Shown here: piece by piece, positions 1 to 64,000 of the stretch | Layout: the number at the start of each line of letters is the position of its first letter | Numbering within the stretch: position 1 is the first letter of the stretch | Assembly: GCF_016026235.1 (NCBI RefSeq) | Contig: NZ_CP065613.1 | DNA from: Escherichia coli | GTDB taxonomy: Bacteria > Pseudomonadota > Gammaproteobacteria > Enterobacterales > Enterobacteriaceae | Length of the DNA stretch: 64,000 nucleotides | Reading direction: 5' to 3' (one strand) | Notes under the pieces: model-generated | What the model was told of the DNA's origin: nothing | Database searches by the model: none | What the model saw: the letters and a program-made list of their open reading frames with translations, nothing else | Program-made: the position numbers and the translations under genes

Positions 1-36
1 TAACAGTACAATCAGTATGATGGCAAGTCGCATCAT
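1..36 (-). CDS. Ibs-family type I toxin, N-terminal 12 codons only (MMRLAIILIVLL); the rest lies beyond the window start
   Basis: Reverse complement of 1..36 reads ATG ATG CGA CTT GCC ATC ATA CTG ATT GTA CTG TTA; paralogous to the complete copy at 369..428. Confidence 0.5.
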   Translation of the reverse strand, partial: MMRLAIILIVLL

Positions 37-82
37 AACCCTTCTCCTTCAAGCCCTCGCTTCGGTGAGGGCTTTACCGTTA
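1..82 (+). ncRNA. Sib-type antisense sRNA (antitoxin), copy A, partial; 3' end approximate
   Basis: Fully antisense to the partial ibs ORF; ends at the GC hairpin GCCCTCGCTTCGGTGAGGGC (53..72) followed by TTT; inferred from family architecture. Confidence 0.3.
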
Positions 83-265
83 CAGCCCCATGCTGCCCAG
101 TTATCGTAAGCTCTCTTTAAATAACCGCAACGCATTGATCTACCTTTAAATCTTTTCTTCGAGCGCGCTCGAAAAACCCCATGCAAAACAGAGATAATTT
201 TTGGGAAAAAGGATCTATTACGGCAGTAAACGTGGGCGATGAAGTGGCTATCAAAAAGTTCGGTT

Positions 266-292
266 CAGGGCGATGCACCCCGCATCGCCCTG
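266..292 (-). terminator. Hairpin with 11-bp stem (CAGGGCGATGC / GCATCGCCCTG), possible terminator of the copy-B ibs transcript
   Basis: Perfect inverted repeat with 5-nt loop; on the minus strand a T-run follows after ~8 nt. Confidence 0.35.
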
Positions 293-334
293 ATTGACAT
301 CGTTGATTCTTTGACCTAATTTAGTGAGTAAGGG

Positions 335-474
335 TAAGGGAGGATGACTCCTCCCCTGAGACTGACTGTTAATAAGCTCCGAAACTTATCAGTAACAGTA
401 CAATCAGTATGATGACAAGTCGCATCATAACCCTTCTCCTTTAAGCCCTCGCTTCGGTGAGGGCTTTACCGTTA
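335..474 (+). ncRNA. Sib-type antisense sRNA (antitoxin), copy B; ends approximate
   Basis: Completely overlaps the ibs ORF on the opposite strand; 3' GC hairpin at 445..464 followed by TTT; candidate -35 TTGACC at 311..316; boundaries inferred, not measured. Confidence 0.4.
369..428 (-). CDS. ibsC: IbsC-like type I toxin, 19-aa hydrophobic peptide MMRLVIILIVLLLISFGAY
   Basis: Manual translation of the minus strand; AAGGAG Shine-Dalgarno 7-8 nt upstream of ATG; near-identical to my recollection of K-12 IbsC; below the ORF-track size cutoff. Confidence 0.75.
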   Translation of the reverse strand: MMRLVIILIVLLLISFGAY

Positions 475-533
475 CAGCCCCATGCTGTCCCGCCATCGTA
501 AATCCCCATTAAATAAACACAACGCATTGATCT
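393..533. repeat. Sib/Ibs repeat unit copy B
   Basis: Direct repeat of 1..141. Confidence 0.8.
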
Positions 534-602
534 GAGTTTGATTTATTTTCTGGAGCAGACTCGCAAAGTAGAATGCGCAACGCGGCAACGGTGTGGAGAA
601 GG

Positions 603-644
603 GATAAAAAAACGGGCAAGTCAGTGACCTGCCCGTTAATTTTC
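603..644 (-). terminator. Intrinsic terminator downstream of serA (bidirectional shape)
   Basis: Hairpin AACGGGCAAGTCAGTGACCTGCCCGTT flanked by an A-run and a T-run, immediately 3' of the serA stop. Confidence 0.6.
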
Positions 645-656
645 AGAGAAGGGGAA

Positions 657-1889
657 TTAGTACAGCAGACGGGCGCGAATGGTACCCGGAATAGCTTTCA
701 TTGCCTGCAGCGCTTTTTCGGCAACGTCTTCGTCAGCTTCAATATCAATAACTACATAACCCATCTGGGCGGAAGTTTGTAGATATTGCGCGGCGATGTT
801 GACGCCCTGCTCGGCGAAGATTTTGTTCAGCGCAGTTAGCACGCCCGGACGGTTTTCGTGGATGTGCATCAGACGACGACCACCATGCAGTGGCAGCGAG
901 ACTTCCGGGAAGTTCACCGCAGAGAGCGTTGAGCCATTGTCAGAATACTTGATCAATTTACCCGCAACTTCCAGGCCGATATTCTCCTGCGCTTCCTGAG
1001 TCGAACCGCCAATGTGTGGCGTCAGAAGGACGTTGTCGAATTCACACAGTGGAGAGGTAAATGGATCGCTATTGGTCGCCGGTTCCGTCGGGAATACGTC
1101 GATTGCCGCCCCCGCCAGATGTTTGCTCGCCAGCGCATCACACAGCGCCGGAATATCCACCACAGTACCGCGCGAGGCATTAATCAGCAGCGAGCCGGGC
1201 TTCATTAGCGAAATCTCTTTCGCGCCCATCATATTTTTGGTGGACGGATTCTCTGGTACATGCAGACTCACCACATCGCTCATATTCAGCAGGTCAGAAA
1301 GATGCTGTACCTGAGTGGCGTTGCCCAGCGGCAGTTTGTTTTCAATATCATAAAAGTAAACATACATTCCCAGCGATTCAGCCAGAATGCCCAATTGAGT
1401 ACCAATATGACCGTAGCCGATGATACCCAGCTTTTTGCCGCGCGCTTCAAAAGAACCCGCCGCCAGTTTGTTCCACACGCCACGGTGCGCTTTAGCATTG
1501 GCTTCCGGCACGCCGCGCAATAGCAGCAGCAGTTCGCCAATCACCAGCTCCGCAACAGAGCGCGTATTTGAGAACGGTGCGTTAAATACCGGGATCCCGC
1601 GCTTTGCCGCCGCATCCAGATCAACCTGGTTTGTTCCGATACAGAAACAGCCAATAGCGACCAGTTTTTCTGCGGCGTTGATCACGTCTTCAGTCAGATG
1701 GGTACGGGATCGCAGGCCGATGAAGTGGGCATCGCGGATGGATTCTTTTAATTGTTCATCATCCAGCGCGCCTTTGTGAAATTCGATGTTGGTGTAACCA
1801 GCTGCACGAAGGCTTTCCAGCGCCTTTTGGTGCACGCCTTCTACCAGCAGAAACTTAATCTTGTCTTTCTCCAGCGATACCTTTGCCAT
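657..1889 (-). CDS. serA: D-3-phosphoglycerate dehydrogenase
   Basis: 410-aa ORF; recognised SerA sequence with NAD-binding GxGxxG (GIIGYGHIGTQ). Confidence 0.97.
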   Translation of the reverse strand: MAKVSLEKDKIKFLLVEGVHQKALESLRAAGYTNIEFHKGALDDEQLKESIRDAHFIGLRSRTHLTEDVINAAEKLVAIGCFCIGTNQVDLDAAAKRGIPVFNAPFSNTRSVAELVIGELLLLLRGVPEANAKAHRGVWNKLAAGSFEARGKKLGIIGYGHIGTQLGILAESLGMYVYFYDIENKLPLGNATQVQHLSDLLNMSDVVSLHVPENPSTKNMMGAKEISLMKPGSLLINASRGTVVDIPALCDALASKHLAGAAIDVFPTEPATNSDPFTSPLCEFDNVLLTPHIGGSTQEAQENIGLEVAGKLIKYSDNGSTLSAVNFPEVSLPLHGGRRLMHIHENRPGVLTALNKIFAEQGVNIAAQYLQTSAQMGYVVIDIEADEDVAEKALQAMKAIPGTIRARLLY

Positions 1890-2144
1890 TTACCCAATCC
1901 TGTCTTTTGAAATGTTGTGTGCGGATTTGCATCCGCCTTTCAACATATCAAAAAATAATATTGCGGCAATATGAACGTTTGCGTCGCGATGTTGAGGAAA
2001 TATCACGCAAAGGTAATTCTTGGATGAATATGCTGGTTTAGAGGATTTATTTAGAGCAATCGACAATTGCCTGGTAAAAGCGTGACACATGTCACCAAAT
2101 TTAATGAAGAGAATTTTTTTAACGGGGGAGGTTCCCCCGTCAGA

Positions 2145-2804
2145 TCATTTCACAATGGTTTTGACACCGTCAGGTGTGCCAATCAGCGCAACGTCCGCGC
2201 CACGGTTAGCAAACAAGCCAACAGTCACCACGCCAGGAATCGCATTTATGGCGTTTTCCATCGCTATCGGGTCAAGGATTTCCATGCCGTGGACGTCGAG
2301 GATCACGTTGCCATTATCGGTCACCACGCCCTGACGGTATTCCGGACGACCGCCCAGTTTCACCAGCTGGCGCGCCACTGCACTACGTGCCATCGGGATA
2401 ACTTCTACTGGCAGCGGGAATTTACCCAGAATATCAACCTGCTTGGAAGCGTCTGCAATACAGATAAATTTTTCTGCAACCGAAGCAATGATTTTTTCAC
2501 GGGTCAGCGCCGCGCCGCCGCCTTTGATCATTTGCATGTGGCCGTTGATTTCATCTGCGCCATCAACGTAGATGCCAAGGCTGTCGACTTCGTTGAGATC
2601 AAAAACGTGAATGCCGAGGCTTTTCAGTTTTTCAGTGGAAGCATCTGAACTGGAAACGGCCCCTTCAATCTGGCCTTTCATTGTACCGAGCGCGTCAATA
2701 AAGTGTGCGGCGGTGGAACCTGTACCTACACCAACAATGGTGCCGGGCTGAACATACTGAAGTGCCGCCCATCCTACTGCTTTTTTCAATTCATCCTGCG
2801 TCAT
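2145..2804 (-). CDS. rpiA: Ribose-5-phosphate isomerase A
   Basis: ORF 2145..2876 trimmed to the internal ATG giving MTQDELKK... (219 aa). Confidence 0.95.
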
Positions 2805-3186
2805 GATCGTTTCGCCTGTGGTATGAAATTTCACACGCATTATATACAAAAAAAGCGATTCAGACCCCGTTGGCAAGCCGCGTGGTTAACTCATCCATAA
2901 AATATCGCGCAATGGCGGGCATCCCCTTTCGCCCCGCAAATAAAGCATACAACGGTCTGGGTATGCCGCTCCACGGTGCGAACAGAGGCAATAACGCCAC
3001 GCCATTCAACATAACCAGGGCGCGAAGTCGCTAAGCGAAATGCAATAGCGCAAATCCCTGATCTTTTAAGCTGCGCGTTTAACCATTGATACAAATGTTA
3101 CCCGCCGACGGCTGCGGTATATGCAACCTGACACAAAATTGTGTCATAGTGCAGGAAAAAGCATTTACTAGGAGCAGACAACAGCA

Positions 3187-4080
3187 ATGAAACGCCCGGA
3201 CTACAGAACATTACAGGCACTGGATGCGGTGATACGTGAACGAGGATTTGAGCGCGCGGCACAAAAGCTGTGCATTACACAATCAGCCGTCTCACAGCGC
3301 ATTAAGCAACTGGAAAATATGTTCGGGCAGCCGCTGTTGGTGCGTACCGTACCGCCGCGCCCGACGGAACAAGGGCAAAAACTGCTGGCACTGCTGCGCC
3401 AGGTGGAGTTGCTGGAAGAAGAGTGGCTGGGCGATGAACAAACCGGTTCGACTCCGCTGCTGCTTTCACTGGCGGTCAACGCCGACAGTCTGGCGACGTG
3501 GTTGCTTCCGGCACTGGCTCCTGTGTTGGCTGATTCGCCTATCCGCCTCAACTTGCAGGTAGAAGATGAAACCCGTACTCAGGAACGTCTGCGCCGCGGC
3601 GAAGTGGTCGGCGCGGTGAGTATTCAACATCAGGCGCTGCCGAGTTGCCTTGTCGATAAGCTCGGTGCGCTTGACTATCTGTTCGTCAGCTCAAAACCGT
3701 TTGCCGAAAAATATTTCCCTAACGGCGTAACGCGTTCGGCATTATTGAAAGCACCTGTGGTCGCCTTTGACCATCTTGACGATATGCACCAGGCCTTTTT
3801 GCAGCAAAACTTCGATCTGCCTCCAGGCAGCGTGCCCTGCCATATCGTTAATTCTTCAGAAGCGTTCGTGCAACTTGCTCGCCAGGGCACCACCTGCTGT
3901 ATGATCCCGCACCTGCAAATCGAGAAAGAACTAGCCAGCGGTGAACTGATTGACTTAACGCCAGGGCTATTTCAACGCCGGATGCTCTACTGGCACCGCT
4001 TTGCTCCTGAAAGCCGCATGATGCGTAAAGTCACTGATGCGTTGCTCGATTATGGTCACAAAGTCCTTCGTCAGGATTAA
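3187..4080 (+). CDS. argP: LysR-family transcriptional regulator ArgP (IciA)
   Basis: 297-aa ORF, N-terminal HTH, recognised sequence. Confidence 0.95.
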
Positions 4081-4283
4081 TCCATCAAATAATGCCTGAT
4101 AGCACATATCAGGCGTTATCCTCACTTCTTTTTGTATTCCTTGAATCACATCACAAAATAGACAAATCTCAGGCGGCAAAAAACGACGTCTGAATGCATT
4201 TTTTTTGCTGGCGACAAACCCACGTAAAAAGCTCACCGTAAGCGCAAATACCCTCATTTTGATTGCGTTTTACGGAGCAAATA

Positions 4284-6428
4284 ATGTCTAACGTGCAGGA
4301 GTGGCAACAGCTTGCCAACAAGGAATTGAGCCGTCGGGAGAAAACTGTCGACTCGCTGGTTCAGCAAACCGCGGAAGGGATCACCATCAAGCCGCTGTAT
4401 ACCGAAGCCGATCTCGATAATCTGGAGGTGACAGGTACCCTTCCTGGTTTGCCGCCCTACGTTCGTGGCCCGCGTGCCACTATGTATACCGCCCAACCGT
4501 GGACCATCCGTCAGTATGCTGGTTTTTCAACAGCAAAAGAGTCCAACGCTTTTTATCGCCGTAACCTGGCCGCCGGGCAAAAAGGTCTTTCCGTTGCGTT
4601 TGACCTTGCCACCCACCGAGGCTACGACTCCGATAACCCGCGCGTGGCGGGCGACGTCGGCAAAGCGGGCGTCGCTATCGACACCGTGGAAGATATGAAA
4701 GTCCTGTTCGACCAGATCCCGCTGGATAAAATGTCGGTTTCGATGACCATGAATGGCGCAGTGCTACCAGTACTGGCGTTTTATATCGTCGCCGCAGAAG
4801 AGCAAGGTGTTACACCTGATAAACTGACCGGCACCATTCAGAACGATATCCTCAAAGAGTACCTCTGCCGCAACACCTATATTTACCCGCCAAAACCGTC
4901 AATGCGCATTATCGCCGACATCATCGCCTGGTGTTCCGGCAACATGCCGCGATTTAATACCATCAGTATCAGCGGTTACCACATGGGTGAAGCGGGTGCC
5001 AACTGCGTGCAGCAGGTAGCATTTACGCTCGCTGATGGGATTGAGTACATCAAAGCAGCAATCTCTGCCGGACTGAAAATTGATGACTTCGCTCCTCGCC
5101 TGTCGTTCTTCTTCGGCATCGGCATGGATCTGTTTATGAACGTCGCCATGTTGCGTGCGGCACGTTATTTATGGAGCGAAGCGGTCAGTGGATTTGGCGC
5201 ACAGGACCCGAAATCACTGGCGCTGCGTACCCACTGCCAGACCTCAGGCTGGAGCCTGACTGAACAGGATCCGTATAACAACGTTATCCGCACCACCATT
5301 GAAGCGCTGGCTGCGACGCTGGGCGGTACTCAGTCACTGCATACCAACGCCTTTGACGAAGCGCTTGGTTTGCCTACCGATTTCTCAGCACGCATTGCCC
5401 GCAACACCCAGATCATCATCCAGGAAGAATCAGAACTCTGCCGCACCGTCGATCCACTGGCCGGATCCTATTACATTGAGTCGCTGACCGATCAAATCGT
5501 CAAACAAGCCAGAGCTATTATCCAACAGATCGACGAAGCCGGTGGCATGGCGAAAGCGATCGAAGCAGGTCTGCCAAAACGAATGATCGAAGAGGCCTCA
5601 GCGCGCGAACAGTCGCTGATCGACCAGGGCAAGCGTGTCATCGTTGGTGTCAACAAGTACAAACTGGATCACGAAGACGAAACCGATGTACTTGAGATCG
5701 ACAACGTGATGGTGCGTAACGAGCAAATTGCTTCGCTGGAACGCATTCGCGCCACCCGTGATGATGCCGCCGTAACCGCCGCGTTGAACGCCCTGACTCA
5801 CGCCGCACAGCATAACGAAAACCTGCTGGCTGCCGCTGTTAATGCCGCTCGCGTTCGCGCCACCCTGGGTGAAATTTCCGATGCGCTGGAAGTCGCTTTC
5901 GACCGTTATCTGGTGCCAAGCCAGTGTGTTACCGGCGTGATTGCGCAAAGCTATCATCAGTCTGAGAAATCGGCCTCCGAGTTCGATGCCATTGTTGCGC
6001 AAACGGAGCAGTTCCTTGCCGACAATGGTCGTCGCCCGCGCATTCTGATCGCTAAGATGGGCCAGGATGGACACGATCGCGGCGCGAAAGTGATCGCCAG
6101 CGCCTATTCCGATCTCGGTTTCGACGTAGATTTAAGCCCGATGTTCTCTACACCTGAAGAGATCGCCCGCCTGGCCGTAGAAAACGACGTTCACGTAGTG
6201 GGCGCATCCTCACTGGCTGCCGGTCATAAAACGCTGATCCCGGAACTGGTCGAAGCGCTGAAAAAATGGGGACGCGAAGATATCTGCGTGGTCGCGGGTG
6301 GCGTCATTCCGCCGCAGGATTACGCCTTCCTGCAAGAGCGCGGCGTGGCGGCGATTTATGGTCCAGGTACACCTATGCTCGACAGTGTGCGCGACGTACT
6401 GAATCTGATAAGCCAGCATCATGATTAA
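4284..6428 (+). CDS. scpA: Methylmalonyl-CoA mutase (Sbm/ScpA)
   Basis: ORF trimmed to MSNVQEWQQ...; GGAG RBS at 4274..4277; B12-binding DxHxxG region ([10 protein letters not shown]). Confidence 0.93.
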
Positions 6429-7416
6429 TGAAGCCACGCTGGCAGAAAGTATTCGCCGCTTACGTCAGGGTGAGCGTGCCACACTCGCCCAGGCCATGAC
6501 GCTGGTGGAAAGCCGTCACCCGCGTCATCAGGCACTAAGTACGCAGCTGCTTGATGCCATTATGCCGTACTGCGGTAACACCCTGCGACTGGGCGTTACC
6601 GGCACCCCCGGCGCGGGGAAAAGTACCTTTCTTGAGGCCTTTGGCATGTTGTTGATTCGAGAGGGATTAAAGGTCGCGGTTATTGCGGTCAATCCCAGCA
6701 GCCCGGTCACTGGCGGTAGCATTCTCGGGGATAAAACCCGCATGAATGACCTGGCGCGTGCCGAAGCGGCGTTTATTCGCCCGGTACCATCCTCCGGTCA
6801 TCTGGGCGGTGCCAGTCAGCGAGCGCGGGAATTAATGCTGTTATGCGAAGCAGCGGGTTATGACGTAGTGATTGTCGAAACGGTTGGCGTCGGGCAGTCG
6901 GAAACAGAAGTCGCCCGCATGGTGGACTGTTTTATCTCGTTGCAAATTGCCGGTGGCGGCGATGATCTGCAGGGCATTAAAAAAGGGCTGATGGAAGTGG
7001 CTGATCTGATCGTTATCAACAAAGACGATGGCGATAACCATACCAATGTCGCCATTGCCCGGCATATGTACGAGAGTGCCCTGCATATTCTGCGACGTAA
7101 ATACGACGAATGGCAGCCACGGGTTCTGACTTGTAGCGCACTGGAAAAACGTGGAATCGATGAGATCTGGCACGCCATCATCGACTTCAAAACCGCGCTA
7201 ACTGCCAGTGGTCGTTTACAACAAGTGCGGCAACAACAATCGGTGGAATGGCTGCGTAAGCAGACCGAAGAAGAAGTACTGAATCACCTGTTCGCGAATG
7301 AAGATTTCGATCGCTATTACCGCCAGACGCTTTTAGCGGTCAAAAACAATACGCTCTCACCGCGCACCGGCCTGCGGCAGCTCAGTGAATTTATCCAGAC
7401 GCAATATTTTGATTAA
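6421..7416 (+). CDS. argK: MeaB/ArgK-type G-protein chaperone for methylmalonyl-CoA mutase
   Basis: 331 aa; P-loop GTPGAGKST; start overlaps the scpA stop by 8 bp. Confidence 0.93.
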
Positions 7417-7426
7417 AGGAATTTTT

Positions 7427-8212
7427 ATGTCTTATCAGTATGTTAACGTTGTCACTATCAACAAAGTGGCGGTCATTGAGTTTAACTATGGCCGCAAACT
7501 TAATGCCTTAAGTAAAGTCTTTATTGATGATCTTATGCAGGCATTAAGCGATCTCAACCGGCCGGAAATTCGCTGTATCATTTTGCGCGCGCCGAGTGGA
7601 TCCAAAGTCTTCTCCGCAGGCCACGATATTCACGAACTGCCGTCTGGCGGTCGCGATCCGCTCTCCTATGATGATCCATTGCATCAAATCACCCGCATGA
7701 TCCAAAAATTCCCGAAACCGATCATTTCGATGGTGGAAGGTAGTGTTTGGGGTGGCGCATTTGAAATGATCATGAGTTCCGATCTGATTATCGCCGCCAG
7801 TACCTCAACCTTCTCAATGACGCCTGTAAACCTCGGCGTCCCGTATAACCTGGTCGGCATTCACAACCTGACCCGCGACGCGGGCTTCCACATTGTCAAA
7901 GAACTGATTTTTACCGCTTCGCCAATCACCGCCCAGCGCGCGTTGGCTGTCGGCATCCTCAACCATGTTGTGGAAGTGGAAGAACTGGAAGATTTCACCT
8001 TACAAATGGCGCACCACATCTCTGAGAAAGCGCCGTTAGCCATTGCTGTTATCAAAGAAGAGCTGCGTGTACTGGGCGAAGCGCACACCATGAACTCCGA
8101 TGAATTTGAACGTATTCAGGGGATGCGACGCGCGGTTTATGACAGCGAAGATTACCAGGAAGGAATGAACGCTTTCCTCGAAAAACGTAAACCTAATTTC
8201 GTTGGTCATTAA
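7427..8212 (+). CDS. scpB: Methylmalonyl-CoA decarboxylase (crotonase fold)
   Basis: ORF trimmed to MSYQYVNV...; 261 aa. Confidence 0.9.
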   Translation: MSYQYVNVVTINKVAVIEFNYGRKLNALSKVFIDDLMQALSDLNRPEIRCIILRAPSGSKVFSAGHDIHELPSGGRDPLSYDDPLHQITRMIQKFPKPIISMVEGSVWGGAFEMIMSSDLIIAASTSTFSMTPVNLGVPYNLVGIHNLTRDAGFHIVKELIFTASPITAQRALAVGILNHVVEVEELEDFTLQMAHHISEKAPLAIAVIKEELRVLGEAHTMNSDEFERIQGMRRAVYDSEDYQEGMNAFLEKRKPNFVGH

Positions 8213-8235
8213 TCCCTGCGAACGAAGGAGTAAAA

Positions 8236-9714
8236 ATGGAAACTCAGTGGACAAGGATGACCGCCGATGAAGCGGCAGAAATTATCCAGCATAACGACAT
8301 GGTGGCATTTAGCGGCTTTACCCCGGCGGGTTCGCCGAAAGCCCTACCCACCGCGATTGCCCGCAGAGCTAACGAACAGCATGAGGCCAAAAAGCCGTAT
8401 CAAATTCGCCTGCTGACGGGGGCGTCAATCAGCGCCGCCGCTGACGATGTACTTTCTGACGCCGATGCTGTTTCCTGGCGTGCGCCATATCAAACATCGT
8501 CCGGTTTACGTAAAAAGATCAATCAGGGCGCGGTGAGTTTCGTTGACCTGCATTTGAGCGAAGTGGCGCAAATGGTCAATTACGGTTTCTTCGGCGACAT
8601 TGATGTTGCCGTCATTGAAGCATCGGCACTGGCACCGGATGGTCGAGTCTGGTTAACCAGCGGGATCGGTAATGCGCCGACCTGGCTGCTGCGAGCGAAG
8701 AAAGTGATCATTGAACTTAATCACTATCACGATCCGCGCGTTGCAGAACTGGCAGATATTGTGATTCCTGGCGCGCCACCGCGGCGCAATAGCGTGTCGA
8801 TCTTCCATGCAATGGATCGCGTCGGTACCCGCTATGTGCAAATCGATCCGAAAAAGATTGTCGCCGTCGTGGAAACCAACTTGCCCGACGCCGGTAATAT
8901 GCTGGATAAGCAAAATCCCATGTGCCAGCAGATTGCCGATAACGTGGTCACGTTCTTATTGCAGGAAATGGCGCATGGGCGTATTCCGCCGGAATTTCTG
9001 CCGCTGCAAAGTGGCGTGGGCAATATCAATAATGCGGTAATGGCGCGTCTGGGGGAAAACCCGGAAATTCCTCCGTTCATGATGTATTCGGAAGTGCTAC
9101 AGGAATCGGTGGTGCATTTACTGGAAACCGGCAAAATCAGCGGGGCCAGCGCCTCCAGCCTGACAATCTCGGCCGATTCCCTGCGCAAGATTTACGACAA
9201 TATGGATTACTTTGCCAGCCGCATTGTGTTGCGTCCGCAGGAGATTTCCAATAACCCGGAAATCATCCGTCGTCTGGGCGTCATCGCTCTGAACGTCGGC
9301 CTGGAGTTTGATATTTACGGGCATGCCAACTCAACGCACGTAGCCGGGGTCGATCTGATGAACGGCATCGGCGGCAGCGGTGATTTTGAACGCAACGCGT
9401 ATCTGTCGATCTTTATGGCTCCGTCGATTGCTAAAGAAGGCAAGATCTCAACCGTCGTGCCAATGTGCAGCCATGTTGATCACAGCGAACACAGCGTCAA
9501 AGTGATCATCACCGAACAAGGGATCGCCGATCTGCGCGGTCTTTCCCCGCTTCAACGCGCCCGCACTATCATTGATAATTGTGCACATCCTATGTATCGG
9601 GATTATCTGCATCGCTATCTGGAAAATGCGCCCGGCGGACATATTCACCACGATCTTAGCCACGTCTTCGACTTACACCGTAATTTAATTGCAACCGGCT
9701 CGATGCTGGGTTAA
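8236..9714 (+). CDS. scpC: Propionyl-CoA:succinate CoA transferase
   Basis: 492-aa ORF, recognised sequence. Confidence 0.93.
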   Translation: METQWTRMTADEAAEIIQHNDMVAFSGFTPAGSPKALPTAIARRANEQHEAKKPYQIRLLTGASISAAADDVLSDADAVSWRAPYQTSSGLRKKINQGAVSFVDLHLSEVAQMVNYGFFGDIDVAVIEASALAPDGRVWLTSGIGNAPTWLLRAKKVIIELNHYHDPRVAELADIVIPGAPPRRNSVSIFHAMDRVGTRYVQIDPKKIVAVVETNLPDAGNMLDKQNPMCQQIADNVVTFLLQEMAHGRIPPEFLPLQSGVGNINNAVMARLGENPEIPPFMMYSEVLQESVVHLLETGKISGASASSLTISADSLRKIYDNMDYFASRIVLRPQEISNNPEIIRRLGVIALNVGLEFDIYGHANSTHVAGVDLMNGIGGSGDFERNAYLSIFMAPSIAKEGKISTVVPMCSHVDHSEHSVKVIITEQGIADLRGLSPLQRARTIIDNCAHPMYRDYLHRYLENAPGGHIHHDLSHVFDLHRNLIATGSMLG

Positions 9715-10607
9715 TGGTTTGTCCCGTCACGATCTTCAGCAATATGCTGAAGCATCGTGGCGGTATAACGATGATTTCTGATTGAATAAAGATATTCCTG
9801 CATATACATCGGCCTGTGCGGCGCATCAAAATATTTCAGCGTTGCCGGATTCACCAGTCGCCAGGCAAAATGCGGGATCACCGTCAGAAAATGTCCGCGC
9901 TCCACGGCGCTGATTTTGGCCATAAAACTGTAGGGACGATAAATAATGGTGGGATTGATCCCACAAGGTCGCATATTCGCATCAATCATTGCTTCGAAGT
10001 TAGCCCGGTTTTGAAAGCGCATTTGTAGCCAGGGCAGCTCCTGAAGCAGCTCTTGCTCTTGACGCTCTTCATAACGGCGAGAAACGAGAAAGCCCAATCG
10101 CAGCGGTGGTAATTCACTGATAGTCAGGTTTTCCAGTTCCTGAACTCGTGCAGATACATGCTGTGGGGAGATAATAAAATCTAACTGACGGTCAAAAAGA
10201 TTATCGATAACGCCGTTTTCGCTGAACTCAACTGGCTGGGCGGTCACGCCTTCATACTTATCTCCGAGACTAATCAACTGATCGAAAATAATTGTCGGAT
10301 AAGTATTATCTATGCCAATCACAATTTCTCGTGAACGACGCCCTGAGTTATGGATTTCATTATCAATCGCAGAAAGTCGTTGATAAACCGGGAACAGTTT
10401 TTGATACAGTTCCTGACCGGCTTTATTGAGGCTGATATTATTATCTTTGCGGGTAAATAGCGTATAGCCAATTTGTTCTTCCAGCGCGGCAATGCTTTTA
10501 CCAAATGGCGAAGCCGTCATATGGATTTTTTCTGCCGCCCGGGCAATATTATTGGTTTGCGCTAATAAAATGAAATTGCGCATCTTTTTCGAAATAAAAA
10601 TGTCCAT
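9711..10607 (-). CDS. ygfI: LysR-family transcriptional regulator
   Basis: ORF trimmed to MDIFISKK...; N-terminal HTH. Confidence 0.85.
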   Translation of the reverse strand: MDIFISKKMRNFILLAQTNNIARAAEKIHMTASPFGKSIAALEEQIGYTLFTRKDNNISLNKAGQELYQKLFPVYQRLSAIDNEIHNSGRRSREIVIGIDNTYPTIIFDQLISLGDKYEGVTAQPVEFSENGVIDNLFDRQLDFIISPQHVSARVQELENLTISELPPLRLGFLVSRRYEERQEQELLQELPWLQMRFQNRANFEAMIDANMRPCGINPTIIYRPYSFMAKISAVERGHFLTVIPHFAWRLVNPATLKYFDAPHRPMYMQEYLYSIRNHRYTATMLQHIAEDRDGTNH

Positions 10608-10773
10608 CCCCCCTCCCCGCATCCTTGTCCGCTTAACCGTTTCAGTCAGCCTATCCTTGATGAAACCGCGAGCAAAGATAGGTGATTACGTCATGGTTTT
10701 ACAGAAAATTACAGAAAAAGGAGGCAATATCGGGTAAAGGCATTAGCCCGACGAATACGTCGGGCTACAAGTA

Positions 10774-11514
10774 TTATTGTGCTGCAGGTGTTTTAGCGGG
10801 TTGTTGATCCACAGGTTCTAACTGGAAGACCACATCGACCTGATCATCAAACTGAATAGCGGCCTGCTCGTAAGTTTCCTGGGCAGACACCGGCGCGGCA
10901 TCGGCTTTCATCATCCGCACCATTGGGCTGGGCTGATAGTTGGAAACATGGTAGCGCACGCTATATACCGGCCCCAGTTTACGATGAAAGCCGTTCGCCA
11001 GTTCCTGCGCCTGATGAATCGCGTTATCAATCGCTGCCTTACGCGCTTTGTCTTTATAGGCATCCGGCTGCGCCACGCCCAGCGACACAGAACGAATTTC
11101 GTTAAGACCCGCCTTCAGCGCGCCATCCAGCAAGGAATTCAGTTTGTCTAACTGACGGAGCGTGACTTCCACCGTTCTCACAGCGCGGTAGCCTTTCAGG
11201 ATACTTTTACCATCCTGATAATCATAATCTGGCTGGGTGCGTAAATTCGCTGAGCTGATATCTTTTTTCGCGATCTGATTGAGTTCAAGGAAGGAAATGT
11301 ATTGTGCGACGCGCTCATCTGCCTGTTTCTTGGCTGTAGCGGCATCCTTCGCGGCCACGTTAACTTCAATCGCAAGAGTGGCAATGTCTGGCACCGCATC
11401 CACACTTGCCGTACCGGAGGTGACAATATGCGGTCCATCCGGCAATTCGTTAGCCTGCGCTGCCATCCCGCTAATACCCATTAATGCCGCCAGGGCGATA
11501 ACTTTGAACTTCAC
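10774..11514 (-). CDS. yggE: Periplasmic oxidative-stress defence protein (SIMPL/DUF541)
   Basis: 246 aa with signal peptide. Confidence 0.9.
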   Translation of the reverse strand: MKFKVIALAALMGISGMAAQANELPDGPHIVTSGTASVDAVPDIATLAIEVNVAAKDAATAKKQADERVAQYISFLELNQIAKKDISSANLRTQPDYDYQDGKSILKGYRAVRTVEVTLRQLDKLNSLLDGALKAGLNEIRSVSLGVAQPDAYKDKARKAAIDNAIHQAQELANGFHRKLGPVYSVRYHVSNYQPSPMVRMMKADAAPVSAQETYEQAAIQFDDQVDVVFQLEPVDQQPAKTPAAQ

Positions 11515-11606
11515 GTTAGTCTCTCCGTGTTAATTGACTTGCCCAAAACTCAGGACCTCTGGAGGCAAGCTTAGCGCCTCTGTTTTATTTTTCCATCAGA
11601 TAGCGC

Positions 11607-12242
11607 CTAACTGAACAAGGCTTGTGCATGAGCAATACCGTCTCTCGCCAGCTGCAAGGCTATAAACCACATGACACATCCCACTACCAGATTGATAATG
11701 CGCTGTGATTTTGCCGTGCGCAGGCGCGGTGCCAGCCAGGCTGCGAGAATAGCCAGACCAAAGAACCACAGGAAAGAGGCGCTAATTGTCCCGAGCGCAA
11801 ACCAACGTTTTGGTTCGACGTCAAGCTGCCCGCCAAGGCTGCCCAGTACAACAAAAGTATCCAGGTAAACATGCGGATTCAGCCAGGTCACTGCCAACAT
11901 GGTGGCGATAATTTTCCATCTGCCTTGCTTCAGGACTTCGGCACTAGCTAACTCAATATTACTACTCATCGCTGTTTTAAAAGCGCCAAAACCATACCAG
12001 AGCAAGAAGACTACGCCGCCCCAGGTGACCAGCGCCAGCAACCACGGCGACTGCATCAATAACGCGCTACCACCAAAAATCCCCGCGCAAATCAGGACCA
12101 AATCGCTGATAGCGCAAAGTAAGGCAATCATAATGTGGTACTGACGACGAATGCCCTGATTCATCACAAAAGCATTTTGTGGGCCGAGCGGCAGAATCAT
12201 AGCTGCCCCAAGAGCAAGACCTTGAAAGTAATAAGAAAACAC
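11607..12242 (-). CDS. argO: Arginine exporter, LysE family
   Basis: 211-aa polytopic membrane ORF. Confidence 0.9.
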
Positions 12243-12380
12243 GTTGGATATTCCGAATTAAGTATCTGATGCAGAGACTATATCGCGGGATTGTTATTAG
12301 CGGAAATTGATAATATTAATTGGCAATCAGAATAACTAATAAGAGAGAGGCCAGAGAGTATTATCTGGCCTCAGCGTTGA

Positions 12381-13241
<861 letters not shown>

Positions 13242-13435
13242 TCAATATTCCTTTTCAACTGACTCAAAATGGAGAAATACACTCCGCCGCCTTATGACGG
13301 GCAGTCTGACAAGGGTAAACAATAAAGCATAATTTTGCCAAATAGATCACAGATTTCTCATCTGAATCACCTTGCTTTTGGCGAAAAAATCCCCGCAGAG
13401 CGGGGCTCAGACAGATATCAATGTGCGCTTTGTCA

Positions 13436-13535
13436 TGCCGGATGCGGCGTGAACGCCTTATCCGGCCTACAAAAACCTGCAAATTCAATATATTGCAGGA
13501 TACGTGTAGGCCTGATAAGCGTAGCGCATCAGGCA
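13436..13535. repeat. BIME: two inverted REP elements with a central palindrome
   Basis: GCCGGATGCGGCGTGAACGCCTTATCCGGCCTAC ... GTAGGCCTGATAAGCGTAGCGCATCAGGC. Confidence 0.85.
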
Positions 13536-13548
13536 ATTTTGCTTTTGG

Positions 13549-13576
13549 CGAAAAAAAGACCCGCAGAGCGGGCCTT
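13549..13576 (-). terminator. Intrinsic terminator of fbaA
   Basis: GC hairpin (CCCGCAGAGCGGG) followed by a T7 run on the minus strand, directly 3' of the fbaA stop. Confidence 0.6.
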
Positions 13577-13598
13577 GAGATAAGCAGAAAGGAATATC

Positions 13599-14678
13599 TT
13601 ACAGAACGTCGATCGCGTTCAGTTCCTGGAATGCTTTTTCCAGACGAGCGATCATCGAAGTCTGACCGGCACGCAGCCATACGCGCGGATCGTAGTATTT
13701 CTTGTTCGGCTGATCTTCGCCTTTCGGGTTACCCAGCTGACCCTGCAGATAAGCTTCGTTCGCTTTGTAGTAGTTCAGAACGCCTTCCCAGGTTGCCCAT
13801 TGGGTATCGGTATCGATGTTCATTTTTACTACGCCGTAGCTTACGGAGTCTTTGATTTCCTGAGCAGTAGAACCGGAACCACCGTGGAATACGAAGTTCA
13901 GGCTGTTGTGCGGCAGGTTGTGTTTCTTGGAAACATATTCCTGAGAATCACGCAGGATGGTCGGAGTCAGAACCACGTTACCCGGCTTGTAAACACCGTG
14001 TACGTTACCGAAGGACGCTGCGATGGTGAAACGCGGGCTGATTTTGCTCAGTTCGGTGTATGCGTAATCAACGTCTTCCGGCTGGGTGTACAGTGCAGAA
14101 GCGTCCATGTGGCTGTTGTCCACGCCGTCTTCTTCACCACCGGTGCAACCCAGTTCGATTTCCAGAGTCATGCCGATTTTGGACATACGCTCCAGGTATT
14201 TAGAGCAGATTTCGATGTTCTCTTGCAGAGATTCTTCAGACAGGTCGATCATGTGAGAAGAGAACAGCGGCTTACCGGTAGCTGCGAAGTGTTTTTCACC
14301 CGCGTCCAGCAGACCGTCGATCCACGGCAGCAGTTTCTTCGCGCAGTGGTCAGTGTGCAGGATAACCGGAACACCATAATGTTCAGCCATCTGGTGAACG
14401 TGATGCGCACCAGAGATCGCGCCCAGGATAGCAGCACCCTGCGGAACGTCAGATTTCACGCCTTTACCAGCGATAAAGGAAGCACCACCGTTGGAGAACT
14501 GAACGATAACCGGCGCTTTAACTTTAGCAGCAGTTTCCAGTACGGCGTTGATGGAGTCAGTACCGACGCAGTTTACTGCTGGCAGTGCGAAGTTGTTTTC
14601 TTTTGCTACCTGGAAAACTTTCTGTACGTCATCACCAGTGATTACGCCAGGTTTTACGAAATCAAAAATCTTAGACAT
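13599..14678 (-). CDS. fbaA: Fructose-bisphosphate aldolase class II
   Basis: ORF trimmed to MSKIFDFVKPG...; 359 aa. Confidence 0.97.
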   Translation of the reverse strand: MSKIFDFVKPGVITGDDVQKVFQVAKENNFALPAVNCVGTDSINAVLETAAKVKAPVIVQFSNGGASFIAGKGVKSDVPQGAAILGAISGAHHVHQMAEHYGVPVILHTDHCAKKLLPWIDGLLDAGEKHFAATGKPLFSSHMIDLSEESLQENIEICSKYLERMSKIGMTLEIELGCTGGEEDGVDNSHMDASALYTQPEDVDYAYTELSKISPRFTIAASFGNVHGVYKPGNVVLTPTILRDSQEYVSKKHNLPHNSLNFVFHGGSGSTAQEIKDSVSYGVVKMNIDTDTQWATWEGVLNYYKANEAYLQGQLGNPKGEDQPNKKYYDPRVWLRAGQTSMIARLEKAFQELNAIDVL

Positions 14679-14892
14679 GTCTCTTGTCCTGTATCGTCGG
14701 GCCTTATACTCATCATACTTCAAGTTGCATGTGCTGCGTCTGCGTTCGCTCACCCCAGTCACTTACTTATGTAAGCTCCTGGGGATTCACTCTCTTGTCG
14801 CCTTCCTGCAACTCGAATTATTTAGAGTATGAAAAAATGCGTGCTCTGAAAGCGCGCTGAAACAAGGGCAGGTTTCCCTGCCCTGTGATTTT

Positions 14893-16056
14893 TTACTTCT
14901 TAGCGCGCTCTTCGAGCATCGCTACTGCAGGCAGTACTTTACCTTCCACGAATTCGAGGAATGCGCCGCCGCCAGTGGAGATGTAGGAGATTTTGTCAGC
15001 AATGCCGAACAGGTCGATTGCTGCCAGAGTGTCGCCGCCGCCAGCGATGGAGAACGCTTCGCTGTCTGCGATAGCGTTAGCCACGATTTCAGTACCTTTG
15101 CGGAAGTTCGGGAATTCGAACACGCCAACCGGACCGTTCCACAGAATGGTTTTCGCATTCTTCAGGATTTCAGCCAGTTCCTGAGCGGAAGCATCACCGA
15201 TATCCAGGATCTGCTCGTCAGCTTTCACATCGTTAACAGATTTCAGGGTAGCCGGTGCAGTTTCAGAGAACTCGGTTGCTACGCGAACATCAGACGGAAC
15301 CGGGATGTTGCAGGTGGTCAGCAGACGTTTAGCTTCGTCAACCAGGTCAGCTTCGTACAGGGATTTACCCACATCGTGGCCTTGTGCCGCGATAAAGGTG
15401 TTAGCGATACCACCACCAACAATCAGCTGGTCAGCGATTTTAGACAGGGAGTCCAAAACGGTCAGTTTGGTAGATACTTTAGAACCACCAACGATAGCCA
15501 CCATCGGGCGAGCAGGTTCTTTCAGTGCTTTACCCAGCGCGTCCAGTTCAGCTGCCAGCAGCGGGCCTGCGCACGCAACATCAGCGAATTTACCGATACC
15601 GTGAGTAGAAGCCTGCGCGCGGTGAGCAGTACCGAATGCGTCCATTACGAACACGTCACACAGTGCAGCGTATTTTTTGGACAGGGTTTCGTCGTCTTTC
15701 TTCTCGCCTTTGTTGAAGCGAACGTTTTCCAGAACAACCAGTTCACCTTCAGCAACGTCAACGCCGTCGAGGTAATCTTTAACCAGACGAACCGGGTTAG
15801 ACAGTTTGTCTTTCAGGTAGTTAACAACCGGCAGCAGAGAGAATTCTTCGTTGTACTCGCCTTCGGTAGGACGACCCAGGTGGGAAGTTACCATCACTTT
15901 TGCGCCTTGTTTCAGGGCCAGTTCGATGGTCGGCAGAGAAGCACGGATACGCGCGTCGCTGGTTACTTTCCCGTCTTTTACTGGTACGTTCAGATCCGCA
16001 CGGATAAATACACGTTTCCCAGCAAGATCCAGATCGGTCATCTTAATTACAGACAT
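14893..16056 (-). CDS. pgk: Phosphoglycerate kinase
   Basis: ORF trimmed to [11 protein letters not shown]...; 387 aa. Confidence 0.97.
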
Positions 16057-16105
16057 GGTGAATCCTCTCGTTGATTCTAAAAGTTTTGCAGACGCTGCTT
16101 GCGTC

Positions 16106-17125
16106 TTACCTGAAAGCAACAGTAGCCATAGCTAACGTCGTGTCGAGCATTCGGTTAGCAAAGCCCCATTCGTTATCGCACCAGACCAACGTTTTGATCA
16201 GGTGTGCGCCACTGACCCGGGTTTGGGTGCCATCGACAATGGCACTGTGCGGATCGTGGTTAAAATCTACAGAGACCAACGGCAATTCCGTATAGTCAAC
16301 TATACCATGAAATGCACCTTGTGCTGCTTTTTGCAGCAACAGGTTGACTTCATTGGCTTTTACAGGTTTCTTCACCGTCACGCTTAAATCGATTGCCGTC
16401 ACATTTATGGTTGGCACACGTACCGCAATCGCTTCAAAGCGATCGTTAAATTGCGGAAAAAATCGTGTGATACCGGCGGCCAGTTTAGTATCGACCGGAA
16501 TGATCGACTGGCTGGCTGCCCGAGTGCGACGCAGGTCAGGATGGTATGCATCAATAACCTGTTGATCGTGCATGGCGGAGTGAATTGTGGTCACTGTGCC
16601 GGACTCAATACCGTACGCATCATCTAACAATTTGATGACGGGAATTATGCAATTCGTGGTACAGGAAGCGTTAGAAACGATGCGGTGTTCCGCACGAAGT
16701 TGATCCTGATTGACGCCGTAAACAACGGTCGCGTCGAGATCGTTACTGCCAGGATGTGAAAAGAGCACTTTTTTGGCCCCAGCGGCAATATGCGCTTCGC
16801 CATGCTCGCGGGAGCCATATACGCCGGTGCAGTCGAGGACTACATCAACGCCAAGTTCACGCCAGGGGAGCGATTGCAGTGAACGTTCATGCAATACGCG
16901 GATGGCGTCATCACCAACAAAAAGTTGATCGCGTTCCTGTCGTACTTCCCATGCAAAACGGCCATGGCTGGTGTCATATTTCAACAAATGCGCCATGCCC
17001 GCAGCATCCGCCAGTTCGTTGATTGCCACCACGGTAATTTCCGCCCGGCGTCCGGATTCATACAAAGCACGAACCACATTACGCCCGATGCGACCGAAGC
17101 CATTTATCGCTACGCGTACGGTCAT
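16106..17125 (-). CDS. epd: D-erythrose-4-phosphate dehydrogenase
   Basis: ORF trimmed to [15 protein letters not shown]...; 339 aa. Confidence 0.95.
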
Positions 17126-17496
17126 AGATCTCCTGCAAGGTTTTCCCTGAGCAAATTTGCCAGACAGAGTAATCCAGCAAATCGTCCGGGGAAACCTTAC
17201 CTGTCGCAAACTGCGACTGATTGGTTAATTGTCGAACATTTAATCGACTGAAACGCTTCAGCTAGGATAAGCGAAACGTGGAATAAAAGGAATGATTGTC
17301 CAGTCAAAGAAAGCAATTATCTGACTTACGTCACGTTTTCAGCCCCGCCCCTGTGGAATTTATTCCACTTTGCAGAATCACGAATAAGCGTAGCAAAATC
17401 TTTTCGTTGTGCCGTCACAAACCCTGACTTATATCAGAATATGACTGATGCAGCGTCGATATTATCCGCAATACGTCCGAGTTTCGGAGTACTCCA

Positions 17497-17928
17497 ATGA
17501 TGACATTGCCCTACCCATATTCTTCCTCCGCACGCTTTTACGCACTGCGCCTCCTCCCTGGGCAGGAAGTTTTTTCCCAGCTACACGCTTTTGCACAGCA
17601 GCATCAACTTCATGCCGCCTGGATTGCAGGCTGTACCGGTAGCCTGACTGACGTCGCCTTGCGCTATGCCGGGCAAGAAGGCACCACGCTCCTGAACGGT
17701 ACATTCGAAGTGATCTCACTAAACGGCACGCTGGAACAGAGTGGTGAGCATCTTCATCTCTGCGTTTCCGATCCACACGGCACGATGCTTGGCGGTCATA
17801 TGATGCCCGGCTGTACCGTGCGGACCACGCTTGAACTGGTGATCGGTAGCCTTGAGGAACTGGCGTTTAGCCGCCAACCTTGCGCGCTTTCTGGTTACGA
17901 CGAGTTGCATATTTCCCCCGTTAAATAA
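17497..17928 (+). CDS. DUF296 / PCC-domain-like protein (about 143 aa), first gene of the accessory cluster
   Basis: Resembles PCC-domain proteins by my recognition; no HMM was run; GGAG 9 nt upstream of ATG. Confidence 0.6.
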   Translation: MMTLPYPYSSSARFYALRLLPGQEVFSQLHAFAQQHQLHAAWIAGCTGSLTDVALRYAGQEGTTLLNGTFEVISLNGTLEQSGEHLHLCVSDPHGTMLGGHMMPGCTVRTTLELVIGSLEELAFSRQPCALSGYDELHISPVK

Positions 17929-17950
17929 CTACTTTCAAAGAGGTTTTCTT

Positions 17951-18529
17951 ATGGCGCGTAGCCACTTTTCCAGTCAGGCACTGGTGTTGATCGTTATATC
18001 TATCGCCATCAATATGATCGGCGGGCAACTGGCCAGCATGGTCAAATTACCTATATTTCTCGACTCCATCGGCACACTTATTAGCGCGGTACTGCTTGGT
18101 CCGGTGATCGGAATGCTGACCGGCTTACTGACCAATTTACTCTGGGGATTGCTGACCGACCCGATCGCCGCCGCATTTGCACCCGTCGCGATGGTCATCG
18201 GCCTGGTCGCCGGTTGGCTGGCGCGAGCGGGTTGGTTTCGCACCCTGCCAAAAGTCGTTGTCAGCGGCGTGATTATTACGCTTGCGGTAACGGTCGTCGC
18301 TGTACCGCTGCGTACTGCGCTGTTCGGCGGTGTCACCGGTAGCGGAGCCGATTTGTTCGTTGCCTGGATGCACTCGATGGGGCAAAACCTGGTGGAGTCG
18401 GTGGCGATTACGGTGATAGGCGCGAACCTGGTCGATAAAATTCTTACAGCGGTGATTGTCTGGCTTTTACTGCGCCAGCTGCCGATTCGCACCACGCGCC
18501 ATTTTCCGGCAATGGCTGCCGTGCGCTAA
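17951..18529 (+). CDS. Small polytopic membrane protein, putative ECF-transporter substrate-capture (S) component
   Basis: ORF trimmed to ATG 17951 (AAGAGG RBS at 17936..17941); about 192 aa, very hydrophobic; sits immediately before the T component. Confidence 0.55.
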   Translation: MARSHFSSQALVLIVISIAINMIGGQLASMVKLPIFLDSIGTLISAVLLGPVIGMLTGLLTNLLWGLLTDPIAAAFAPVAMVIGLVAGWLARAGWFRTLPKVVVSGVIITLAVTVVAVPLRTALFGGVTGSGADLFVAWMHSMGQNLVESVAITVIGANLVDKILTAVIVWLLLRQLPIRTTRHFPAMAAVR

Positions 18530-19237
18530 ATGCATCCATTTACCTCATTAACACTGTGGGCATTGGCGGCCTGCACCACGCTTATCCTGCCCGCGCAGAC
18601 CATTTTGCCGATCTATAGCGCGGCGACCTTTTTCTGCCTTATTGCGCTAAAGGCCACGCGGCGGCGGGCAAAATATGTCGTCTGGCTGATGTTCTCGCTG
18701 GGAGCCGGGCTGTGGCTGGTACACGGTGGCTGGCTACCAGAATGGCTAAGCGGCACGCCACGCTCGCCAGAACGGTGGTCGCATGCTATTACGCTCTGGT
18801 TGCGGATTCTGGCGATTGTTTCAACCTCACAGTTGTGGATGCAGTACGTCCCCGTGCAATGTTTTATTCGCGCTCTGTTTGCTTCTCGCCTGCCGCCAGG
18901 CGTCGCTTATCTGTTTGCCGGGCCGTTATTGGTCGTTGAGCAGTTAAAACGGCAATTAGCGATTATTCATGAAGCGCAGCGTGCCCGCGGCGTGTCGCTG
19001 GATGAGGGCTGGTATCAGCGTTTACGTGCGATGCCCGCGTTAATTATTCCGCTAACACACAATGCGCTTAACGATCTGGCTGTCCGTGGTGCGGCGCTGG
19101 ATATGCGGGCATTTCGGATCCACAACCGACGAACAACGTTGTGGGCACCAGCCGATAGCACCCTACAACGCGTAGCGCGTTACACCATGATCTTGCTGAT
19201 GCTGACAGAATTCGGAGCGTGGATATGGTTACGTTAG
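18530..19237 (+). CDS. ECF-transporter transmembrane (T) component, CbiQ/EcfT-like
   Basis: 235 aa; Ala-Arg-Gly coupling motif in QRARGVS; start abuts the previous stop. Confidence 0.7.
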   Translation: MHPFTSLTLWALAACTTLILPAQTILPIYSAATFFCLIALKATRRRAKYVVWLMFSLGAGLWLVHGGWLPEWLSGTPRSPERWSHAITLWLRILAIVSTSQLWMQYVPVQCFIRALFASRLPPGVAYLFAGPLLVVEQLKRQLAIIHEAQRARGVSLDEGWYQRLRAMPALIIPLTHNALNDLAVRGAALDMRAFRIHNRRTTLWAPADSTLQRVARYTMILLMLTEFGAWIWLR

Positions 19238-19902
19238 AACAGTTCCGTTATTGCCCGACACACTCAACGCATCCTCCGTTCTGTTATGACTTTCACTATG
19301 TCAAACCGGGGATGGTCGCCATCTTTGGTGACAACGGCAGTGGCAAAAGTACGCTGGCACAGCTGATGGCGGGCTGGTATCCGGACTTTCTGCCAGGAGA
19401 GATAACAGGCACGGGGACGCTCCTCGGTACGCCCATTGGGCATCTCCCGCTTAATGAACAATCCGCCACCATCCAGCTCGTCCAGCAATCGCCCTATTTG
19501 CAGCTCTCCGGCTGTACCTTTAGCGTGGAAGAAGAAGTTGCCTTTGGGCCAGAAAATCTGTGTCTTGCTGAAGCAGAGATTATGGCGCGGATTGATGCCG
19601 CCCTGACTCTGACCGAGTGCCAGCCGTTGCGCCATCGTCACCTGGCAACACTCTCCGGTGGAGAGACACAGCGCGTGGTCATCGCCTGCGCCATCGCGAT
19701 GCAGCCAAAGCTCTTAATTCTTGATGAAGCCTTTAGCCGCCTGACTCCGCAGGCCAGCGAAATGCTGTTGCAGCGCTTACAACACTGGGCGTTTGAACGT
19801 GGTTCGCTGATTATTCTTTTTGAACGTCATCGCACACCTTTCCTGAACTACTGCCAGCAAGCGTGGCAATTGCAAAACGGAGCGCTCCAGCCACTATGTT
19901 AA
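19219..19902 (+). CDS. ABC ATPase (ECF A component) with canonical motifs
   Basis: Walker A GDNGSGKST, signature LSGGETQR, Walker B LLILDEA. Confidence 0.8.
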   Translation: MDMVTLEQFRYCPTHSTHPPFCYDFHYVKPGMVAIFGDNGSGKSTLAQLMAGWYPDFLPGEITGTGTLLGTPIGHLPLNEQSATIQLVQQSPYLQLSGCTFSVEEEVAFGPENLCLAEAEIMARIDAALTLTECQPLRHRHLATLSGGETQRVVIACAIAMQPKLLILDEAFSRLTPQASEMLLQRLQHWAFERGSLIILFERHRTPFLNYCQQAWQLQNGALQPLC

Positions 19903-20573
19903 CGTTAAATAAGATATCTTATCGCTGGCCTGGCGCGGCAACGGATTGTCTTTGCGACATTTCTCTGCAACTCAAACAAGGTGAATGGTTGGCGCTGACC
20001 GGCGACAATGGCGCGGGAAAATCGACGCTGTTACGAGTAATGGCAGGTCTTCTTACGCCCACAGCCGGTACGGTTATGCTGCAACAACAGGCGATGAAAA
20101 ACCTGAAAAACCGCCAGCGCGCGGCAAAGGTTGGCGTACTGTTTCAGGAAGCGGAAAACCAACTTTTTCACAGCACCGTCGCTGACGAGATCGCATTTGG
20201 TTTGAAACTGCAAAAATGCCCGGCGGATGAAATCACTCAACGTACCCATGCTGCCCTGCAATGTTGTCAGTTAGCAGACACTGCCAACTCGCACCCGTTG
20301 GATCTGCATAGTGCGCAGCGACGGATGGTCGCCGTCGCCTGCCTGGAAGCACTCTCTCCGCCACTATTACTGCTGGACGAGCCGAGTCGGGATTTTGACG
20401 AAAATTGGTTGAGCGTGTTTGAAAGCTGGCTGGAGAAGTGCCGCCAGCGAGGCACGAACGTGGTAGCAATCAGTCATGACGCCGCATTTACCCGGCGTCA
20501 TTTCTCTCGTGTGGTGCGACTGGAAGATGGTGTAATCAGGAACGTTAATCCACCAGACGATATTCACCCGTAG
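19896..20573 (+). CDS. ABC ATPase (ECF A' component) with degenerate signature motif
   Basis: Walker A GDNGAGKST, Walker B LLLLDEPS, H-loop SHD, but LHSAQRR in place of LSGGQ; ATG overlaps the previous stop (ATGTTAA). Confidence 0.75.
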   Translation: MLTLNKISYRWPGAATDCLCDISLQLKQGEWLALTGDNGAGKSTLLRVMAGLLTPTAGTVMLQQQAMKNLKNRQRAAKVGVLFQEAENQLFHSTVADEIAFGLKLQKCPADEITQRTHAALQCCQLADTANSHPLDLHSAQRRMVAVACLEALSPPLLLLDEPSRDFDENWLSVFESWLEKCRQRGTNVVAISHDAAFTRRHFSRVVRLEDGVIRNVNPPDDIHP

Positions 20574-21258
20574 CGGTCATCATTAAGGTCAAATTTGCAG
20601 GCAGACTCTCTTCCAGCACCCGGCGAACATTCGGCCCGTCGGTACGGTCATAAAAGGCTTCTGCATCTGCCAGCGATACCCCTCCCGCCAGCTTGCGCCC
20701 CACCAGACGCTCCCGCAACGCAGTAGCTGGCGCGTTGATAAAGATCGAGAAATCACAAAATTGCGCAAGCTGGCACCACTTCTCGTCGTCCAGCAACAAC
20801 CAGTTTCCTTCGACGATGACGAGTGGTGCGGTAACGTGCAACGCATCTTCAACAGGATCATGCTTTTGTCGATCGTACTGCGGCCACGTACAATCCCCTT
20901 CCACCACCTGGCGCAGATTTTCCGCCAGTTTCGCAACGTCAAATGTCTCTGGTGCGCCTTTGAAGGGGCGCAATTGATGCGCGTCCAGCCAGCTATTGTA
21001 ATGGTGAAAACCATCCATCGGGAGCGTCTGAATAGCGGGTAGTTCCGGGTCTTGTTGCGCGAGATATTCCCAGAAGGTGGTTAGGGTAGATTTACCCGTC
21101 CCCGGCGGAGCGCAAAGAAAAACTACCGTACGCCGCTGTGGATTTACCGTCTGTAAGGCCGCCAACATGCGCAGCAACGGTTTATGTACATTTTCTATTT
21201 CATCATCAGAGTACTGAGCCTGTACCTTTAGTCCATTCACCGTCAGTTCGATTTTCAC
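20545..21258 (-). CDS. yggC: P-loop kinase-like protein
   Basis: 237 aa, Walker A GTGKST. Confidence 0.9.
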   Translation of the reverse strand: MKIELTVNGLKVQAQYSDDEIENVHKPLLRMLAALQTVNPQRRTVVFLCAPPGTGKSTLTTFWEYLAQQDPELPAIQTLPMDGFHHYNSWLDAHQLRPFKGAPETFDVAKLAENLRQVVEGDCTWPQYDRQKHDPVEDALHVTAPLVIVEGNWLLLDDEKWCQLAQFCDFSIFINAPATALRERLVGRKLAGGVSLADAEAFYDRTDGPNVRRVLEESLPANLTLMMTATGEYRLVD

Positions 21259-21764
21259 GGCGTTAATTCCTTTAAGGTGGTCGTTACTGCCAGCGTCAGC
21301 GCCGTTTTGACCATTCCGCTAAAACGCGCCTCTGACCAGACGGCGAAATCGGCGAACTTCATCGCTTTCAACGCGTCATAGAGCGTCGCATTGCGGGTTA
21401 TGCTATTGACGTTGCTGATAAAATCCCAGGTCATGTCATCGGCAAATCCGGGCATTTCATCCTGTTCGTTCAGGTAATGCCAGAACTGGGAAAAATGCGT
21501 GATATCGGCGTACAGCCATTTATCCATTTTCCCCAGCGCATAAATCAAACGCAGCGCAACATCAATATCGTCAAGCGGGCCGCTTTGGGCGAGTAACGGC
21601 TTCACTGCATATTCGACGATCTCTTCATCGTTATCGACAAAGAGCGACGGCAGAAACTGGCGTATCCCCTGGAGCAAAATAGAATGCGCAGTTTTCATAA
21701 ATGAAAATAAATTGTCCTGTGCATCCAGTTGCTCAAGCACATCATCTTCTGTCAGCGTCGCCAT
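21255..21764 (-). CDS. yggD: MtlR-like transcriptional regulator
   Basis: 169 aa, recognised sequence. Confidence 0.9.
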   Translation of the reverse strand: MATLTEDDVLEQLDAQDNLFSFMKTAHSILLQGIRQFLPSLFVDNDEEIVEYAVKPLLAQSGPLDDIDVALRLIYALGKMDKWLYADITHFSQFWHYLNEQDEMPGFADDMTWDFISNVNSITRNATLYDALKAMKFADFAVWSEARFSGMVKTALTLAVTTTLKELTP

Positions 21765-21785
21765 TGGTCTTCCGATAGATCACCA

Positions 21786-33265: not shown

Positions 33266-33694
33266 TTACTGTTGTAATTGACGAATATGGGAGACGACGT
33301 CCAGGCAACTGTTGCGCCCAGCTTCCACCAGATCGGCCACGCAGGCGGTCAGTGGGCCATGTTCGCGCTTGTCCAGCGCCTCCAGCAGCAGCGAGGCATT
33401 AAGCCCGGAGATCACCGCCACCGGATAATCGGCGCTCAGCCGCGCCGCCACGTTAGAGGTGGTGCCGCCGATAAAATCGGTCACGATAAGCGAACCTTCC
33501 GGCATGGTTTTCACCACGGCTTCGACGCGCTGGTAAAACTCGCCCAGCGTATCGACGGGCATCAGCGCGATTTCCGTCACGCCTTCGATTTCGCCCATCA
33601 CCATGCGCAGACTGTTGCAGAGCTGCAGCCCCCAGCCGCCGTGAGTTAGCAGCAGAATTTCAGGTAACGGATGAATAGGTACAGTTGTGGTCAA
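33266..33694 (-). CDS. Mannose-family PTS EIIA component (DgaA-like), probable TTG start
   Basis: 142 aa; AAGGAGG Shine-Dalgarno 6 nt upstream of TTG; no in-frame ATG until codon 31. Confidence 0.75.
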   Translation of the reverse strand: MTTTVPIHPLPEILLLTHGGWGLQLCNSLRMVMGEIEGVTEIALMPVDTLGEFYQRVEAVVKTMPEGSLIVTDFIGGTTSNVAARLSADYPVAVISGLNASLLLEALDKREHGPLTACVADLVEAGRNSCLDVVSHIRQLQQ

Positions 33695-33732
33695 AATAGC
33701 CTCCTTTGCTCCAGTGTTTACATTTCATCAGG

Positions 33733-33748
33733 AGCAAAGGACGTGCCA
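33733..33748 (-). promoter_or_regulatory. Sigma-54 (-24/-12) promoter for the PTS operon
   Basis: Minus-strand TGGCACGTCCTTTGCT, a full match to TGGCACG-N4-TTGCW, about 40 bp upstream of the EIIA start and next to a sigma-54 activator gene. Confidence 0.75.
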
Positions 33749-33812
33749 GAATTTGTGTCACGCACAGAGGAAATGAGATTGGATGGGGCGTTAAGCCCCG
33801 TAAACCAGGGGA

Positions 33813-36611
33813 TCAGCTGTAGAGCAGTTCGTAGATATAAAAATATTCTGCGTCCGATAAACGGATAGCGTAAGCCTCTTCAATCGGCAAAAAGGAGGAT
33901 TTGATGACGCTAAAGGCACGAGCGTCCAGATCAAGCCGGTTTTCTAGCGCCATCTGTAACGGTTTGCGGTTAATCACGATACGCTCGACCATGCAGCAGC
34001 AGTGGATCAGAAAACGTAGTGTCACCTGGCGGCTCGGTTTCAGGGAGAGCGTGTTGGTTAAGTAGTTCAGAACATCCTCGATCTCTTTCAGAATTCGCTG
34101 CGGGTTGAGCACCGAAATATGGTTGATGATGCTCTCCATGGTCAGCGCGCTGATAAAGCGCATGGCGCTGCGCTCCATCTCCAGTCGGCGCTCGCTGCTT
34201 GAGAGATCCGGCGTCAGCAGGCTGAGCACCAGCTCCGGCCCTTGCTCGGAAAACAGTTCCTCCAGCGAGATAAACGGTATATCCGGCAGTCCCGGCTGGA
34301 AGGTGCCGACGATCCCTGCCAGCCGTTCACTGGCATTAAGCGCCTGCTGAATACGCTCCAGGCTGCGCACCTCGTTATAGTCGAGAATCACCATACGCGT
34401 GTCCTGCGACATCAGCTCGCCAAAGCTCTCCTCCAGCACCTTTTTGATCTTTTCCGCCGTCCCCATTCCGGTTATACATGAGATAACCAGCACTTTGCCA
34501 CCGCTCTCTTGCTGCGGCGTGCAGAGCCGACAAGGGATATTTTTACTCTGCATAAGCACAGCCAATTGCGATAGATCGCCAGTTTCGTAGCTTAAATCCA
34601 GCCCAACCTCCAGCAGGCTGGTCAGAGTGATATTTGGCAACAACAGAACGTCAATCTGGAACAGCTTGCTGATGGTGCTGCCAAAATGGACCAGCGATCC
34701 GATATCCACCATCAGTATCAGCCGCTGCCAGCACCGGTCCTGAATCATCCGGGTCAGGGTTTCCAGGGTGTCATGCACCGACTGCTCAAATGGCATATCA
34801 ATTGCGTAGAACAGATCGCGCTCCAGCACCCGGTTCACATATTGCGCCTGGCTCGTTGCGGTGGTCGCACCGTGAGCGATTAGAATCACGCCGCAATCCG
34901 GGCTGGTGTCGATGCGCTGGCGGTAGTGGCGACACTCTTTCAGGAACAGGCACAGCCAGACCACCTCCGTCGCCGGGCACTGAATATGCAACAACTCATT
35001 GATTTTGCGGCACAGAAGCGTGGCATTGTCATACTCATCTTTACAGCGATCCAGAATCAGGCTGGATGAATAGAGTTGAGGTATAAGCCCTCGCCGCACA
35101 TAGCCAATCAGCGCAAGAAAGTGTTTACGTAACGGGTTCGCCAGGTTTTCTGGCAATGTAAATCCTAATACCTGCTCCACGTAACCGATCAGCAGCGTCA
35201 CACGCTCCTCAATTTGATCGCCATAGCGCGGTGGATGCGCCGCACTATGGCGGCTATAAAGACCATATTCAAAAATCGAACTGAGTTTGTTTTTCAGGAT
35301 AGCCAGCGTTTCTGCGGGCGGCACGTTACTGTTGCGCAGATTGACATATTCACGAGTCAGGAAACTGTAAAACAGGTCGCTCTCTTCTATTTCCGCGCTG
35401 GTCGCCAACGAATTTTTTAACGCGGGCAACGTACGCGCATCCACGTTCAGACGATCTTTACCGCCAAACAACGCATCGACCAGCAGACGCTGCTCTGGCG
35501 TGGTATTAAACGACATCTCCGCCAGTCGTTTATCTAACTCTAGCGTATCATTACGCTCGGTCATTCCCGACGCCCACGCCTGCGCGCACAAGAACTGAAT
35601 ATCACTTTTAAGCTGGCCGATATTGCCTTCCAGGGGTTTACTTAACAACCAATGCAAGAGCGTTTTATCAAGGCTTATGGTACGTTCAATTTTACGACTT
35701 TCACGCTGAAAAAAGCTTACAATCAATTCGAGCTGCTCCTCGACCGAACGCTGGCGAATACCCGGTAAGTCAATACATACCTGGATACGCCGCTGGAAGG
35801 TACGCAATAGTGCCGAGTTGACCGACTCTGTAGTGGCGCAAATAAGGCGCACCGAAATTGAATATGTTGGCCCACTTGAACCAAGTGGGCGGTATTCACC
35901 TTTATCGAGAATAGAAAAGAGCTTCTCTTGTCCTTCGTACGGGAGGCGATGCACTTCATCCAGAAGTAAATAACCTCCGTCAGCTTGCTCCACCAATCCC
36001 GTTTTATTCTCACTTGCCCCGGTAAATGCCCCCTTATGGTGACCAAACAGATGTGAGGAAAGCAACTCCGGATTATGAGCATATTCGGCACAGTTAAAGT
36101 AAACCAACGGAGGTGGCGAACCTATGGTGTGCTTGCAAGCGAAGCAATGCATTAACTCAGCAAAGAATGTTTTGCCAACACCAGATGCACCGGTTAACAG
36201 CACATGTAGTCCGTGGGGATAAAGCACCGCTGCGCGGCCTTTTTCTACCGCATCACGGAGACTACGGTCGTATCCGATAAGTCCGGAAAACGGATCATCA
36301 TCTGTATATTTTTCTTTCTTTGGCAATAAACTAGCCACTGAATGAACTATGCATTCGCAATCATCCAGTTTTCGATTAATGAGCAATTCTAGTGCGTGAC
36401 GATGTAGAAAAAAAACAGGACGTCCCTGACTTTTTACCACCAGGCCTTCATTCCATAATTGATTAAGATCTTTACTAACCGAGTTGCGTGCCAGCCCAAG
36501 GTTAAAACCAATCGCCTCAGCAGTAAATGCTTTCTCCTTCGCTAAATCAGACAGTTCCAGCCCATACGTCAGCCGCTCCAGCTCCTTGTGAATAACATCA
36601 ATCCGTCTCAT
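33813..36611 (-). CDS. Sigma-54-dependent LevR-type transcriptional activator with PRD and PTS-regulatory domains (DgaR-like)
   Basis: ORF trimmed to ATG giving MRRIDVIHK...; AAA+ core with Walker A GASGVGKT and the GAFTGA motif. Confidence 0.85.
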   Translation of the reverse strand: MRRIDVIHKELERLTYGLELSDLAKEKAFTAEAIGFNLGLARNSVSKDLNQLWNEGLVVKSQGRPVFFLHRHALELLINRKLDDCECIVHSVASLLPKKEKYTDDDPFSGLIGYDRSLRDAVEKGRAAVLYPHGLHVLLTGASGVGKTFFAELMHCFACKHTIGSPPPLVYFNCAEYAHNPELLSSHLFGHHKGAFTGASENKTGLVEQADGGYLLLDEVHRLPYEGQEKLFSILDKGEYRPLGSSGPTYSISVRLICATTESVNSALLRTFQRRIQVCIDLPGIRQRSVEEQLELIVSFFQRESRKIERTISLDKTLLHWLLSKPLEGNIGQLKSDIQFLCAQAWASGMTERNDTLELDKRLAEMSFNTTPEQRLLVDALFGGKDRLNVDARTLPALKNSLATSAEIEESDLFYSFLTREYVNLRNSNVPPAETLAILKNKLSSIFEYGLYSRHSAAHPPRYGDQIEERVTLLIGYVEQVLGFTLPENLANPLRKHFLALIGYVRRGLIPQLYSSSLILDRCKDEYDNATLLCRKINELLHIQCPATEVVWLCLFLKECRHYRQRIDTSPDCGVILIAHGATTATSQAQYVNRVLERDLFYAIDMPFEQSVHDTLETLTRMIQDRCWQRLILMVDIGSLVHFGSTISKLFQIDVLLLPNITLTSLLEVGLDLSYETGDLSQLAVLMQSKNIPCRLCTPQQESGGKVLVISCITGMGTAEKIKKVLEESFGELMSQDTRMVILDYNEVRSLERIQQALNASERLAGIVGTFQPGLPDIPFISLEELFSEQGPELVLSLLTPDLSSSERRLEMERSAMRFISALTMESIINHISVLNPQRILKEIEDVLNYLTNTLSLKPSRQVTLRFLIHCCCMVERIVINRKPLQMALENRLDLDARAFSVIKSSFLPIEEAYAIRLSDAEYFYIYELLYS

Positions 36612-36869
36612 TTCTTTACCGCTTAAAAAACAATAGTTGTTCAGAACATACACTATTTGTAAACGTAAGAATGAGAACTATCGGGAAGAATTAATGTTCC
36701 TTGTGGCAATCTGGTTTCTGAATATTCGTGTTTTAAATATTACTTATGGTCTGAAACAACCAGGCAGGTGAACAGAGCTAAGAAAAAGTAGCGTAGAAAT
36801 ATAAAAACATATATCGCACTGATGAATGTTTCCCGGCATGACTATGCACACCGGGAAATATTTAGTAAA

Positions 36870-37790
36870 TTACTCGCCCTTTTTCGCCGCCTGAATATAC
36901 AGCATCTCCAGCGCCAGCGTCGCCGCAGCCAGAGCGGTGATTTCCGACTGATCATATGCCGGAGCCACTTCCACTACGTCCATCCCAACGATGTTGAGAT
37001 CTTTCAGGCCGCGTACCAGTTTAATAGCGCGATCGGAGGTCAGGCCGCCAATCACTGGCGTACCGGTGCCTGGTGCAAAAGCAGGATCCAGGCAGTCGAT
37101 ATCAAAGGTCAGGTAAACCGGCATATCACCCACAATCTGTTTCACCTGGGCGATAACGTCATCCACGCTGCGATCGTTCACCTGGCAGGCGTCCAGTACG
37201 GTAAAGCCGTTGTCTTTATCAAACTCGGTACGAATACCAATCTGCACGGAATGATTCGGGTCGATCAGACCTTCTTTCGGCGCGGTATAGAACATGGTGC
37301 CGTGGTCAAATTCACAACCGTTCGCGTAGGTATCGGTGTGGGCGTCGAAGTGTACCAGCGCCATTTTGCCGAAATGCTTAGCATGAGCACGCAGCAGCGG
37401 CAGCGTAACAAAGTGGTCACCACCGAAAGAGAGCATACGCTTACCGGCAGCCAGCAACTTCTCGGCGTGTGCCTGCAGTTTTTCGCTCATCTCACGGGCA
37501 TCGCCGAAGGCATATACCAGATCACCGCAGTCCACGACGTTCAGGCGCTCACGCATGTCGAAATTCCACGGGAAGCGGTTGTGTTCCCAGGCCAGATTCG
37601 TCGAAACCTGACGGATCGCTGCCGGACCGTGACGACCACCGGCACGGCCAGAGGTGGCCATGTCGAACGGCACGCCGGTGATCACCCAGTCGGCATCGCT
37701 GTCATACGGCTGGAAGTTCATCGGCAGGCGTAAAAAACCAAAGGCGTTGGAAACCAGTGAGTTATCGTATTGATGACCTAAGGTGCTCAT
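36870..37790 (-). CDS. speB: Agmatinase
   Basis: ORF trimmed to [13 protein letters not shown]...; 306 aa. Confidence 0.95.
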
Positions 37791-37924
37791 GGATGGACTC
37801 CTATTACAAAGTCGATATAAAAAACCCTTCCGCGTCGTTAGGCCCGACGAGGAAGGGTTGGATTTGCGAAACACAAGTTTGTGCTAATTATCGCCTTAAA
37901 TGGGCGAGGCATCAAGCGAGGTTG

Positions 37925-38656
37925 CTATTTCCGACACGGTGGCGGCGCATAGCCATTGTTATCTGCCGGAAAGGCTTGTCCAGAGCACGGCGGCAGCGCG
38001 TTTTGCGCTGGGCCTTGTAATTCAAAGGCGGCAAAGCCGATTACCCCGGTATTACGCACATCGCCTTGCGCCGAATTGGCTGCGTAGGAATCAGCAACGT
38101 TGGCGAACTGAAAAGCCGCTTCGGTATGTTTATCTTTGCGGAATCCTTTAATCGCTAACGAATCTCCGGCATTCACAATATAGCCGTTGTTATTCAGCGA
38201 ACCTTGCTTGCCGTTCAGCACATCCATGCCATCAACCGTAGCAACGATCTCGTAGTTGGTGTTACGACTGTAATTACGGACATATAATTGATAATTCATT
38301 CCGACTCTGGCATGGACAATATAGCGTGGTTCATTATTGGATGAATCATAAACACGCGTAATAGGTAGAGAATTAAAATTACCATCGCGAATAGCATATT
38401 CCAGTTCGTTAATACGAATGCTATAAACGCGGTCATAGCCGGAAGGAACATTAGTCGAATAACTAATAACGATCATCTCTGCAGGATCGCGCCAGGCTCG
38501 TTCAGCAGATACGCCCTGGACCGATGAGTGCACATCCCCACCCCAGGCGGTGCCGACATTGCCCGATGCACTGCTATTATACTGCGCATTACTGGAACAA
38601 CCGGCCAGCAGCACGATTAATGCCACCAACGCGCTACGTACTTTCCATTTTTTCAT
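37925..38656 (-). CDS. Hypothetical lipoprotein (243 aa), no family recognised
   Basis: Signal peptide with lipobox LLAGC (MKKWKVRSALVALIVLLAGCSS); lies between speA and speB. Confidence 0.6.
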   Translation of the reverse strand: MKKWKVRSALVALIVLLAGCSSNAQYNSSASGNVGTAWGGDVHSSVQGVSAERAWRDPAEMIVISYSTNVPSGYDRVYSIRINELEYAIRDGNFNSLPITRVYDSSNNEPRYIVHARVGMNYQLYVRNYSRNTNYEIVATVDGMDVLNGKQGSLNNNGYIVNAGDSLAIKGFRKDKHTEAAFQFANVADSYAANSAQGDVRNTGVIGFAAFELQGPAQNALPPCSGQAFPADNNGYAPPPCRK

Positions 38657-38739
38657 AACCGTTCCCTCTGCATTTAATTAATGCAGCGATTGTAGGGAGA
38701 TTATTTAATAAGAAAAGCAGCCAGATTATTTTTAAGAAT

Positions 38740-38785
38740 ATATAAAAAGAAAGCGGGCCGATTTACGTAAATAAATCGACCCGCC
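38740..38785 (-). terminator. Intrinsic terminator downstream of speA
   Basis: 13-bp stem hairpin (GCGGGCCGATTTA / TAAATCGACCCGC) followed by a T-rich tract on the minus strand. Confidence 0.55.
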
Positions 38786-38801
38786 AGCGGAATAATCTTA
38801 A

Positions 38802-40778
38802 TTATTCATCTTCAAGATAAGTATAACCGTACAAACCTGCCTCGAACTCTTCAAGGAACTGTTGTTGCAGTTCAGCATCAAGATCGGTTTTCTTCACTTG
38901 ATCGCGGAACTGGGTTAACAGCGTTTTCGGATCGAGCTGTACATATTGCAGCATGTCCGCCACGGTATCGCCTTCGTCAGACAGTTCTACTTCTACGCTA
39001 CCGTCAGGGAACACGAACACGTCAACCGCTTCGGTATCACCGAACAGGTTGTGCATATTGCCAAGGATCTCCTGATATGCGCCGACCATAAAGAAACCGA
39101 GCATCGGCGGATTCTCTGGATCGTACTCCGGCATTGGCATTGTCGTGGCAATACCATCACCATCAATATAGTGGTCGATAGCACCGTCAGAGTCACAGGT
39201 AATATCCAGCAGCACAGCGCGGCGTTCCGGCACTTGATCCAGCCCTTCCAGCGGCAGAACCGGGAACAACTGGTCGATCCCCCACGCATCCGGCATCGAC
39301 TGGAACAGCGAGAAGTTGACGTACATTTTGTCTGCCATACGTTCCTGCAGCTCGTCGATAATCGGACGATGAGCACGGTTTTGCGGATCCAGTTGCTTCT
39401 GCACTTCATGGCACATGCTCAGATAGAGTTGTTCTGCCCATGCACGTTCTTGCAGGCTAAAGGTGCCGGAAGAGTAGCCGATATGAATGTCGTGCAGATC
39501 CATCTGGCTGTCGTGTAACCATTCACGCAAAGAACGGCGAGTTCCCGGTTCGTGCATCTCCTGCCAGGTTTCCCACATGCTTTGCAGCGCGCGCGGCGCA
39601 TCTTCTGCGGGCGCGGTCGGCACCGTATATTCGTTACGTTCCACGCCGATGATATTCGATACCAGCACGGTGTGATGCGCAGTTACCGCACGACCCGATT
39701 CGGTGATTACCGTCGGATGCGGCAGACCATTTTCTTCACACGCATCACCAATCGCCCAGATGATGTTGTTGGCGTATTCATTGAGGCCATAGTTTACGGA
39801 GCAGTCAGACTGCGAACGGGTGCCTTCATAGTCCACGCCCAGACCGCCGCCGACGTCGAAGCACTGAATATTGACGCCCAGCTTGTGCAGTTCCACATAG
39901 AAACGCGCGGATTCACGAACGCCTGTCGCGATATCGCGAATATTCGCCATCTGCGAACCGAGGTGGAAGTGCAGTAGTTGCAGGCTGTCGAGACGCCCGG
40001 CTTCACGCAGGGTTTCAACCAGTTGCAGTACCTGAGTCGCAGCCAGGCCGAACTTCGATTTTTCCCCGCCGGAGGACTGCCATTTACCCGAGCCCTGCGA
40101 GGCCAGACGTGCACGCACGCCCAGACGAGGAACGACATTCAGACGTTCTGCTTCATCCAGCACAATGGCGATTTCTGACATCTTCTCAATGACCAGATAG
40201 ACCTTGTGCCCCATCTTCTCGCCAATTAATGCCAGGCGGATATATTCGCGGTCTTTATAACCGTTGCAGACGATGACGCTACGGGTCATGCCAGCATGTG
40301 CCAGCACCGCCATCAACTCTGCTTTGGAACCGGCTTCCAGACCCAGCGGTTCGCCCGAATGAATCAGGGACTCGATCACGCGGCGGTGCTGGTTAACTTT
40401 GATCGGATAAACAAGGAAGTAATCGCCGTTATAGCCGTAGGATTCCCTCGCACGTTTGAACGCGGCGTTAATGGAACGCAAACGGTGCTGCAGGATCTGT
40501 GGGAAACAGAACAGTGCAGGCAGACGCTGACCCTGTGCTTCACGAGTTTTCACTAACTGCGCGAGATCGACGCGAGCTTCCGGGACGTCCGGGTCTGGGC
40601 ACACGCTGATGTGGCCCAGCTCGTTAACGTCATAGTAGTTATTGCCCCACCAGGCAATATTGTAAGTACGCAGCATCTTGCTGGCTTCCTGGGAGCTCAT
40701 TGCAACCTCCTGCATGGAGCGTAGTACACCGTGTTCGCCCGCTGACGAAGGCAAACCCATAGACATGTCGTCAGACAT
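38802..40778 (-). CDS. speA: Biosynthetic arginine decarboxylase
   Basis: ORF trimmed to [17 protein letters not shown]...; 658 aa. Confidence 0.97.
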
Positions 40779-40786
40779 AGCGAACC

Positions 40787-40918
40787 TCAAATTATTTTAT
40801 TAAGTGTAAAACAGTTAACGACTATCGCAGCCTGGAACTGCGATAACAACCCATAAGCACATGGATTTTCCAGCAGTGTATGCTGACGCTCCGACTGCGC
40901 AACCGGTTTCTTTTTCAT
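40787..40918 (-). CDS. yqgB: Small protein YqgB (43 aa)
   Basis: Manual translation [43 protein letters not shown], directly upstream of speA; below the ORF-track cutoff. Confidence 0.7.
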
Positions 40919-41053
40919 AACATTATTAAGCACATAACCGAACGTAAGTGTGACAGTTCGGCGAAACCACGAGAAAACTCTTGTTTTTACAAGAGCGCCC
41001 TTGTTCAGTCCTCAGTAACTGTAACCAGCTCTTGAATCCTGAGAAGCGCCGAG

Positions 41054-41269
41054 ATGGGTATAACATCGGCAGGTATGCAAAGCAGAGATGCAGAGTGCGG
41101 GGAACGAATCTTCACCAGAACGGTGAGACAGGTTAAGCAGCAGACAACGGTTCATTATTTCGTATCACCTCCACGGCCGCCTGTTAAGACGAACCCACAA
41201 GCCAAAACTCTGATTTCAACCCGGCTGGAAGTGGCAACACGAAAGAAACGTCGTGTGCTTTTTATTTAA
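41054..41269 (+). CDS. Small hypothetical protein; position and 71-aa length consistent with yqgC
   Basis: ORF track only; positional argument. Confidence 0.35.
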
Positions 41270-41572
41270 GCCGCGCGCCGCGTTTTATACCCCACAATGG
41301 CAGAAAATTGCAAAAGATAAATACGCAGAATGCCGGCATTGTCAGGAAAAATTTCCAGCCACGTTTTTAACAGAATGAGACACGATTCAAAAAAAAGTGG
41401 AAATCGGGTGAAGAATTGACCTAAAATAGCCATCCAGATGTTAATCCATCCATACCGATTAACACTCAGACTGCCAGTGTTTTTAACTTGCAGAGTCGTG
41501 GTAGGATCCGCTACCACAGAAAATCCACACAACAGTTTGAGCTAACCAAATTCTCTTTAGGTGATATTAAAT

Positions 41573-42727
41573 ATGGCAAAACACCTTTTTACGTCCGAGT
41601 CCGTCTCTGAAGGGCATCCTGACAAAATTGCTGACCAAATCTCTGATGCCGTTTTAGACGCGATCCTCGAACAGGATCCGAAAGCACGCGTTGCTTGCGA
41701 AACCTACGTAAAAACCGGCATGGTTTTAGTTGGCGGCGAAATCACCACCAGCGCCTGGGTAGACATCGAAGAGATCACCCGTAACACCGTTCGCGAAATT
41801 GGCTATGTGCATTCCGACATGGGCTTTGACGCTAACTCCTGTGCGGTTCTGAGCGCTATCGGCAAACAGTCTCCTGACATCAACCAGGGCGTTGACCGTG
41901 CCGATCCGCTGGAACAGGGCGCGGGTGACCAGGGTCTGATGTTTGGCTACGCAACTAATGAAACCGACGTGCTGATGCCAGCACCTATCACCTATGCACA
42001 CCGTCTGGTACAGCGTCAGGCTGAAGTGCGTAAAAACGGCACTCTGCCGTGGCTGCGCCCGGACGCGAAAAGCCAGGTGACTTTCCAGTATGACGACGGC
42101 AAAATCGTTGGTATTGATGCTGTCGTGCTTTCCACTCAGCACTCTGAAGAGATCGACCAGAAATCGCTGCAAGAAGCGGTAATGGAAGAGATCATCAAGC
42201 CAATTCTGCCCGCTGAATGGCTGACTTCTGCCACCAAATTCTTCATCAACCCGACCGGTCGTTTTGTTATCGGTGGCCCGATGGGTGACTGCGGTCTGAC
42301 TGGTCGTAAAATTATCGTTGATACCTACGGCGGCATGGCACGTCACGGTGGCGGAGCATTCTCTGGTAAAGATCCATCAAAAGTGGACCGTTCCGCAGCC
42401 TACGCAGCACGTTATGTCGCGAAAAACATCGTTGCTGCTGGCCTGGCCGATCGTTGTGAAATTCAGGTTTCCTACGCAATCGGCGTGGCTGAACCGACCT
42501 CCATCATGGTAGAAACTTTCGGTACTGAGAAAGTGCCTTCTGAACAACTGACTCTGCTGGTACGTGAGTTCTTCGACCTGCGCCCATACGGTCTGATTCA
42601 GATGCTGGATCTGCTGCACCCGATCTACAAAGAAACCGCAGCATACGGTCACTTTGGTCGTGAACATTTCCCGTGGGAAAAAACCGACAAAGCGCAGCTG
42701 CTGCGCGATGCTGCCGGTCTGAAGTAA
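41573..42727 (+). CDS. metK: S-adenosylmethionine synthetase
   Basis: ORF trimmed to [18 protein letters not shown]...; 384 aa. Confidence 0.97.
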
Positions 42728-42748
42728 TCTTTCTTCACCTGCTTTCAA

Positions 42749-42777
42749 AGGCCAGCCTCGCGCTGGCCTTTTTCTTT
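42749..42777 (+). terminator. Intrinsic terminator of metK
   Basis: Hairpin GGCCAGCCTCGCGCTGGCC followed by TTTTTC. Confidence 0.7.
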
Positions 42778-43162
42778 TACCTCACCGCGGTGGATAGGCA
42801 TTCACGCCGCATCCGGCAAAAAGCTGCCCGCACAATAACATCATTCTTCCTCAACACGTTTTATCGCAAATTATCATCACTACTGAAACCGATTACACCA
42901 ATAACACCAGCCAAATATTTGTAATATTTTCATATTATTATTCAGTTTTCACAGTTGTTACATTTCTTTTCAGTAAAGTCTTAATTGCAGATAACAGCGT
43001 TTAATCTATGATGATATAACTCAATTATTTTCATGCACTTAAACCATAACTAAGATAAATGTTAGTGTAAGCGATTACACTGATGTGATTTGCTTCACAT
43101 CTTTTTACGTCGTACTCACCTATCTTAATTCACAATAAAAAATAACCATATTGGAGGGCATC

Positions 43163-44557
43163 ATGCCTGACGCTAAAAAACAGGGGCGGTCAAACAAGGC
43201 AATGACGTTTTTCGTCTGCTTCCTTGCCGCTCTGGCGGGATTACTCTTTGGCCTGGATATCGGTGTAATTGCTGGCGCACTGCCGTTTATTGCAGATGAA
43301 TTCCAGATTACTTCGCACACGCAAGAATGGGTCGTAAGCTCCATGATGTTCGGTGCGGCAGTCGGTGCGGTGGGCAGCGGCTGGCTCTCCTTTAAACTCG
43401 GGCGCAAAAAGAGCCTGATGATCGGCGCAATTTTGTTTGTTGCCGGTTCGCTGTTCTCTGCGGCTGCGCCAAACGTTGAAGTACTGATTCTTTCCCGCGT
43501 TCTACTGGGGCTGGCGGTGGGTGTGGCCTCTTATACCGCACCGCTGTACCTCTCTGAAATTGCGCCGGAAAAAATTCGTGGCAGTATGATCTCGATGTAT
43601 CAGTTGATGATCACTATCGGGATCCTCGGTGCTTATCTTTCTGATACCGCCTTCAGCTACACCGGTGCATGGCGCTGGATGCTGGGTGTGATTATCATCC
43701 CGGCAATTTTGCTGCTGATTGGTGTCTTCTTCCTGCCAGACAGCCCACGTTGGTTTGTCGCCAAACGCCGTTTTGTTGATGCCGAACGCGTGCTGCTACG
43801 CCTGCGCGACACCAGCGCGGAAGCGAAACGCGAACTGGATGAAATCCGTGAAAGTTTGCAGGTTAAACAGAGTGGCTGGGCGCTGTTTAAAGAGAACAGC
43901 AACTTCCGCCGCGCGGTGTTCCTTGGCGTACTGTTGCAGGTAATGCAGCAATTCACCGGGATGAACGTCATCATGTATTACGCGCCGAAAATCTTCGAAC
44001 TGGCGGGTTATACCAACACCACAGAGCAAATGTGGGGGACAGTGATTGTCGGCCTGACCAACGTACTTGCCACCTTTATCGCAATCGGCCTTGTTGACCG
44101 CTGGGGACGTAAACCAACGCTAACGCTGGGCTTCCTGGTGATGGCTGCTGGCATGGGCGTACTCGGTACAATGATGCATATCGGTATTCACTCTCCGTCA
44201 GCGCAGTATTTCGCCATCGCCATGCTGCTGATGTTTATTGTCGGTTTTGCCATGAGTGCCGGTCCGCTGATTTGGGTACTGTGCTCCGAAATTCAGCCGC
44301 TGAAAGGCCGCGATTTTGGCATCACCTGCTCCACCGCCACCAACTGGATTGCCAACATGATCGTTGGCGCAACGTTCCTGACCATGCTCAACACGCTGGG
44401 TAACGCCAACACCTTCTGGGTGTATGCGGCTCTGAACGTACTGTTTATCCTGCTGACATTGTGGCTGGTACCGGAAACCAAACACGTTTCGCTGGAACAT
44501 ATTGAACGTAATCTGATGAAAGGTCGTAAACTGCGCGAAATCGGCGCTCACGATTAA
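43163..44557 (+). CDS. galP: Galactose:H+ symporter (MFS)
   Basis: ORF trimmed to [12 protein letters not shown]...; 464 aa. Confidence 0.95.
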
Positions 44558-44633
44558 TCTCCTCAGGCTTCCTCCCGTCGCGGAGGAAGCCGCCTCTTGC
44601 AGTCATCTTTTCTTCGCTCTATCCTCTGCCGCT

Positions 44634-56648: not shown

Positions 56649-56677
56649 TTTGCATTTGTCATCGCCCGTATGCTTTC

Positions 56678-57004
56678 TTAGTCCCACCAAACGTCGAAAA
56701 GTTCGCTGGTGCGTACCTCATCCAGTTTGCGCTCTTCCAGCCACTTACGCACAATCGCCTGATGTTCTTCGGTGCATTTGCCGATTTCCTGCATGCAGAT
56801 CAGACCTTCCCAGGCCAGATAACCGCTGCCGTCAAAGGCCAGTTTGTTCGGTTCGATAACCTCGTTAATAAAATCATCAACGGTTTTATCAATCTGTTCT
56901 TCCGATGTACCTTCCGGGAATCGCCATGCCACCGAAAATCCTAATTCCTGGAATTCGTCGATGTGCATTTTTTTACGCAGACGACGGCTACGGTTCTTTG
57001 CCAT
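56678..57004 (-). CDS. yggL: DUF469 protein YggL
   Basis: ORF trimmed to [12 protein letters not shown]...; 108 aa. Confidence 0.88.
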   Translation of the reverse strand: MAKNRSRRLRKKMHIDEFQELGFSVAWRFPEGTSEEQIDKTVDDFINEVIEPNKLAFDGSGYLAWEGLICMQEIGKCTEEHQAIVRKWLEERKLDEVRTSELFDVWWD

Positions 57005-57723
57005 TATTTCACCCTCTCGAACATTAAGTCCCATACTCCGTGACCAAGACGATGACCACGTTGTTCAAATTTCGTCACCGGACGTGATGCCGGACGCGGT
57101 ACGTAATCATTGCTCTCTGACAGGTTTTTATAACCGTCAATAGAAGACATCACTTCAAGCATATGTTCCGCATAAGGTTCCCAGTCGGTCGCCATATGGA
57201 ATACGCCCCCCAGCTGCAGTTTGCTTTTTACCAGTTCGGCAAACGGCACCTGTACGATACGGCGTTTATTATGGCGCGCTTTGTGCCACGGGTCAGGGAA
57301 AAAGAGCTGCGCCATGCGCAATGAATTGTCAGGAATCATTTTATGCAGCACTTCAACCGCATCATGACACATCACTCGCAGGTTGCTTAAACCTTCTTCA
57401 TGCGCAGAAGCCAGGCACGCACCAACGCCCGGTGAATGCACTTCAATGCCGAGGAAGTCCTGCTCAGGGCGATCTTTAGCCATTGCCACCAGCGACGCCC
57501 CCATGCCAAAACCAATCTCAAGCGTCACCGGCGCTTCACGGCCAAAAAGCGCGGGGAAATCCAGCATATCTTCGCTGAACTCAACGCCCATCACCGGCCA
57601 GTAGTTTTCCAGCGCATGTTCCTGGCCTTTGGTCAGTCGCCCCTGGCGGCGCACAAAACTACGGATACGGCGCAGTGGGCGGCCGTTTTCATCAAATTCC
57701 GGTGAAATGACGTCGTTTTTCAT
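57004..57723 (-). CDS. trmB: tRNA (guanine-N7)-methyltransferase
   Basis: 239 aa. Confidence 0.93.
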
Positions 57724-57883
57724 AAAGATTTAGTCGCTTGTGAAAGTGTTCTGAAAACGGGCATTATCCAAAGTTAGTTGCCGGATGCAAGCATGATAAG
57801 GCCGTGGCTGCGGAAAGTTCCGGTTTACACCCTGCCGTCGCTGTGCTGCAATCTTGCCCCCAACAACAGTGAATTCGGTGACC

Positions 57884-58936
57884 ATGCAAGCGTCGCAATT
57901 TTCAGCCCAGGTTCTGGACTGGTACGATAAATACGGGCGAAAAACGCTGCCCTGGCAAATTGACAAGACGCCCTACAAAGTATGGCTCTCAGAAGTGATG
58001 TTGCAACAAACTCAGGTTGCGACCGTTATCCCCTATTTTGAACGCTTTATGGCGCGCTTCCCGACGGTGACCGATCTCGCCAATGCGCCGCTCGACGAAG
58101 TTCTCCACTTGTGGACCGGGCTTGGCTATTACGCCCGCGCGCGCAATCTGCATAAAGCGGCACAACAAGTGGCGACCTTACACGGCGGTAAATTCCCGGA
58201 AACCTTTGAAGAAGTCGCGGCGTTACCGGGCGTCGGGCGTTCCACCGCAGGCGCGATTCTCTCGCTTTCTCTGGGTAAGCACTTTCCGATTCTCGACGGT
58301 AACGTCAAACGCGTGCTGGCGCGCTGCTATGCTGTAAGCGGCTGGCCTGGGAAAAAAGAGGTCGAGAATAAATTATGGAGTTTAAGCGAGCAGGTGACGC
58401 CCGCGGTCGGCGTGGAACGGTTTAATCAGGCGATGATGGATTTGGGCGCGATGATTTGTACGCGCTCGAAACCGAAATGTTCGCTCTGTCCGCTACAAAA
58501 CGGATGTATTGCCGCCGCCAACAATAGCTGGTCGCTTTATCCGGGCAAAAAACCGAAACAGACGCTGCCGGAGCGCACCGGCTACTTTTTGCTATTACAG
58601 CACGAAGATGAAGTATTGCTGGCGCAGCGTCCGCCGAGCGGATTGTGGGGCGGTTTATACTGTTTCCCGCAGTTTGCCGACGAAGAAAGTTTGCGGCATT
58701 GGCTGGCGCAACGGCAGATTGCTGCCGATAACCTGACGCAGCTGACCGCGTTTCGCCATACTTTCAGCCATTTCCACTTAGATATTGTGCCTATGTGGCT
58801 TCCCGTGTCGTCATTCACCGGCTGCATGGATGAAGGCAATGCGCTCTGGTATAACTTAGCGCAACCGCCGTCAGTTGGCCTGGCGGCTCCCGTGGAGCGT
58901 TTGTTACAGCAGTTACGCACTGGCGCGCCGGTTTAG
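57884..58936 (+). CDS. mutY: Adenine DNA glycosylase
   Basis: ORF trimmed to [20 protein letters not shown]...; 350 aa; four-Cys Fe-S cluster loop. Confidence 0.93.
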
Positions 58937-58960
58937 CGCGTGAGTCGATAAAGAGGATGA

Positions 58961-59239
<279 letters not shown>

Positions 59240-59276
59240 AAACAGTGCCGGAGCACGCCTCCGGCAACTTGCATAA

Positions 59277-60383
<1,107 letters not shown>

Positions 60384-60584
60384 TTCCATTAACCGCCCCT
60401 GACGATGCTCAGGGGCAAAAATGTTATCCACATCACAATTTCGTTTTGCAAATTGGGAATGTTTGCAATTATTTGCCACAGGTAACAAAAAACCAGTCCG
60501 CGAAGTTGATAGAATCCCATCATCTCGCACGGTCAAATGTGCTTTTTCAAACACTCATCCGCATCACGATGTGAGGAAATTAAC

Positions 60585-61841
60585 ATGAATCTTAAGCTGC
60601 AGCTGAAAATCCTCTCTTTTCTGCAGTTCTGTCTGTGGGGAAGTTGGCTGACGACCCTCGGCTCCTATATGTTTGTTACCCTGAAGTTTGACGGTGCTTC
60701 TATTGGCGCAGTTTATAGCTCACTGGGTATCGCAGCGGTCTTTATGCCTGCGCTGCTGGGGATTGTGGCCGACAAATGGTTAAGTGCGAAATGGGTATAT
60801 GCCATTTGCCACACCATTGGCGCTATCACGCTGTTCATGGCGGCACAGGTCACGACACCGGAGGCGATGTTCCTTGTGATATTGATTAACTCGTTTGCTT
60901 ATATGCCAACGCTTGGGTTAATCAACACCATCTCTTACTATCGCCTGCAAAATGCCGGGATGGATATCGTTACTGACTTCCCGCCAATCCGTATCTGGGG
61001 CACCATCGGCTTTATCATGGCAATGTGGGTGGTGAGCCTGTCTGGCTTCGAATTAAGCCACATGCAGCTGTATATTGGCGCAGCACTTTCCGCCATTCTG
61101 GTTCTGTTTACCCTGACTCTGCCGCATATTCCGGTTGCTAAACAGCAAGCGAATCAGAGCTGGACAACCCTGCTGGGCCTCGATGCATTCGCGCTGTTTA
61201 AAAACAAGCGTATGGCAATCTTCTTTATCTTCTCAATGCTGCTGGGCGCGGAACTGCAGATTACCAACATGTTCGGTAATACCTTCCTGCACAGCTTCGA
61301 CAAAGATCCGATGTTTGCCAGCAGCTTTATTGTGCAGCATGCGTCAATCATCATGTCGATTTCGCAGATCTCTGAAACCCTGTTCATTCTGACCATCCCG
61401 TTCTTCTTAAGCCGTTACGGCATTAAGAACGTAATGATGATCAGTATCGTGGCGTGGATCCTGCGTTTTGCGCTGTTTGCTTACGGCGACCCGACTCCGT
61501 TCGGCACCGTACTGCTGGTTCTGTCGATGATTGTTTACGGCTGTGCGTTCGACTTCTTCAACATCTCTGGTTCGGTGTTTGTCGAAAAAGAAGTTAGCCC
61601 GGCTATTCGCGCCAGTGCGCAAGGGATGTTCCTGATGATGACCAACGGCTTCGGCTGTATCCTCGGGGGCATCGTGAGCGGTAAAGTGGTTGAGATGTAC
61701 ACCCCAAACGGCATTACCGACTGGCAGACCGTATGGTTGATTTTCGCTGGTTACTCCGTGGTTCTGGCCTTCGCGTTCATGGCGATGTTCAAATATAAAC
61801 ACGTTCGTGTCCCGACAGGTACACAGACGGTTAGCCACTAA
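60585..61841 (+). CDS. nupG: Nucleoside:H+ symporter
   Basis: ORF trimmed to MNLKLQLKILSF...; 418 aa. Confidence 0.93.
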   Translation: MNLKLQLKILSFLQFCLWGSWLTTLGSYMFVTLKFDGASIGAVYSSLGIAAVFMPALLGIVADKWLSAKWVYAICHTIGAITLFMAAQVTTPEAMFLVILINSFAYMPTLGLINTISYYRLQNAGMDIVTDFPPIRIWGTIGFIMAMWVVSLSGFELSHMQLYIGAALSAILVLFTLTLPHIPVAKQQANQSWTTLLGLDAFALFKNKRMAIFFIFSMLLGAELQITNMFGNTFLHSFDKDPMFASSFIVQHASIIMSISQISETLFILTIPFFLSRYGIKNVMMISIVAWILRFALFAYGDPTPFGTVLLVLSMIVYGCAFDFFNISGSVFVEKEVSPAIRASAQGMFLMMTNGFGCILGGIVSGKVVEMYTPNGITDWQTVWLIFAGYSVVLAFAFMAMFKYKHVRVPTGTQTVSH

Positions 61842-61851
61842 TTACGCAAAG

Positions 61852-61888
61852 AAAAACGGGTCGCCAGAAGGTGACCCGTTTTTTTTAT
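61852..61888. terminator. Bidirectional intrinsic terminator shared by the convergent nupG and speC
   Basis: Hairpin ACGGGTCGCCAGAAGGTGACCCGT flanked by an A-run and a T8 run. Confidence 0.7.
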
Positions 61889-61890
61889 TC

Positions 61891-62205
61891 TTACTTCAAC
61901 ACATAACCGTACAACCGTTTCATGCCATCCGCATCGGTTTCGCTATAAACACCTTGCAGCTCCGGCGAAAATCCCGGCAACAAATACACCCCTTCTTCCA
62001 GTGCAAGGAAATAACGTTGAACCGCCCCACCCCAGACTTCCCCGGGTACCACGCAAAGCACGCCAGGTGGATAAGGCAACGCCCCTTCTGCCGCAATTCG
62101 CCCTTCGGCATCACGAATCCGCACCAACTCCACGTCACCGCGAATATAAGGCAGTATGACTTTCCGTGAGACAGATGCTGGCCAACGTGGGATATTTAAC
62201 GCGGG
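61891..62205 (-). pseudogene. speC: 3' fragment of ornithine decarboxylase speC (about 80-100 C-terminal codons); upstream part displaced by an IS element
   Basis: Frame ends ...RIRDAEGRIAAEGALPYPPGVLCVVPGEVWGG...YGYVLK; native SpeC is about 711 aa; going upstream the frame hits a stop at 62206..62208 next to the IS. Confidence 0.65.
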
Positions 62206-63667
62206 TTAACATCGTTGTCAGAGCCGCATGGGTGAGCTGTTGCTACACCCCGGTATTTCCACCACGGAGGCCAGCATGAACAACAATAACACATTGTACG
62301 TCGGGTTAGATGTTCACAAAGAATCGATTACTGTCGCTTATGCTATCAATTCAGAACCTGTTGAACTGATGGGTAAAATTGGCACATCACCTACTGATAT
62401 TCAGAATCTTTGTAAACGTCTCAGGTCAAAGTCATCGCAGGTCAGTATCGTTTATGAAGCGGGGCCCTGTGGTTATGGACTTTATCGTCGGCTGGTGAAA
62501 TCCGGTTTTGACTGCATGGTCTGCGCCCCCTCACTTATCCCGAAAAAACCGGGGGAGCGGGTTAAAACCGATCGCCGTGATGCCATCAGACTTGTGCGTT
62601 CACTGCGTGCAGGAGATCTTTCTGCTGTCTACGTACCCGGCATTGAAGATGAGGCATTCCGGGATTTGGCCCGGGCATGGGCATCTGCCCGCGATGATTT
62701 ACGGCATGCAAGGCAACGTCTGAAATCGTTTCTTCTGGTTCATGGGGTCCATTATGTCGGGCGAGCAGATTGGGGCCCTGCACACCGACGCTGGCTCAGC
62801 AAATACTCATTCGAAAGTCCCTGGCGACAATTAGCTTTTGACGAACACCGTCGTACAATAGAAGACCGGCAGGCACAATGTGAACGGCTGGAATCCGCCC
62901 TGAAGGAGGCCGTTACCGAATGGAGGCTGTATCCGGTAGTAGAGGCGCTGCAAGCCATGCGAGGGATTCAGTTTATTACTGCGGTTGGATTAATTTCTGA
63001 ACTGGGTGATCTGACCCGTTTTGAACATCCACGACAACTGATGTCATGGTTTGGTATCACGCCATCAGAATATTCATCGGGTGGAAGCAGACATCAGGGC
63101 AGCATTACCAAAGCCGGAAACAGCTATGCCAGAAAGCTATTGGTCGAGGCAGCGTGGAGTTACCGTCATCCGGCACGCATCAGTCCGGCAATACAAAAAA
63201 GGCAGGAAAATTTACCCCGCCCCGTCATTGACAGAGCATGGGATGCTCAACTCAGGCTTTGTAAGAGGTATCGAAAACTTCAGGCCAAAGGAAAGAATGT
63301 CAATATTACAATTGTTGCTGTTGCACGTGAGCTGGCGGGTTTTATCTGGGATATGGGCCGAATAGCAATGTCTGTCGCACAACAACCACAATGTCACAAA
63401 TAAAAAATGAGAATAACCAGTTCCCTGAAGGCGACGTAGCCCGGTACAAGAGTAACCCACGTTAGCGCTTGGCGACGGCGGAACAAAGCTGATTCGCGAC
63501 GTAAGAAAGTGGCAGGCTCATATGACGGACCTCTGTAATGCGGTATCCAACCCGCGAATATCAGCGTGATTCACCGTCGGATTTACTGCTACGTCGCCCT
63601 CAGGGAATTAAACCTAAAAAGAAAATCGTCAAAATTAGAGATTCCGGTTTGACACGGAAAGTCATAT
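62206..63667 (+). mobile_element. IS110-family insertion sequence; both ends are approximate
   Basis: DEDD-type transposase ORF with no terminal inverted repeats; left junction lies between 62134 and 62227; right end not determinable from the sequence. Confidence 0.4.
62276..63403 (+). CDS. IS110-family (DEDD) transposase/recombinase
   Basis: ORF trimmed to ATG giving MNNNNTLYVGLDVHKESITVAY... (375 aa), GGAGG 6 nt upstream; typical IS110 N-terminus. Confidence 0.85.
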   Translation: MNNNNTLYVGLDVHKESITVAYAINSEPVELMGKIGTSPTDIQNLCKRLRSKSSQVSIVYEAGPCGYGLYRRLVKSGFDCMVCAPSLIPKKPGERVKTDRRDAIRLVRSLRAGDLSAVYVPGIEDEAFRDLARAWASARDDLRHARQRLKSFLLVHGVHYVGRADWGPAHRRWLSKYSFESPWRQLAFDEHRRTIEDRQAQCERLESALKEAVTEWRLYPVVEALQAMRGIQFITAVGLISELGDLTRFEHPRQLMSWFGITPSEYSSGGSRHQGSITKAGNSYARKLLVEAAWSYRHPARISPAIQKRQENLPRPVIDRAWDAQLRLCKRYRKLQAKGKNVNITIVAVARELAGFIWDMGRIAMSVAQQPQCHK

Positions 63668-64000
63668 CAGCATTACCAAAGCCGGAAACAGCTATGCCAG
63701 AAAGCTATTGGTCGAGGCAGCGTGGAGTTACCGTCATCCGGCACGCATCAGTCCGGCAATACAAAAAAGGCAGGAAAATTTACCCCGCCCCGTCATTGAC
63801 AGAGCATGGGATGCTCAACTCAGGCTTTGTAAGAGGTATCGAAAACTTCAGGCCAAAGGAAAGAATGTCAATATTACAATTGTTGCTGTTGCACGTGAGC
63901 TGGCGGGTTTTATCTGGGATATGGGCCGAATAGCAATGTCTGTCGCACAACAACCACAATGTCACAAATAAAAAATGAGAATAACCAGTTCCCTGAAGGC
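63668..64000 (+). mobile_element. Second, 5'-truncated copy of the same IS (3' third of the transposase gene plus 3' flank), running to the window edge
   Basis: 63668..64000 is identical to 63100..63432 (offset 568 bp); ORF 63708..63971 repeats the transposase C-terminus. Confidence 0.7.

What the first reader, a model, noticed from the sequence alone, without database searches (positions are those of the whole stretch)
1..535. Tandem Ibs/Sib type I toxin-antitoxin repeat units downstream of serA
Two near-identical ~140-bp units lie 392 bp apart. Each carries, on the minus strand, a tiny hydrophobic ORF of the Ibs toxin family (copy B complete, 19 aa, with AAGGAG RBS; copy A cut by the window edge and differing R-L-A versus R-L-V). 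The antisense Sib antitoxin RNA must overlap on the plus strand. I recall a single sibC/ibsC at this locus in K-12, so the copy number here may be strain-specific. Neither ORF is in the supplied track because both are below its size cutoff.
Basis: partly seen in the sequence, partly recalled or inferred. Interest (0 to 1): 0.5.

Follow-up and report, generated by a model that had tools for sequence, protein, structure and literature searches.

The report
Two tandem SibC/IbsC toxin-antitoxin modules
The start of this E. coli window holds two tandem copies of the well-known Sib/Ibs small-RNA/toxic-peptide pair where K-12 has one, but about a third of sequenced E. coli share this layout and it is already annotated, so it is ordinary.

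Summary
Window 1-141 repeats at 393-533 (offset 392, 91% identity; no other offset exceeds 40%). The Rfam Sib model hits copy B at 134 bits. It hits the truncated copy A at 44.5 bits, and at 137 bits when copy A is read whole in an identical genome. Both copies carry an intact 19-aa Ibs ORF with an AAGGAG ribosome-binding site on the minus strand.

Both copies belong to the SibC/IbsC lineage (about 94-95% identical to K-12 sibC). K-12 has a single copy between fau and serA. The two-copy layout is not strain-specific. Its diagnostic 125-bp spacer occurs once in 1870 of 5426 complete E. coli genomes (34.5%), and RefSeq annotates both toxin genes. Published counts already show variable Ibs numbers (EDL933 6, Sakai 7).

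The duplication is old. The spacer is only a faint relative of the sequence that follows copy B. At least one single-copy locus is an exact hybrid of the two copies, which points to collapse by unequal crossover.

The copies differ mainly in the TRD1 recognition loop and by only one base in TRD2. I therefore infer distinct primary specificity with probable cross-protection.

Verdict: already known, low interest.

The parts
1..78 (+). 3' 78 nt of Sib copy A antitoxin RNA. The full 141-nt RNA starts 62 nt before the window (L002 2938-3078). This part includes TRD2 and the terminator hairpin.
   Evidence: Truncated Rfam hit at 1-52, 44.5 bits. Full hit in the identical genome L002 at 2902-3052, 137 bits. 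The 3' end is placed by alignment to annotated K-12 sibC.
1..36 (-). First 12 codons of the ibs copy A toxin ORF (MMRLAIILIVLL...). The full peptide is MMRLAIILIVLLLISFPAY.
   Evidence: Translation. Full ORF at L002 2977-3036, annotated WP_001387035.1 'type I toxin-antitoxin system Ibs family toxin'.
44..49 (-). AAGGAG Shine-Dalgarno sequence of ibs copy A
   Evidence: Read directly from the sequence.
79..141 (-). ibs copy A 5' leader and promoter region. The mRNA 5' end is inferred at 96, with a -10-like TACGAT at 103-108.
   Evidence: Homologous to the copy B region. The 5' end comes from the 18-nt 5' overhang of the K-12 ibsC mRNA (PMC2943612). This placement is inferred.
142..266 (.). 125-bp inter-copy spacer, diagnostic of the two-copy arrangement. 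It is a decayed paralogue of 534-658 and contains a 16-nt perfect palindrome, TTCGAGCGCGCTCGAA, at 158-173.
   Evidence: No K-12 counterpart at this locus. Present once in 1870 of 5426 genomes. Weak similarity to 534-658: z = 3.7, 0 of 500 shuffles reach it. Identity to post-B segments is 54-66%.
266..292 (.). 11-bp perfect hairpin (CAGGGCGATGC-ACCCC-GCATCGCCCTG) that begins the repeated module. On the minus strand it is followed by a T-run, so it may terminate ibs-B transcripts. The equivalent hairpin before copy A follows the fau stop codon.
   Evidence: Sequence. Conserved at the start of every module. The function is inferred only.
294..322 (+). Sib copy B promoter: -35 TTGACA at 294-299, a 17-nt spacer, and -10 TAATTT at 317-322 preceded by C.
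   Evidence: Identical to the K-12 sibC promoter region. +1 follows from the K-12 annotation. The K-12 sibC promoter is bound by E-sigmaS (PMC4447067).
330..470 (+). Sib copy B antitoxin RNA, 141 nt, starting with A. TRD1 is at 375-397 (+46..+68), TRD2 at 428-444 (+99..+115), and the terminator hairpin at about 443-466.
   Evidence: Rfam hit at 294-444, 134.2 bits. Aligned to K-12 sibC. The fold has z = -5.96 with the published stem layout. TRD positions are from PMC2943612.
369..428 (-). ibs copy B toxin ORF, MMRLVIILIVLLLISFGAY (19 aa). It is 18/19 identical to K-12 IbsC.
   Evidence: Translation. Annotated as ibsC, WP_071524576.1, in identical genomes. Compared with IbsA-E.
436..441 (-). 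AAGGAG Shine-Dalgarno sequence of ibs copy B, 7 nt upstream of the ATG. It lies inside the TRD2 target.
   Evidence: Sequence. TRD2 targets the translation initiation region (PMC2943612).
330..488 (-). ibs copy B mRNA, 159 nt by homology with the K-12 ibsC mRNA. It is fully overlapped by Sib-B apart from an 18-nt 5' overhang.
   Evidence: PMC2943612: 159-nt ibsC mRNA with an 18-nt 5' overhang. The fold has z = -5.07. The ends are inferred, not measured in this strain.
489..533 (-). ibs copy B promoter region (-10-like TACGAT at 495-500). This is the end of the repeated module.
   Evidence: Position relative to the inferred transcription start. Conserved between copies up to 141/533.
534..656 (-). 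Sequence between module B and serA, including the serA intrinsic terminator at 611-637.
   Evidence: Terminator scan. At least 98% conserved across typical E. coli.
657..1889 (-). serA (phosphoglycerate dehydrogenase), the flanking gene.
   Evidence: ORF list and RefSeq annotation.

Best explanation
Window 1-535 is the serA-proximal part of the E. coli fau(ygfA)-serA intergenic region. It carries two tandem paralogous type I toxin-antitoxin modules of the SibC/IbsC lineage. Each module is about 267 bp and self-contained. It has a plus-strand promoter and a 141-nt Sib antitoxin RNA. On the opposite strand it has a promoter and a roughly 159-nt ibs mRNA, fully overlapped by Sib, that encodes a 19-aa hydrophobic peptide.

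The mechanism is taken from K-12 SibC/ibsC and not tested here. Sib pairs with its ibs mRNA, starting at two independent recognition sites. TRD1 is a hairpin loop that pairs inside the 3' part of the ORF. TRD2 is a single-stranded stretch that pairs over the Shine-Dalgarno region. Pairing then spreads, blocks translation and exposes the duplex to RNase III. If Sib is lost, the Ibs peptide accumulates and damages the inner membrane.

The two-copy state comes from an old 392-bp tandem duplication. It persists as a common polymorphism in about one third of E. coli, and it collapses back to one copy by unequal crossover between the repeats.

The copies differ at TRD1 (positions +50, +51 and +61) but by only one base in TRD2 (+113). 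I infer that each Sib prefers its own mRNA through TRD1, and that the two can probably cross-repress through TRD2.
For: Identity of the elements:
- Rfam SIB_RNA scores 134.2 bits (copy B), 137.0 bits (copy A read whole in L002) and 133.8 bits (K-12 sibC), against a gathering score of 56.
- Both copies are about 94-95% identical to K-12 sibC, about 70% to sibD/E and about 58% to sibA/B.
- The peptides are 18/19 (copy B) and 17/19 (copy A) identical to K-12 IbsC.
- RefSeq names them ibsC and Ibs family toxin.
- The Sib-B and ibs-B RNAs fold far better than shuffles, z = -5.96 and -5.07. The stem layout is the same as for K-12 SibC.

Mechanism:
- TRD1 and TRD2 act independently, and either one suffices for repression (PMC2943612).

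Population and evolution:
- K-12 has one copy in a 389-bp gap. The identical-sequence genome has a 781-bp gap.
- The spacer occurs in 1870 of 5426 genomes, once each.
- Outgroup species have one copy.
- The spacer is faintly similar to the post-B sequence (z = 3.7; 54-66% identity).
- The single STO_Bone1B locus is an exact hybrid, copy A at the 5' end and copy B at the 3' end.

Specificity:
- Predicted TRD1 duplex energy is -38 kcal/mol for cognate pairs and -21 to -24 for cross pairs.
- TRD2 cross pairs lose 0 to 5 kcal/mol, and Sib-B on ibs-A only swaps a G-C pair for a G.U wobble.
Against: Nothing contradicts the identification. No expression, toxicity or repression data exist for this strain, so transcript ends and function are carried over from K-12. 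An NCBIfam profile scan of the peptides, padded to 20 aa, found nothing. That is uninformative for peptides this short and hydrophobic. The age of the duplication is unresolved. Parsimony over the outgroups suggests a single-copy ancestor, while the deep spacer divergence suggests an older duplication with repeated losses. The cross-repression prediction rests only on duplex energies and on analogy with published mutants.
Confidence: 0.93

Rival explanations
1. The second copy is a recent, strain-specific duplication.
For: K-12 has only one copy at this locus. The copies are 91% identical over 267 bp.
Against: The spacer that marks the two-copy state is in 34.5% of complete genomes across several lineages. 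Spacers differ by 7-30% between lineages while the flanks differ by 0-4%. The spacer is only 54-66% identical to its presumed source sequence.
Confidence: 0.02
2. One of the two copies is a decaying, non-functional remnant, so the locus works as a single module.
For: Redundant toxin-antitoxin copies often decay. Many lineages have lost one copy by collapse. One isolate has lost both.
Against: Both copies keep intact 19-codon ORFs, AAGGAG sites, -35/-10 elements, terminator hairpins and full-length model scores of 134-137 bits, as high as K-12 sibC. The window-type spacer haplotype is at least 99% conserved in 1475 genomes. The copy A peptide is the sole copy in a cryptic-clade Escherichia.
Confidence: 0.05
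3. The two modules are fully insulated cognate pairs. Each Sib would repress only its own ibs mRNA, as reported for most K-12 Sib/ibs pairs, and there would be no cross-protection.
For: The copies differ at +50/+51. These lie within the +49-51 trinucleotide that Han et al. mutated to switch TRD1 specificity. In all four positional allele combinations seen, the two copies carry different TRD1 alleles. At most 4 genomes carry the same allele twice.
Against: TRD2 differs by one base only, and it is a G.U wobble in one direction. Han et al. found that either TRD alone represses, and specificity was lost only when both were changed. They also linked ibsA cross-recognition to a shared +90..+113 region. 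The mixed-allele pattern could also reflect shared descent, or the instability of identical tandem repeats.
Confidence: 0.3
4. The repeat is an assembly or chance artefact.
For: None, beyond the fact that copy A is cut by the window edge.
Against: The same arrangement occurs in 1870 complete genomes. Identity is 91% at offset 392, against 40% or less at any other offset.
Confidence: 0.005

Closest known systems
sibC/ibsC of E. coli K-12 MG1655 (b4446/b4665), a type I toxin-antitoxin pair
   Same: It occupies the same locus (fau-serA), with the same orientation, promoter, 141-nt RNA length, fold and terminator. Sib is about 94-95% identical and the peptide 17-18/19 identical.
   Different: There are two tandem modules here instead of one. 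The TRD1 loop sequence differs: GCUGGG (copy A) and GCUCCG (copy B), against GCGCUG in K-12. This changes peptide residue 17 to P or G instead of S. Copy A also has V5A, and copy B has U113 in TRD2.
sibA/sibB and sibD/sibE tandem pairs of K-12 (formerly QUAD repeats)
   Same: They have the same architecture: two Sib/ibs modules in tandem in one intergenic region. Spacing is 335 and 376 bp, against 392 bp here.
   Different: They lie at different loci (yegL-mdtA and yqiK-hldE) and belong to different sequence lineages (58-71% identity). sibA/B start with G and are not NAD-capped, whereas sibC/D/E start with A.
The annotated two-copy fau-serA locus of other E. coli, such as O157:H7, O55:H7, O111 and SE11
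   Same: It is the same thing. Six complete genomes match window 1-660 at 100%, and both Ibs genes are annotated.
   Different: Lineages differ in which TRD1 allele sits in which position, and in the spacer sequence.
ldr/rdl long direct repeats of E. coli
   Same: This is another chromosomal type I toxin-antitoxin family found as tandem repeats in one intergenic region, with strain-variable copy number (PMC2887945).
   Different: The sequences are unrelated, the toxin is 35 aa, and the antisense RNA is arranged differently.

Membership tests
Sib antitoxin RNA (Rfam RF00113) | Covariance-model score at or above the gathering threshold (56 bits) | tested here: met
   Copy B scores 134.2 bits. 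Copy A read whole in L002 scores 137.0 bits. The in-window fragment of copy A scores 44.5 bits, E = 7.8e-8, and is truncated. K-12 sibC scores 133.8 bits.
Sib antitoxin RNA (Rfam RF00113) | Encoded exactly antisense to an ibs ORF and spanning its ribosome-binding site and coding region | tested here: met
   Sib-B at 330-470 (+) covers the ibs-B ORF at 369-428 (-) and its Shine-Dalgarno site at 436-441.
Sib antitoxin RNA (Rfam RF00113) | Own promoter and intrinsic terminator giving a roughly 140-nt transcript | tested here: inconclusive
   The promoter is identical to the K-12 sibC promoter and the terminator hairpin is present. The generic sigma-70 scan did not flag it. No expression data are available for this strain.
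Sib antitoxin RNA (Rfam RF00113) | SibC-type secondary structure, with TRD1 in a hairpin loop and TRD2 single-stranded between the P1 stem and the terminator | tested here: met
   The minimum-energy fold of both copies equals that of K-12 SibC, z = -5.96. TRD definitions are from PMC2943612.
Ibs toxin peptides | 18-19-aa hydrophobic peptide homologous to IbsA-E (MM[KR]... ending in ...SFxxY) | tested here: met
   MMRLVIILIVLLLISFGAY and MMRLAIILIVLLLISFPAY, against IbsC MMRLVIILIVLLLISFSAY. RefSeq gives the names ibsC and Ibs family toxin.
Ibs toxin peptides | Match to a curated protein-family profile | tested here: inconclusive
   An NCBIfam hmmscan of the peptides, padded to 20 aa, returned no family. 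The Pfam and cluster look-up tools reject sequences under 30 and 20 aa.
Ibs toxin peptides | Toxic when overexpressed (membrane damage) | not testable with these tools
   Known for K-12 IbsC from the literature (PMC2943612). Not tested for the G17 or A5/P17 variants.
Type I toxin-antitoxin system | The antisense RNA represses toxin synthesis by pairing with the toxin mRNA | not testable with these tools
   Complementarity follows automatically for a cis-antisense pair. Repression has been shown only for K-12 pairs.

The most novel reading that the evidence does not exclude
The most novel reading not excluded is that the fau-serA Sib/Ibs array is an old, selectively maintained polymorphism. A small set of TRD1 'specificity alleles' accounts for about 98% of modules in 5426 genomes. 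There are four of them, each tied to residue 16-17 of the toxin: SFGAY, SFPAY, SFSAY and SLPAY. These alleles are shuffled between the two positions by recombination, and two-copy genomes almost always carry two different alleles. That would mean selection for non-identical recognition loops, and that toxin residue 17 is shaped by RNA-RNA specificity rather than by protein function.
Probability: 0.2. Interest if true: 0.35.

Novelty: already known. Interest (0 to 1): 0.1.

Why it matters
It matters little beyond correct annotation. Tools built on K-12 expect one sibC/ibsC here, and gene callers with a size cut-off miss both 19-codon toxin genes. A two-copy strain therefore carries one more toxin-antitoxin module than a K-12-based annotation would report. 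For specialists, the natural TRD1 allele series at one locus offers ready-made material for testing how cis-antisense RNAs tell near-identical targets apart. The variation sits at the same positions that Han et al. mutated.

Tried and rejected
1. Coverage counts ('at least 80% of the query covered' in 5367 and 5414 genomes) first suggested that nearly all E. coli have two copies. This was rejected. In single-copy genomes the tool joins two pieces that map onto the same 439-bp stretch (see the pieces = 2 rows). The spacer-only query is the valid marker.
2. A simple recent tandem duplication was rejected on spacer divergence.
3. An NCBIfam profile scan of the peptides gave no hit and is uninformative. 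The cluster look-up refuses sequences under 20 aa.
4. The founding paper, Fozo et al. 2008 (PMC2597788), is not held. Its statements on strain copy number could not be checked. Fozo et al. 2010 was used instead.
5. The generic promoter scan did not flag the Sib or ibs promoters. Promoter positions therefore rest on homology with mapped K-12 start sites.
6. I tested whether TB06052 is simply the B1 arrangement with its segments swapped. It is not. Its spacer belongs to the spacer family, and its post-B segment is closest to E. albertii at 88%.
7. Differences between the copies are not statistically enriched in the TRDs. Four of the 8 differences between A and B fall in the 40 TRD nucleotides, against about 2.3 expected. 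The sample is too small to be significant, so I make no such claim.

Full report
OBSERVATION. The window begins inside a repeated element. Window 1-141 matches 393-533 at 128/141 (90.8%), and 1-78 matches 393-470 at 76/78. No other offset between 150 and 2800 gives more than 40% identity. On the minus strand, 369-428 translates to MMRLVIILIVLLLISFGAY*, with AAGGAG at 436-441, 7 nt upstream of the ATG. On the same strand, 1-36 translates to MMRLAIILIVLL and runs off the window.

WHAT IT IS. The Rfam Sib model (RF00113, gathering score 56) hits 294-444 on the plus strand at 134.2 bits. It hits the truncated copy at 1-52 at 44.5 bits, E = 7.8e-8. Window 1-660 is 100% identical to six complete E. 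coli genomes. In one of them (FDAARGOS_943, locus L002; window position = L002 position minus 3000), copy A is complete and scores 137.0 bits. RefSeq annotates two genes there between fau and serA: an 'Ibs family toxin' (WP_001387035.1) and ibsC (WP_071524576.1). Aligned with the five K-12 Sib genes, both copies fall in the SibC lineage. They are about 94-95% identical to sibC, about 70% to sibD/E and about 58% to sibA/B. The peptides are 17/19 and 18/19 identical to IbsC.

COORDINATES. The Rfam model is offset from the real transcript. In K-12 the hit is at L001 1816-1966, while sibC is annotated at 1852-1992. The model therefore starts at the -35 hexamer and omits the terminator. By alignment to K-12, Sib-B RNA is window 330-470 (141 nt, starting with A), and Sib-A ends at 78. 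Han et al. 2010 describe a 159-nt ibsC mRNA with an 18-nt 5' overhang beyond the SibC 3' end (PMC2943612). That places the ibs-B mRNA at 488 down to 330 and its promoter at about 489-533. The repeated module is thus window 267-533. It contains a leading hairpin, the Sib promoter, the overlapping Sib and ibs transcripts, and the ibs promoter, so it is a complete self-contained unit. Sib-B and the ibs-B mRNA fold much better than shuffled controls (z = -5.96 and -5.07). Both Sib copies give the same stem layout as K-12 SibC.

IS THE COPY NUMBER UNUSUAL? K-12 MG1655 has one sibC/ibsC in a 389-bp fau-serA gap, whereas the window-type genome has a 781-bp gap. K-12 aligns to either copy. The 125 bp between the copies (window 142-266) has no K-12 counterpart, so I used it as a marker. 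It occurs exactly once in 1858 (megablast) or 1870 (blastn) of 5426 complete E. coli genomes, which is 34.5%. Of these, 1475 match at 99% or better. O157:H7 and O55:H7 match at 86.5%, and O145 and O157:H16 at about 83%. PGAP annotates two Ibs genes in these lineages too. An evenly spaced sample of the ranking shows the remaining genomes to be single-copy like K-12. Fozo et al. 2010 already list 6 Ibs genes in EDL933, 7 in Sakai and 7 in S. boydii, and note duplications of the family (PMC2887945). The arrangement is therefore common, annotated and published in outline.

HISTORY OF THE DUPLICATION. A scan of one genome per species found a single copy in gaps of about 390-480 bp in four outgroups: E. 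albertii, Escherichia sp. MOD1-EC7003, a Citrobacter and a Pseudocitrobacter. The MOD1-EC7003 peptide is identical to the window's copy A. A plain 392-bp tandem duplication predicts that the spacer is a paralogue of window 534-658. Only faint similarity remains (z = 3.7, 0 of 500 shuffles reach it; 54-66% identity). Among two-copy haplotypes the spacer differs by 7-30%, whereas the flanking fau and serA sequences differ by 0-4%. Between the window type and O157:H7, divergence is confined to module A (4.5%) and the spacer (13.5%), while module B, the post-B segment and the flanks differ by 0-0.8%. The duplication is therefore old and the region is a recombination mosaic. The single-copy locus of strain STO_Bone1B is an exact hybrid, copy-A-like at the 5' end and copy-B-like at the 3' end, with the switch between Sib +18 and +30. 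This is what unequal crossover between the repeats would produce. Whether the ancestor of E. coli had one or two copies remains unresolved.

MECHANISM. Part of this is shown in K-12 and part is inferred here. In K-12, SibC represses ibsC through two independent recognition domains. TRD1 (+46..+68) is a hairpin loop that pairs within the ORF. TRD2 (+99..+115) is single-stranded and pairs over the translation initiation region. Either domain suffices, and specificity is lost only when both are changed (PMC2943612). The K-12 sibC promoter is bound by E-sigmaS (PMC4447067). SibC is NAD-capped at its +1A (PMC12956327), and both copies here keep +1A. The window's copies differ at eight Sib positions: +17, +18, +30, +50, +51, +61, +86 and +113. 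Positions +50 and +51 lie within the +49-51 trinucleotide that Han et al. mutated to switch TRD1 specificity. Predicted TRD1 duplexes are -38 kcal/mol for cognate pairs and -21 to -24 for cross pairs. In TRD2 only +113 differs. Sib-B on ibs-A merely swaps a G-C pair for a G.U wobble (-25.4 against -25.3). Sib-A on ibs-B has one C.A mismatch (-22.8 against -27.6). I infer distinct primary recognition through TRD1 and probable mutual cross-repression through TRD2. This resembles the cross-recognition of ibsA that Han et al. linked to a shared +90..+113 region. It is a prediction, not a result.

POPULATION SIDE-RESULT. Four TRD1 alleles were counted with 45-nt allele-specific queries. They give peptide endings SFGAY, SFPAY, SFSAY and SLPAY, and occur at 1844, 2790, 2168 and 346 places. 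Together these 7148 places cover about 98% of the roughly 7295 expected modules. At most 4 genomes carry one allele twice. The alleles occupy different positions in different lineages: (P,G) in the window type, (LP,G) in O157:H7, (S,P) in Santai and C325, and (G,P) in TB06052. This fits selection for non-identical recognition loops. It fits equally well with shared descent and with the instability of identical repeats, so I claim no more than the pattern.

VERDICT. The finding is a correct identification of a known, annotated system in a common arrangement. Novelty is 'already known' and interest is low.

Noticed in passing
L007 (E. coli O157:H7 TR01, NZ_CP033605.1) 728-934; equivalent to L003 about 968-1542: One complete O157:H7 genome lacks both Sib/Ibs modules. 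A roughly 575-bp deletion joins the Sib-A -35 region directly to the ibs-B 5' end. Both toxins and both antitoxins are removed together, leaving a 207-bp fau-serA gap. The whole array is therefore dispensable.
   Followed up: partly
window 294-444 versus 330-470; L001 1816-1966 versus 1852-1992: The Rfam SIB_RNA model is offset from the annotated transcript. It starts at the promoter -35 hexamer, 36 nt upstream of +1, and stops 26 nt before the 3' end, so it omits the terminator hairpin. Rfam coordinates should not be read as RNA ends.
   Followed up: yes
L009 (E. coli TB06052, Galapagos fresh water) 334-1114: This two-copy haplotype has its alleles in the opposite order: the G-type allele next to fau, and the window's copy-A peptide next to serA. 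Its spacer is 76.6% identical to the window's. Its post-B segment is about 19% diverged from other E. coli and closest to E. albertii (88%). This suggests introgression or a very old haplotype.
   Followed up: partly
L012 (E. coli STO_Bone1B) 101-539: This single-copy locus is an exact hybrid of the two window copies: copy-A-like up to Sib +18 and copy-B-like from +30 onward. It looks like the footprint of collapse by unequal crossover.
   Followed up: partly
window 158-173: There is a perfect 16-nt palindrome, TTCGAGCGCGCTCGAA, inside the inter-copy spacer. It has no counterpart in the paralogous post-B sequence, and its function is unknown.
   Followed up: no
window 266-292: An 11-bp perfect hairpin opens each repeated module. 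On the minus strand it is followed by a T-run, so it may terminate ibs transcripts. The copy upstream of module A sits just after the fau stop codon and could terminate fau.
   Followed up: no
window 53335-53405 (-) and 13471-13513 (+): There are two further Rfam hits at gathering level: naRNA4/CssrE (60.9 bits against a threshold of 59.5, probably a REP-type element) and ES036/CssrF (47.3 bits against 37.6).
   Followed up: no
(K-12-type TRD1 allele query): One of the 2168 places matching the K-12-type sibC TRD1 45-mer lies on a plasmid record. Up to three genomes carry this allele twice.
   Followed up: no

Follow-up and report, generated by a model that had tools for sequence, protein, structure and literature searches.

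Two palindromic features stand near the start of this stretch of Escherichia coli DNA, and the best joint explanation that we can give for them is that the hairpin at 265-293 is the 3'-end stem-loop of an ibs toxin mRNA, whereas the palindrome at 158-173 belongs to a block lying upstream of an ibs promoter. We put the probability of this joint reading at about 0.6. Positions are those of the window, by which we mean the whole stretch of 64,000 nt that was analyzed. The structure of the hairpin, the conservation of its pairing on one strand in particular, and a transcript 3' end at its K-12 homologue indicate that it works as RNA on the ibs-sense strand. The result is an annotation refinement of a well-known locus and concerns ordinary, small-scale gene anatomy. 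It matters in that the Term-seq end and the strand-specifically conserved hairpin together give the ibsC mRNA a concrete, testable 3' boundary, and in that the hairpin would offer a reason why tandem toxin units 90 bp apart avoid transcribing into each other.

The window begins in the fau (ygfA)-serA intergenic region of E. coli, which here holds two tandem type I toxin-antitoxin units of SibC/IbsC type. Positions 1-700 are 100% identical to E. coli FDAARGOS_943, where the genes are annotated in the sequence zapA, ssrS, fau (ygfA), Ibs-family toxin, ibsC, serA. The original description of Sib-Ibs loci is that of Fozo et al. 2008. Between fau and serA, K-12 carries one sibC/ibsC unit, the strain of the window two; the window locus is the sibC locus duplicated in tandem, neither sibA/B nor sibD/E, and tandem ibs-sib units and their duplication have already been documented as a common feature (Fozo 2010, PMC2887945).

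Rfam SIB_RNA (RF00113) matches 294-444 with 134.2 bits (gathering score, 56) and 1-52 with 44.5 bits, the latter match covering model positions 97-147, with its 5' end cut by the start of the window. Membership in the Sib/Ibs family is indicated both by a covariance-model match above the gathering score and by a short hydrophobic Ibs ORF of about 19 aa that runs antisense inside the Sib RNA; on translation, neither of the two 19-aa toxin ORFs is interrupted. The first-pass annotation, which had recognized two Sib/Ibs toxin-antitoxin units in the sequence, is borne out by Rfam and by the existing gene annotation. The units resemble described Sib/Ibs loci (QUAD repeats; RF00113, PMC2943612, PMC2887945) in their full Rfam match, in their 19-aa Ibs ORFs antisense to Sib, and in the tandem arrangement within one intergenic region, and their promoters and terminators match those of K-12 sibC. 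They differ in that the palindrome and the hairpin both lie outside the region modeled by Rfam, which begins at 294, and outside what the accessible papers describe. The features of the locus are as follows, with the basis of each in parentheses.

1..52, plus strand: 3' part of the Sib antitoxin RNA of unit 1 (Rfam SIB_RNA; the full unit is seen in the identical strain locus).
1..36, minus strand: unit-1 ibs toxin ORF, 3' part; the complete ORF of the full locus encodes 19 aa, MMRLAIILIVLLLISFPAY (annotated Ibs family toxin spanning window -23..36; translation).
51..74, plus strand: Sib-1 terminator stem-loop, AAGCCCTCGCTTCGGTGAGGGCTT (sequence; repeated at 443-466; follows the end of the Rfam match).
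96..130, minus strand: predicted ibs-1 promoter, with start at about 96, -10 TACGAT (103-108) and -35 TTGCGG (125-130) (homology to the K-12 ibsC +1, carried over to the window copy).
155..176, no strand: inverted-repeat block, with core palindrome 158-173 and right arm 168-175, CTCGAAAA, which is the conserved motif (sequence, alignment).
177..264, no strand: true spacer between the units, with no homologue detected and its 5' half hypervariable between E. coli lineages (sequence comparison).
265..293, minus strand: hairpin with 12-bp stem and 5-nt loop, the proposed 3'-end stem-loop of ibs-2 (ibsC) mRNA, with a predicted RNA 3' end at about 260-261 (3' end of the K-12 homologue, 3056785(-)).
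294..322, plus strand: Sib-2 promoter, -35 TTGACA (294-299) and -10 TAATTT (317-322) (first positions of the Rfam model).
330..470, plus strand: Sib-2 (SibC-type) antitoxin RNA (Rfam SIB_RNA; K-12 sibC annotation).
369..428, minus strand: ibs-2 (ibsC) toxin ORF, MMRLVIILIVLLLISFGAY (annotation, translation).
488..522, minus strand: ibs-2 promoter, with start at 488, -10 TACGAT (495-500) and -35 TTGTGT (517-522) (homology to the K-12 ibsC +1 at 3057009).
547..568, no strand: unit-2 copy of the block, TTCTGGAGCAGACTCGCAAAG, non-palindromic, with the motif CTCGCAAA kept (alignment).
611..637, minus strand: serA intrinsic terminator, the sole terminator-like site called in 1-700 (terminator scan; its U-tract contains the K-12 Term-seq 3' end 3057129(-)).

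The ibs start sites at 488 (unit 2) and 96 (unit 1) were placed by homology to the ibsC +1 of K-12, which had been set by primer extension (primers ERI-T7-ibsC and MscIIC+1; Han 2010, PMC2943612). The SibC +1, AAGGGT, maps to window position 330 through the primers of the same study (Han 2010, PMC2943612).

A 392-bp direct repeat pairs 1-175 with 393-567. When units 1 and 2 are aligned with K-12 sibC, homology starts at the hairpin and stops at the palindrome block, which argues that the two palindromic features are the opposite ends of the repeated Sib/Ibs unit. Both had originally been assigned to a spacer between the units. That wording fits only 177-264, which is indeed non-homologous; the palindrome ends unit 1 and the hairpin opens unit 2. 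Neither the fau 3' end nor the other Sib loci are significantly similar to the spacer 177-264, and an Rfam scan at E <= 1 detected no known RNA family within it. A near-identical stretch (176-264, 89 nt) is found in 1858 of 5426 complete E. coli genomes, and the spacer diverges from that of O157 and LR14. Two other identities for this region were considered and set aside: a degenerate fau 3' end or a copy of another Sib spacer (174-266), with a similarity not above that of shuffles; and a small protein encoded by the 38-aa ORF at 181-297, which is unlikely since the ORF has no Shine-Dalgarno sequence and an indel and dense substitutions break its frame in O157.

The hairpin consists of a perfect 12-bp stem (arms 265-276 and 282-293) closed by a 5-nt loop, and it abuts the Sib -35 box (TTGACA, 294-299). 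Its stem is one pair longer than first noted; with that small extension, both palindromes are present as described. Chance expectations were estimated by shuffling the 64-kb window 100 times with dinucleotides preserved. For perfect stems of 11 bp or more closed by loops of 3-8 nt, the expected number is 0.13, versus two in the window (265-293 and 26173-26198), and the hairpin exceeds chance. The z-score of the fold in the hairpin region is -4.5 for plus and -3.2 for minus, the window copy itself reaching -25.9 kcal/mol on plus versus -24.1 kcal/mol on minus. The 45-mer 256-300 has identical copies in 1793 genomes; O157:H7 is among them, despite the strong divergence of its adjoining spacer. 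This 45-mer occurs at one or two places per E. coli genome, always at the fau-serA locus, with no further copy in the window. A dispersed repeat of the REP/BIME type was rejected for the hairpin and for the palindrome alike: such repeats have many copies, and each of these elements is confined to one locus.

Natural variation bears on the strand that is used. Eleven hairpin variants were compared, drawn from both unit positions in six E. coli lineages and from two Pseudocitrobacter. Scored over a 10-pair stem, 99.1% of the cells are paired in the ibs sense (minus strand) and 85.5% in the Sib sense (plus strand); in fifteen variant cells a G.U on one strand corresponds to an A.C on the other, and the minus-strand fold is the more stable in 10 of the 11 variants. 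One stem pair is swapped from U-A to A-U between Escherichia and Pseudocitrobacter. The covariation is drawn from two genera and closely related E. coli lineages. A contig scan with AAGGGTRAGGGAGGAT proved unspecific, yielding 120 stretches, mostly chance matches, with about eight useful enterobacterial loci.

The hairpin is confined to the sibC-type units of Escherichia and Pseudocitrobacter. It is absent from the Sib/Ibs units of Salmonella and C. amalonaticus and from the second Pseudocitrobacter unit, and is therefore not essential to the system. In six genera that have no Sib unit at the locus (Citrobacter, Enterobacter, Kluyvera, Yokenella, Trabulsiella, and Superficieibacter), the fau stop codon is followed by unrelated sequence, and because of this the hairpin is not to be counted as part of fau; on this comparative basis it belongs to the Sib unit. 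A comparison with the sibA/sibB and sibD/sibE spacers had been suggested as a check on both palindromes. The units at those loci carry other sequences at the position of the hairpin, the sequence of which is not conserved there; only the right arm of the palindrome is kept.

Could the hairpin instead serve the plus strand, terminating or insulating read-through from fau/ssrS or from Sib-1 and thereby shielding the Sib-2 promoter, perhaps acting in both directions? Its position would suit such a role, in that it abuts the Sib -35 box in every copy, with the Sib-2 promoter starting 1 nt downstream, and in K-12 it directly follows the fau stop codon, at a gene for which the Term-seq tables list no other 3' end (PMC7815308). 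The plus-strand fold of the window copy, at the -25.9 kcal/mol given above, is moreover followed by the moderately U-rich UUGACAUCGUUGAUUCUUUG; in this perfect copy it is as stable as the minus-strand fold, so that some plus-strand or bidirectional role is conceivable here. We nevertheless regard this role as unlikely. In none of the three K-12 conditions do the PMC7815308 tables give a plus-strand 3' end at the hairpin or beyond it, the plus-strand hairpin is not called by the terminator scan, the natural variants place A.C mismatches in the plus-strand stem, which accounts for its lower pairing, and in the genera that lack Sib at this locus fau is not followed by such a hairpin. As a main reading, a fau terminator was rejected on its absence from the Sib-less genera, the lack of a listed plus-strand 3' end, and the A.C mismatches in the plus stem.

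On the ibs-sense strand, K-12 Term-seq places a 3' end at 3056785, 4 nt past the homologous stem, in all three growth conditions (Adams 2021, PMC7815308), with 140250 reads in LB at OD 0.4 and 146380 in LB at OD 2.0, and a further listing for M63 (PMC7815308). The strings in Supplementary file 1 (PMC7815308) comprise 50 nt upstream, the end nucleotide, and 10 nt downstream, a layout that was checked against sgrS and the coordinates; by these strings the K-12 RNA ends ...AGGGCGAUGCGGGUGUAUCGCCCUUAC-C, and the sequence after the stem is UACC, which is non-U. In the published tables, 3056785(-) is labeled simply 'antisense to fau' (PMC7815308). Mapping of 3' ends, which the first-pass annotation had named as a check, is in this way answered for one strand of the hairpin homologue by the published K-12 data, the other strand having no listed end. 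The transcript-end data all come from K-12, whose copy is an imperfect hairpin adjoining fau. Read-through from serA was rejected as the origin of 3056785(-): the serA terminator end, 3057129, is listed for M63 alone (31838 reads) and is absent from LB.

Placed on the window, these data suggest an ibs-2 mRNA that would start at about 488, run antisense through Sib-2 and the Sib-2 promoter, and end a few nucleotides past the stem-loop, at about 260; the hairpin lies some 195-225 nt downstream of the ibs-2 start, past the Sib-2 promoter. No U-tract follows the hairpin on either strand (plus continues UUGACAUC, minus ACCGAACU), and because of this the likeliest course would be for transcription to stop nearby in a Rho-dependent or some other non-canonical way, and for 3'-to-5' exonucleases then to trim the RNA back until the stem halts them. 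On the same strand, 120 nt upstream, termination by Rho is reported for a region at 3056905(-) with a score of 4.4, a regional value taken over 800-nt windows (PMC7815308), and Rho-terminated RNAs are trimmed by 3'-to-5' exonucleases (noted in PMC7815308). We infer that the RNA ending at 3056785 originates at the ibsC promoter and acquires its end through Rho and trimming, and that the window copy behaves in the same way. The stem would then fix and stabilize the 3' end of the toxin mRNA, and in the tandem arrangement the hairpin would prevent ibs-2 transcription from running on into unit 1, its promoter and its body.

The hairpin is a stem-loop that is stable and lacks a U-tract, and its K-12 homologue has a 3' end a few nucleotides beyond it and a Rho region upstream; in these features it resembles the 3'-end stem-loops of Rho-terminated or processed RNAs (Dar and Sorek 2018, as cited in PMC7815308). 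Like theirs, the stem of the hairpin is stable and conserved as RNA, and its end would presumably be Rho dependent. The sibD/E spacer offers a different parallel, holding at the analogous position a copy of the yqiK intrinsic terminator, with a toxin-sense hairpin and a T-run about 20 nt upstream of the sibD promoter; the sibC-type hairpin, in contrast, lacks a T-run on both strands and does not resemble that copy in sequence.

Transcript lengths qualify this picture. The ibsC mRNA is about 160 nt on northern blots (Han 2010, PMC2943612), versus about 225 nt from the start site to 3056785, and for ibsD the sole toxin-sense 3' end listed is at the Sib +1 region, 3194855 (PMC7815308); because of these two observations, the hairpin-ended RNA may be a minor or separate species. 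The 3' ends of the ibs toxin mRNAs have been described as poorly defined (Han 2010, PMC2943612).

The palindromes had first been proposed as terminators or insulators separating the toxin transcripts. For the hairpin, this idea finds support in the minus-strand 3' end of K-12 and in the pairing of the toxin-sense strand, and fails as far as a canonical intrinsic terminator is meant, given the missing U-tract and the negative scan. The strictest version, in which both elements would be canonical Rho-independent terminators that end toxin or antitoxin transcripts, appeals to the fact that both are G+C-containing inverted repeats in an intergenic spacer. We consider it very improbable, for neither element has a T-run on either strand, and terminator prediction over 1-700, another of the checks suggested at the outset, calls the serA terminator alone and neither palindrome. 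An intrinsic terminator would have its 3' end in a U-tract, 7-9 nt past the stem, whereas the K-12 homologue of the hairpin ends after only 4 nt and in non-U sequence. The palindrome, for its part, is not placed at a transcript end: it is found upstream of the ibs-1 promoter, and about 85 nt separate it from the real Sib-1 terminator (51-74).

The palindrome itself, TTCGAGCGCGCTCGAA, is a perfect one of 16 bp (158-173) within a 22-bp inverted repeat (155-176) that pairs at 10 of 11 positions. It lies at about -62 to -77 with respect to the predicted ibs-1 start, the centre of the block being some 69.5 bp upstream. The same 100 shuffles of the 64-kb window predict 1.42 perfect palindromes of at least 16 bp, versus 1 observed; the palindrome is within chance expectation for 64 kb. 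Its region folds no better than shuffles (z = -0.6 and -0.2), and on both strands the sequence after it lacks a T-run (plus continues AAAAACCC, minus GAAAAGAU). The palindrome is not a terminator, and that part of the original proposal falls.

Its exact 40-nt context is present in 27 of 5426 E. coli genomes, at one place per genome and always at the fau-serA locus, with no second copy in the window. One mismatch separates 1466 genomes from this context (the single example inspected, TTCGAGCGTGCTCGAA, is changed at the centre), and 309 O157-like genomes carry TTCGAGCGCACTCGTA at the site. The palindrome is a form, perfected by one centre base, of an inverted repeat that is older and imperfect (CGAG-N-CTCG, flanked by T-rich and A-rich sequence). 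The perfect symmetry is probably incidental.

It is possible, though we lean against it, that the palindrome has no function of its own and that a chance or neutral change of the centre base arose in sequence conserved by recent common descent only. The rarity of the exact context, the 1-3 symmetry-breaking differences in other lineages, the shuffle-level fold, and an expectation of 1.4 such palindromes per window against the one seen are all compatible with this. It accords poorly with the right-arm motif, which is kept across paralogues and genera otherwise diverged in this flank, so that at least half of the element is probably constrained.

That motif, CTCG(C/A/T)AAA or CACGCAAA, stands at the expected offset in 13 of the 14 full-length units scanned, Pluralibacter having the variant CTCGACAA. 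Its carriers include all five K-12 units, E. albertii, Kluyvera, Salmonella, and C. amalonaticus, and Pseudocitrobacter has TTCGCAAAG there. The distance from the motif to the Sib terminator is 98-100 nt in E. coli sibC-type, sibD/E-type, and Salmonella units, and that to the ibs -35 box is 37 nt in units of the sibC type and in those of Salmonella. Of the two arms, only the right one, CTCG(C/A)AAA, is kept in nearly every Sib unit examined; the strength of the inverted repeat at the site ranges from 10 pairs down to none (null, 4.55 +/- 1.0). Inverted repeats round the same centre are found in E. albertii (CGAGTC-GACTCG, the arms adjoining), Kluyvera (CTTTGCGAG-ccta-CTCGTAAAG), and Pluralibacter (CGAGC-ag-GCTCG), while K-12 sibC, sibA, and sibD/E and Salmonella are at the null level, and the spacing of the arms varies from 0 to 6 bp. 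Two conserved half-sites at a fixed spacing, as expected of a palindromic operator, are not found.

Most likely the block is a putative upstream element of the ibs promoter region. It resembles operators and UP-type promoter elements in its position, at about -55 to -80, and in the conserved motif at a fixed distance from the -35 box; it differs from them in that neither the symmetry of its half-sites nor their spacing is conserved, and it was not matched to any named operator. A second ibs promoter, with TTGCGA of the block as its -35 box, was rejected when the sequences were read by eye, there being no consistent -10 across units.

A protein-binding role, which had also been raised for the palindrome, is conceivable. 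The specific proposal that a dimeric DNA-binding regulator uses the palindrome and its relatives as an operator, controlling ibs toxin transcription from about -70, we find doubtful. It would explain the position of the block centre, -69.5 from the predicted ibs-1 start, the right arm, which stands out as conserved in nearly every Sib unit and lies 37 bp from the -35 box, and the above-null inverted repeats on the same centre in several genera. Yet the left arm is not conserved in K-12 sibC, sibA, and sibD/E, in Salmonella, or in C. amalonaticus, a set that includes experimentally studied, functional units; the variable spacing of the arms is ill suited to a fixed dimer site; the perfect palindrome is a rare allele; and a literature search on binding returned only a sigma-S ChIP peak, assigned to the sibC promoter. 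A more particular conjecture, that the block is a candidate site for a regulator that times Ibs toxin transcription and that the perfect 16-bp palindrome is a high-affinity allele of it, seems to us distinctly improbable. As an upstream element, the conserved motif would be a small lead on what controls ibs transcription. In Salmonella, ibsA mRNA increases when Mg2+ is low.

Two minor observations concern the block. The recurring CGAG...CTCG symmetry in E. albertii, Kluyvera, and Pluralibacter, with a change from C-G to T-A at the inner pair, hints at selected symmetry. In sibB, a weak plus-strand Term-seq end (2153897) directly follows the motif (PMC7815308), which makes a reading of the block as an RNA hairpin a minor possibility.

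The interval between fau (ygfA) and serA, in which the window opens, carries two tandem SibC/IbsC-type units, type I toxin-antitoxin units of a Sib RNA and an Ibs toxin, in this strain (window 1-660, together with 1377-2160 of L001, the same locus in the identical strain E. coli FDAARGOS_943, which reaches left of the window start), and one in K-12. The spacer that is diagnostic of the two-unit state is found in 1,858 of 5,426 complete E. coli genomes. When this spacer was compared with the sequences of O157:H7 and LR14, about one-third of the positions in its 5' half (window 177-232) were found to differ, along with an indel, and the 3' half and the flanking units differed by 3% or less. Possible causes of the 5'-half divergence are an old polymorphism or imported DNA.

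Two diverged unit types follow fau in tandem in Pseudocitrobacter (L053 2640-3283), one of them E. coli-like and bearing the hairpin (window 265-293 in this strain), the other Salmonella-like and hairpin-free. The latter is the sole type in Salmonella and C. amalonaticus (L130 and L132 2097-2479, respectively), and only the hairpin-bearing type has been kept in E. coli. The presence of both types in Pseudocitrobacter, and of single types in these other lineages, suggests an old two-unit locus that underwent differential loss. In this strain, the hairpin copy next to fau, which lies immediately to the left of the window (L001 1378-1400), has a C-to-G change, GCGCT for GCCCT, which removes one pair on both strands and reduces the fold to about -10 kcal/mol. 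Apart from the hairpin at 265-293, the window contains only one perfect hairpin whose stem reaches 11 bp or more; it is located at 26173-26198 and has a 4-nt loop.

In K-12, Term-seq at OD 2.0 in LB places a minus-strand 3' end at 3056960 (Adams 2021, PMC7815308). This end lies directly past the sequence antisense to the Sib terminator hairpin (equivalent to window 443-466) and 11 nt ahead of the ibsC start codon; the first position of the Term-seq string printed for it is the ibsC +1. Because of the position of this end, the Sib terminator seems to be active in both directions, yielding an aborted ibsC leader of approximately 50 nt. At the K-12 sibD/sibE locus (L004 1050-1080 and 1415-1445), the yqiK intrinsic terminator, ATCCCTGGCCCAAAAAGCCGGGGATTTTTT, was duplicated along with the Sib unit, and a second copy therefore lies in the sibE-sibD spacer, immediately upstream of the sibD promoter and in the toxin-sense orientation.

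A promoter-like match on the plus strand (window 169-198, TCGAAA-18-GATAAT, 9/12) overlaps the right arm of the 16-bp palindrome at 158-173; such matches are no more numerous in window 1-700 than shuffle expectation allows. A very strong region of Rho termination (score 42) has been reported antisense to serA at K-12 3057682(+) (Adams 2021, PMC7815308), corresponding approximately to window 1160, which implies that, in K-12, substantial plus-strand transcription reads through from the sibC side and runs antisense to serA.

Follow-up and report, generated by a model that had tools for sequence, protein, structure and literature searches.

The fbaA-mscS intergenic region was analyzed within a window of 64,000 nucleotides, meaning the whole stretch of E. 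coli DNA under study. Both genes lie on the minus strand: fbaA, encoding a class II fructose-bisphosphate aldolase, at 13599-14678 (ORF list and the annotation under all BLAST matches) and mscS at 12381-13241 (ORF list and annotation). The comparison with K-12 proposed in the initial annotation revealed complete sequence identity between this region and that of E. coli K-12 MG1655, where fbaA is annotated at NC_000913.3 3070165-3071244; window coordinates equal NC_000913.3 coordinates minus 3,056,566. Two terminator-like modules had been described at 13371-13410 and 13537-13579, and both strings were found at those positions, with a correction of their boundaries. The last 3 nt of the first module (CAG, 13408-13410) belong to the left terminal motif of a BIME-1 element and the leading TT of the second (13537-13538) lies on the BIME side, and the repeated target proper spans 13372-13407 and 13539-13576. 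The proximal copy (T2; 13539-13576, minus strand) is the primary fbaA intrinsic terminator, delimited by terminator scan, fold, alignment with a short allele and Term-seq. Its hairpin (13556-13576) lies 22 nt downstream of the fbaA stop codon and is followed by a U-tract (13551-13557) and then CGCCAAAAGCAA. The distal copy (T1; 13372-13407, minus strand), a second intrinsic terminator delimited by repeat finding, terminator scan, fold and Term-seq, consists of a hairpin at 13391-13405 with 6 G-C pairs, a U-tract at 13384-13389 and again CGCCAAAAGCAA, and adjoins the left end of the BIME-1. The conserved upstream region of mscS (13242-13370), which is kept across genera, starts right past the distal terminator.

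The description of the modules as imperfect direct repeats flanking a REP pair was confirmed. An exact 18-nt direct repeat, TTGCTTTTGGCGAAAAAA, occurs at 13372-13389 and 13539-13556, and next to it lies a 24-nt hairpin repeat of 88% identity (13384-13407 and 13552-13575), giving a module spacing of 167-168 nt. The 18-mer has two copies in the 64-kb window even when 3 mismatches are allowed, compared with 0.09 expected, and two copies were found in 0 of 100 shuffled windows. The hairpin core CCCGCAGAGCGGG was likewise found in the window solely at the two modules.

We examined both modules as terminators. The assignment to each of a GC hairpin with a T-run on the minus strand agreed with the terminator scan, the folds and Term-seq. 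The scan identified on the minus strand of the proximal module a 9-pair stem (13576-13556) followed by TTTTTTT, and on that of the distal module a 6-pair GC stem (13405-13391) followed by TTTTTT. Fold predictions for both were consistent with the scan, with unremarkable short-window energy z-scores (about -1.8). Judged from their sequence, both modules are thus G+C-rich hairpins with a U-tract, of the intrinsic terminator type, on the strand of fbaA and mscS. Mapping of fbaA 3' ends, suggested earlier as a check, could be taken from published Term-seq data for MG1655 (Adams et al. 2021, PMC7815308, supplementary file 1), in which 3' ends fall in both U-tracts. A 3' end classed as 'primary, fbaA' maps to K-12 3070119/3070118, corresponding to window positions 13553/13552 in the proximal U7 tract, at its fifth or sixth U; it is represented by 160,555 reads in LB at OD 0.4, 54,607 in LB at OD 2.0 and 120,854 in M63. 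A 3' end classed as 'orphan' falls on the final U of the distal U6 tract (K-12 3069950, window 13384) and was recorded with 44,902 reads in one of the three conditions, LB at OD 2.0, where the proximal end has 54,607. Because 3' ends lie in both U-tracts, both copies are working terminators, with RNA 3' ends in vivo at each.

These positions suggest how transcription past fbaA would be partitioned. It would end mainly at the proximal copy, ahead of the BIME, and read-through, which is prominent in LB at OD 2.0, would end at the distal copy, ahead of the mscS promoter region. The read-through RNA is predicted to fold into the proximal hairpin, a long BIME hairpin and the distal hairpin (-95 kcal/mol, z = -6.1). 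Since the conserved block upstream of mscS sits downstream of both terminators, both probably insulate mscS against fbaA transcription. A sigma-54 reading of the TGGCA-N-TGC upstream of mscS was dropped, as the GC lacks conservation and the spacing deviates by one.

The element between the modules is a BIME-1, composed of a Y-type palindromic unit (PU, or REP), an L linker and an inverted Z1 PU, in agreement with the definition of BIME-1 as a Y PU, an L linker with an IHF site and a Z1 PU (PMC3333891). The Y PU (13437-13470, plus strand) forms an inverted repeat and is the exact Y consensus, matching GCCGGATGCGGCGTGAACGCCTTATCCGGCCTAC throughout. The L linker (13471-13505) carries the IHF-consensus-like core AATTCAATATATTG and, at 13478-13498, the sequence TGCAAATTCAATATATTGCAG; it is unique in the window and conserved across the sampled and aligned BIME-1s, and the IHF site is predicted from its sequence. 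A match to the Rfam family ES036/CssrF covers 13471-13513 above the gathering score. The Z1 PU (13506-13534, minus strand), recognized from inverted repeats and alignment, is headed by GTAG on the plus strand, is inverted with respect to Y and is invariant in an alignment with three other BIME-1s; its 29 nt agree with the z1 length stated in PMC8266576. The window and the sampled E. coli alleles each contain one unit, and two are present in Escherichia sp. E1V33. In this arrangement, in its place at the 3' end of a transcription unit and in its polymorphism among strains, the element matches the published description of BIME-1, also called RIP or RIB (PMC3333891, PMC1187871), but differs from it in being flanked by a duplicated host terminator and in having lost most of its right terminal motif.

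The ends of the element were defined by alignment with the BIME-1s at satP-mog, fepA-entD and tsx-yajD, which revealed conserved terminal motifs outside the PUs: CAGATTGCTGACAAAGTGCGCTTTGTTCAT on the left and RTTTTGCGTTTGTCATCAGTCTC on the right. The outer 14 nt of these motifs are inverted repeats, AGAYTGMTGACAAA, and the canonical right motif ends in …GGCAATTTTGCGTTTGTCATCAGTCTC, with a hairpin next. At fbaA-mscS the left motif is a diverged copy of CAGATTGCTGACAAAGTGCGCTTTGTTCAT at 13408-13436, recognized by its matches to other BIME-1 loci; its orthologue in Escherichia sp. E1V33 (L006) reads CAGACAGATGACAACGTGCGCTTTGTTCAT. This motif accounts for the 25-nt 'spacer' between the first module and the Y PU, and a reading of the spacer as unique or inserted non-BIME DNA was rejected on the strength of the matches and the alignment. 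In genomes without this BIME, the best matches to 13411-13536 came from other BIME-1 loci, with alignments that start at query position 6-9. The right motif is mostly missing. A comparison of 25 BIME-1 loci identified AATT (13535-13538) as its remnant, and target-derived sequence of equal length (TTGCTTTTGGCGAAAAAAAG), in which a TTGC is shared, stands in place of the other ~19 nt of the canonical motif (TTGCGTTTGTCATCAGTCTC); identity to the canonical motif is 13/23 positions, all within the first 13 nt. The left junction is typical, with the repeat ending at 13407 and the element starting at 13408, and at the right junction the repeat takes the place of the element's last ~19 nt. The insertion as a whole amounts to 167 nt, made up of 131 nt of BIME-1 (13408-13538) and 36 nt of duplicated target.

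The initial annotation had left two origins for the module, as a duplicated fbaA terminator or as part of the repeat element. The second, in which the module would be a standard motif flanking the PUs and carried along with the BIME, is suggested by the existence of conserved flanking motifs in BIME-1 and by the start of the module, TTTTGCTTTTGGCGA, which resembles the right terminal motif, TTTTGCGTTTGTCAT, at 12/15 positions. It is contradicted by the distribution of the module. A sensitive search of 5,424 genomes with the first module plus the adjacent 25 nt returned two places in each long-allele genome and one in each short-allele genome, and the module sequence occurs at fbaA-mscS only and nowhere else in E. 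coli genomes, including unrelated BIME loci, the places where a BIME component would be expected to recur. The other three REP clusters in the window have neither the module nor flanking direct repeats, and when the window was searched for more copies of the terminal motif, solely an element at 56538 came up, at chance level. In addition, the module is present in BIME-free genomes, in a form that can be aligned to the Citrobacter spacer, and the hairpins at other BIME-1 loci are different ones. We consider the chance that the module is a BIME component to be negligible.

To compare alleles of the region, a 451-nt query across the spacer was searched against 5,426 complete E. coli genomes. A long allele, with the query fully covered, was present in 3,724 of these. 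Among the remaining ~1,700 (~31%), the genomes sampled, which include APEC O1 and an O25b:H4-ST131 strain, match 284 nt of the query; exactly 167 nt are absent, leaving the left flank and one module, free of BIME, and this single module matches the fbaA-proximal copy in sequence. Exactly this short allele would also result from recombination within the 18-nt repeat. As the short allele is thus the expected product of recombination, E. coli alone gives no direction to the change, and its polarity rests on outgroups.

We therefore examined the mscS neighbourhood in one genome per species and retrieved the fbaA-mscS spacer from 57 loci. In ~50 other species of Enterobacteriaceae (among them members of Citrobacter, Klebsiella, Raoultella, Kluyvera, Enterobacter, Kosakonia, Phytobacter, Pluralibacter and Leclercia) the spacer is 158-221 nt long and contains one G+C hairpin with a T-run and no PU. 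The segment past the U-tract of the short allele, CGCCAAAAGCAAGGTG, aligns to the Citrobacter sequence TGCCATTTCAATGTG with equal spacing to the conserved block upstream of mscS, which identifies it as ancestral spacer and not a scar; the alternative that CGCCAAAAGCAA in the short allele is the scar of a lost BIME right motif was rejected on the same base-for-base alignment and spacing. Two divergent species representatives labelled 'E. coli' (L003 and L004) carry the short allele. E. whittamii (L005) has a long allele with a decayed distal hairpin, and Escherichia sp. E1V33 has three modules and two BIMEs, corresponding to 2.2 tandem copies of a 169-nt unit of terminator plus BIME-1. Because the outgroups have one hairpin and no BIME, the single terminator is, on this comparison of sequences, ancestral, with the BIME and the second module derived; the long alleles in other Escherichia species indicate that the insertion is old within the genus. 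In E. coli the distal stem departs from the ancestral type on both sides (GGCCCGC/GCGGGTC to CCCCGC/GCGGGG, a G.U pair becoming C-G). Set against the decay of this stem in E. whittamii, the two-sided change is weak evidence from sequence that the distal copy may be maintained in E. coli.

The same comparison bears on an order of events in which tandem terminators came first, BIME-1 entered between them later and the short allele of ~31% of genomes arose by secondary deletion. Such an order would fit the short allele as the exact product of recombination within the 18-nt repeat, and the long alleles in other Escherichia species, which make the event old, are also in its favor. Two terminators without a BIME were, however, found in none of the ~57 species-level outgroup loci and in none of the sampled E. 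coli alleles, and empty sites at other BIME-1 loci, described below, have one hairpin as well. This order is very improbable.

To determine whether hairpin duplication is particular to fbaA-mscS, metagenome contigs were scanned with a pattern of the Y tail plus the L linker. The scan returned 120 stretches with 104 usable copies, which fell by their outer flanks into 25 clusters taken as 25 genomic loci. The 110 nt to the left of the core were then aligned with the 110 nt to the right, with 600 cross-locus pairs as controls. Six of the 25 loci outscored all 600 controls, and nine had a control fraction of <=0.012. When the flanks were anchored at the element ends, 10/25 loci reached the 99th percentile of the control, with the repeat 0-2 nt from each end. 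A locus-specific hairpin is directly repeated at both element ends at 10-13 of the 25 loci; the repeated unit is a different stem-loop of 18-27 nt at each, and the loops have the same orientation in both copies, which makes these direct repeats. The usual context is an A-run on the outer side of the left copy and a T-run on that of the right copy, as in terminators. With these runs lying outside the copies, what is duplicated is typically just the terminator stem-loop, often that of a bidirectional terminator. The earlier suggestion to compare other BIME loci thus brought out hairpin duplication as a recurring event: it is seen at 10 or more unrelated loci, and the local hairpin differs at each.

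Empty alleles at other loci conformed to the same pattern. The pitA-uspB site is filled in 1,940 genomes and 173 nt shorter in the sampled others, where it reads AAAA-CGAGCGGGTCAGTTTACTGGCCCGCT-TTTTTT with one hairpin, and the empty rlmC-artJ allele has one copy of AAGCCGCAGGTGCGGCTT. At ysgA-metE, coverage of the filled query reached >=80% in 0 of 5,426 E. coli genomes; one hairpin is present in the sampled allele, and the filled allele comes from another lineage only. One hairpin in the empty site at all three loci further argues against tandem terminators that preceded the element. The L186 locus, which is not from E. coli, was left out of the empty-site comparison. Decay of the copies was also seen, deletion having removed the right copy from one rlmC-artJ variant and one tsx-yajD allele. 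Hairpin duplication is absent from about half of the BIME-1 loci sampled, and these are mostly truncated elements, decayed copies or loci with a one-sided hairpin; some of those without a visible duplication possibly carry very short ones.

A further origin to consider is a two-step one, in which BIME-1 landed just downstream of the terminator and unequal crossing-over or slippage then produced the order terminator-BIME-terminator, as would happen if the unit doubled in tandem and one BIME was then lost. Amplification of the unit is known at this locus from the 2.2 tandem copies in E1V33, and the extended 18-nt identity would favor unequal exchange. Against this, two precise events would have had to recur at at least 10 other loci with 0-2 nt of slack at both BIME-1 ends, and an allele with a terminator and a BIME without the second copy was seen in none of E. 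coli, E. whittamii and E1V33. We regard a two-step origin as quite improbable. Taken together, the empty alleles, the outgroups and the other loci support the proposal of the initial annotation that the fbaA terminator was duplicated when the BIME inserted: the two modules are one local fbaA terminator, duplicated in connection with the insertion of BIME-1, a reading to which we assign a probability of roughly 80%.

The best reading of the duplication is a target-site duplication of the terminator hairpin. BIME-1 would act as a MITE-like unit, about 150 nt long and bounded by the terminal inverted repeats AGAYTGMTGACAAA, and its two ends would join the two bases of an extruded target stem-loop or cruciform, one on each strand, where the target phosphates would be close in space. 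Gap repair would then copy the whole hairpin, so that the duplication equals the hairpin (18-27 nt at the other loci). Fixed element ends, unrelated hairpins and a duplication equal to the stem-loop ±1-2 nt make joining at the bases of the stem-loop the simplest reading; for this staggered joining taken by itself, which is deduced from footprints, we judge the odds to be slightly short of even. No transposase with matching ends was identified.

The duplication at fbaA-mscS is atypical in that it also covers the U-tract and CGCCAAAAGCAA, in place of the element's right terminal motif. Because the U-tract is included, both fbaA copies terminate. With its right junction lacking the canonical terminal motif, this is not a textbook target duplication. 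Two routes may have led to it. The right junction could have formed through the TTTTGC.TTTG microhomology between the right motif of the element and the target past the U-tract, or a short conversion tract could later have copied TTGCTTTTGGCGAAAAAA from the flank of the distal copy; by either route the proximal hairpin would regain its U-tract. A typical insertion would leave the proximal hairpin without a U-tract and would shift fbaA termination past the BIME. An extension of the duplication over TCTG[CTTA]TCTCAAGG upstream of the hairpin was dropped, as the left end of the element (CAGA...) was set from other loci.

The microhomology at the right junction also bears on replicative template switching, in which a nascent strand stalled at the hairpin would copy a BIME-1 elsewhere, return upstream and copy the terminator again, with microhomologies guiding both switches. 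This differs from target-site duplication in mechanism only and shares its account of the origin of the modules. Microhomology is present at both fbaA-mscS junctions (TTTTGC.TTTG on the right, TCAGA versus TGAGA on the left), and the right end of the element is truncated, as a homology-guided junction predicts. At the other loci, in contrast, the hairpins are unrelated, yet the element is joined at the same nucleotides (CAGATTG... and ...CAGTCTC) with complete terminal motifs, which points to recognition of the ends rather than to microhomology. Template switching is possible at fbaA-mscS and a poor fit to the other loci, and we consider it unlikely as the mechanism.

We also compared the element with known systems. 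The closest resemblance is to YPAL (RU-2) of Yersinia, of which a Y. pestis sequence is printed in PMC2759123. The termini of BIME-1 and RU-2 share 14/15 and 15/18 identities, and the terminal inverted repeats are nearly identical (CAGATTGCTGACAAA in BIME-1 and CAGACTGCTGACAAA in YPAL; AGATTGCTGACAAAGTGC in BIME-1 and AGGTTATTGACAAAGTGC in YPAL). The two elements share an intergenic location, a length of about 150-170 nt and a base composition that is not AT-rich. As far as De Gregorio et al. 2006 is related in PMC2229807, YPAL produces variable duplications of 3-26 bp at targets that span or adjoin dyad symmetries; by that account the range corresponds to the whole-hairpin duplications of 18-27 nt at BIME-1, and the 36-38 nt duplicated at fbaA exceed it. 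The RU-2 interior (~168-bp consensus) differs in having, as judged by eye, neither the Y/L/Z1 arrangement nor the IHF linker. BIME-1 is thus a relative of YPAL by its ends and behavior, and not a member of YPAL.

Like classical MITEs and IS elements, BIME-1 has host direct repeats at its ends, a one-copy empty site and a duplicated sequence that is specific to the locus. It differs from them in that the length of the duplication is not fixed and equals that of the stem-loop (18-27 nt, and 36-38 nt at fbaA), which implies that structure, and not the spacing of B-form DNA, sets the stagger. As an inverted REP doublet BIME-1 is also a REPIN, and its REP hairpins lie 23-30 nt inside the element ends, a sub-terminal position much like that of the hairpins at IS200/IS605 ends. 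Transposition of the IS200/IS605 type is single-stranded and makes no target duplication, and the same is reported for the family of TnpA-REP/RAYT, an HUH Y1 transposase (PMC2817692); the hairpin-duplication footprint is not predicted by that model. TnpA-REP/RAYT is the sole enzyme linked to REP/BIME. The mechanism of BIME dissemination is called unknown in PMC8266576 and PMC3333891, with no target duplication described, and no description of hairpin duplication at BIME-1 was found in the full-text literature searched, a coverage outside which older papers fall (Bachellier 1997, Gilson 1991, De Gregorio 2006). With regard to tandem intrinsic terminators, the fbaA pair likewise places two hairpins with U-tracts in series past a highly expressed gene, both with mapped 3' ends, but its members are paralogous copies with a 131-nt mobile element between them, and the pair is absent in ~1/3 of E. 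coli genomes.

Few repeats are as abundant in enterobacterial genomes as the REP/BIME sequences. The duplication at fbaA-mscS alone is an ordinary, explained consequence of repeat insertion, and its interest lies in its generality: that BIME-1 has YPAL-like terminal repeats and typically duplicates a whole terminator hairpin is a result of moderate interest. The hairpin-duplication footprint, with its fixed ends and matched empty sites, constrains the mechanism by which REP/BIME elements disseminate and accounts for the presence of BIME-1 at the 3' ends of transcription units. At a more speculative level, and with the odds against it, we propose that BIME-1 (REPIN) integrates at extruded terminator stem-loops by a two-strand, structure-directed process with duplication of the whole hairpin, and that it belongs to the same mobile family as Yersinia YPAL. 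If so, the single-strand, duplication-free HUH model alone would not explain the spread of REP/BIME, and BIME-1 insertion would systematically rewire 3' ends, placing the element in the 3' UTR between two copies of a terminator stem and, at fbaA, between two full terminators. The footprint shows how insertion of BIME-1 can yield terminators in tandem, or 3' UTR isoforms with a BIME in them. Strains of the K-12 type have two working fbaA terminators that would insulate mscS and ~1/3 of E. coli genomes have one, and the long and short alleles provide a natural pair for read-through effects on mscS.

Within the window, the BIME-1 in the fbaA-mscS spacer was the sole REP site with a duplicated hairpin. 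A second pair of Y and Z1 palindromic units (PUs), at 56508-56660, carries terminal motifs of the BIME-1 type (cagattgataacaaagtacgcg and gttttgcatttgtcatc), but differs from BIME-1 in its short linker, which lacks the IHF motif. This element is adjoined by a terminator hairpin at its left end only, and no flanking duplication was found there. At two further REP clusters (48837-48920 and 53284-53410), a Y PU is paired with a longer PU, putatively of Z2 type by its appearance; no flanking direct repeats were identified at either cluster beyond the PUs themselves.

Comparison of alleles and species revealed several ways in which a duplicated hairpin had been lost. In a variant of the rlmC-artJ locus (L210), the right hairpin copy was removed by a 24-nt deletion. 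At tsx-yajD, comparison of two alleles (L085 versus L116) showed that the right motif and hairpin were missing from one of them. In the fbaA-mscS spacer of E. whittamii (L005), the distal, mscS-side stem had decayed by point changes. These cases indicate that one of the duplicated copies often disappears or degenerates after insertion, and such loss or decay accounts for some, not all, of the BIME-1 loci that have no duplication.

The fbaA-mscS spacer has also expanded. In Escherichia sp. E1V33 (L006:1997-2370), the unit of terminator plus BIME-1 forms a tandem repeat with a period of 169 nt, 2.2 copies and 96% identity; this amplification leaves the spacer with three terminators and two BIMEs. 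The much longer spacers of Intestinirhabdus alba (405 nt), Entomohabitans teleogrylli (494 nt) and Kosakonia oryziphila (2,123 nt) are due to other, unrelated insertions. The I. alba insert contains a putative ERIC-like stretch (…GGTAAGTGACCGGGGTGGGCGA…).

Upstream of mscS (13311-13351, minus strand), the blocks TGTGATC, TTGGCA and TTGTTTACCCTT were kept in approximately 55 enterobacterial species, with variable spacer sequence around them. The blocks are probably an mscS promoter or regulatory site; a sigma-54 reading failed to fit. In the pgk-fbaA spacer, the sequence around ~14748 (…GAATCCCCAGGAGCTTACATAAGTAAGTGACTGGGGTGAGCG…) is a putative ERIC/IRU repeat, judged by its resemblance to the consensus. 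An 'orphan' RNA 3' end was mapped within it (K-12 3071314, minus strand) by Term-seq in all three conditions (PMC7815308).

The L linker of the fbaA-mscS BIME-1 matched the Rfam family ES036 (CssrF sRNA) over 13471-13513 (plus strand) at 47.3 bits, against a gathering score of 37.6, and its Y PU gave naRNA4 (CssrE) matches in 13432-13467, all sub-threshold. Both of these Rfam 'sRNA' families appear to have been built from BIME/REP sequence.

Follow-up and report, generated by a model that had tools for sequence, protein, structure and literature searches.

O-island 119 of Escherichia coli: an apparently ancestral, polymorphic operon pairing a PCC-domain protein with a predicted dedicated ECF importer

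The window analysed here is a stretch of 64,000 nucleotides of Escherichia coli (contig NZ_CP065613.1). Five closely packed plus-strand genes occupy its positions 17497-20573, between epd and yggC, and the list of open reading frames agrees on them with the RefSeq annotation of an O157:H7 genome. The first gene (17497-17928), the orthologue of lmiA/z4267, encodes a stand-alone PCC/DUF296 protein of 143 aa (Pfam PF03479, E 7.7e-29). It is followed by an ECF S component (z4268 orthologue, 17951-18529), a six-helix membrane protein of 192 aa (PF12822 ECF_trnsprt, E 1.8e-8), by the scaffolding and coupling T component (z4269 orthologue, 18530-19237, 235 aa; PF02361 CbiQ, E 1.4e-4), and by two ECF ABC ATPases of 225 aa each (z4270 orthologue, 19225-19902; z4271 orthologue, 19896-20573), whose best NCBIfam matches are TIGR04520 ECF_ATPase_1 and TIGR04521 ECF_ATPase_2 respectively. 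The first intervals measure 22 and 0 nt; there is then an overlap of 13 nt between the T gene and the start of ATPase 1 and one of 7 nt between ATPase 1 and the start of ATPase 2, and the 3' end of the last gene runs 29 nt into the convergent yggC. The gene sizes, order and coupled starts given in an earlier note on this DNA are all correct, as is its recognition of a PCC/DUF296 protein, an S component, a T component with an Ala-Arg-Gly motif and two ABC ATPases, in agreement with the Pfam and NCBIfam matches and the motifs described below.

This cluster is O-island 119 (OI-119, z4267-z4271) of EHEC O157:H7, that is, the lmiA-ecfS-ecfT-ecfA-ecfA' operon, because the O157:H7 genome is 98.8% identical to the window over 17126-20580, carries the identical five-gene annotation, and has its published PhoP footprint, -35, -10 and transcription start base matched exactly. 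Gene by gene, the identity ranges from 97.9 to 99.6% (99.1% for lmiA at the nucleotide level). The strain itself is non-O157, unlike EDL933, and its best match is FDAARGOS_943 (99.9%). The size of OI-119 is given in the literature as 3.12 kb or 3267 bp. The earlier note could assign the cluster to no described system; in fact, its PCC gene has been studied experimentally. In EHEC, lmiA is activated by PhoP and induced by low Mg, and it regulates biofilm genes as well as LEE and gad (Liu et al., mBio 2020; Gut Microbes 2024), its product being a DNA-binding regulator that binds the ler and gad promoters. There z4268 and z4269 count as coding for hypothetical proteins and the island is taken to be horizontally acquired, whereas here the two genes are identified as those of the S component and the T component, and an ancestral origin of the island is indicated. 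OI-119 and the regulator lmiA were already known; the polymorphism, the ancestry, the survey of PCC-S loci, the nucleoside hint and the FNR-like site are added here. No description of a functional PCC-ECF link or of the cargo of the importer was found in the literature searched.

The published lmiA promoter is located on the plus strand at 17370-17407, with exact matches to the -35 TTGCAG (17370-17375), the -10 TAGCAAAAT (17391-17399) and the start base T (17407); at low Mg2+ PhoP activates transcription, which begins 90 nt before the ATG (Liu et al. 2020). The PhoP DNase I footprint CTTACGTCACGTTTTCAGC from the same study, again an exact match (17325-17343, plus strand), overlaps a CRP-like TCTGA-N6-TCAC (17320-17335) that is kept in K-12 too, and the upstream alignment shows this footprint/CRP-like region to be conserved across genera. 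A palindrome resembling FNR/CRP-family sites, CTGACTTATATCAG (17424-17437, plus strand; consensus cTGAT-TTAT-ATCAg), is conserved in 18 of 19 Enterobacteriaceae upstream sequences. It lies downstream of the mapped transcription start. Its centre precedes a conserved TATTAT (17460-17465) by 29.5 nt, a class II geometry with a second start at about 17472, and we infer that it may function as an FNR-like site. Such a conserved site is consistent with the reported induction on oxygen depletion, since in strain Sakai the OI-119 genes are up 2.3-2.9-fold as O2 is depleted, together with nik and hyp genes. A pattern search by Bergholz et al. reported no FNR site upstream of the OI-119 ORFs. A further palindrome conserved across genera, TCCGAG-TT-TCGGAG (17476-17489, plus strand), includes the lmiA Shine-Dalgarno GGAG and may be either a small hairpin occluding it or a protein site. 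The Rfam scan proposed in the earlier note gave no riboswitch or other match upstream of lmiA. The window does not contain the 17-bp motif published for LmiA, so that nothing points to autoregulation.

The distribution of the cluster speaks to its origin. In K-12-type genomes epd and yggC are directly adjacent, 284 bp apart, and blastn places the end of K-12 homology near window position 17334 and its restart at 20614; the OI-119-equivalent segment (17335-20613) measures 3279 bp here and is represented there by 144 bp. The absence from K-12, which the earlier note had put forward, is established by these break points. Among 5426 complete E. coli genomes, 3319 (61%) contain the cluster and 2094 (about 39%) the K-12 junction: the locus is a two-allele polymorphism. 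In E. albertii a single collinear alignment runs from fbaA to yggP, cluster included, at 94% identity (80% in Citrobacter), and in both taxa the cluster genes and the flanking genes are about equally diverged. The cluster adjoins epd in 17 enterobacterial loci, and no repeats typical of mobile elements were found at the locus. Collinearity with similarly diverged flanks argues that the cluster is ancestral next to epd in enterobacteria and would have been deleted in the K-12-like strains, about 39% of E. coli; taken with its presence in 61% of complete genomes, it also argues against a recent, pathogen-specific acquisition.

These observations bear on the reading suggested by the literature, in which LmiA is a horizontally acquired transcription factor for EHEC/EPEC virulence and the transporter is an unrelated or redundant Co2+ ECF importer sharing the island by chance. 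The action of LmiA at ler and gadA/gadBC is documented by EMSA, footprinting, ChIP-qPCR, reporter and complementation experiments, and deletion of z4268-z4271 had no effect on adherence or on LEE. That deletion result has no bearing on the cargo. This reading is nevertheless improbable, given an island that is collinear with its flanks, diverged like them and widespread in E. coli, a PCC-S-T-A-A unit that is kept in organisms devoid of LEE, from Chloroflexota to Synergistaceae, and a LmiA protein that is acidic, has one Lys and lacks an AT-hook.

The transporter genes themselves do not favour the cobalt part of this reading. The AF2 model of the S protein (pLDDT 95) has ECF S components as all 16 of its 16 best Foldseek matches in the PDB, including RibU, FolT, ThiT, PanT, BioY, 4huq_S and 5edl (the last two of which we take to be HmpT and YkoE), and its AFDB50 matches are ECF S components as well, so that the S fold proposed for the 192-aa protein in the earlier note is upheld. 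In Pfam the sole match of this protein is PF12822, the general family of vitamin-type S components; it scores 136 bits against the nearest NCBIfam model, NF045596, under the cut-off of 180, and gave no CbiM/NikM or CbiN match in the profile search. The polar residues N21, D38, T42, D162 and K163 are conserved family-wide, and no His, Cys or Met is found among the invariant positions. The T protein carries two XRG coupling motifs (ARG, 152-154; VRG, 185-187), and natural S-T fusion proteins occur in the family. ATPase 1 combines Walker A GDNGSGKS, signature LSGGE and Walker B LLILDE; ATPase 2 has Walker A GDNGAGKS, a degenerate signature LHSAQ, Walker B LLLLDE and the H-loop SHD. On these matches and motifs, the four downstream genes are predicted to form a complete importer of the dedicated (group I) ECF type, whose S protein belongs to a large uncharacterised vitamin-type S family and not to the Co/Ni CbiM type.

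The group I importers YkoEDC(-YkoF), BioMNY and QrtTUVW likewise unite S, T and two A genes within a single operon, with the same S fold and T XRG motifs, and YkoF of the thiamine/HMP operon ykoCDEF is, as the PCC protein here, a soluble cytoplasmic protein encoded in the operon. The present system differs from them by another S family, by the absence of a riboswitch, by its PCC/DUF296 soluble partner and by its short ATPases (225 aa), one of them with a degenerate signature. The cobalt annotation is found because T and A match models named CbiQ and CbiO; CbiMNQO/NikMNQO systems, in contrast, comprise a CbiM/NikM-type S and CbiN, neither of which is present here. The label combines inherited annotation, the habit suspected in the earlier note, with an unpublished thesis proposal concerning STM3071-STM3075 of Salmonella Typhimurium, whose S component is 92% identical and whose PCC protein is orthologous. 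That locus has been presented as a putative ECF operon of five genes, reportedly activated under anaerobic conditions; Co2+ import, with STM3071 as regulator, is suggested for it at the level of the thesis cited, and no published substrate for it was found.

The substrate could not be deduced from the cluster alone, as had been anticipated, and a hint comes from more distant relatives. In 27 loci with S at 169 bits or less (about 40-47% identity), one or two Rih/IunH-type ribonucleoside hydrolases are encoded in 19, directly upstream of S in the sister loci examined; a ribokinase occurs in 8 and a YhhQ-type transporter in 5. No hydrolase is present in E. coli-type loci. A ribonucleoside-like or heterocyclic compound is tentatively suggested by this context as a possible cargo and is most likely a better candidate than cobalt, for which the chances appear slim. 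The hint derives from a sister clade that is only 40-47% identical. PhoP/low-Mg control and nik/hyp co-induction would fit a metal cargo too.

The importer could be envisaged as carrying a divalent metal (Mg2+, Ni2+ or Co2+), the PCC protein with its three His residues being a metal sensor or chaperone. Besides the PhoP-activated promoter and the co-induction of nik and hyp at low O2, a Zn site has been proposed in LmiA, its His triad is invariant, and the conserved Asp, Asn and Thr of S could ligate a hard cation. This remains highly improbable: S is not of the CbiM/NikM type, its conserved Lys adjoins a conserved Asp (D162-K163), the sister clades are set among nucleoside catabolic genes, and no ECF importer for a metal is known to us to work with an S component of the PF12822 type.

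The association between the PCC protein and the importer extends far beyond E. coli. Of 80 loci encoding this S family, 64 also have a PCC gene, and these fall into at least six groups of phylum or class rank. Where S scores at least 181 bits (53 loci, in Enterobacterales, Aeromonas, Wohlfahrtiimonas, Beta-/Alphaproteobacteria, Synergistaceae, Desulfobulbales and Chloroflexota), PCC lies directly upstream of S on the same strand in 51; several loci show 4-nt stop/start overlaps, and Citrobacter sp. R56 has an in-frame PCC-S fusion ORF. No flanks outside the five genes are conserved across loci, and the module is therefore self-contained. This survey argues that the PCC-ECF pairing is an ancient module common to many bacterial phyla and not a pathogen-specific acquisition.

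In 64 of 64 aligned PCC orthologues (pI 4.7-6.05) the triad His85/His87/His101 is invariant, and E71, R56, D92, T110, T111, E113, R126, Y134 and E136 are also conserved. LmiA (pI 5.65) consists of this domain alone. It shares the PPC/PCC domain PF03479 with plant AHL proteins, in which DNA is contacted by the AT-hook; unlike these, it is acidic and, with no RGRP in its sequence, lacks an AT-hook. The Salmonella orthologue has a crystal structure (2NMU/2HX0; phmmer E 4e-75, about 81% identity counted from the alignment), and all PDB relatives, AF0104 (2H6L) among them, are structural-genomics entries without function. In SCOP, the grouping 'AF0104/ALDC/Ptd012-like' places DUF296 beside two Zn enzymes, acetolactate decarboxylase and PTD012. 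This placement, the conserved residues and acidity, the first position of PCC in the operon, the overlapping codons and the fusion ORF would all suit a protein that is not primarily a regulator but a cytoplasmic metallo-enzyme or cargo-binding protein, processing or receiving the imported compound in the manner of YkoF, and holding the slot of the Rih-type hydrolases of sister operons. [quoted passage not shown] Stand-alone PCC proteins have no known enzymatic activity. The published DNA binding requires no link to the transporter, a point against a partnership of the two.

The best explanation as a whole, with a probability of roughly 0.55, is that OI-119 is an ancestral operon for an ECF micronutrient importer with a PCC partner. 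The S component would capture a small organic micronutrient on the outside of the membrane and topple against the T scaffold as the ATPase heterodimer, with one consensus and one degenerate site, cycles ATP. FNR probably also drives expression, from a putative second promoter, under scarce oxygen. The acidic PCC protein with its three-His site would partner this importer on the cytoplasmic side, most likely as a metal-dependent ligand sensor relaying cargo status to transcription, and the control of LEE and gad by LmiA in EHEC would represent a later co-option.

The five-gene cluster is O-island 119 (OI-119; z4267-z4271) of EHEC O157:H7 EDL933. Its genes, its chromosomal site and the mapped promoter elements of its first gene, lmiA, all match. 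The genes lie on the plus strand of the window and encode the PCC protein LmiA (17497-17928), an S component (17951-18529), a T component (18530-19237), ATPase 1 (19225-19902) and ATPase 2 (19896-20573), according to the ORF list and to RefSeq, which annotates the five genes alike in an O157:H7 genome with 98.8% identity over the interval. Between successive genes the spacing is 22 nt and then 0 nt, and the last two junctions overlap by 13 and 7 nt; no internal terminator was found above the chance level by a terminator scan. The S, T and A genes therefore appear to share one operon, as expected of a dedicated module. In the ORF list, the cluster is flanked by fbaA-pgk-epd on the 5' side and by yggC-fumE-glpX-yggP on the 3' side, all on the minus strand. 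In a K-12-type genome, only 284 bp separate epd from yggC, and the homology to K-12 stops near 17334 and restarts at 20614. The absence from K-12 reported in the earlier note is thus confirmed, and every checkable detail of its description was accurate with respect to the ORF list, the annotation, the family searches and the K-12 comparison. The feature is real and had been read correctly, but it is already catalogued as OI-119/lmiA and is hence not undescribed. OI-119 is the sole ECF module observed at the epd-yggC locus, and none of the PADLOC defence models matched.

Roles in EHEC/EPEC virulence, acid resistance and biofilm formation have been reported for lmiA. Its product was described as a DUF296 protein, and its promoter as bound and activated by PhoP (Liu et al., mBio 2020; Gut Microbes 2024). 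In these papers LmiA reportedly binds a 17-bp motif in the LEE1/ler promoter, plus gadA/gadBC, on the evidence of EMSA, footprinting, ChIP-qPCR, reporter assays and complementation, and His85, His87 and His101 were proposed as a zinc site. The same authors termed z4268 and z4269 hypothetical, found no adherence phenotype upon deletion of z4268-z4271, and regarded OI-119 as horizontally acquired. A separate paper, of 2024, mentions a putative five-gene ECF operon of Salmonella, which appears to be anaerobically activated and for which Co2+ import was suggested, from a PhD thesis on STM3071. What is already known is therefore the island and its first gene.

The acquisition of the island by horizontal transfer can be confronted with its distribution. 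The whole cluster is present in 3319 of 5426 complete E. coli genomes (about 61%) and the K-12-type junction in 2094 of them; at this locus the species shows a biallelic polymorphism with hardly any exceptions. About 13 of the 5426 genomes lack both the complete cluster and the K-12 junction, and two matching places in the collection sit on plasmids. One collinear block, cluster included, extends across fbaA-yggP with 94% identity to E. albertii and about 80% to Citrobacter, and in both comparisons the cluster genes have diverged about as much as the flanking genes. The cluster adjoins epd in 17 enterobacterial loci, where the 3' neighbour is either yggC-fumE-glpX or a 663-aa gene read as a putative transketolase (tktA). 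No flanking direct repeats beyond chance-size matches and no mobility hallmarks were found by a repeat scan of the cluster, whose GC content (0.53-0.58) is slightly above that of its flanks. A horizontally acquired island was rejected on the absence of mobility hallmarks and on the concordant divergence. Taken together, collinearity, flank-like divergence, near-flank GC content and the lack of mobility hallmarks make vertical inheritance, with deletion in K-12-type lineages rather than acquisition by pathogens, what would be the simplest reading.

Two local irregularities were observed in this region. In Escherichia albertii NBRC 107761 (locus L003, 8269-8952), the gene of the first ATPase is broken into a pair of ORFs (8269-8739 and 8749-8952), possibly a pseudogene or an assembly error. 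In the window, yggC (20545-21258, minus strand) has a 29-nt convergent overlap with the 3' end of the second ATPase gene. Its product is 85% identical to K-12 YggC, the C-terminal third being the most diverged, and its nucleotide identity to O157:H7 is 93.7% versus 98-99% in the neighbouring genes, a deficit which suggests old divergent haplotypes or recombination.

The assignment of the four downstream genes to an ECF transporter is consistent at the level of each subunit, the family searches having matched DUF296, an S component, CbiQ/EcfT and ECF-type ATPases. The S component matches PF12822 in Pfam (E 1.8e-8), and the AF2 model of its 192 residues, built with 60 homologues, has a mean pLDDT of 95. 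The 16 best PDB matches of this model are without exception ECF S components (TM 0.5-0.69), including RibU, FolT, ThiT, PanT and BioY as well as 4huq_S and 5edl, which we take to be HmpT and YkoE. Its AFDB50 matches, found in bacteria and haloarchaea, are overwhelmingly annotated as ECF S components. The predicted structure thus agrees with an S component of six-helix S fold, as the earlier note had supposed. With 748 clusters at 50% identity (E < 1e-10), the family is large. It is related to, yet outside, the equivalog NF045596 (CD3073 family putative ECF S component), the nearest curated model, against which the protein scores 136 bits for a curated cut-off of 180, all surveyed clades being equally below it with 128-145 bits. 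Natural S-T fusion proteins occur within the family (P0152, P0169 and P0245). In three further members (P0221, P0234 and P0231; 447-935 aa), an S-like six-helix domain is found N-terminal to sensor histidine kinases, and these fusions suggest that such a domain also serves as a membrane ligand sensor.

The T component matches PF02361 (CbiQ/EcfT; Pfam E 1.4e-4) and carries two X-Arg-Gly coupling motifs, ARG at 152-154 and VRG at 185-187. The best matches of the ATPases are the ECF_ATPase_1 and ECF_ATPase_2 models, under the equivalog cut-offs; both proteins are short, with 225 aa versus 269 and 279 model positions. Walker A, signature and Walker B are all canonical in ATPase 1, where the context of the H-loop is unusual (ERH). 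ATPase 2 has Walker A and B and a degenerate signature, LHSAQ instead of LSGGQ. These two peculiarities would leave the pair with one consensus and one degenerate nucleotide site. By its S, T and A components and their common operon, the cluster can be classified as a putative group I ECF importer. No transport or uptake assay with a defined substrate was found for it in the literature searched.

The frequent designation of such genes as a cobalt transporter was examined in this light. CbiMNQO and NikMNQO systems possess an S component of the CbiM/NikM type, with an N-terminal metal-binding motif, and an additional CbiN/NikN subunit, whereas the cluster has neither. Indeed, none of the five proteins matched the CbiM, NikM or CbiN families of NCBIfam and Pfam, and the ORF list of the cluster contains no extra small membrane gene. 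A cobalt/nickel transporter of this kind was consequently rejected. With nothing resembling CbiM/NikM or CbiN, the label derives from how the T and A models are named, in line with its earlier description as an annotation habit, and should be flagged as an unsupported annotation. A permissive Rfam scan of 16900-20800, of the kind proposed in the earlier note to look for a riboswitch in the leader, found none, its one lncRNA match being at the chance level. A vitamin ECF operon controlled by a known riboswitch was set aside on this basis.

The association between the PCC gene and the transporter was surveyed in one genome per species using a single conserved S-component peptide pattern. The S-family locus search was built on a 15-sequence alignment, the 60-sequence version being too diverse, and the best 80 of at least 577 confirmed loci were analyzed. 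Genes were crude, mechanical six-frame ORFs scored with phmmer and a clean PCC HMM, and taxa are the labels of the database records. Within these best 80 of at least 577 loci, 64 contain a PCC gene and 70+ have the S, T, A order of the cluster. The S component scores 181 bits or more (identity of about 49% upwards) in 53 loci of this set, and in 51 of these PCC lies directly upstream on the same strand, with 4-nt stop/start overlaps in several PCC-S pairs. These loci belong to Enterobacteriaceae, Morganellaceae and Hafniaceae/Budviciaceae, and also to Aeromonas, Wohlfahrtiimonas, Beta- and Alphaproteobacteria, Synergistaceae, Desulfobulbales and Chloroflexota. Genes beyond the five-gene unit are not conserved between the surveyed taxa, and outside Enterobacteriaceae the flanks of the E. 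coli-type module have no common theme. The five genes therefore form what behaves like a self-contained module, and this speaks for a functional coupling between PCC and ECF that would be older than any role in LEE regulation. No useful report of a link between PCC/DUF296 and ECF transporters, or between ECF transporters and nucleoside hydrolases, was found in the literature searched, which was equally unproductive for the CD3073 family and for C. difficile locus tags.

One of the 53 loci, from Citrobacter sp. R56 (L055, 6428-7579), has PCC fused in frame to S as a single 383-aa ORF, the PCC stop codon being lost. The ORF reflects either a sequencing error or a genuine fusion, in which the soluble partner would be joined to the N-terminal, cytoplasmic end of S; among 270 S-family proteins compared, no PCC-S fusion was found. 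In seven Chloroflexota loci (L044, at 6211-6561, L049, L051, L052, L054, L056 and L057), a gene for a 111-141-aa protein adjoins the PCC-ECF module. This protein resembles the C-terminal half of YedF, of selenium metabolism (106 bits, cut-off 110).

A hint to the cargo comes from the more distant members of the same set. With S scores of at most 169 bits (about 40-47% identity), 27 of the best 80 of at least 577 loci form this group, mostly Chloroflexota together with two Bacillota MAGs and Kaistia. One or two Rih/IunH-type ribonucleoside hydrolases are present in 19 of the 27, directly upstream of S where examined, a ribokinase above its equivalog cut-off in eight, and a YhhQ-type queuosine-precursor transporter in five. 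PCC is found in about 11, usually convergent and just past the second ATPase. Because of these hydrolase, ribokinase and YhhQ neighbours, the association suggests a ribonucleoside-like cargo for the S family, on the evidence of a sister clade and not of the E. coli-type operon. The polar residues N21, D38, T42, D162 and K163 are conserved throughout the family.

LmiA itself matches PF03479 (PCC) over model positions 1-116 of 117 (E 7.7e-29). H85, H87 and H101 are found in 64/64 aligned PCC orthologues, from loci among the best 80 of at least 577, which makes LmiA a PCC/PPC (DUF296) domain protein with the conserved HxH...H triad. E71, R56, D92, T110, T111, E113, R126, Y134 and E136 are also conserved in these 64 orthologues, all of them acidic (pI 4.7-6.05); LmiA has one Lys, five Arg and a pI of 5.65. 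AHL-type proteins carry an AT-hook, with its Arg-Gly-Arg-Pro core, beside the PPC domain. In contrast, no RGRP/GRP motif occurs in the 143 aa of LmiA, and a DNA-binding protein of that type was rejected. The conserved residues look more like a metal or ligand site than a DNA-binding surface. This is no contradiction of the published DNA binding. The Salmonella orthologue has crystal structures (2NMU and 2HX0), presumably of STM3071, and seven orphan crystal structures exist for bacterial DUF296 proteins. PDB 2H6L is among the PDB matches of the PCC protein; SCOP groups this DUF296 entry (AF0104) alongside acetolactate decarboxylase and PTD012, both zinc enzymes. A PDB profile search with PCC reached only structural-genomics DUF296 entries and no acetolactate decarboxylase, and a model of LmiA built without an alignment was unusably poor (pLDDT 37).

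Upstream of lmiA, exact matches to the published elements were found for the PhoP footprint (17325-17343), the -35 (17370-17375) and -10 (17391-17399) elements and the transcription start, a T at 17407. Aligning 19 enterobacterial upstream regions revealed three conserved blocks downstream of this mapped start: the FNR/CRP-family-like palindrome CTGACTTATATCAG at 17424-17437 (consensus cTGAT-TTAT-ATCAg), a TATTAT at 17460-17465, and a palindrome over the Shine-Dalgarno of lmiA at 17476-17489. The TATTAT lies 29.5 nt from the centre of the first palindrome, a class II spacing that predicts a start near 17472, and we infer from this arrangement an FNR-dependent second lmiA promoter. In O157:H7 Sakai, ECs3799, ECs3800 and ECs3802 rise 2.3-2.9-fold as oxygen is depleted and share an expression cluster with many FNR-regulated genes, which agrees with the apparent anaerobic activation of the Salmonella operon. 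A promoter scan stayed at the chance level. With up to 3 mismatches allowed, the window contains no copy of the 17-bp LmiA operator motif, so that autoregulation through this motif is unsupported.

The epd-lmiA intergenic region also contains a Cra/FruR-like palindrome CTGAAACGCTTCAG (17248-17261) and a CRP-like TCTGA-N6-TCAC (17320-17335), both conserved across enterobacterial genera. K-12 retains the epd-proximal half of the region with these two boxes, which for both reasons are probably elements of the divergent epd promoter. The PhoP footprint of lmiA overlaps the CRP-like site. A perfect palindrome, GTGGAAT-TT-ATTCCAC, abuts the published -35 element at 17353-17368; its half TTATTCCA is conserved across genera, and the K-12 copy is degenerate.

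The cluster represents a new and uncharacterised ECF importer whose soluble partner is both conserved and unusual. Beyond the known island, the analysis contributes its apparent ancestral origin, a PCC-ECF module found across phyla, sister operons with a nucleoside-hydrolase context, a candidate FNR site and the rejection of the cobalt label. The presence of PCC with the ECF module across phyla, on an island that seems ancestral, casts LmiA as one component of a nutrient-uptake module, and this module provides a first functional context for bacterial DUF296 proteins. Tentatively, with a probability of about 0.3, the stand-alone PCC/DUF296 protein would be the dedicated cytoplasmic partner, a His3-metal protein sensing or processing the ligand, of a widespread and uncharacterised family of ECF importers for nucleoside-like compounds; the control of LEE, gad and biofilm genes by LmiA in EHEC would then have arisen secondarily, by co-option of a cargo-status signal, and virulence would respond to the imported gut metabolite in addition to Mg2+ and oxygen. 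E. coli K-12 is not known to encode another ECF transporter. This orphan importer is carried by about 61% of the complete E. coli genomes and by many other Enterobacterales. The view of LmiA as a component of such a module turns the identity of the cargo and its possible effect on LmiA into directly testable questions.

Follow-up and report, generated by a model that had tools for sequence, protein, structure and literature searches.

A putative ECF-type transporter operon of Escherichia coli with two unequal ATPases and one predicted degenerate ATP site

ABC ATPase domains dimerize head-to-tail, so that the signature motif of one subunit closes the ATP site built on the Walker A motif of its partner. 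Two adjacent ATPase genes in a stretch of 64,000 nucleotides of E. coli DNA (NZ_CP065613.1; referred to as the window) raise the question what becomes of such a dimer if one of the two signatures is degenerate. A preliminary description of the window stated that the first ATPase (A1) has the canonical signature LSGGETQR and that the second (A2) reads LHSAQRR in place of LSGGQ while keeping Walker A, Walker B and the H-loop, and it predicted that the ATP site built on the Walker A motif of A1 would be non-canonical.

The two genes belong to a five-gene operon within a variable segment, i.e., an island, at 17347..20613 (no strand assigned). Homology to K-12 ends at position 17346 and restarts at 20614, and K-12 carries 132 unrelated bp in between. 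Judged by its gene content, the operon, encoding a PCC regulator, an S component, a T component, A1 and A2, matches O-island 119 (OI-119; lmiA, z4268-z4271) of EHEC O157:H7, which is described as an island of 3.12 kb with five genes, namely a DUF296 regulator, two hypotheticals and two ABC ATPases (PMC7667037). In an O157:H7 strain the cluster was found in the same location with 98.7% identity, and the equation with Z4267-Z4271 was drawn from the published description and this kind of genome comparison rather than from a locus-tag look-up. The assignment is of relevance, as the first gene of the island, lmiA, activates LEE virulence genes. The region was found in 3319 of 5426 complete E. coli genomes (61%), with identities of 95.5-99.9%, and not in K-12. 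The gene order PCC-S-T-A1-A2 is kept in the window and in the loci L001-L008, with A1 and A2 present as one fused gene in L006. The A1 gene overlaps the T gene by 13 nt and the A2 gene by 7 nt (ATGTTAA), and dN/dS values of 0.05-0.43 over all five genes point to purifying selection. No Rfam element, including riboswitches, was found between 17000 and 20800 at E-values up to 1.

All five genes lie on the + strand. The first one (17497..17928) encodes a PCC/DUF296 protein of 143 aa (Pfam PF03479, 101 bits), the presumed ortholog of LmiA/Z4267, and its residues His85, His87 and His101 agree with the His residues described for LmiA (PMC7667037). Structures of its Salmonella ortholog were solved (2HX0/2NMU). 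The second gene (17951..18529) encodes a protein of 192 aa, named "ECF transporter S component" in RefSeq and detected by Pfam PF12822 with 35.3 bits (cutoff 30.7). Against the NCBIfam CD3073 family (NF045596, an equivalog) it reached 136.2 bits with a cutoff of 180, and no literature on "CD3073" was found in the searchable papers, which is absence of evidence only. The third gene (18530..19237) encodes a putative T component of 235 aa, annotated as such in RefSeq and scored with 22.6 bits by Pfam CbiQ (PF02361; cutoff 25). It carries the two X-Arg-X motifs of the coupling helices, the role of which in T components is known (PMC10368641), as QRARGV (nt 18977-18994) and AVRGAA (nt 19079-19096), and both Arg motifs are kept in the orthologs as ARG followed by VRG, ARS, IRS or TRA. 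As part of an overall explanation that we regard as fairly probable, the five genes would encode a dedicated ECF-type importer (S, T, A1, A2) together with a PCC/DUF296 regulator, with translational coupling between them.

A2 (19896..20573, +; Z4271-like) is an intact open reading frame of 225 aa (Pfam ABC_tran, 97.8 bits, cutoff 25) with the same start as RefSeq WP_000956872.1 in E. coli IAI1. Walker A (GDNGAGKST, aa 36-44, 20001..20027), the Q-loop (LFQEAE, 20139..20156), Walker B (LLLLDEP, 20364-20384) followed by the D-loop (SRDFD, 20385-20399; together 20364..20399) and a canonical H-loop (AISHD, 20466..20480) are all retained, and the Walker B residues D416 and E417 as well as the H-loop His449 (H449; fusion numbering) are invariant in an alignment of 120 tandem relatives. 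In place of LSGGQxQ the protein carries the degenerate signature LHSAQRR (aa 137-143, 20304..20324), in which Ser2, Gly3 and Gly4 of the signature are all substituted. Two alignment methods agree: phmmer against solved ABCB structures places "lhsaqrrmvava" opposite "lsggqkqriaia", and MAFFT with canonical reference domains also places LHSAQ in the LSGGQ column. An LSGGQ motif located elsewhere in A2 is ruled out; none was seen in the protein, and the alignment together with the distance of 24 residues between signature and Walker B Asp, the same as in canonical domains, fixes the position.

The motif is conserved. LH[TSA]AQRRMV was found in 111 of the 120 listed A2 ortholog clusters, the remaining nine being fragments or put out of register by the simple offset scan, and LH[STA][AG]Q spans Escherichia, Salmonella, Citrobacter, Klebsiella and other genera and is retained down to relatives of 42-58% identity, among them a naturally fused A1-A2 protein. 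A frameshift or sequencing error in A2 is ruled out because the reading recurs in thousands of genomes and in other genera. It might still be argued that the motif is a product of decay or of misassembly in an accessory island that the cell can do without, since 39% of E. coli genomes, among them K-12, lack the island, deletion of z4268-z4271 gave no adherence phenotype (PMC7667037) and, of the five genes, A2 shows the highest dN/dS within E. coli (0.34-0.43). However, the reading frames are intact in all loci examined, the motif is identical across genera, the other catalytic motifs of A2 are all invariant and dN/dS is well below 1, with 0.05-0.14 for those comparisons between genera that allowed an estimate, although dS is saturated there (for A1 and A2 versus Atlantibacter, saturation of the NG86 dS leaves no estimate). 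Decay or misassembly is already contradicted by these conservation data and is hardly credible.

A1 (19225..19902, +; Z4270-like; 225 aa; Pfam ABC_tran PF00005, 78.1 bits, cutoff 25) is numbered from the RefSeq start, and a GTG at 19219 lies two codons upstream. Its Walker A motif is GDNGSGKST (19327..19353), of which G35, G40 and K41 show no variation across the alignment of 120 tandem sequences. The signature LSGGETQR is canonical, as had been described (aa 143-150, 19651..19674), and LSGGE[TSAM]Q was found in 119 of 120 listed ortholog clusters; the Q-loop QLVQQSP is present in 114 of 120. Walker B with the catalytic Glu (LLILDEA) is followed by the D-loop FSRLT, in which Thr replaces the canonical Asp (19711..19746); DEA and FSRLT each occur in 120 of the 120 clusters listed, and D167/E168 are conserved to at least 90% among the 120 relatives. 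The H-loop region reads LFERH (19816..19830). Here, FER is found in about 95 of the 120 listed clusters and the residue that follows varies (N/R/H/T/D/K/I/Q), being His in about 25 of 120. The register of this loop depends on the method: phmmer pairs His202 with the switch His by means of a two-residue gap, whereas MAFFT with canonical references places Arg201 in the switch-His column. Four features decided for the Arg201 register, namely the Gly-[ST] anchor that precedes the strand, the run of hydrophobic residues, the "E-H" seen in related first nucleotide-binding domains (NBDs) and the lack of conservation of His202, and the strand and Gly-Ser anchor of an AlphaFold2 (AF2) model agree with it. 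The residue-level assignment is thus resolved in favor of Arg201 on the basis of alignment and secondary structure, and in either register A1, as aligned, is without a conserved switch His. The replacing residues, i.e., His138 in the A2 signature and Arg201 in the A1 H-loop, are conserved and polar and could contact the γ-phosphate.

Given the standard head-to-tail geometry of ABC dimers, the site on the Walker A motif of A1 would be the non-canonical one. The deviations of the A2 signature and the A1 H-loop fall on this same composite site, which pairs Walker A of A1 with the signature of A2, so that the earlier prediction, made from the signature, is strengthened by the loss of the A1 switch His, as far as the motifs allow to judge. 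The other site, composed of Walker A, Walker B and the H-loop of A2 and LSGGE of A1, is canonical with the exception of the A1 D-loop Asp, and its motifs show little or no variation (A1 S144/G146; A2 K297, D416, E417 and H449, fusion numbering). As both deviations share one site and the other site is canonical, the dimer most likely combines one ATP-binding, poorly hydrolyzing site with one catalytic site. As a separate observation, the exchange of the A1 D-loop Asp to Thr touches the site that is supposed to be consensus.

We propose that A1 and A2 would form a head-to-tail heterodimer beneath the two coupling helices of T. Site 2 would be made up of Walker A, Walker B (Glu162) and the H-loop (His194) of A2, closed by LSGGE of A1, and would be the consensus catalytic site. 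Site 1 would be made up of Walker A (Lys41) and Walker B (Glu168) of A1 with Arg201 at the position of the switch His, closed by LHSAQ of A2, and would bind ATP with poor or no hydrolysis. From two unequal sites it would follow that each turnover of the cycle is driven by a single hydrolysis event, at site 2, and the ATP at site 1 could serve as a long-lived latch or allosteric element, which may also make up for the absent C-terminal dimerization domains. Site 1 may keep some activity, since A1 retains the catalytic Glu that is lost in many classical degenerate sites (PMC7756269, PMC7544095). This explanation is considered rather likely; the motifs, how well they are conserved, the one site they map to and the operon architecture were observed, and from them we infer heterodimer formation, retained ATP binding and the loss of hydrolysis at site 1.

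An alternative is that both sites are competent, with His138 and Arg201 as co-evolved replacements that still place the γ-phosphate, and that two ATP are used per cycle as in canonical ECF modules. This would agree with the retention of Walker A, the Walker B Asp-Glu pair and the Q-loop in A1, with the conservation rather than drift of His138 and Arg201 and with close relatives that read LHAGQ and have the second Gly. Moreover, in the Lactobacillus delbrueckii ECF module either single Walker B E-to-Q mutant abolishes ATPase activity and transport, suggesting that ECF modules need both sites (PMC10368641). However, an H-to-R exchange at the switch position left less than 2% of the ATPase activity in HisP (H211R) and MalK (H192R) (PMC6222333), and distant members have Asn or Asp in place of the signature His and a variable switch-His column (Arg in P0135/P0148, Asp in P0185), which would not be expected of a catalytic pair. 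Furthermore, Ser2 and Gly4 are present in the partner NBD of all 138 relatives analyzed, showing that a working signature is strongly constrained. Two competent sites are thus regarded as unlikely. The opposite alternative is that site 1 binds no nucleotide and A1 is purely structural, for which the deviation of two of its motifs could be put forward. Walker A Lys, Walker B Asp/Glu and the Q-loop of A1 are conserved to the extent given above (G35/G40/K41 invariant, D167/E168 at least 90%, QLVQQSP in 114 of 120), which argues for retained nucleotide binding and would be hard to explain otherwise; a site 1 without nucleotide is therefore very improbable.

The proposed heterodimer is indirectly supported by the overlap of the two genes, by natural fusions in the order A1-A2 and also T-A1-A2 and by an AF2 fusion model. 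For the latter, a single-chain A1-(GGS)10-A2 fusion was modeled with an alignment of natural tandem ATPases, which resulted in a pLDDT of 92.6 and a pTM of 0.88. The best full-length matches of the model are ATP-bound fused two-NBD chains (top 8wdb_D, TM 0.77), and single-NBD matches include CbiO and EcfA, e.g., 5x40_A. These single-domain matches, and group I ECF systems such as CbiMNQO with their homodimeric CbiO, would also fit to homodimers of A1 or A2 serving the transporter, or to an A2 that moonlights. In this case, the conservation of the overlapping gene pair in every locus examined and the natural fusions would be difficult to understand, and an A2 pair would contain two degenerate sites and an A1 pair two sites without switch His. 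We regard the lack of an A1-A2 heterodimer as highly doubtful and retain the heterodimer with two unequal sites.

Is this arrangement typical for ECF transporters? The best-scoring NCBIfam families for both ATPases are ECF_ATPase_1/2 and cbiO, yet the scores are far under the cutoffs (TIGR04520, TIGR04521 and TIGR01166: 150.3, 145.8 and 130.0 bits for A2 and 101.9, 115.9 and 107.4 bits for A1; cutoffs 330, 315 and 211.8). Solved EcfA1 and EcfA2 chains have 279-300 aa, and the A2 alignment stops near their residue 222-250; as A1 and A2 have 225 aa, the C-terminal domain of about 50-60 aa is absent in both, in line with the preliminary description, which had noted the missing EcfA extension. The ATPases of a sister lineage (L005) have 281 and 273 aa and carry extensions. 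The canonical group II EcfA-EcfA'-EcfT modules of L. delbrueckii, L. brevis and Thermotoga maritima (PDB 5jsz, 8bmr, 4huq, 4mki, 4hlu) have the parts predicted for the E. coli system, namely an S component (PF12822), two dissimilar ABC ATPases and a T component carrying two X-Arg-X motifs. In both solved EcfA1 and EcfA2, however, LSGGQ, an xLD D-loop and an [ST]H H-loop are present, whereas in E. coli A2 has LHSAQ and A1 has FER for [ST]H and FSRLT for xxxLD, and the chains are shorter by the C-terminal domain. Unlike group II modules, the E. coli module is dedicated, i.e., encoded in an operon with its own S component, and is linked to a PCC regulator. The mechanism of ECF transporters was modeled on group II modules, in which both ATP sites are canonical; a natural ECF motor in which a degenerate site is conserved would demonstrate that a transporter of this class can work with a single catalytic site.

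Asymmetric ABC exporters with one degenerate site are well known, i.e., TM287/288, TAP1/2, ABCC1, CFTR and Pdr5, and reviews call such sites frequent in exporters (PMC3971661). In these, the signature deviates in one NBD and the H-loop in its partner, and both deviations meet at one site (PMC3971661, PMC7756269); in Pdr5, these are LNVEQ and a His-to-Tyr exchange in the H-loop. The exporters share with the predicted E. coli dimer two different NBDs, deviations on one site and a consensus second site. They differ in their fused transmembrane domains and in their usual hallmark, the loss of the Walker B Glu, which A1 keeps, and the E. coli system would be a type III (ECF) importer rather than an exporter. 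Among importers, one NBD site was judged degenerate from the sequence in the fused NBDs of RbsA and NupO, type II importers of Bacillus subtilis (PMC11466899), so that these, as predicted for the E. coli system, would have one of two sites degenerate. Their transporter type and fold are different, and RbsA and NupO are without the second Walker A Lys, NupO also without the Walker B acidic residues, whereas the E. coli NBDs keep both motifs. For ECF transporters, no mention of degenerate sites was found in the searchable literature, which is absence of evidence only. The one-site arrangement predicted here is familiar from ABC exporters. The observation is sound and extendable, and it is no new principle.

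Beyond the orthologs, the nearest sequence relatives are tandem (fused) ATPases of 450-620 aa, with representatives from both genomes and metagenomes. A set of 138 such ATPases, picked by similarity to A2 and given as raw counts that ignore kinship, was surveyed by columns of a MAFFT --add alignment, as fixed offsets from Walker B misplace the H-loops. The signature of the second NBD is non-canonical in 103 of 138 (75%), and that of the first NBD is canonical in 128, with Ser2 and Gly4 invariant. The switch His is lost in the first NBD of 33 and in the second NBD of one of the 138, and 31 of those 33 have a non-canonical second signature. The asymmetry therefore has the same polarity as in A1/A2. 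As a member of this wider set that resides in a genetically tractable host, the putative E. coli motor would offer a ready-made system to study the role of the second site. Most tandem ATPases deviate mildly (LS[RK]GQ, with the His kept as E-H), and the D-loop Asp of the first NBD is present in 134 of 138. In the E. coli family, unlike most of these, signature Ser2, Gly3 and Gly4, the switch His and the D-loop Asp are all lost, and each NBD is a polypeptide of its own that has neither linker nor extension. It is conceivable, albeit tentative, that catalysis at one site is built in and the rule in a large class of dedicated ECF transporters whose two ATPases are either different or fused, with OI-119 as an extreme member. 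If so, one ATP would be used per cycle with the second site permanently latched by nucleotide, the mechanism would differ from that of the group II modules behind the current ECF model, and in the E. coli family the latch could couple the state of the transporter to the co-encoded PCC/LmiA regulator. Three sampled tandem ATPases adjoin EcfT (CbiQ) genes, two of the three also adjoin S-component genes, and one sampled tandem ATPase lies within a PCC-S-T-AA cluster.

The second ABC ATPase of the five-gene cluster, A2 (19896-20573), is encoded by an intact ORF of 225 aa with Walker A (GDNGAGKST), Q-loop (LFQEAE), Walker B including the catalytic glutamate (LLLLDEP), D-loop (SRDFD) and H-loop (AISHD). 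In phmmer alignments the stretch lhsaqrrmvava lies opposite lsggqkqriaia of solved ABCB transporters, and a MAFFT alignment with canonical reference nucleotide-binding domains (NBDs) likewise places LHSAQ at the LSGGQ position. It is located 24 residues from the Walker B aspartate, which is the canonical spacing, and no second LSGGQ-like stretch was seen in the A2 protein. The first ATPase, A1, is also 225 aa long and carries the signature LSGGETQR. Solved EcfA1/EcfA2 chains comprise 279-300 aa and the A2 alignment ends near their residue 222-250, showing that A1 and A2 are devoid of the C-terminal domain. All sequence-level statements of the preliminary description on these ATPases are correct, i.e., the canonical A1 signature, the retention of Walker A, Walker B and H-loop in A2, the replacement of LSGGQ by LHSAQRR and the size of about 225 aa without the EcfA C-terminal extension.

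A sequencing error is ruled out as source of the A2 signature, as 3319 of 5426 complete E. coli genomes carry the A2-bearing segment (95.5-99.9% identity). Gene decay is ruled out by motif conservation across genera and by dN/dS constraint. LH[TSA]AQRRMV is found in 111 of the 120 best A2 ortholog clusters, which reach down to about 68% identity and come from Escherichia, Salmonella, Citrobacter, Klebsiella, Atlantibacter and Leclercia; Walker A, Walker B and H-loop are unchanged. The dN/dS values of the five genes are 0.07-0.43 within E. coli, where A2 evolves fastest yet is clearly constrained, and 0.05-0.14, at saturated dS, in comparisons with Klebsiella and Atlantibacter. An exhaustive search through 1.84 billion cluster representatives retrieved more distant A2 relatives (42-58% identity), which read LHAGQRRMV; among them are a naturally fused A1-A2 protein and T-A1-A2 fusions, the latter with LNSAE.

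A1 (19225-19902, RefSeq start) retains Walker A, Q-loop, LSGGE and the Walker B Asp-Glu and deviates at other positions. In the MAFFT alignment its switch-His column holds a conserved arginine (…LIILF-E-R-H… versus …TIVLI-T-H-D…), and about 95 of the 120 A1 ortholog clusters listed contain FER. The position after it is variable (N, R, H, T, D, K, I, Q), with histidine in only about 25 of these 120. In an alternative phmmer register, A1 His202 is aligned after a two-residue gap. Three features favour Arg201 as the equivalent of the switch-His position: a Gly-[ST] anchor preceding the strand, the run of hydrophobic residues, and the strand boundaries of the AlphaFold2 model. Under either register, the A1 family lacks a conserved switch histidine. 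Moreover, all 120 clusters have FSRLT as the A1 D-loop, and the canonical D-loop aspartate is present in 134 of 138 related first NBDs. A1 and its orthologs also have family-specific insertions compared to canonical NBDs (window 19375-19401 and 19504-19518): WYPDFLPGE, which follows the Walker A helix, contains five additional residues, and two more (SGCTF) are inserted directly behind the Q-loop. The region just past the NBD Q-loop normally contacts the coupling helix of the T component.

[quoted passage not shown] By this head-to-tail geometry, A2 LHSAQ and the missing A1 switch histidine fall on the same composite site, that on the A1 Walker A (site 1), which supports the earlier assignment of the non-canonical site. 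The site built on A2 Walker A/B/H-loop and A1 LSGGE (site 2) is canonical. In a tandem alignment of 120 sequences, containing an artificial A1-linker-A2 fusion and natural tandem relatives, the invariant columns are G35/G40/K41 and S144/G146 in A1 and G291/G296/K297, Q339, D416/E417 and H449 in A2, i.e., all of site 2 and the A1 Walker A. From this alignment, AlphaFold2 modelled the fusion with a mean pLDDT of 92.6 and a pTM of 0.88, only the linker being disordered. The top full-length structural match was ATP-bound M. tuberculosis DppD, a fused two-NBD protein (8wdb_D, TM 0.77), followed by the fused two-NBD MCR-activation A2 component (8s7v_K, TM 0.76); CbiO, EcfA and FtsE rank among the top single-NBD matches. 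The model indirectly supports that A1-A2 may form a normal head-to-tail heterodimer.

These motifs suggest that site 2 would hydrolyse ATP, and that site 1 most likely would bind ATP, because its binding motifs are strongly constrained, and hydrolyse it slowly or not at all. The A2 signature is devoid of Ser2 and both glycines, and Ser2 and Gly4 are kept in the partner NBD of 138 of 138 related tandem ATPases. Arginine at the switch position reduced ATPase activity to <2% in HisP H211R and MalK H192R (PMC6222333). The main rival reading, that site 1 is still active via the conserved His138/Arg201 pair, is unlikely; in its favour, A1 keeps the catalytic glutamate, unlike many classical degenerate sites. 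If site 1 is the slow or inactive one, the ATP held there may act as a latch, analogous to that proposed for the degenerate site of TM287/288 (PMC3971661). One might speculate that site-1 ATP compensates for the lost C-terminal dimerisation domains; this is speculative because a sister lineage (L005, 5172-6822; A1 281 aa, A2 273 aa) has C-terminal extensions and still LHAGQ and FER. C-terminal domain loss and site degeneration are therefore separable events.

Degenerate sites are a textbook feature of heterodimeric exporters. RbsA and NupO, which are fused NBDs belonging to type II importers, have likewise been assigned such a site on sequence grounds (PMC11466899); no paper describing one in an ECF transporter was found in the literature searched. 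In solved group II ECF modules, by contrast, each of the two subunits carries LSGGQ, an xLD D-loop and [ST]H; in the L. delbrueckii module, ATPase activity and transport are both lost upon E-to-Q exchange in either subunit alone (PMC10368641). A survey of the 138 two-NBD proteins with the highest similarity to A2 showed a canonical signature in 128 first and only 35 second NBDs, and no switch histidine in 33 first NBDs and one second NBD. The second signature is non-canonical in 31 of the 33 His-less proteins (Fisher p = 0.003, the test ignoring kinship). Most of the 138 deviate mildly (LS[RK]GQ, E-H), placing the E. coli family at the extreme end rather than as an isolated case. Three sampled relatives have EcfT genes as neighbours, joined in two cases by S-component genes; one lies within a PCC-S-T-AA cluster. 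Together, the second convergent deviation, the family-wide conservation and the broader pattern support and extend the interpretation, which would make this system an importer of the ECF type whose ATPase dimer is inherently asymmetric.

The cluster is flanked by epd and yggC in the chromosomal region fbaA-pgk-epd / yggC-fumE-glpX-yggP-cmtA. PCC/DUF296 protein (17497-17928), S (17951-18529), T (18530-19237), A1 and A2 are all encoded on one strand. T starts one base past the S end, and T/A1 and A1/A2 overlap by 13 nt and 7 nt (ATGTTAA), suggesting translational coupling; the S-T-A1-A2 layout fits a 1:1:1:1 complex. No riboswitch was found at the cluster locus. Within the module, conservation is highest for the S component (66-90% identity, compared to 48-79% for T), which resembles the NCBIfam 'CD3073 family putative ECF S component' with a score below cutoff.

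O-island 119 of EHEC O157:H7 comprises 3.12 kb and five genes: z4267 (lmiA), encoding a DUF296 protein with His85/87/101, which is PhoP-induced at low Mg2+ and activates ler, the hypotheticals z4268 and z4269, and z4270 and z4271, encoding ABC ATP-binding proteins; deletion of z4268-z4271 left adherence unchanged (PMC7667037). The PCC protein of the window has histidines at 85, 87 and 101, and an O157:H7 genome carries the cluster at the same place with 98.7% identity, from which we infer that A2 is the Z4271 ortholog. Clusters with a PCC gene heading S-T-A-A occur in unrelated genomic contexts (L004 3606-6687, L005 3387-6822, L006 919-4192, L012 1645-5198), including a lineage with a fused ATPase 35% identical to A2, suggesting that this transporter family probably has the 'virulence regulator' LmiA as its cognate regulator or partner. 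In L004-L006, the three clusters with the PCC protein aligned, the His triad (GEHLH…GGH) is kept.

In K-12, epd directly adjoins yggC. The island (17347-20613) is a presence/absence polymorphism, found in the 3319 of 5426 genomes; K-12 homology stops at 17346 and restarts at 20614, with 132 unrelated bp in K-12 instead. Recent horizontal transfer was suggested for OI-119 (PMC7667037), whereas the same cluster next to epd in Atlantibacter (L002, 3595-6684) and Klebsiella (L003, 3606-6657) suggests an ancestral presence at this locus with subsequent loss from some E. coli lineages. The left flank is 98.9% identical to K-12, the right flank (yggC-glpX) only 92.8%. The right boundary falls within the ~23 terminal codons of yggC (minus strand; 3' end at window 20545-20613), leaving this stretch without detectable DNA homology between island-plus and island-minus strains; yggC is annotated with 237 aa in both. 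A2 and yggC are convergent and overlap by 29 bp. Further downstream, yggP (window 22748-24025) is an intact 425-aa ORF, whereas the annotation of E. coli IAI1 (L001) marks this gene as frameshifted.

Follow-up and report, generated by a model that had tools for sequence, protein, structure and literature searches.

A tail-to-tail overlap between an ECF-type ATPase gene and yggC in Escherichia coli is probably inherited from a junction shared across several genera

The 3' ends of two convergent genes of Escherichia coli, an ECF-type ABC ATPase gene (here A') and yggC, overlap by 29 bp in the 64,000-nucleotide stretch of contig NZ_CP065613.1 that we analysed (the window). We consider it likely, with a probability of roughly 0.8, that this is a genuine tail-to-tail overlap that has been inherited from the abutting of two gene blocks without a spacer. 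The junction would go back to before Escherichia, Salmonella, Citrobacter and Superficieibacter diverged, with the relative reading frame of the two genes probably fixed by descent. The genes in the window are ordered fbaA-pgk-epd, a five-gene plus-strand cluster that ends with A', and then yggC-fumE(yggD)-glpX(yggF)-yggP-cmtA-cmtB-tktA on the minus strand, such that yggC is the last gene of the compact minus-strand string cmtB-cmtA-yggP-glpX(yggF)-fumE(yggD)-yggC. The coordinates of these and other features are collected in Table 1.

Table 1. Features at and around the A'/yggC junction, given as positions in the window.
Feature	Position	Strand	Evidence or remark
Segment separating cluster-bearing from K-12 haplotype	17335..20778	.	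K-12: 75-bp AT-rich spacer plus divergent yggC 3' end
PPC/PCC-domain protein, first cluster gene	17497..17928	+	PF03479 6.7e-29
ECF S component	17951..18529	+	PF12822 1.5e-8; NF045596 8.8e-40
ECF T component, CbiQ-like	18530..19237	+	PF02361 9.4e-5, 22.6 bits (gathering cut-off 25); PGAP name
ECF-type ABC ATPase A	19225..19902	+	PF00005 1.2e-21
A', ECF-type ABC ATPase, 225 aa, last of five cluster genes	19896..20573	+	Pfam ABC_tran 1e-27; NCBIfam ECF_ATPase_2 5.6e-44; PGAP
Hairpin, 9-bp perfect stem and 8-nt loop, ATGACGCCG-CATTTACC-CGGCGTCAT	20476..20501	-	Inside A' CDS; no U-tract
Non-conserved A' C-terminal tail, residues 213-225, VIRNVNPPDDIHP	20532..20570	+	Beyond ABC nucleotide-binding fold
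Convergent overlap	20545..20573	.	Last 9 A' codons and stop opposite last 8 yggC codons and stop
Haplotype-specific yggC 3' third, gene nt 481-714	20545..20778	-	About 60% identical to K-12 type, 96% to cluster-bearing E. albertii
yggC, nucleoside/nucleotide kinase family, 237 aa	20545..21258	-	NF006742 5.9e-158, 1-237/237; annotation

By ORF coordinates and direct reading of the sequence the overlap occupies positions 20545-20573, with the A' stop codon (TAG, 20571-20573, plus strand) lying inside the yggC open reading frame and the yggC stop codon (TAA, 20545-20547, minus strand) lying inside that of A'. An earlier note on this DNA had described a 29-bp convergent overlap, and this is borne out both by the stop positions and by the RefSeq/PGAP annotation, which has an identical overlap in a 99.9%-identical genome and also in the E. 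coli copy that, at 95.5% identity, was the most divergent of those sampled. PGAP starts A' at 19896 and the first reading took a GTG at 19863, an uncertainty that is irrelevant to the overlap because only stop codons are involved. A 121-bp segment containing the junction was found in 3,319 of 5,426 complete E. coli genomes, each time with at least 95% identity. Both members of the pair are real genes, each includes the stop codon of the other, and the arrangement is conserved across genomes and species.

Database entries include many long convergent overlaps that are artefacts of 3' extension (PMC2478687), and homologues of A' that do not adjoin yggC have shorter tails, as would be expected if the A' frame had been lengthened by a sequencing error, a frameshift or an annotation choice and the true genes did not overlap. 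We regard such an artefact as extremely improbable, as neither stop codon is ambiguous, A' has no in-frame stop ahead of its TAG, and the same 29-bp arrangement recurs in other species as well as in thousands of complete genomes sequenced independently of one another.

The overlapping part of A' lies beyond its conserved fold. Residues 1-212 of A' align to positions 1-213/214 of an FtsE model, and many solved nucleotide-binding domains end at 212-215. Residue 212 of A' is the glycine of 'VVRLEDG' and ends at nucleotide 20531, 13 nt ahead of the yggC stop codon; the overlap comprises the last nine codons of the tail, the first of them partial. Direct reading of the sequence places the A' TAG opposite the Ala-Thr codons GCT-ACG of YggC '...TATGEYRLVD'. 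Among genera the A' tail varies in both length and sequence; in yggC-adjacent loci it extends 10-24 residues past the RLxxG motif, and it is conserved only where it mirrors the conserved 'GEYR' of YggC (for example as D-I-H/R-P). In loci in which A' instead faces tktA the stop codon is 2-15 residues past RLxxG and is followed by a spacer of roughly 50-210 bp in the loci measured. An earlier stop in homologues of the ATPase, which the earlier note named as counting against its reading, is thus found in A' genes that face tktA.

These features suggest how the overlap may have formed. Translation of A' would continue past the end of the fold through the antisense of the last codons of yggC and would end at the first in-frame stop, the TAG opposite GCT-ACG, so that the overlapping residues would form an unconstrained tail and the length of the overlap in each lineage (26-92 bp) would be determined solely by the chance position of a stop. 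In the observed antisense phase, codon positions 1, 2 and 3 of A' are opposite positions 1, 3 and 2 of yggC, as follows from a length of 2 modulo 3. Over the whole of yggC this antisense frame contains 9 stops in 238 codons, and at least 8 codons are open from 68% of positions; an overlap of 29 bp is no larger than chance, given abutting genes. The same phase has been named 'phase 1' and is reported as the commonest among convergent overlaps outside the 4-nt class (preprint 10.1101/2025.11.07.687268).

The cluster that ends with A' contains a dedicated set of ECF transporter genes, with an S component, a T component whose CbiQ match is below the cut-off, and two ABC ATPases. The S component scores 136 bits against the model of the uncharacterised CD3073 family, which it resembles, but falls below the cut-off of 180. 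A and A' are 225 aa each and match the ECF_ATPase models only to about positions 192-231 of 269-279, and the EcfA-type C-terminal helical extension of proteins of about 270-290 aa is absent; EcfA chains with solved structures are 278-300 aa, and A and A' are without the C-terminal domain of roughly 50-60 residues found in characterised EcfA/EcfA' proteins.

To examine the junction in other organisms we scanned with the A' protein, using one genome per species, and obtained 38 loci. The order epd/PPC-S-T-A-A'/yggC-fumE is present in E. albertii, E. whittamii, Salmonella enterica subsp. arizonae and diarizonae and six Citrobacter species, and also in Silvania confinis, two Superficieibacter and one Enterobacteriaceae MAG, with a remnant of the cluster at the position between epd and yggC in Escherichia sp. 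E1V33. In all 17 scan loci in which A' and yggC are neighbours, representing 6 genus-level groups, their 3' ends overlap, as they do in two further loci beyond these, one of S. enterica (L045, 32 bp) and one of E. coli (L049). The overlaps are of 29 bp in Escherichia, 32 bp in Salmonella, 44 bp in freundii-group Citrobacter, 68 bp in C. koseri, 26 bp in Silvania, 41 bp in Superficieibacter and 92 bp in UBA5654. Every one of these lengths is 2 modulo 3, and the relative reading frame of the two genes is thus invariant; such a constant phase argues for a single junction event. The idea that the overlap is peculiar to an insertion in E. coli is contradicted by this survey, in which the overlap is found wherever A' and yggC adjoin.

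The convergent neighbour of the cluster is tktA in 18 loci, including those of the Klebsiella oxytoca group, Kluyvera, several Citrobacter, Silvania hatchlandensis, Pseudescherichia and others. On the other side the cluster adjoins epd in 30 of the 38 scan loci, which span more than 12 genera, and several of the remaining loci are incomplete. Overall, the interval between epd and tktA has four layouts: epd/cluster/tktA, epd/cluster/yggC...cmtB/tktA, epd/yggC...cmtB/tktA (in the K-12 type and Yokenella), and cmtB/cluster/tktA, the last of these seen in Buttiauxella sp. B2 (L032, 1-7800), where the ECF cluster is between cmtB and tktA and not between epd and yggC. The Buttiauxella order indicates that the cluster and the yggC-cmtB block are independently placed modules in the Enterobacteriaceae.

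These data also bear on the proposal in the earlier note that the cluster was inserted flush against, or slightly into, the 3' end of yggC. As a recent E. coli island, with K-12 providing the uninterrupted ancestral site, the cluster would account for its presence in only 3,317 of the 5,426 complete genomes of E. coli, for its slightly higher GC content (55.0%, against 51.7% for the window), and for a homology break between the two forms of the locus that extends into yggC. We nonetheless consider a recent insertion very unlikely. The identical junction, in identical phase, occurs in other genera; the cluster proteins of E. coli are 92-97% identical in amino acid sequence to those of E. albertii and E. 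whittamii, as expected from vertical descent; and the 3' third of K-12 yggC is not orthologous to that of the window. We found no direct repeats flanking the cluster at its boundaries and no tRNA, integrase or other mobility genes, only transporter genes being annotated. The distribution of the cluster is not of the narrow and patchy kind that would be inconsistent with its flanks, as it lies beside epd across more than 12 genera. Insertion flush against the yggC 3' end is contradicted by the junction being conserved across genera and by the non-orthologous K-12 site.

The yggC gene itself gives no indication of having been interrupted. The window YggC is full length, and the K-12-type protein (from J53) has the same 237 aa and aligns with it without gaps, showing that nothing was inserted into the gene. 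In most other genera YggC is 235-238 aa, with downstream neighbours that include an MFS gene (Pseudescherichia), epd (Yokenella) and fbaA (Serratia), and 1,710 homologues were recovered at E<=1e-20. Because YggC has much the same length whatever its neighbour, yggC is neither truncated nor extended. If anything was clipped at the original junction event, it was the end of A' and not yggC. The C-termini of the window and K-12 YggC align at equal length and without gaps, and differ in sequence: identity is about 96% over the first 158 or so residues and 61% over the last 77. We also observed one yggC variant, a 297-aa protein from an ENA metagenome (P0017), in which one base has apparently been lost from the TAA stop codon, adding 60 codons antisense to A', with which the overlap would reach roughly 200 bp. 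This extension could be either a natural frameshift or an assembly error.

The divergence of the YggC C-terminus reflects two forms of the locus. K-12-type DNA matches the window up to position 17334 and then continues into an unrelated, AT-rich spacer of 75 bp (37% GC); from near 20615 a gapped similarity of about 65-70% identity returns, with the last 70 or so nucleotides of yggC unalignable, and high-identity homology returns only near 20778-20787, within yggC. The counterpart positions of this segment are 2636-2944 in L001 and 4481-4789 in both L041 and L043. When yggC of the K-12 type and of the window are compared in 30-nt bins, identity falls from 29-30/30 to 15-24/30 at about nt 480 of the gene, and the same step is seen between cluster-less and cluster-bearing E. 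albertii and between E. fergusonii and the window. Comparing the junction with genomes that lack the cluster therefore did not reveal an empty pre-insertion site, for K-12-type DNA does not match both flanks up to an insertion point; K-12 is not valid as an 'empty site' reference because its yggC has a non-orthologous 3' third.

The cluster form is carried by 3,317 of 5,426 complete E. coli genomes (about 61%), the E. albertii type strain and E. whittamii, and the K-12 form by E. fergusonii, some E. albertii and K-12-type E. coli. The 5' two-thirds of yggC group by species and the 3' third by haplotype. In the 3' third, K-12 types of different species are 88-90% identical to one another and cluster types 89-96%, whereas K-12 and cluster types are only about 60% identical, which is below the value for E. 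coli compared with Citrobacter or Salmonella (about 70%). A breakpoint shared by E. coli, E. fergusonii and E. albertii indicates an old two-form polymorphism, and both forms are present side by side in E. coli and E. albertii at least.

Which of these forms is the older can be considered from the relationships of their yggC 3' ends. In its 3' part the window type shares 96% identity with E. albertii, 89% with E. whittamii and about 70% with Citrobacter and Salmonella. These values track those of its 5' part, and in these comparisons the 3' part behaves as vertically inherited Escherichia DNA. The 234-nt K-12-type 3' part is 57-65% identical to everything outside the K-12 type, and in a neighbour-joining tree it falls outside all cluster-adjacent alleles. 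We did not find a donor for it: a search with the 79-aa fragment returned E. coli fragments only, and a full-length search with per-segment identities gave a best non-Escherichia match of 67% amino acid identity. Yokenella was considered as a relative, as it shares the cluster-less epd/yggC layout, but was rejected, its yggC 3' end (64% nucleotide identity) and its spacer past the stop codon not being specifically related to the K-12 type. From these patterns we conclude that the cluster and the overlap are probably the older state in Escherichia and the K-12 form a derived replacement allele, which would consist of the 75-bp spacer and a foreign-looking yggC 3' third. Less probably, the K-12-type 3' end arose by very fast divergence following an old deletion.

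Deletions of the cluster were seen directly in two genomes. In Escherichia sp. E1V33 (L038, 4550-5300) the equivalent of window positions 17579-20342 has been lost, with about 16 nt that align to both sides, such that part of the 5' end of the PPC gene is fused to the final 231 nt of A', with the 29-bp overlap preserved. Citrobacter sp. Awk 4 (L040) has an internal deletion of the cluster that is independent of that in E1V33. Judged by the E1V33 sequence, in which a remnant of A' is kept, a plain deletion looks unlike the K-12 form.

The K-12-type spacer contains, just past the yggC stop codon (L001, 2646-2706), a 10-bp inverted repeat, TTTATTCCAG and CTGGAATAAA separated by 26 nt, of which nine pairs are kept in E. 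albertii and all are kept in E. fergusonii. The same TGGAATAAA/TTTATTCCA motif is found again in the window, upstream of epd and of the PPC gene (17275-17287 and 17359-17371). The K-12-type inverted repeat could be a protein-binding site.

A further question is how transcription ends at a junction of this kind. The earlier note had remarked that there is no room for separate terminators, and it is correct that there is no spacer and that no intrinsic terminator is predicted; the inference of a flush insertion that was drawn from this is not supported. In a consensus scan we found no intrinsic terminator on either strand in 20130-22000, the sole minus-strand candidate being a weak site at 20127-20111, with a total count of predicted sites at the level of shuffled sequence. 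Folding z-scores of -1.6 to +1.4 gave no unusual RNA fold across the junction, and there was no Rfam or riboswitch match at E<=1 in 16900-21900. GC skew on the plus strand downstream of A' is -0.18 to -0.28, and upstream of 20545 it is +0.13 to +0.18, corresponding to an excess of C over G in the minus-strand RNA. Rho terminates untranslated, C-rich antisense RNA, and C is in excess of G in both read-through strands. Past each stop codon the transcript would enter the antisense strand of the other gene, and the transcript of each operon would then end imprecisely inside the opposite gene, most likely through the action of Rho. The two mRNAs would be complementary at their 3' ends over at least 29 nt.

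The hairpin within the A' coding sequence is located 43 nt downstream of the yggC stop codon on the yggC transcript. It was ruled out as a canonical yggC terminator, having no U-tract, although it may, on weak grounds, be a 3'-end hairpin of the yggC transcript. On average 8.3 of its 9 pairs are kept in yggC-adjacent loci and 7.1 of 9 in other loci, with the loci being phylogenetically non-independent; there is one double change, from CCG/CGG to CTG/CAG, and the hairpin is in part dictated by conserved amino acids of A'. Its somewhat better retention beside yggC is a hint that the RNA of the junction may be under some selection.

These observations raise the possibility that the overlap has been selected as an excludon-like arrangement, in which the ECF and cmt-yggPFDC operons repress each other through collision of RNA polymerases or through RNase III cleavage of a 3' duplex. 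The spacer-less junction in several genera, the lack of a predicted intrinsic terminator, and the 9-bp hairpin with its greater conservation at yggC-adjacent loci and its double change are all consistent with this, and there are precedents in mscL/arfA (PMC10070815) and in the excludon concept (PMC7154746). The architecture of an excludon, convergent units without a terminator between them, is present here by prediction. However, the length of the overlap (26-92 bp) and the sequence of the A' tail drift freely, keeping the junction requires no selection beyond the absence of insertions, and the hairpin signal is weak, drawn from related loci and partly forced by the protein sequence. Any coupling would also be dispensable, as the cluster is frequently lost (in the K-12 type, E1V33 and Citrobacter Awk 4). 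We therefore think selection of this type unlikely, and slightly less likely still is the more elaborate proposition that the junction and the A' hairpin constitute a conserved reciprocal antisense switch between the ECF transporter and the cmt-yggPFDC sugar-phosphate operon, with the two forms maintained as a balanced trans-species polymorphism and not by neutral gain and loss.

An inherited overlap of two abutting gene blocks fits comfortably among known systems. With other short convergent 'phase 1' overlaps of prokaryotes the A'/yggC pair shares real genes on opposite strands, stop codons that lie inside one another's frames, a length below 60 bp and conservation in relatives, as well as an origin by 3' extension of one partner to the next stop. 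Nothing essential differs, although the pair is unusual in being traceable through multiple genera and in combining a variable length with a fixed phase. Among overlaps between well-characterised genes about 7% were convergent (PMC2478687), and A'/yggC is a further example of this well-known class, without the marks of an island. The mscL-arfA pair of E. coli is likewise a tail-to-tail pair of the Enterobacteriaceae in which no terminator intervenes and the 3' region is complementary over an extended stretch, but there it is the 3' UTR of mscL that runs into the coding sequence of arfA, and regulation by antisense was demonstrated experimentally (PMC10070815), whereas the A'/yggC overlap is between coding sequences and is known from sequence. 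Excludons are defined by a reciprocal effect on expression and by RNase III processing (PMC7154746), and the likeness of A'/yggC to them is one of architecture only.

The cluster has been noted previously in E. coli W, as a 'cbiQ-O2 cobalt transport system in the region epd-yggC' that is absent from K-12 and B (PMC3032704). Judged by the stated location, the locus is evidently the one described here and shows the same presence/absence difference; that paper lists the cluster only, and the overlap, the divergent yggC 3' end and the distribution across species are not described there. The 'cobalt' label for the cluster in the literature rests on annotation only, and we found no literature linking yggC with ECF.

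The overlap itself is of little consequence, being of the textbook short convergent type for which no special mechanism is needed. Of practical note is that about 61% of complete E. coli genomes, evidently including that of strain W, carry an uncharacterised ECF transporter, and that termination of the ECF operon within yggC, should it occur as the sequence suggests, would be relevant to engineering or deleting either gene. A trans-species two-form locus with its boundary inside yggC is a modest curiosity for population genomics, and it advises caution in using K-12 as an 'uninserted' reference.

Follow-up and report, generated by a model that had tools for sequence, protein, structure and literature searches.

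An inverted repeat spans the sigma-54 promoter and the ribosome-binding site of the Escherichia coli dga operon and may act in read-through RNA from dagR

The dagR-dgaABCDEF locus and its sigma-54 promoter

The window analysed here is a stretch of 64,000 nucleotides of E. coli contig NZ_CP065613.1. On its minus strand it carries an activator gene followed by a co-directional phosphotransferase (PTS) operon, with the following genes:

dagR (dgaR), 33813..36653, minus strand: LevR-type sigma-54 activator (NF047795, Sigma54_activat, PRD, RefSeq)
dgaA, 33266..33694, minus strand: PTS EIIA of the mannose family, 142 aa, TTG start (EIIA-Man domain, RefSeq)
dgaB-dgaF, 29296..33255, minus strand: rest of the operon
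dgaB, 33255..32770, minus strand
dgaC, 32744..31995, minus strand
dgaD, 31995..31138, minus strand
dgaE, 31134..30026, minus strand: frameshifted in the window
dgaF, 30048..29296, minus strand

Judged from its gene content, this is the E. coli D-glucosaminate (dga/dag) PTS operon dgaABCDEF, since DgaR, EIIA-D of the mannose family, the ammonia lyase DgaE and the KDPG aldolase DgaF are encoded in one co-directional cluster. DagR and DagF both scored above the cutoffs of their NCBIfam equivalogs (1521 bits for DagR against NF047795, with a cutoff of 1400), DagR contains Sigma54_activat AAA+ and PRD domains, and the RefSeq annotation agrees with the identity of the operon. RefSeq places the start of dagR at 36611, 14 codons inside the open reading frame that begins at 36653. 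The TTG start codon of dgaA (33694..33692) was also chosen by RefSeq/PGAP in an identical E. coli sequence. TTG is the dgaA start in almost all proteobacterial orthologues, with one GTG (loci L002-L044), and ATG is used in Firmicutes and beta-proteobacteria; on these alignments, the conservation of TTG, a weak start codon, is unusually strong.

The locus was found in 562 of 5,426 complete E. coli genomes and was always chromosomal, and a 601-bp stretch around the promoter and the inverted repeat described below was at least 99% identical in 560 of these 562 carriers. In the one E. coli record examined for its flanks, the locus lies between speB and loiP. Within the window, dgaE is divided into two open reading frames (243 aa and 126 aa), and its profile match likewise falls into two pieces. 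The break at 30454-30459 (minus strand) is a 1-nt homopolymer deletion, A6 compared with A7 in strain E2865, which has an intact dgaE of 1110 bp; the explanation is either pseudogenisation in the window strain or an error of sequencing. RefSeq also records the EIIA gene as frameshifted in E. coli GB089 (NZ_CP013663.1; locus L046, 607-1000). Together, the two frameshifts point to decay of the dga locus in some lineages of E. coli.

dagR and dgaA are co-directional, and 65 nt separate the dagR stop codon from the -24 element of a sigma-54 promoter. The elements between the two genes are:

sigma-54 promoter TGGCACGTCCTTTGCT, 33748..33733, minus strand: -24 GG at 33747/33746 and -12 GC at 33735/33734
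predicted sigma-54 transcription start, 33721..33723, minus strand: 11-13 nt past the -12 C, at the standard -12/+1 spacing and within the 18-nt loop of the inverted repeat
dgaA Shine-Dalgarno AGGAGG, 33700..33705, minus strand: ends 5 nt before TTG

A full sigma-54 consensus on the minus strand had been claimed from the letters of the sequence alone, and the claim was borne out. TGGCACGTCCTTTGCT is the sole match to TGGCAC-N5-TTGCW in the 64-kb window, agrees at 16/16 positions and compares with an expectation of 0.15 matches; at least one match appeared in 13 of 100 shuffles of the window. Its GG and GC dinucleotides are spaced by exactly 10 bp. Moreover, the gene of the cognate activator DagR is adjacent, dgaA-F lie downstream, and the site is conserved in orthologous loci from Firmicutes to Proteobacteria. 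Two other candidates were rejected: a second sigma-54 site on the plus strand, formed by the inverted copy of the -12 element, has no GG at the required spacing, and TGACAC-N6-TGGCA, considered as an overlapping sigma-54-like site, varies in spacing from 4 to 6 nt across taxa.

Comparison with the Salmonella dga promoter, which the sequence-only reading had proposed as a check, yielded a near-identical orthologue with experimental support. The Salmonella dgaA promoter TGGCACAACCTTTGCTCT was bound by sigma-54 holoenzyme in a ChIP-chip experiment, and the dga operon was 39-fold up with a promiscuous activator (PMC3844500). D-glucosaminate use in Salmonella depends on DgaR, a LevR-type enhancer-binding protein that activates dgaABCDEF from a sigma-54 promoter (PMC4987338). 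Salmonella Typhimurium dgaA (STM3772) and DgaR (STM3773) share with E. coli the gene order dgaR-dgaABCDEF and the activator family, and the two promoters are nearly alike (TGGCACAACCTTTGCTCT in Salmonella, TGGCACGTCCTTTGCTCC in E. coli). By sequence, the E. coli promoter is the orthologue of this characterised promoter and is in that sense already known by orthology, and RefSeq already annotates dagR. Given the fixed distance from the -12 element to the start, we infer that dgaA transcription in E. coli begins at 33721..33723. For comparison, the start of Bacillus thuringiensis celA has been mapped 13 bp downstream of its sigma-54 site (PMC10864463).

We scanned a genome collection for DagR and obtained 43 orthologous loci from Enterobacterales, Gilliamella, beta-proteobacteria and two Firmicutes; Salmonella was not among them. 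Every orthologous locus examined carries a -24/-12 promoter after dagR, about 30-80 nt from the dagR stop codon in Enterobacterales, Gilliamella and the two Firmicutes, and about 165-300 nt from it in the three beta-proteobacteria.

Candidate activator sites upstream of the promoter

The sequence-only reading had reported no upstream activator sites. That statement is now superseded, as a conserved TGACAC lies right against the -24 element, with further copies inside dagR. The sites considered here are:

TGACAC in GCGTGACACAAATTC, 33755..33760, minus strand: promoter-proximal candidate DgaR site, 6 nt upstream of TGGCAC, at -38..-33
TGACAC within GTGACACT (34025..34018), 34019..34024, minus strand: distal candidate enhancer in Val-Thr-Leu codons of dagR, about -300 from the start
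TTACAG in the invariant AAACCGTTACAG, 33954..33959, minus strand: about -237, resembling the TGACAG sites of beta-proteobacterial loci
GCGTCA, 33905..33910, minus strand: degenerate inverted [GC]TGTCA, about -188 and about 114 bp downstream of the distal TGACAC
AT-rich block GAATATTTTTATATCTACGAA, 33828..33848, minus strand: 3' end of dagR, about -126..-106, between the candidate enhancer and the promoter

In the 45 nt that precede TGGCA, no 6-mer was shared more widely than TGACAC, which occurs in 19 of 23 genus-level lineages at 4-6 nt from TGGCA. Firmicutes have the promoter-proximal copy as well, although their DagR is only 39-40% identical. Inside dagR, the codons that form the distal copy are nearly fixed, with Thr ACA invariant in 39/39 distinct sequences and Val GTG in 38/39, while neighbouring synonymous sites vary and a second conserved Thr of this stretch is encoded by all four codons. 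At the TTACAG site, both the rare Leu codon TTA and CAG are invariant (39/39 each). At the position of GCGTCA, most other orthologues have an intact [GC]TGTCA, in which Ser AGT or TCT followed by GTC keeps the TGTCA, and Escherichia has AGC. The longer spacers of the beta-proteobacteria contain extra TGACAG/CTGTCA copies. Relative to TGGCA, TGACA[CG] occurs at the conserved positions -276, -162 and -12, on a background of 0.9 per kb. There is thus a repeated and conserved motif upstream of the promoter with invariant synonymous sites inside it, and the TGACAC-type sites are, by this pattern, good candidates for the DgaR enhancer. The synonymous sites of the AT-rich block are also constrained (TAT in 39/39 and TAC in 37/39), and GAATATTTTTATATCTACGAA may bend the DNA or serve as an IHF-like site, although its resemblance to the IHF core is weak.

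PRD-containing sigma-54 activators next to mannose-family PTS operons offer a precedent, with a short repeated motif upstream of -24/-12: the upstream activating sequence (UAS) of LevR at Bacillus subtilis lev lies at -125, and B. thuringiensis CelR has three UAS (PMC10864463). The dga locus differs from LevR and CelR in that candidate copies lie within the coding sequence of the activator itself (about -300, -237 and -188), and from usual enhancers in that one copy at -38..-33 abuts the -24 element, far closer than the LevR site. The UAS of DgaR was given as not known in a review (PMC4987338), and the TGACAC sites provide a concrete candidate for it. The copy abutting -24 raises the question of what an activator site would do there.

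The inverted repeat in Escherichia and in orthologous loci

The promoter and the dgaA ribosome-binding site are joined by an inverted repeat, whose arms are listed here with a weak hairpin between dagR and the promoter:

5' arm TCCTTTGCTCC, 33731..33741, minus strand: promoter spacer and -12 element (including GC 33735/33734), about -19 to -9, upstream of the predicted start
3' arm GGAGCAAAGGA, 33702..33712, minus strand: about +11..+21 of the sigma-54 mRNA, overlapping the Shine-Dalgarno
weak hairpin GGGGC-TTAAC-GCCCC, 33785..33799, minus strand: after the dagR stop codon, without a T run

A perfect inverted repeat with arms of 10 nt, 18 bp apart, had been described from the sequence. It is real and one base longer, with two 11-nt arms (33702-33712 and 33731-33741) that are 100% complementary across an 18-nt spacer. 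The coordinates and the RefSeq start also confirm the placement given at that time, with one arm on the -12 element and the other on the Shine-Dalgarno of the TTG-initiated EIIA gene, and GGAGCAAAGGA takes in the first three bases of AGGAGG. Perfect inverted repeats of 11 nt or longer whose spacer is 3-30 nt occur 5 times in the window, compared with 0.45 in first-order Markov simulations, and the chance expectation of such a repeat in this ~60-bp interval is about 4e-4. The other four, at 265, 25910, 26173 and 61852, have spacers of 4-20 nt and are probably terminators or REP elements. An Rfam search returned no family match.

The earlier view that only the downstream arm is transcribed holds for the sigma-54 mRNA, as far as the fixed -12-to-start distance predicts its 5' end, and fails for RNA that would enter from dagR. 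Since dagR is co-directional and directly upstream, and no terminator is predicted between the two genes, a read-through RNA would hold both arms. Scans of 33500-34100 found no terminator-like site and no sigma-70 promoter, and within Escherichia the hairpin that follows the dagR stop codon is weak and varies. We compared predicted folds of the two transcripts. For the read-through RNA 33760..33690 (71 nt, both arms), the predicted energy is -23.5 kcal/mol (z = -4.7), and 0/200 shuffles were as stable; the leader from the sigma-54 start folds at -2.8 kcal/mol (z = +1.4), and 192/200 shuffles were more structured. For the Shine-Dalgarno, the predicted probability of being unpaired falls from 0.59 in the sigma-54 mRNA to 0.06 in the read-through RNA; shuffling the upstream sequence gave 0.34, and values as low as the observed one came up in 5.5% of shuffles. 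In the predicted fold, the 11-bp stem is followed by 5 + 4 further pairs (TGGC/GCUA and AAAU/AUUU) up to TTG, such that almost the whole promoter is paired with the stretch from the first GGAG to TTG.

The sequence-only reading had staked its interpretation on the presence of the inverted repeat in orthologous promoters, and the answer is divided: neither its sequence nor its register is conserved, but about half of the lineages have excess self-complementarity at this place. Within Escherichia, the arms are invariant while the upstream intergenic sequence varies, with one substitution in the loop. Among 23 genus-level lineages, about half were more self-complementary between the promoter spacer and the start codon than their dinucleotide shuffles, with a mean z of -1.8 (t-test p = 7e-4, not corrected for phylogeny). 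Arm sequences show no relation from one lineage to the next, as in the following examples:

Gilliamella apicola: TTTTTGCTCCT / AGGAGCAAAAA, z -6.6
Pantoea sp. 1.19: CTCTCTTC / GAAAGAGAG, z -2.3
Klebsiella michiganensis: TATTACGT / ACGTAATA, z -3.7
Enterobacillus: CTGTAGT / ACTACAG, across a 79-nt leader, z -3.4

Moreover, promoter segments pair better with their cognate leader than with the leaders of other lineages (mean rank about 0.3, with 0.5 expected; rank 0 in 8 lineages). The Escherichia leader differs from that of Citrobacter and Cedecea by several changes, all of which raise pairing (GCTCT->GCTCC with CGAGC->GGAGC; CCAGG->CAAAGG). The Citrobacter type, whose members are near relatives of the Salmonella promoter, has only an imperfect GCTC..TTAC/GTAA..GAGC dyad. 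The E. coli leader has diverged, and the perfect 11-nt repeat reaching into the Shine-Dalgarno is specific to Escherichia. On these comparisons, the repeat was most plausibly strengthened in the Escherichia lineage. REP/BIME-like palindromes of ~90-100 nt (GCCGGATGGCGGC...GCCTGATAAGCG...) were also observed in the dgaA 5' leader, between the -12 element and the Shine-Dalgarno and hence inside the loop of the dyad, in several Citrobacter species, Superficieibacter and an Enterobacter (L004, L006, L009, L015, L034, L041), where the leader grows from 42 to about 135 nt.

Other comparisons gave no sign of a shared structure. Trabulsiella, Yokenella, an Erwinia metagenome-assembled genome (MAG), a Klebsiella MAG and the Firmicutes have no dyad. 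RNAalifold on 19 promoter-to-start sequences returned only the trivial GGCA/UGCU pairing of the -24/-12 consensus, and no structure between the promoter and the ribosome-binding site. The Citrobacter-type dyad, defined by hand, was rejected as a case of covariation, because 74% of its positions were paired compared with 72% in column shuffles and compensatory changes were few; it is conserved sequence. Across orthologues, sequestration of the Shine-Dalgarno was not above that with shuffled upstream sequence (0.32 vs 0.38). Pairing with the Shine-Dalgarno was therefore rejected as a general rule on this orthologue test, and was retained for just Escherichia, Gilliamella and a small number of others. 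A comparison of the strands (G-U versus A-C asymmetry), which might tell RNA from DNA, showed no difference, with z of -1.8 for the sense and -1.5 for the antisense strand (p = 0.26). Trabulsiella and both Firmicutes, which lack the dyad, have a T-run terminator after dagR, and the strengths of terminator and dyad are weakly anticorrelated (rho = -0.40, p = 0.04, uncorrected for phylogeny).

Possible roles of the inverted repeat

We tentatively propose a role for the inverted repeat in RNA, confined to transcripts that arrive from dagR, in which it would bury the dgaA ribosome-binding site; of the readings considered we find this the most plausible, although at less than even odds. In such transcripts, the promoter from -24 to -9 would itself be transcribed into RNA, and the transcribed promoter would pair with the ribosome-binding region of dgaA, such that the Shine-Dalgarno would be buried and dgaA would not be translated from the read-through RNA. 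The sigma-54 mRNA would start inside the 18-nt loop without the 5' arm, and would present an unusually open leader. Expression of the dga operon would thus require firing of the promoter by DgaR, and transcription of dagR itself would leave the operon unaffected. Both the read-through from dagR and its effect on dgaA translation are inferred. The anticorrelation between terminator and dyad, together with the lineages that have a terminator and no dyad, fits this read-through model, and arm sequences that are not conserved while self-complementarity recurs speak for an RNA hairpin and against a protein operator. The better pairing of cognate segments, the Escherichia substitutions that raise pairing and the invariance of the arms within Escherichia also count in favour. 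On the other side, the sense and antisense strands are equally structured, which gives no specific pointer to sense-strand RNA and counts against the model. A bound sigma-54 closed complex might already stop read-through, which is a further point against it, as are the decay of the locus in some strains, the several lineages without a dyad, a register that is not conserved, Shine-Dalgarno pairing across orthologues no stronger than with shuffled upstream sequence, and the weakness of the terminator correlation.

Much of this last evidence also suits an account in which the repeat has no dedicated function. It would then be a by-product of two constrained elements that are complementary, the C/T-rich spacer with TTGCT and the purine-rich ribosome-binding site, together with lineage drift in an accessory locus whose selection is relaxed in parts of E. 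coli. The absence of a dyad from about half of the lineages, a register and covariation that are not conserved, a Shine-Dalgarno that is sequestered across orthologues no more than with shuffled upstream sequence, and the pseudogenisation of dgaE in the window and of the IIA gene in strain GB089 are all as this account would have them. However, a by-product does not readily explain a perfect 11-nt repeat where about 4e-4 are expected, a fold with a z of -4.7, or independent strong dyads at the same place in lineages as distant as Gilliamella and Enterobacillus. Nor does it explain why cognate pairs outperform non-cognate ones and why the Escherichia-specific substitutions all raise pairing. 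We consider this account unlikely, though with a real chance of being correct.

Quite unlikely, in our view, is a hairpin that serves as a terminator or 3'-end stabiliser of dagR transcripts, in which case the read-through RNA would end at the dgaA start codon. The 18-nt loop contrasts with the 3-8 nt typical of intrinsic terminators, only four U follow the extended stem, and the scan of 33500-34100 was empty. The T run, moreover, is not conserved (CACTTTG, CAAATTG), and most orthologue stems stop several bases before it. These observations outweigh the ones that prompt the idea, namely an extended stem from TGGC to GCTA of 16 pairs that is followed by UUUU at 33696..33693, the frequency of ATTTTG, including the unusual TTG start, among orthologues, and the weak anticorrelation with upstream terminator strength.

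The DNA-level operator favoured by the sequence-only reading, a dimeric repressor on both arms that would occlude the -12 element and the start site, is not supported and very unlikely: the dyad does not differ in strength between the strands, its centre falls on the start site, as is classic for operators, and its 5' arm is absent from the sigma-54 mRNA, but its half-sites differ between genera while the promoter and TGACAC are conserved, their centres are 29 bp apart (about 2.8 turns) and so on different helix faces, no regulator gene except dagR lies in the neighbourhood, and the arms are unlike the DgaR-associated motif. To our knowledge, the arms are also unlike the consensus sequences of Cra, NagC/Mlc and CRP. 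Dyad symmetry that is kept without conservation of sequence is the signature of a folded nucleic acid and not of a protein site, which makes the operator the weakest of these readings.

An RNA-level role in read-through transcripts, which we prefer, has a precedent in fold-back inhibition, a device of mobile elements of which IS50 is a further case besides IS10. In IS10, transposase translation is inhibited by fold-back in read-through transcripts (Davis, Simons and Kleckner 1985, as cited in PMC13181058). The dga repeat resembles that of IS10, where the 5' arm precedes the native start of the element and the 3' arm sits on the ribosome-binding site, such that only transcripts from outside can form the hairpin; here, the arms at -19..-9 and +11..+21 flank the predicted start, and pairing extends up to TTG. 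In contrast to IS10, the sigma-54 promoter itself serves as the 5' arm at dga, the 'outside' transcript would originate in the gene of the operon's own activator, and conservation of the predicted dyad is patchy.

Taken jointly, the promoter would serve as an anti-ribosome-binding site in dagR read-through RNA, which would make translational competence specific to the promoter, and a DgaR enhancer would lie in synonymous positions of dagR and in the site abutting -24. We consider this combination, two undescribed layers of information in one locus, somewhat unlikely to hold as a whole. If the read-through model is true, the dga operon would extend the insulation device of IS10 and IS50 to a chromosomal, sigma-54-linked case, and would show how an operon right behind its constitutively transcribed activator gene remains tightly off.

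Follow-up and report, generated by a model that had tools for sequence, protein, structure and literature searches.

The genes for biosynthetic arginine decarboxylase (speA) and agmatinase (speB) are separated by 137 bp in a K-12-type genome of Escherichia coli, the same gap being given for MG1655 (PMC8674398). In the E. coli genome analysed here (assembly GCF_016026235.1, contig NZ_CP065613.1), the gap between the speA stop (38802) and the speB ATG (37790) measures 1,011 nt. We refer to the whole stretch of DNA that was analysed, 64,000 nucleotides in length, as the window. An earlier note on this DNA had proposed that a lipoprotein gene of no recognised family was inserted between speA and speB, and that two terminator-like hairpins bracketing it would uncouple speB from the speA promoter. 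The locus raises the questions of how the three genes are transcribed, what the lipoprotein may do, and whether the long gap or the K-12 gap is the derived state.

Layout of the interval and its transcription signals

The three genes, and the segment in which the window and K-12 differ, are the following:

38802..40778, minus strand: speA, biosynthetic arginine decarboxylase, 658 aa (ORF; RefSeq annotation in a 99.9% identical genome)
37925..38656, minus strand: lipoprotein gene, 243 aa (ORF; lipobox; dN/dS; AlphaFold2 model)
36870..37790, minus strand: speB, agmatinase, 306 aa (ORF; RefSeq annotation in a 99.9% identical genome)
37867..38801, no strand: segment replaced in the K-12-type allele, 935 nt against 60 nt (BLASTN of the K-12-type intergenic region against the window)

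The ORF with a lipoprotein signal that the earlier note had seen in a gap of about 1 kb is confirmed, and the K-12-type genome has the short gap stated in that note and lacks the gene. Homology to K-12 spans 37650..37866 and then picks up at 38802, the 935 nt between being swapped for 60 nt (BLASTN). We found that this short allele has neither the lipoprotein gene with its candidate promoter nor the terminator of speA; its 60 nt still hold a putative speB promoter. SpeA shows 95-99.7% amino-acid identity to the speA matches at the other loci compared, and in the literature c3522 of CFT073 is SpeB.

The far side of speB offers a separate observation. The 946-aa ORF directly 3′ of it (window 33813..36653) is DagR by the annotation of the 99.9%-identical genome, and mannose-family PTS IIA/IIB/IIC/IID genes lie beyond it at lower coordinates. 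The K-12-type genome has loiP next after speB, a second K-12 difference at the spe locus.

Between speA and the lipoprotein gene lies the first of the two hairpins:

38742..38785, minus strand: putative intrinsic terminator of speA (T1), 15-bp stem at 38752..38785 plus T tract (terminator scan, folding, covariation)

The T1 stem closes a 4-nt loop and the hairpin folds with -23.4 kcal/mol (z = -4.4 against shuffles). The consensus structure from nine taxa contains 14 pairs, and compensatory double changes occur at 8 of these. Judging from this fold and covariation, T1 appears to be a genuine terminator of speA, and speA transcription would end at 38752..38785. The hairpin is missing from the K-12 short allele, in which K-12-type homology resumes only at 38802, and since that allele is without T1, read-through from speA into the speB leader would be possible only there. 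speA and speB are thus predicted to be more strongly uncoupled here than in K-12.

The spacer between T1 and the lipoprotein ATG is AT-rich (35% GC), and two elements stand out in it:

38689..38694, minus strand: candidate -10 element TACAAT of the lipoprotein gene's own promoter (TAnnnT kept in 9 of 9 aligned taxa)
38664..38686, minus strand: palindrome CTGCATTAATTAAATGCAG (38668..38686) overlapping the Shine-Dalgarno sequence GAGGG (38664..38668) (read from the sequence)

The spacer is divergent among the aligned taxa apart from TAnnnT. The -35 is poor and a simple promoter scan made no call for a lipoprotein promoter; nevertheless, the gene probably has a promoter of its own that is weak or regulated. 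Its ribosome-binding site is good, the GAGGG lying 7 nt 5′ of the ATG. The palindrome, which has one central mismatch, is found in the E. coli and E. whittamii rows only and not in the other genera aligned; it may serve as an operator or form a hairpin in the 5′ UTR.

Two further elements precede speB:

37887..37915, minus strand: putative speB promoter, -35 TTGATG (37910..37915), 17-nt spacer, -10 GATAAT (37887..37892) (promoter scans, conservation)
37817..37859, minus strand: putative speB leader hairpin (37823..37859) plus U tract (folding; identical in the K-12-type locus)

The sigma-70-like promoter lies directly 3′ of the lipoprotein stop codon. In nine taxa including K-12, GATAAT, the spacing and C-T-x-G of the -35 are invariant and the rest of the -35 is similar; K-12 has TTGAAT-17-GATAAT, with the same spacing as the TTGATG-17-GATAAT found here. 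This conservation suggests that speB has its own sigma-70 promoter in both alleles.

The hairpin at 37823..37859 folds with -25.1 kcal/mol (z = -4.8 against shuffles), is followed by U6 and, with this tract, lies about 25 nt 5′ of the speB ATG, within a leader of roughly 90 nt. Hairpin, U tract and ribosome-binding site are identical in the K-12 speA-speB region. The hairpin is nearly invariant in Escherichia, Klebsiella, Citrobacter, Kluyvera and Entomohabitans while the surrounding spacer diverges, with one compensatory change (C-G to U-A) in K. spallanzanii, and it is different or absent in Intestinirhabdus, Phytobacter and Kosakonia. An Rfam search of the whole intergenic region, this hairpin included, gave no family match. 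On the evidence of its position and conservation, the hairpin is most readily taken as an element of the speB leader. The candidate role of a private terminator of the lipoprotein gene was rejected as its sole role, the hairpin lying 3′ of the conserved speB promoter and being present in K-12.

Two observations bear on the leader. The arrangement is attenuator-like, with the promoter (37887..37915) followed by hairpin and U tract (37817..37859) and then by the speB ribosome-binding site, and the hairpin sequence is almost fixed over five genera whereas the speA terminator covaries freely. The speB leader could be a regulatory leader, for which induction of speB by agmatine would be a possible lead.

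Both bracketing hairpins of the earlier note thus fold well, and its proposal that they uncouple speB from the speA promoter holds for the first, a putative terminator that K-12 lacks, and not for the second, which belongs with speB and is shared with K-12. With a terminator after speA and a promoter before speB, the lipoprotein gene does not, at the level of the sequence, look like a member of a speAB operon. The ancestral locus of the Enterobacteriaceae would instead consist of three transcription units, namely speA, the lipoprotein gene, and speB, the last being transcribed from the promoter right after the lipoprotein stop through the structured leader hairpin into speB.

The lipoprotein and the roles it may play

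The N-terminus of the 243-aa ORF (MKKWKVRSALVALIVLLAGCSS) consists of a positive N-region (K2, K3, K5, R7), then a hydrophobic core, and then a lipobox L-A-G-C with Cys20. The stretch MKKWKVRSALVALIVLLAG together with the C directly after it ends in LAGC and so agrees with the lipobox pattern [LVI][ASTVI][GAS]C, and of 63 homologues in the alignment at least 90% keep Cys20. Under the Lol sorting rule of E. coli, Asp at position +2 after the lipidated Cys is the signal for inner-membrane retention. Here residues +2 and +3 are Ser-Ser, and Asp at +2 is absent. By the general rules for lipoproteins, the prolipoprotein would be lipidated on Cys20 by Lgt/LspA/Lnt, with cleavage by signal peptidase II, and, given Ser at +2, the Lol system would bring it to the outer membrane and place it in the inner leaflet, its all-beta domain of roughly 190 residues facing the periplasm. 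The predicted mature form has 224 aa, about 24 kDa and a pI of 5.9. A common L-A-G-C lipobox and a non-Asp +2 residue are features of Lol-sorted outer-membrane lipoproteins of Enterobacteriaceae, and UniProt auto-names homologues 'outer membrane lipoprotein'; with the characterised lipoproteins the 243-aa protein has no sequence family in common.

At least 1,000 contigs encode exactly this 243-aa sequence. RefSeq lists it in the 99.9%-identical genome as WP_000758905.1, hypothetical protein, and its labels for the gene vary between hypothetical protein, membrane protein and lipoprotein. The searchable literature holds no experimental evidence on expression, lipidation or localisation, and no paper on the gene was found there.

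Using the Nei-Gojobori method, we found a dN/dS of 0.073 in the comparison with E. whittamii, in which dS is unsaturated at 0.31, and of 0.07-0.16 against the orthologues of Salmonella, Klebsiella, Citrobacter and Kluyvera, compared with 0.009-0.034 for speA and 0-0.05 for speB in the same comparison. The lipoprotein gene is under purifying selection, its protein changing roughly ten times faster than SpeA and SpeB, and the ratio of 0.07-0.16 indicates that it is not a chance ORF. The orthologous ORFs are mostly full-length (241-244 aa). With purifying selection and a frame kept across species, the gene has the marks of a functional coding gene, and the conservation of the ORF, on which the earlier note had made its reading depend, is established.

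Shortened versions of 174-181 aa also recur (P0025, A0A090NIM7, A0A0A6ZYV3), one cluster comprising 448 member sequences, and Shigella dysenteriae entries are truncated as well. These truncated forms suggest pseudogenisation in some lineages.

Searches of the family databases agree with the earlier note in recognising no family. Pfam has no match for the 243-aa protein even at E≤10, and when 63 members of the family were searched, none of them had a match at E≤0.001. NCBIfam gives nothing significant, the weak ActS and LptM hits being confined to the signal peptide and far below cut-off; PADLOC gives no match; PHROGs gives nothing significant (best E 0.019, N-terminal); and a profile search gives no sequence relative in the PDB. 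An exhaustive search puts the size of the family at 2,897 representatives at 50% identity with E≤1e-3, and 847 with E≤1e-10. Where an organism is named, the member usually comes from the Alpha-, Beta- or Gammaproteobacteria and in a few cases from the Myxococcota. Homologues are common in bacteria of soil and water, among them Variovorax, Paracoccus and Acidovorax.

The family shares the motifs LGTxWGE, YEIVATVDG(L/M)DVLxGxPGS, GFRKS...VAAFRFS, DSYAA and NxGVIG, and a C-terminal FPAD...YAPPP tail. The conserved positions are mostly glycines and aromatics, together with a small charged cluster (R53, E136, D142, D145, R173). The long homologues offer no informative domain fusion, containing only disordered linkers, one tandem duplication and a circular permutation. 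The duplication is that of P0199 (465 aa), which has two copies, and in P0199 and P0219 the LGTxWGE segment stands after the core domain, not before it, a placement that indicates circular permutation or two separable sub-domains.

AlphaFold2 with the family alignment gave a confident all-beta model (pLDDT 90, pTM 0.78) of about 13 strands within residues 34-213. The fold search yielded no close match: a Foldseek search of the PDB with this model found nothing at E≤0.001, and the AFDB50 matches are uncharacterised lipoproteins only. Scores to Ig-like and MATH-like beta-sandwich domains reflect generic sandwich topology and leave about half of the lipoprotein domain unaligned. As there is neither a catalytic signature nor a related fold, we assign to the protein, by default, a binding or scaffolding function in the envelope and not that of an enzyme. 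One third of sequenced E. coli are without the gene, which makes it apparently dispensable.

Whether the position next to speA tells of a role in polyamine metabolism is a natural question. The lipoprotein could have agmatine or putrescine as its ligand, or could work together with SpeA at the envelope, its position being kept for that purpose. The adjacency to speA is indeed kept across Enterobacteriaceae genera with saturated synonymous sites, even in Salmonella where speB has moved, and the acidic residues E136, D142 and D145 are invariant or near-invariant and could bind cations. SpeA itself, as Buch and Boyle reportedly described in 1985, is said to be processed and envelope-associated in E. 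coli. This adjacency, however, does not extend beyond the Enterobacteriaceae. Among the loci examined, no homologue outside Enterobacteriaceae (33-44% identity) stands next to speA or speB, and their neighbours are unrelated: the Providencia homologue adjoins metJ, that of a Pseudomonas phnE and a LivJ-like gene, and that of Trabulsiella the YnfC lipoprotein gene. In Acinetobacter (L048, L057 and L069, about 3840-5700), two tandem lipoprotein paralogues lie 3′ of the undecaprenyl-diphosphate phosphatase gene (uppP), and in Variovorax (L007:6001-7216) a 38%-identical homologue stands together with a family-less 124-aa ORF between hisD and hisC in the his operon. Among 42 loci of distant homologues, we found no neighbourhood conserved across genera. 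The linkage to spe genes is confined to Enterobacteriaceae, and the context gives no functional lead. A strong predicted terminator moreover separates the gene from speA and a predicted promoter separates it from speB, and the third of E. coli without the gene, prototrophic K-12 included, has a working SpeA/SpeB pathway. We therefore regard a polyamine role as unlikely.

The lipoprotein could also be a host-interaction or defence factor, for instance one displayed on the cell surface or one that inhibits, in the periplasm, an enzyme of a host or competitor. Its loss would then be tolerable in laboratory and commensal lineages. A small, beta-rich and fast-evolving lipoprotein encoded by a standalone gene would suit such a role, and so would its distribution, with presence in O157:H7, O111, ST131 and O18:H1, absence from K-12 and BL21, and truncation in the Shigella dysenteriae entries. 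MliC and PliG are lysozyme inhibitors. The MliC/PliC, PliG and Ivy inhibitors are also small, standalone, beta-rich envelope proteins, a likeness of general type only. The protein, however, has no sequence or fold similarity to known inhibitor families, the abundance of homologues in soil and water bacteria argues that the family is not host-specific, and, taken over the whole gene, dN/dS lies so far below 1 that no arms race is indicated. We consider this explanation, too, improbable, and retain the default of an envelope binding or scaffolding protein.

Descent of the long and short alleles

We found the order speA-lipoprotein-speB in E. whittamii, E. albertii, the cryptic Escherichia clades, Klebsiella, Citrobacter and Kluyvera, and also in Intestinirhabdus, Phytobacter, Kosakonia and Entomohabitans. 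In Salmonella the lipoprotein gene still lies 3′ of speA and is followed by a GntR/dehydrogenase block instead of speB. The identity of the lipoprotein drops with taxonomic distance, from 95% in E. whittamii to 74% in Salmonella and 57-75% in other genera. These same-site orthologues across Enterobacteriaceae genera argue that the K-12 state is the derived one; most parsimoniously, the lipoprotein gene would be ancestral in Enterobacteriaceae and K-12 would have lost it.

One homologue-bearing locus falls outside this pattern of context. An assembly labelled Chryseobacterium sp. 18061, and thus as Bacteroidota (L017, 4971-5732), carries a 63%-identical homologue with speA and speB absent nearby and neighbours that are mostly unannotatable; this copy is possibly contamination or a transfer.

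Within E. coli, a megablast search with the 1.2-kb region found the long allele in 3,550 of 5,426 complete genomes (65%), the remaining genomes matching the flanks only. A reciprocal search with the K-12-type junction found the short allele in 1,867 genomes (K-12 and 1,866 others), almost all of them 100% identical over 177 nt. Among the genomes with the long allele are O157:H7, O111:NM, ST131, O18:H1 and IHE3034, and among those with the short allele are K-12 and BL21; at megablast level the short-allele genomes hold no second copy of the lipoprotein gene elsewhere. In one complete genome, NZ_AP045810.1, the region is divided between two places. The K-12 state would, most parsimoniously, be a single derived allele that is a minority in E. 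coli.

The origin of the short allele itself is less simple than a deletion. Its 60 nt (L001:1669-1728) align just after the lipoprotein stop (window 37867..37930) with 56% identity, which is the intergenus level (other genera 51-65%), whereas the flanking speA and speB differ by 2.6-3.0% between K-12-type and long-allele genomes. With the retained 60 nt only 56% identical and flanks about 3% different, the short allele is no simple recent deletion of the present long allele, and a clean deletion of that kind in K-12 was rejected. The allele may have arisen long ago, or K-12-type strains may have acquired it from a lineage outside the sample.

The proposal of the earlier note runs in the opposite direction: the gene would have been horizontally inserted in this strain or lineage, breaking up the speAB operon of the ancestor and bringing both hairpins along. 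K-12 is without the gene, as this would predict, and the composition departs from that of the neighbours, the lipoprotein gene having 48.6% GC and 46.7% GC3 compared with 54-56% and 61-64% for speA and speB (window mean GC 51.7%); its roughly tenfold faster non-synonymous evolution points the same way. The lower GC, however, fits low expression and carries no strong foreign signature. At least eight genera have the gene at the same site, as does every other Escherichia species that was sampled, and its divergence tracks taxonomy; in E. coli the long allele is the majority while the short allele is one near-invariant sequence. The ORF list and BLASTN gave no integrase or transposase in the 935-nt segment, in which the lipoprotein gene is the sole gene, so that site, gene content and GC do not describe a mobile island. 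The second hairpin and the speB promoter, finally, are also in K-12. Taken together, these results leave an insertion very unlikely. The earlier note had held that finding the gene at this place in both K-12 and typical E. coli would count against its reading; the gene is there in typical E. coli and absent from K-12.

Least credible of all is a decaying or non-functional ORF persisting in many genomes, for although the gene is dispensable in one third of E. coli, low in codon bias and without annotation or literature, its dN/dS stays at 0.07-0.16 over long divergence, most of the orthologues listed are full-length, strongly conserved motifs mark a very large family, and the AlphaFold model is confident.

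Consequences for polyamine operon models and for the family

We consider it likely that the overall picture is one of an ancestral three-unit locus, a binding lipoprotein anchored in the outer membrane, and a derived K-12 allele; our confidence is firm on the genomics and evolution and low on the role of the protein. That the protein is the founding member of a large, mainly proteobacterial envelope lipoprotein family with an unsolved beta fold, its position after speA marking an envelope role in agmatine or putrescine handling, seems to us unlikely. Were such a polyamine-handling role true, K-12-type strains would have rewired the expression of speA and speB on losing the gene and the speA terminator.

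The gene is already known as a sequence feature and as a pan-genome polymorphism, and for a specialist in E. coli pan-genomics there is nothing surprising in it; the protein family is uncharacterised and uncurated. What is gained is a correction of the direction in which the event ran, a transcription model with three units, and the observation on the speB leader. A very large family that has no Pfam entry, structure or literature is a worthwhile subject for family curation and for a knockout.

For E. coli itself, these results correct a view centred on K-12. The textbook speA-speB pair with its 137-bp gap appears as a derived minority allele, which is relevant when models of the K-12 polyamine operon are carried over to pathogenic strains.
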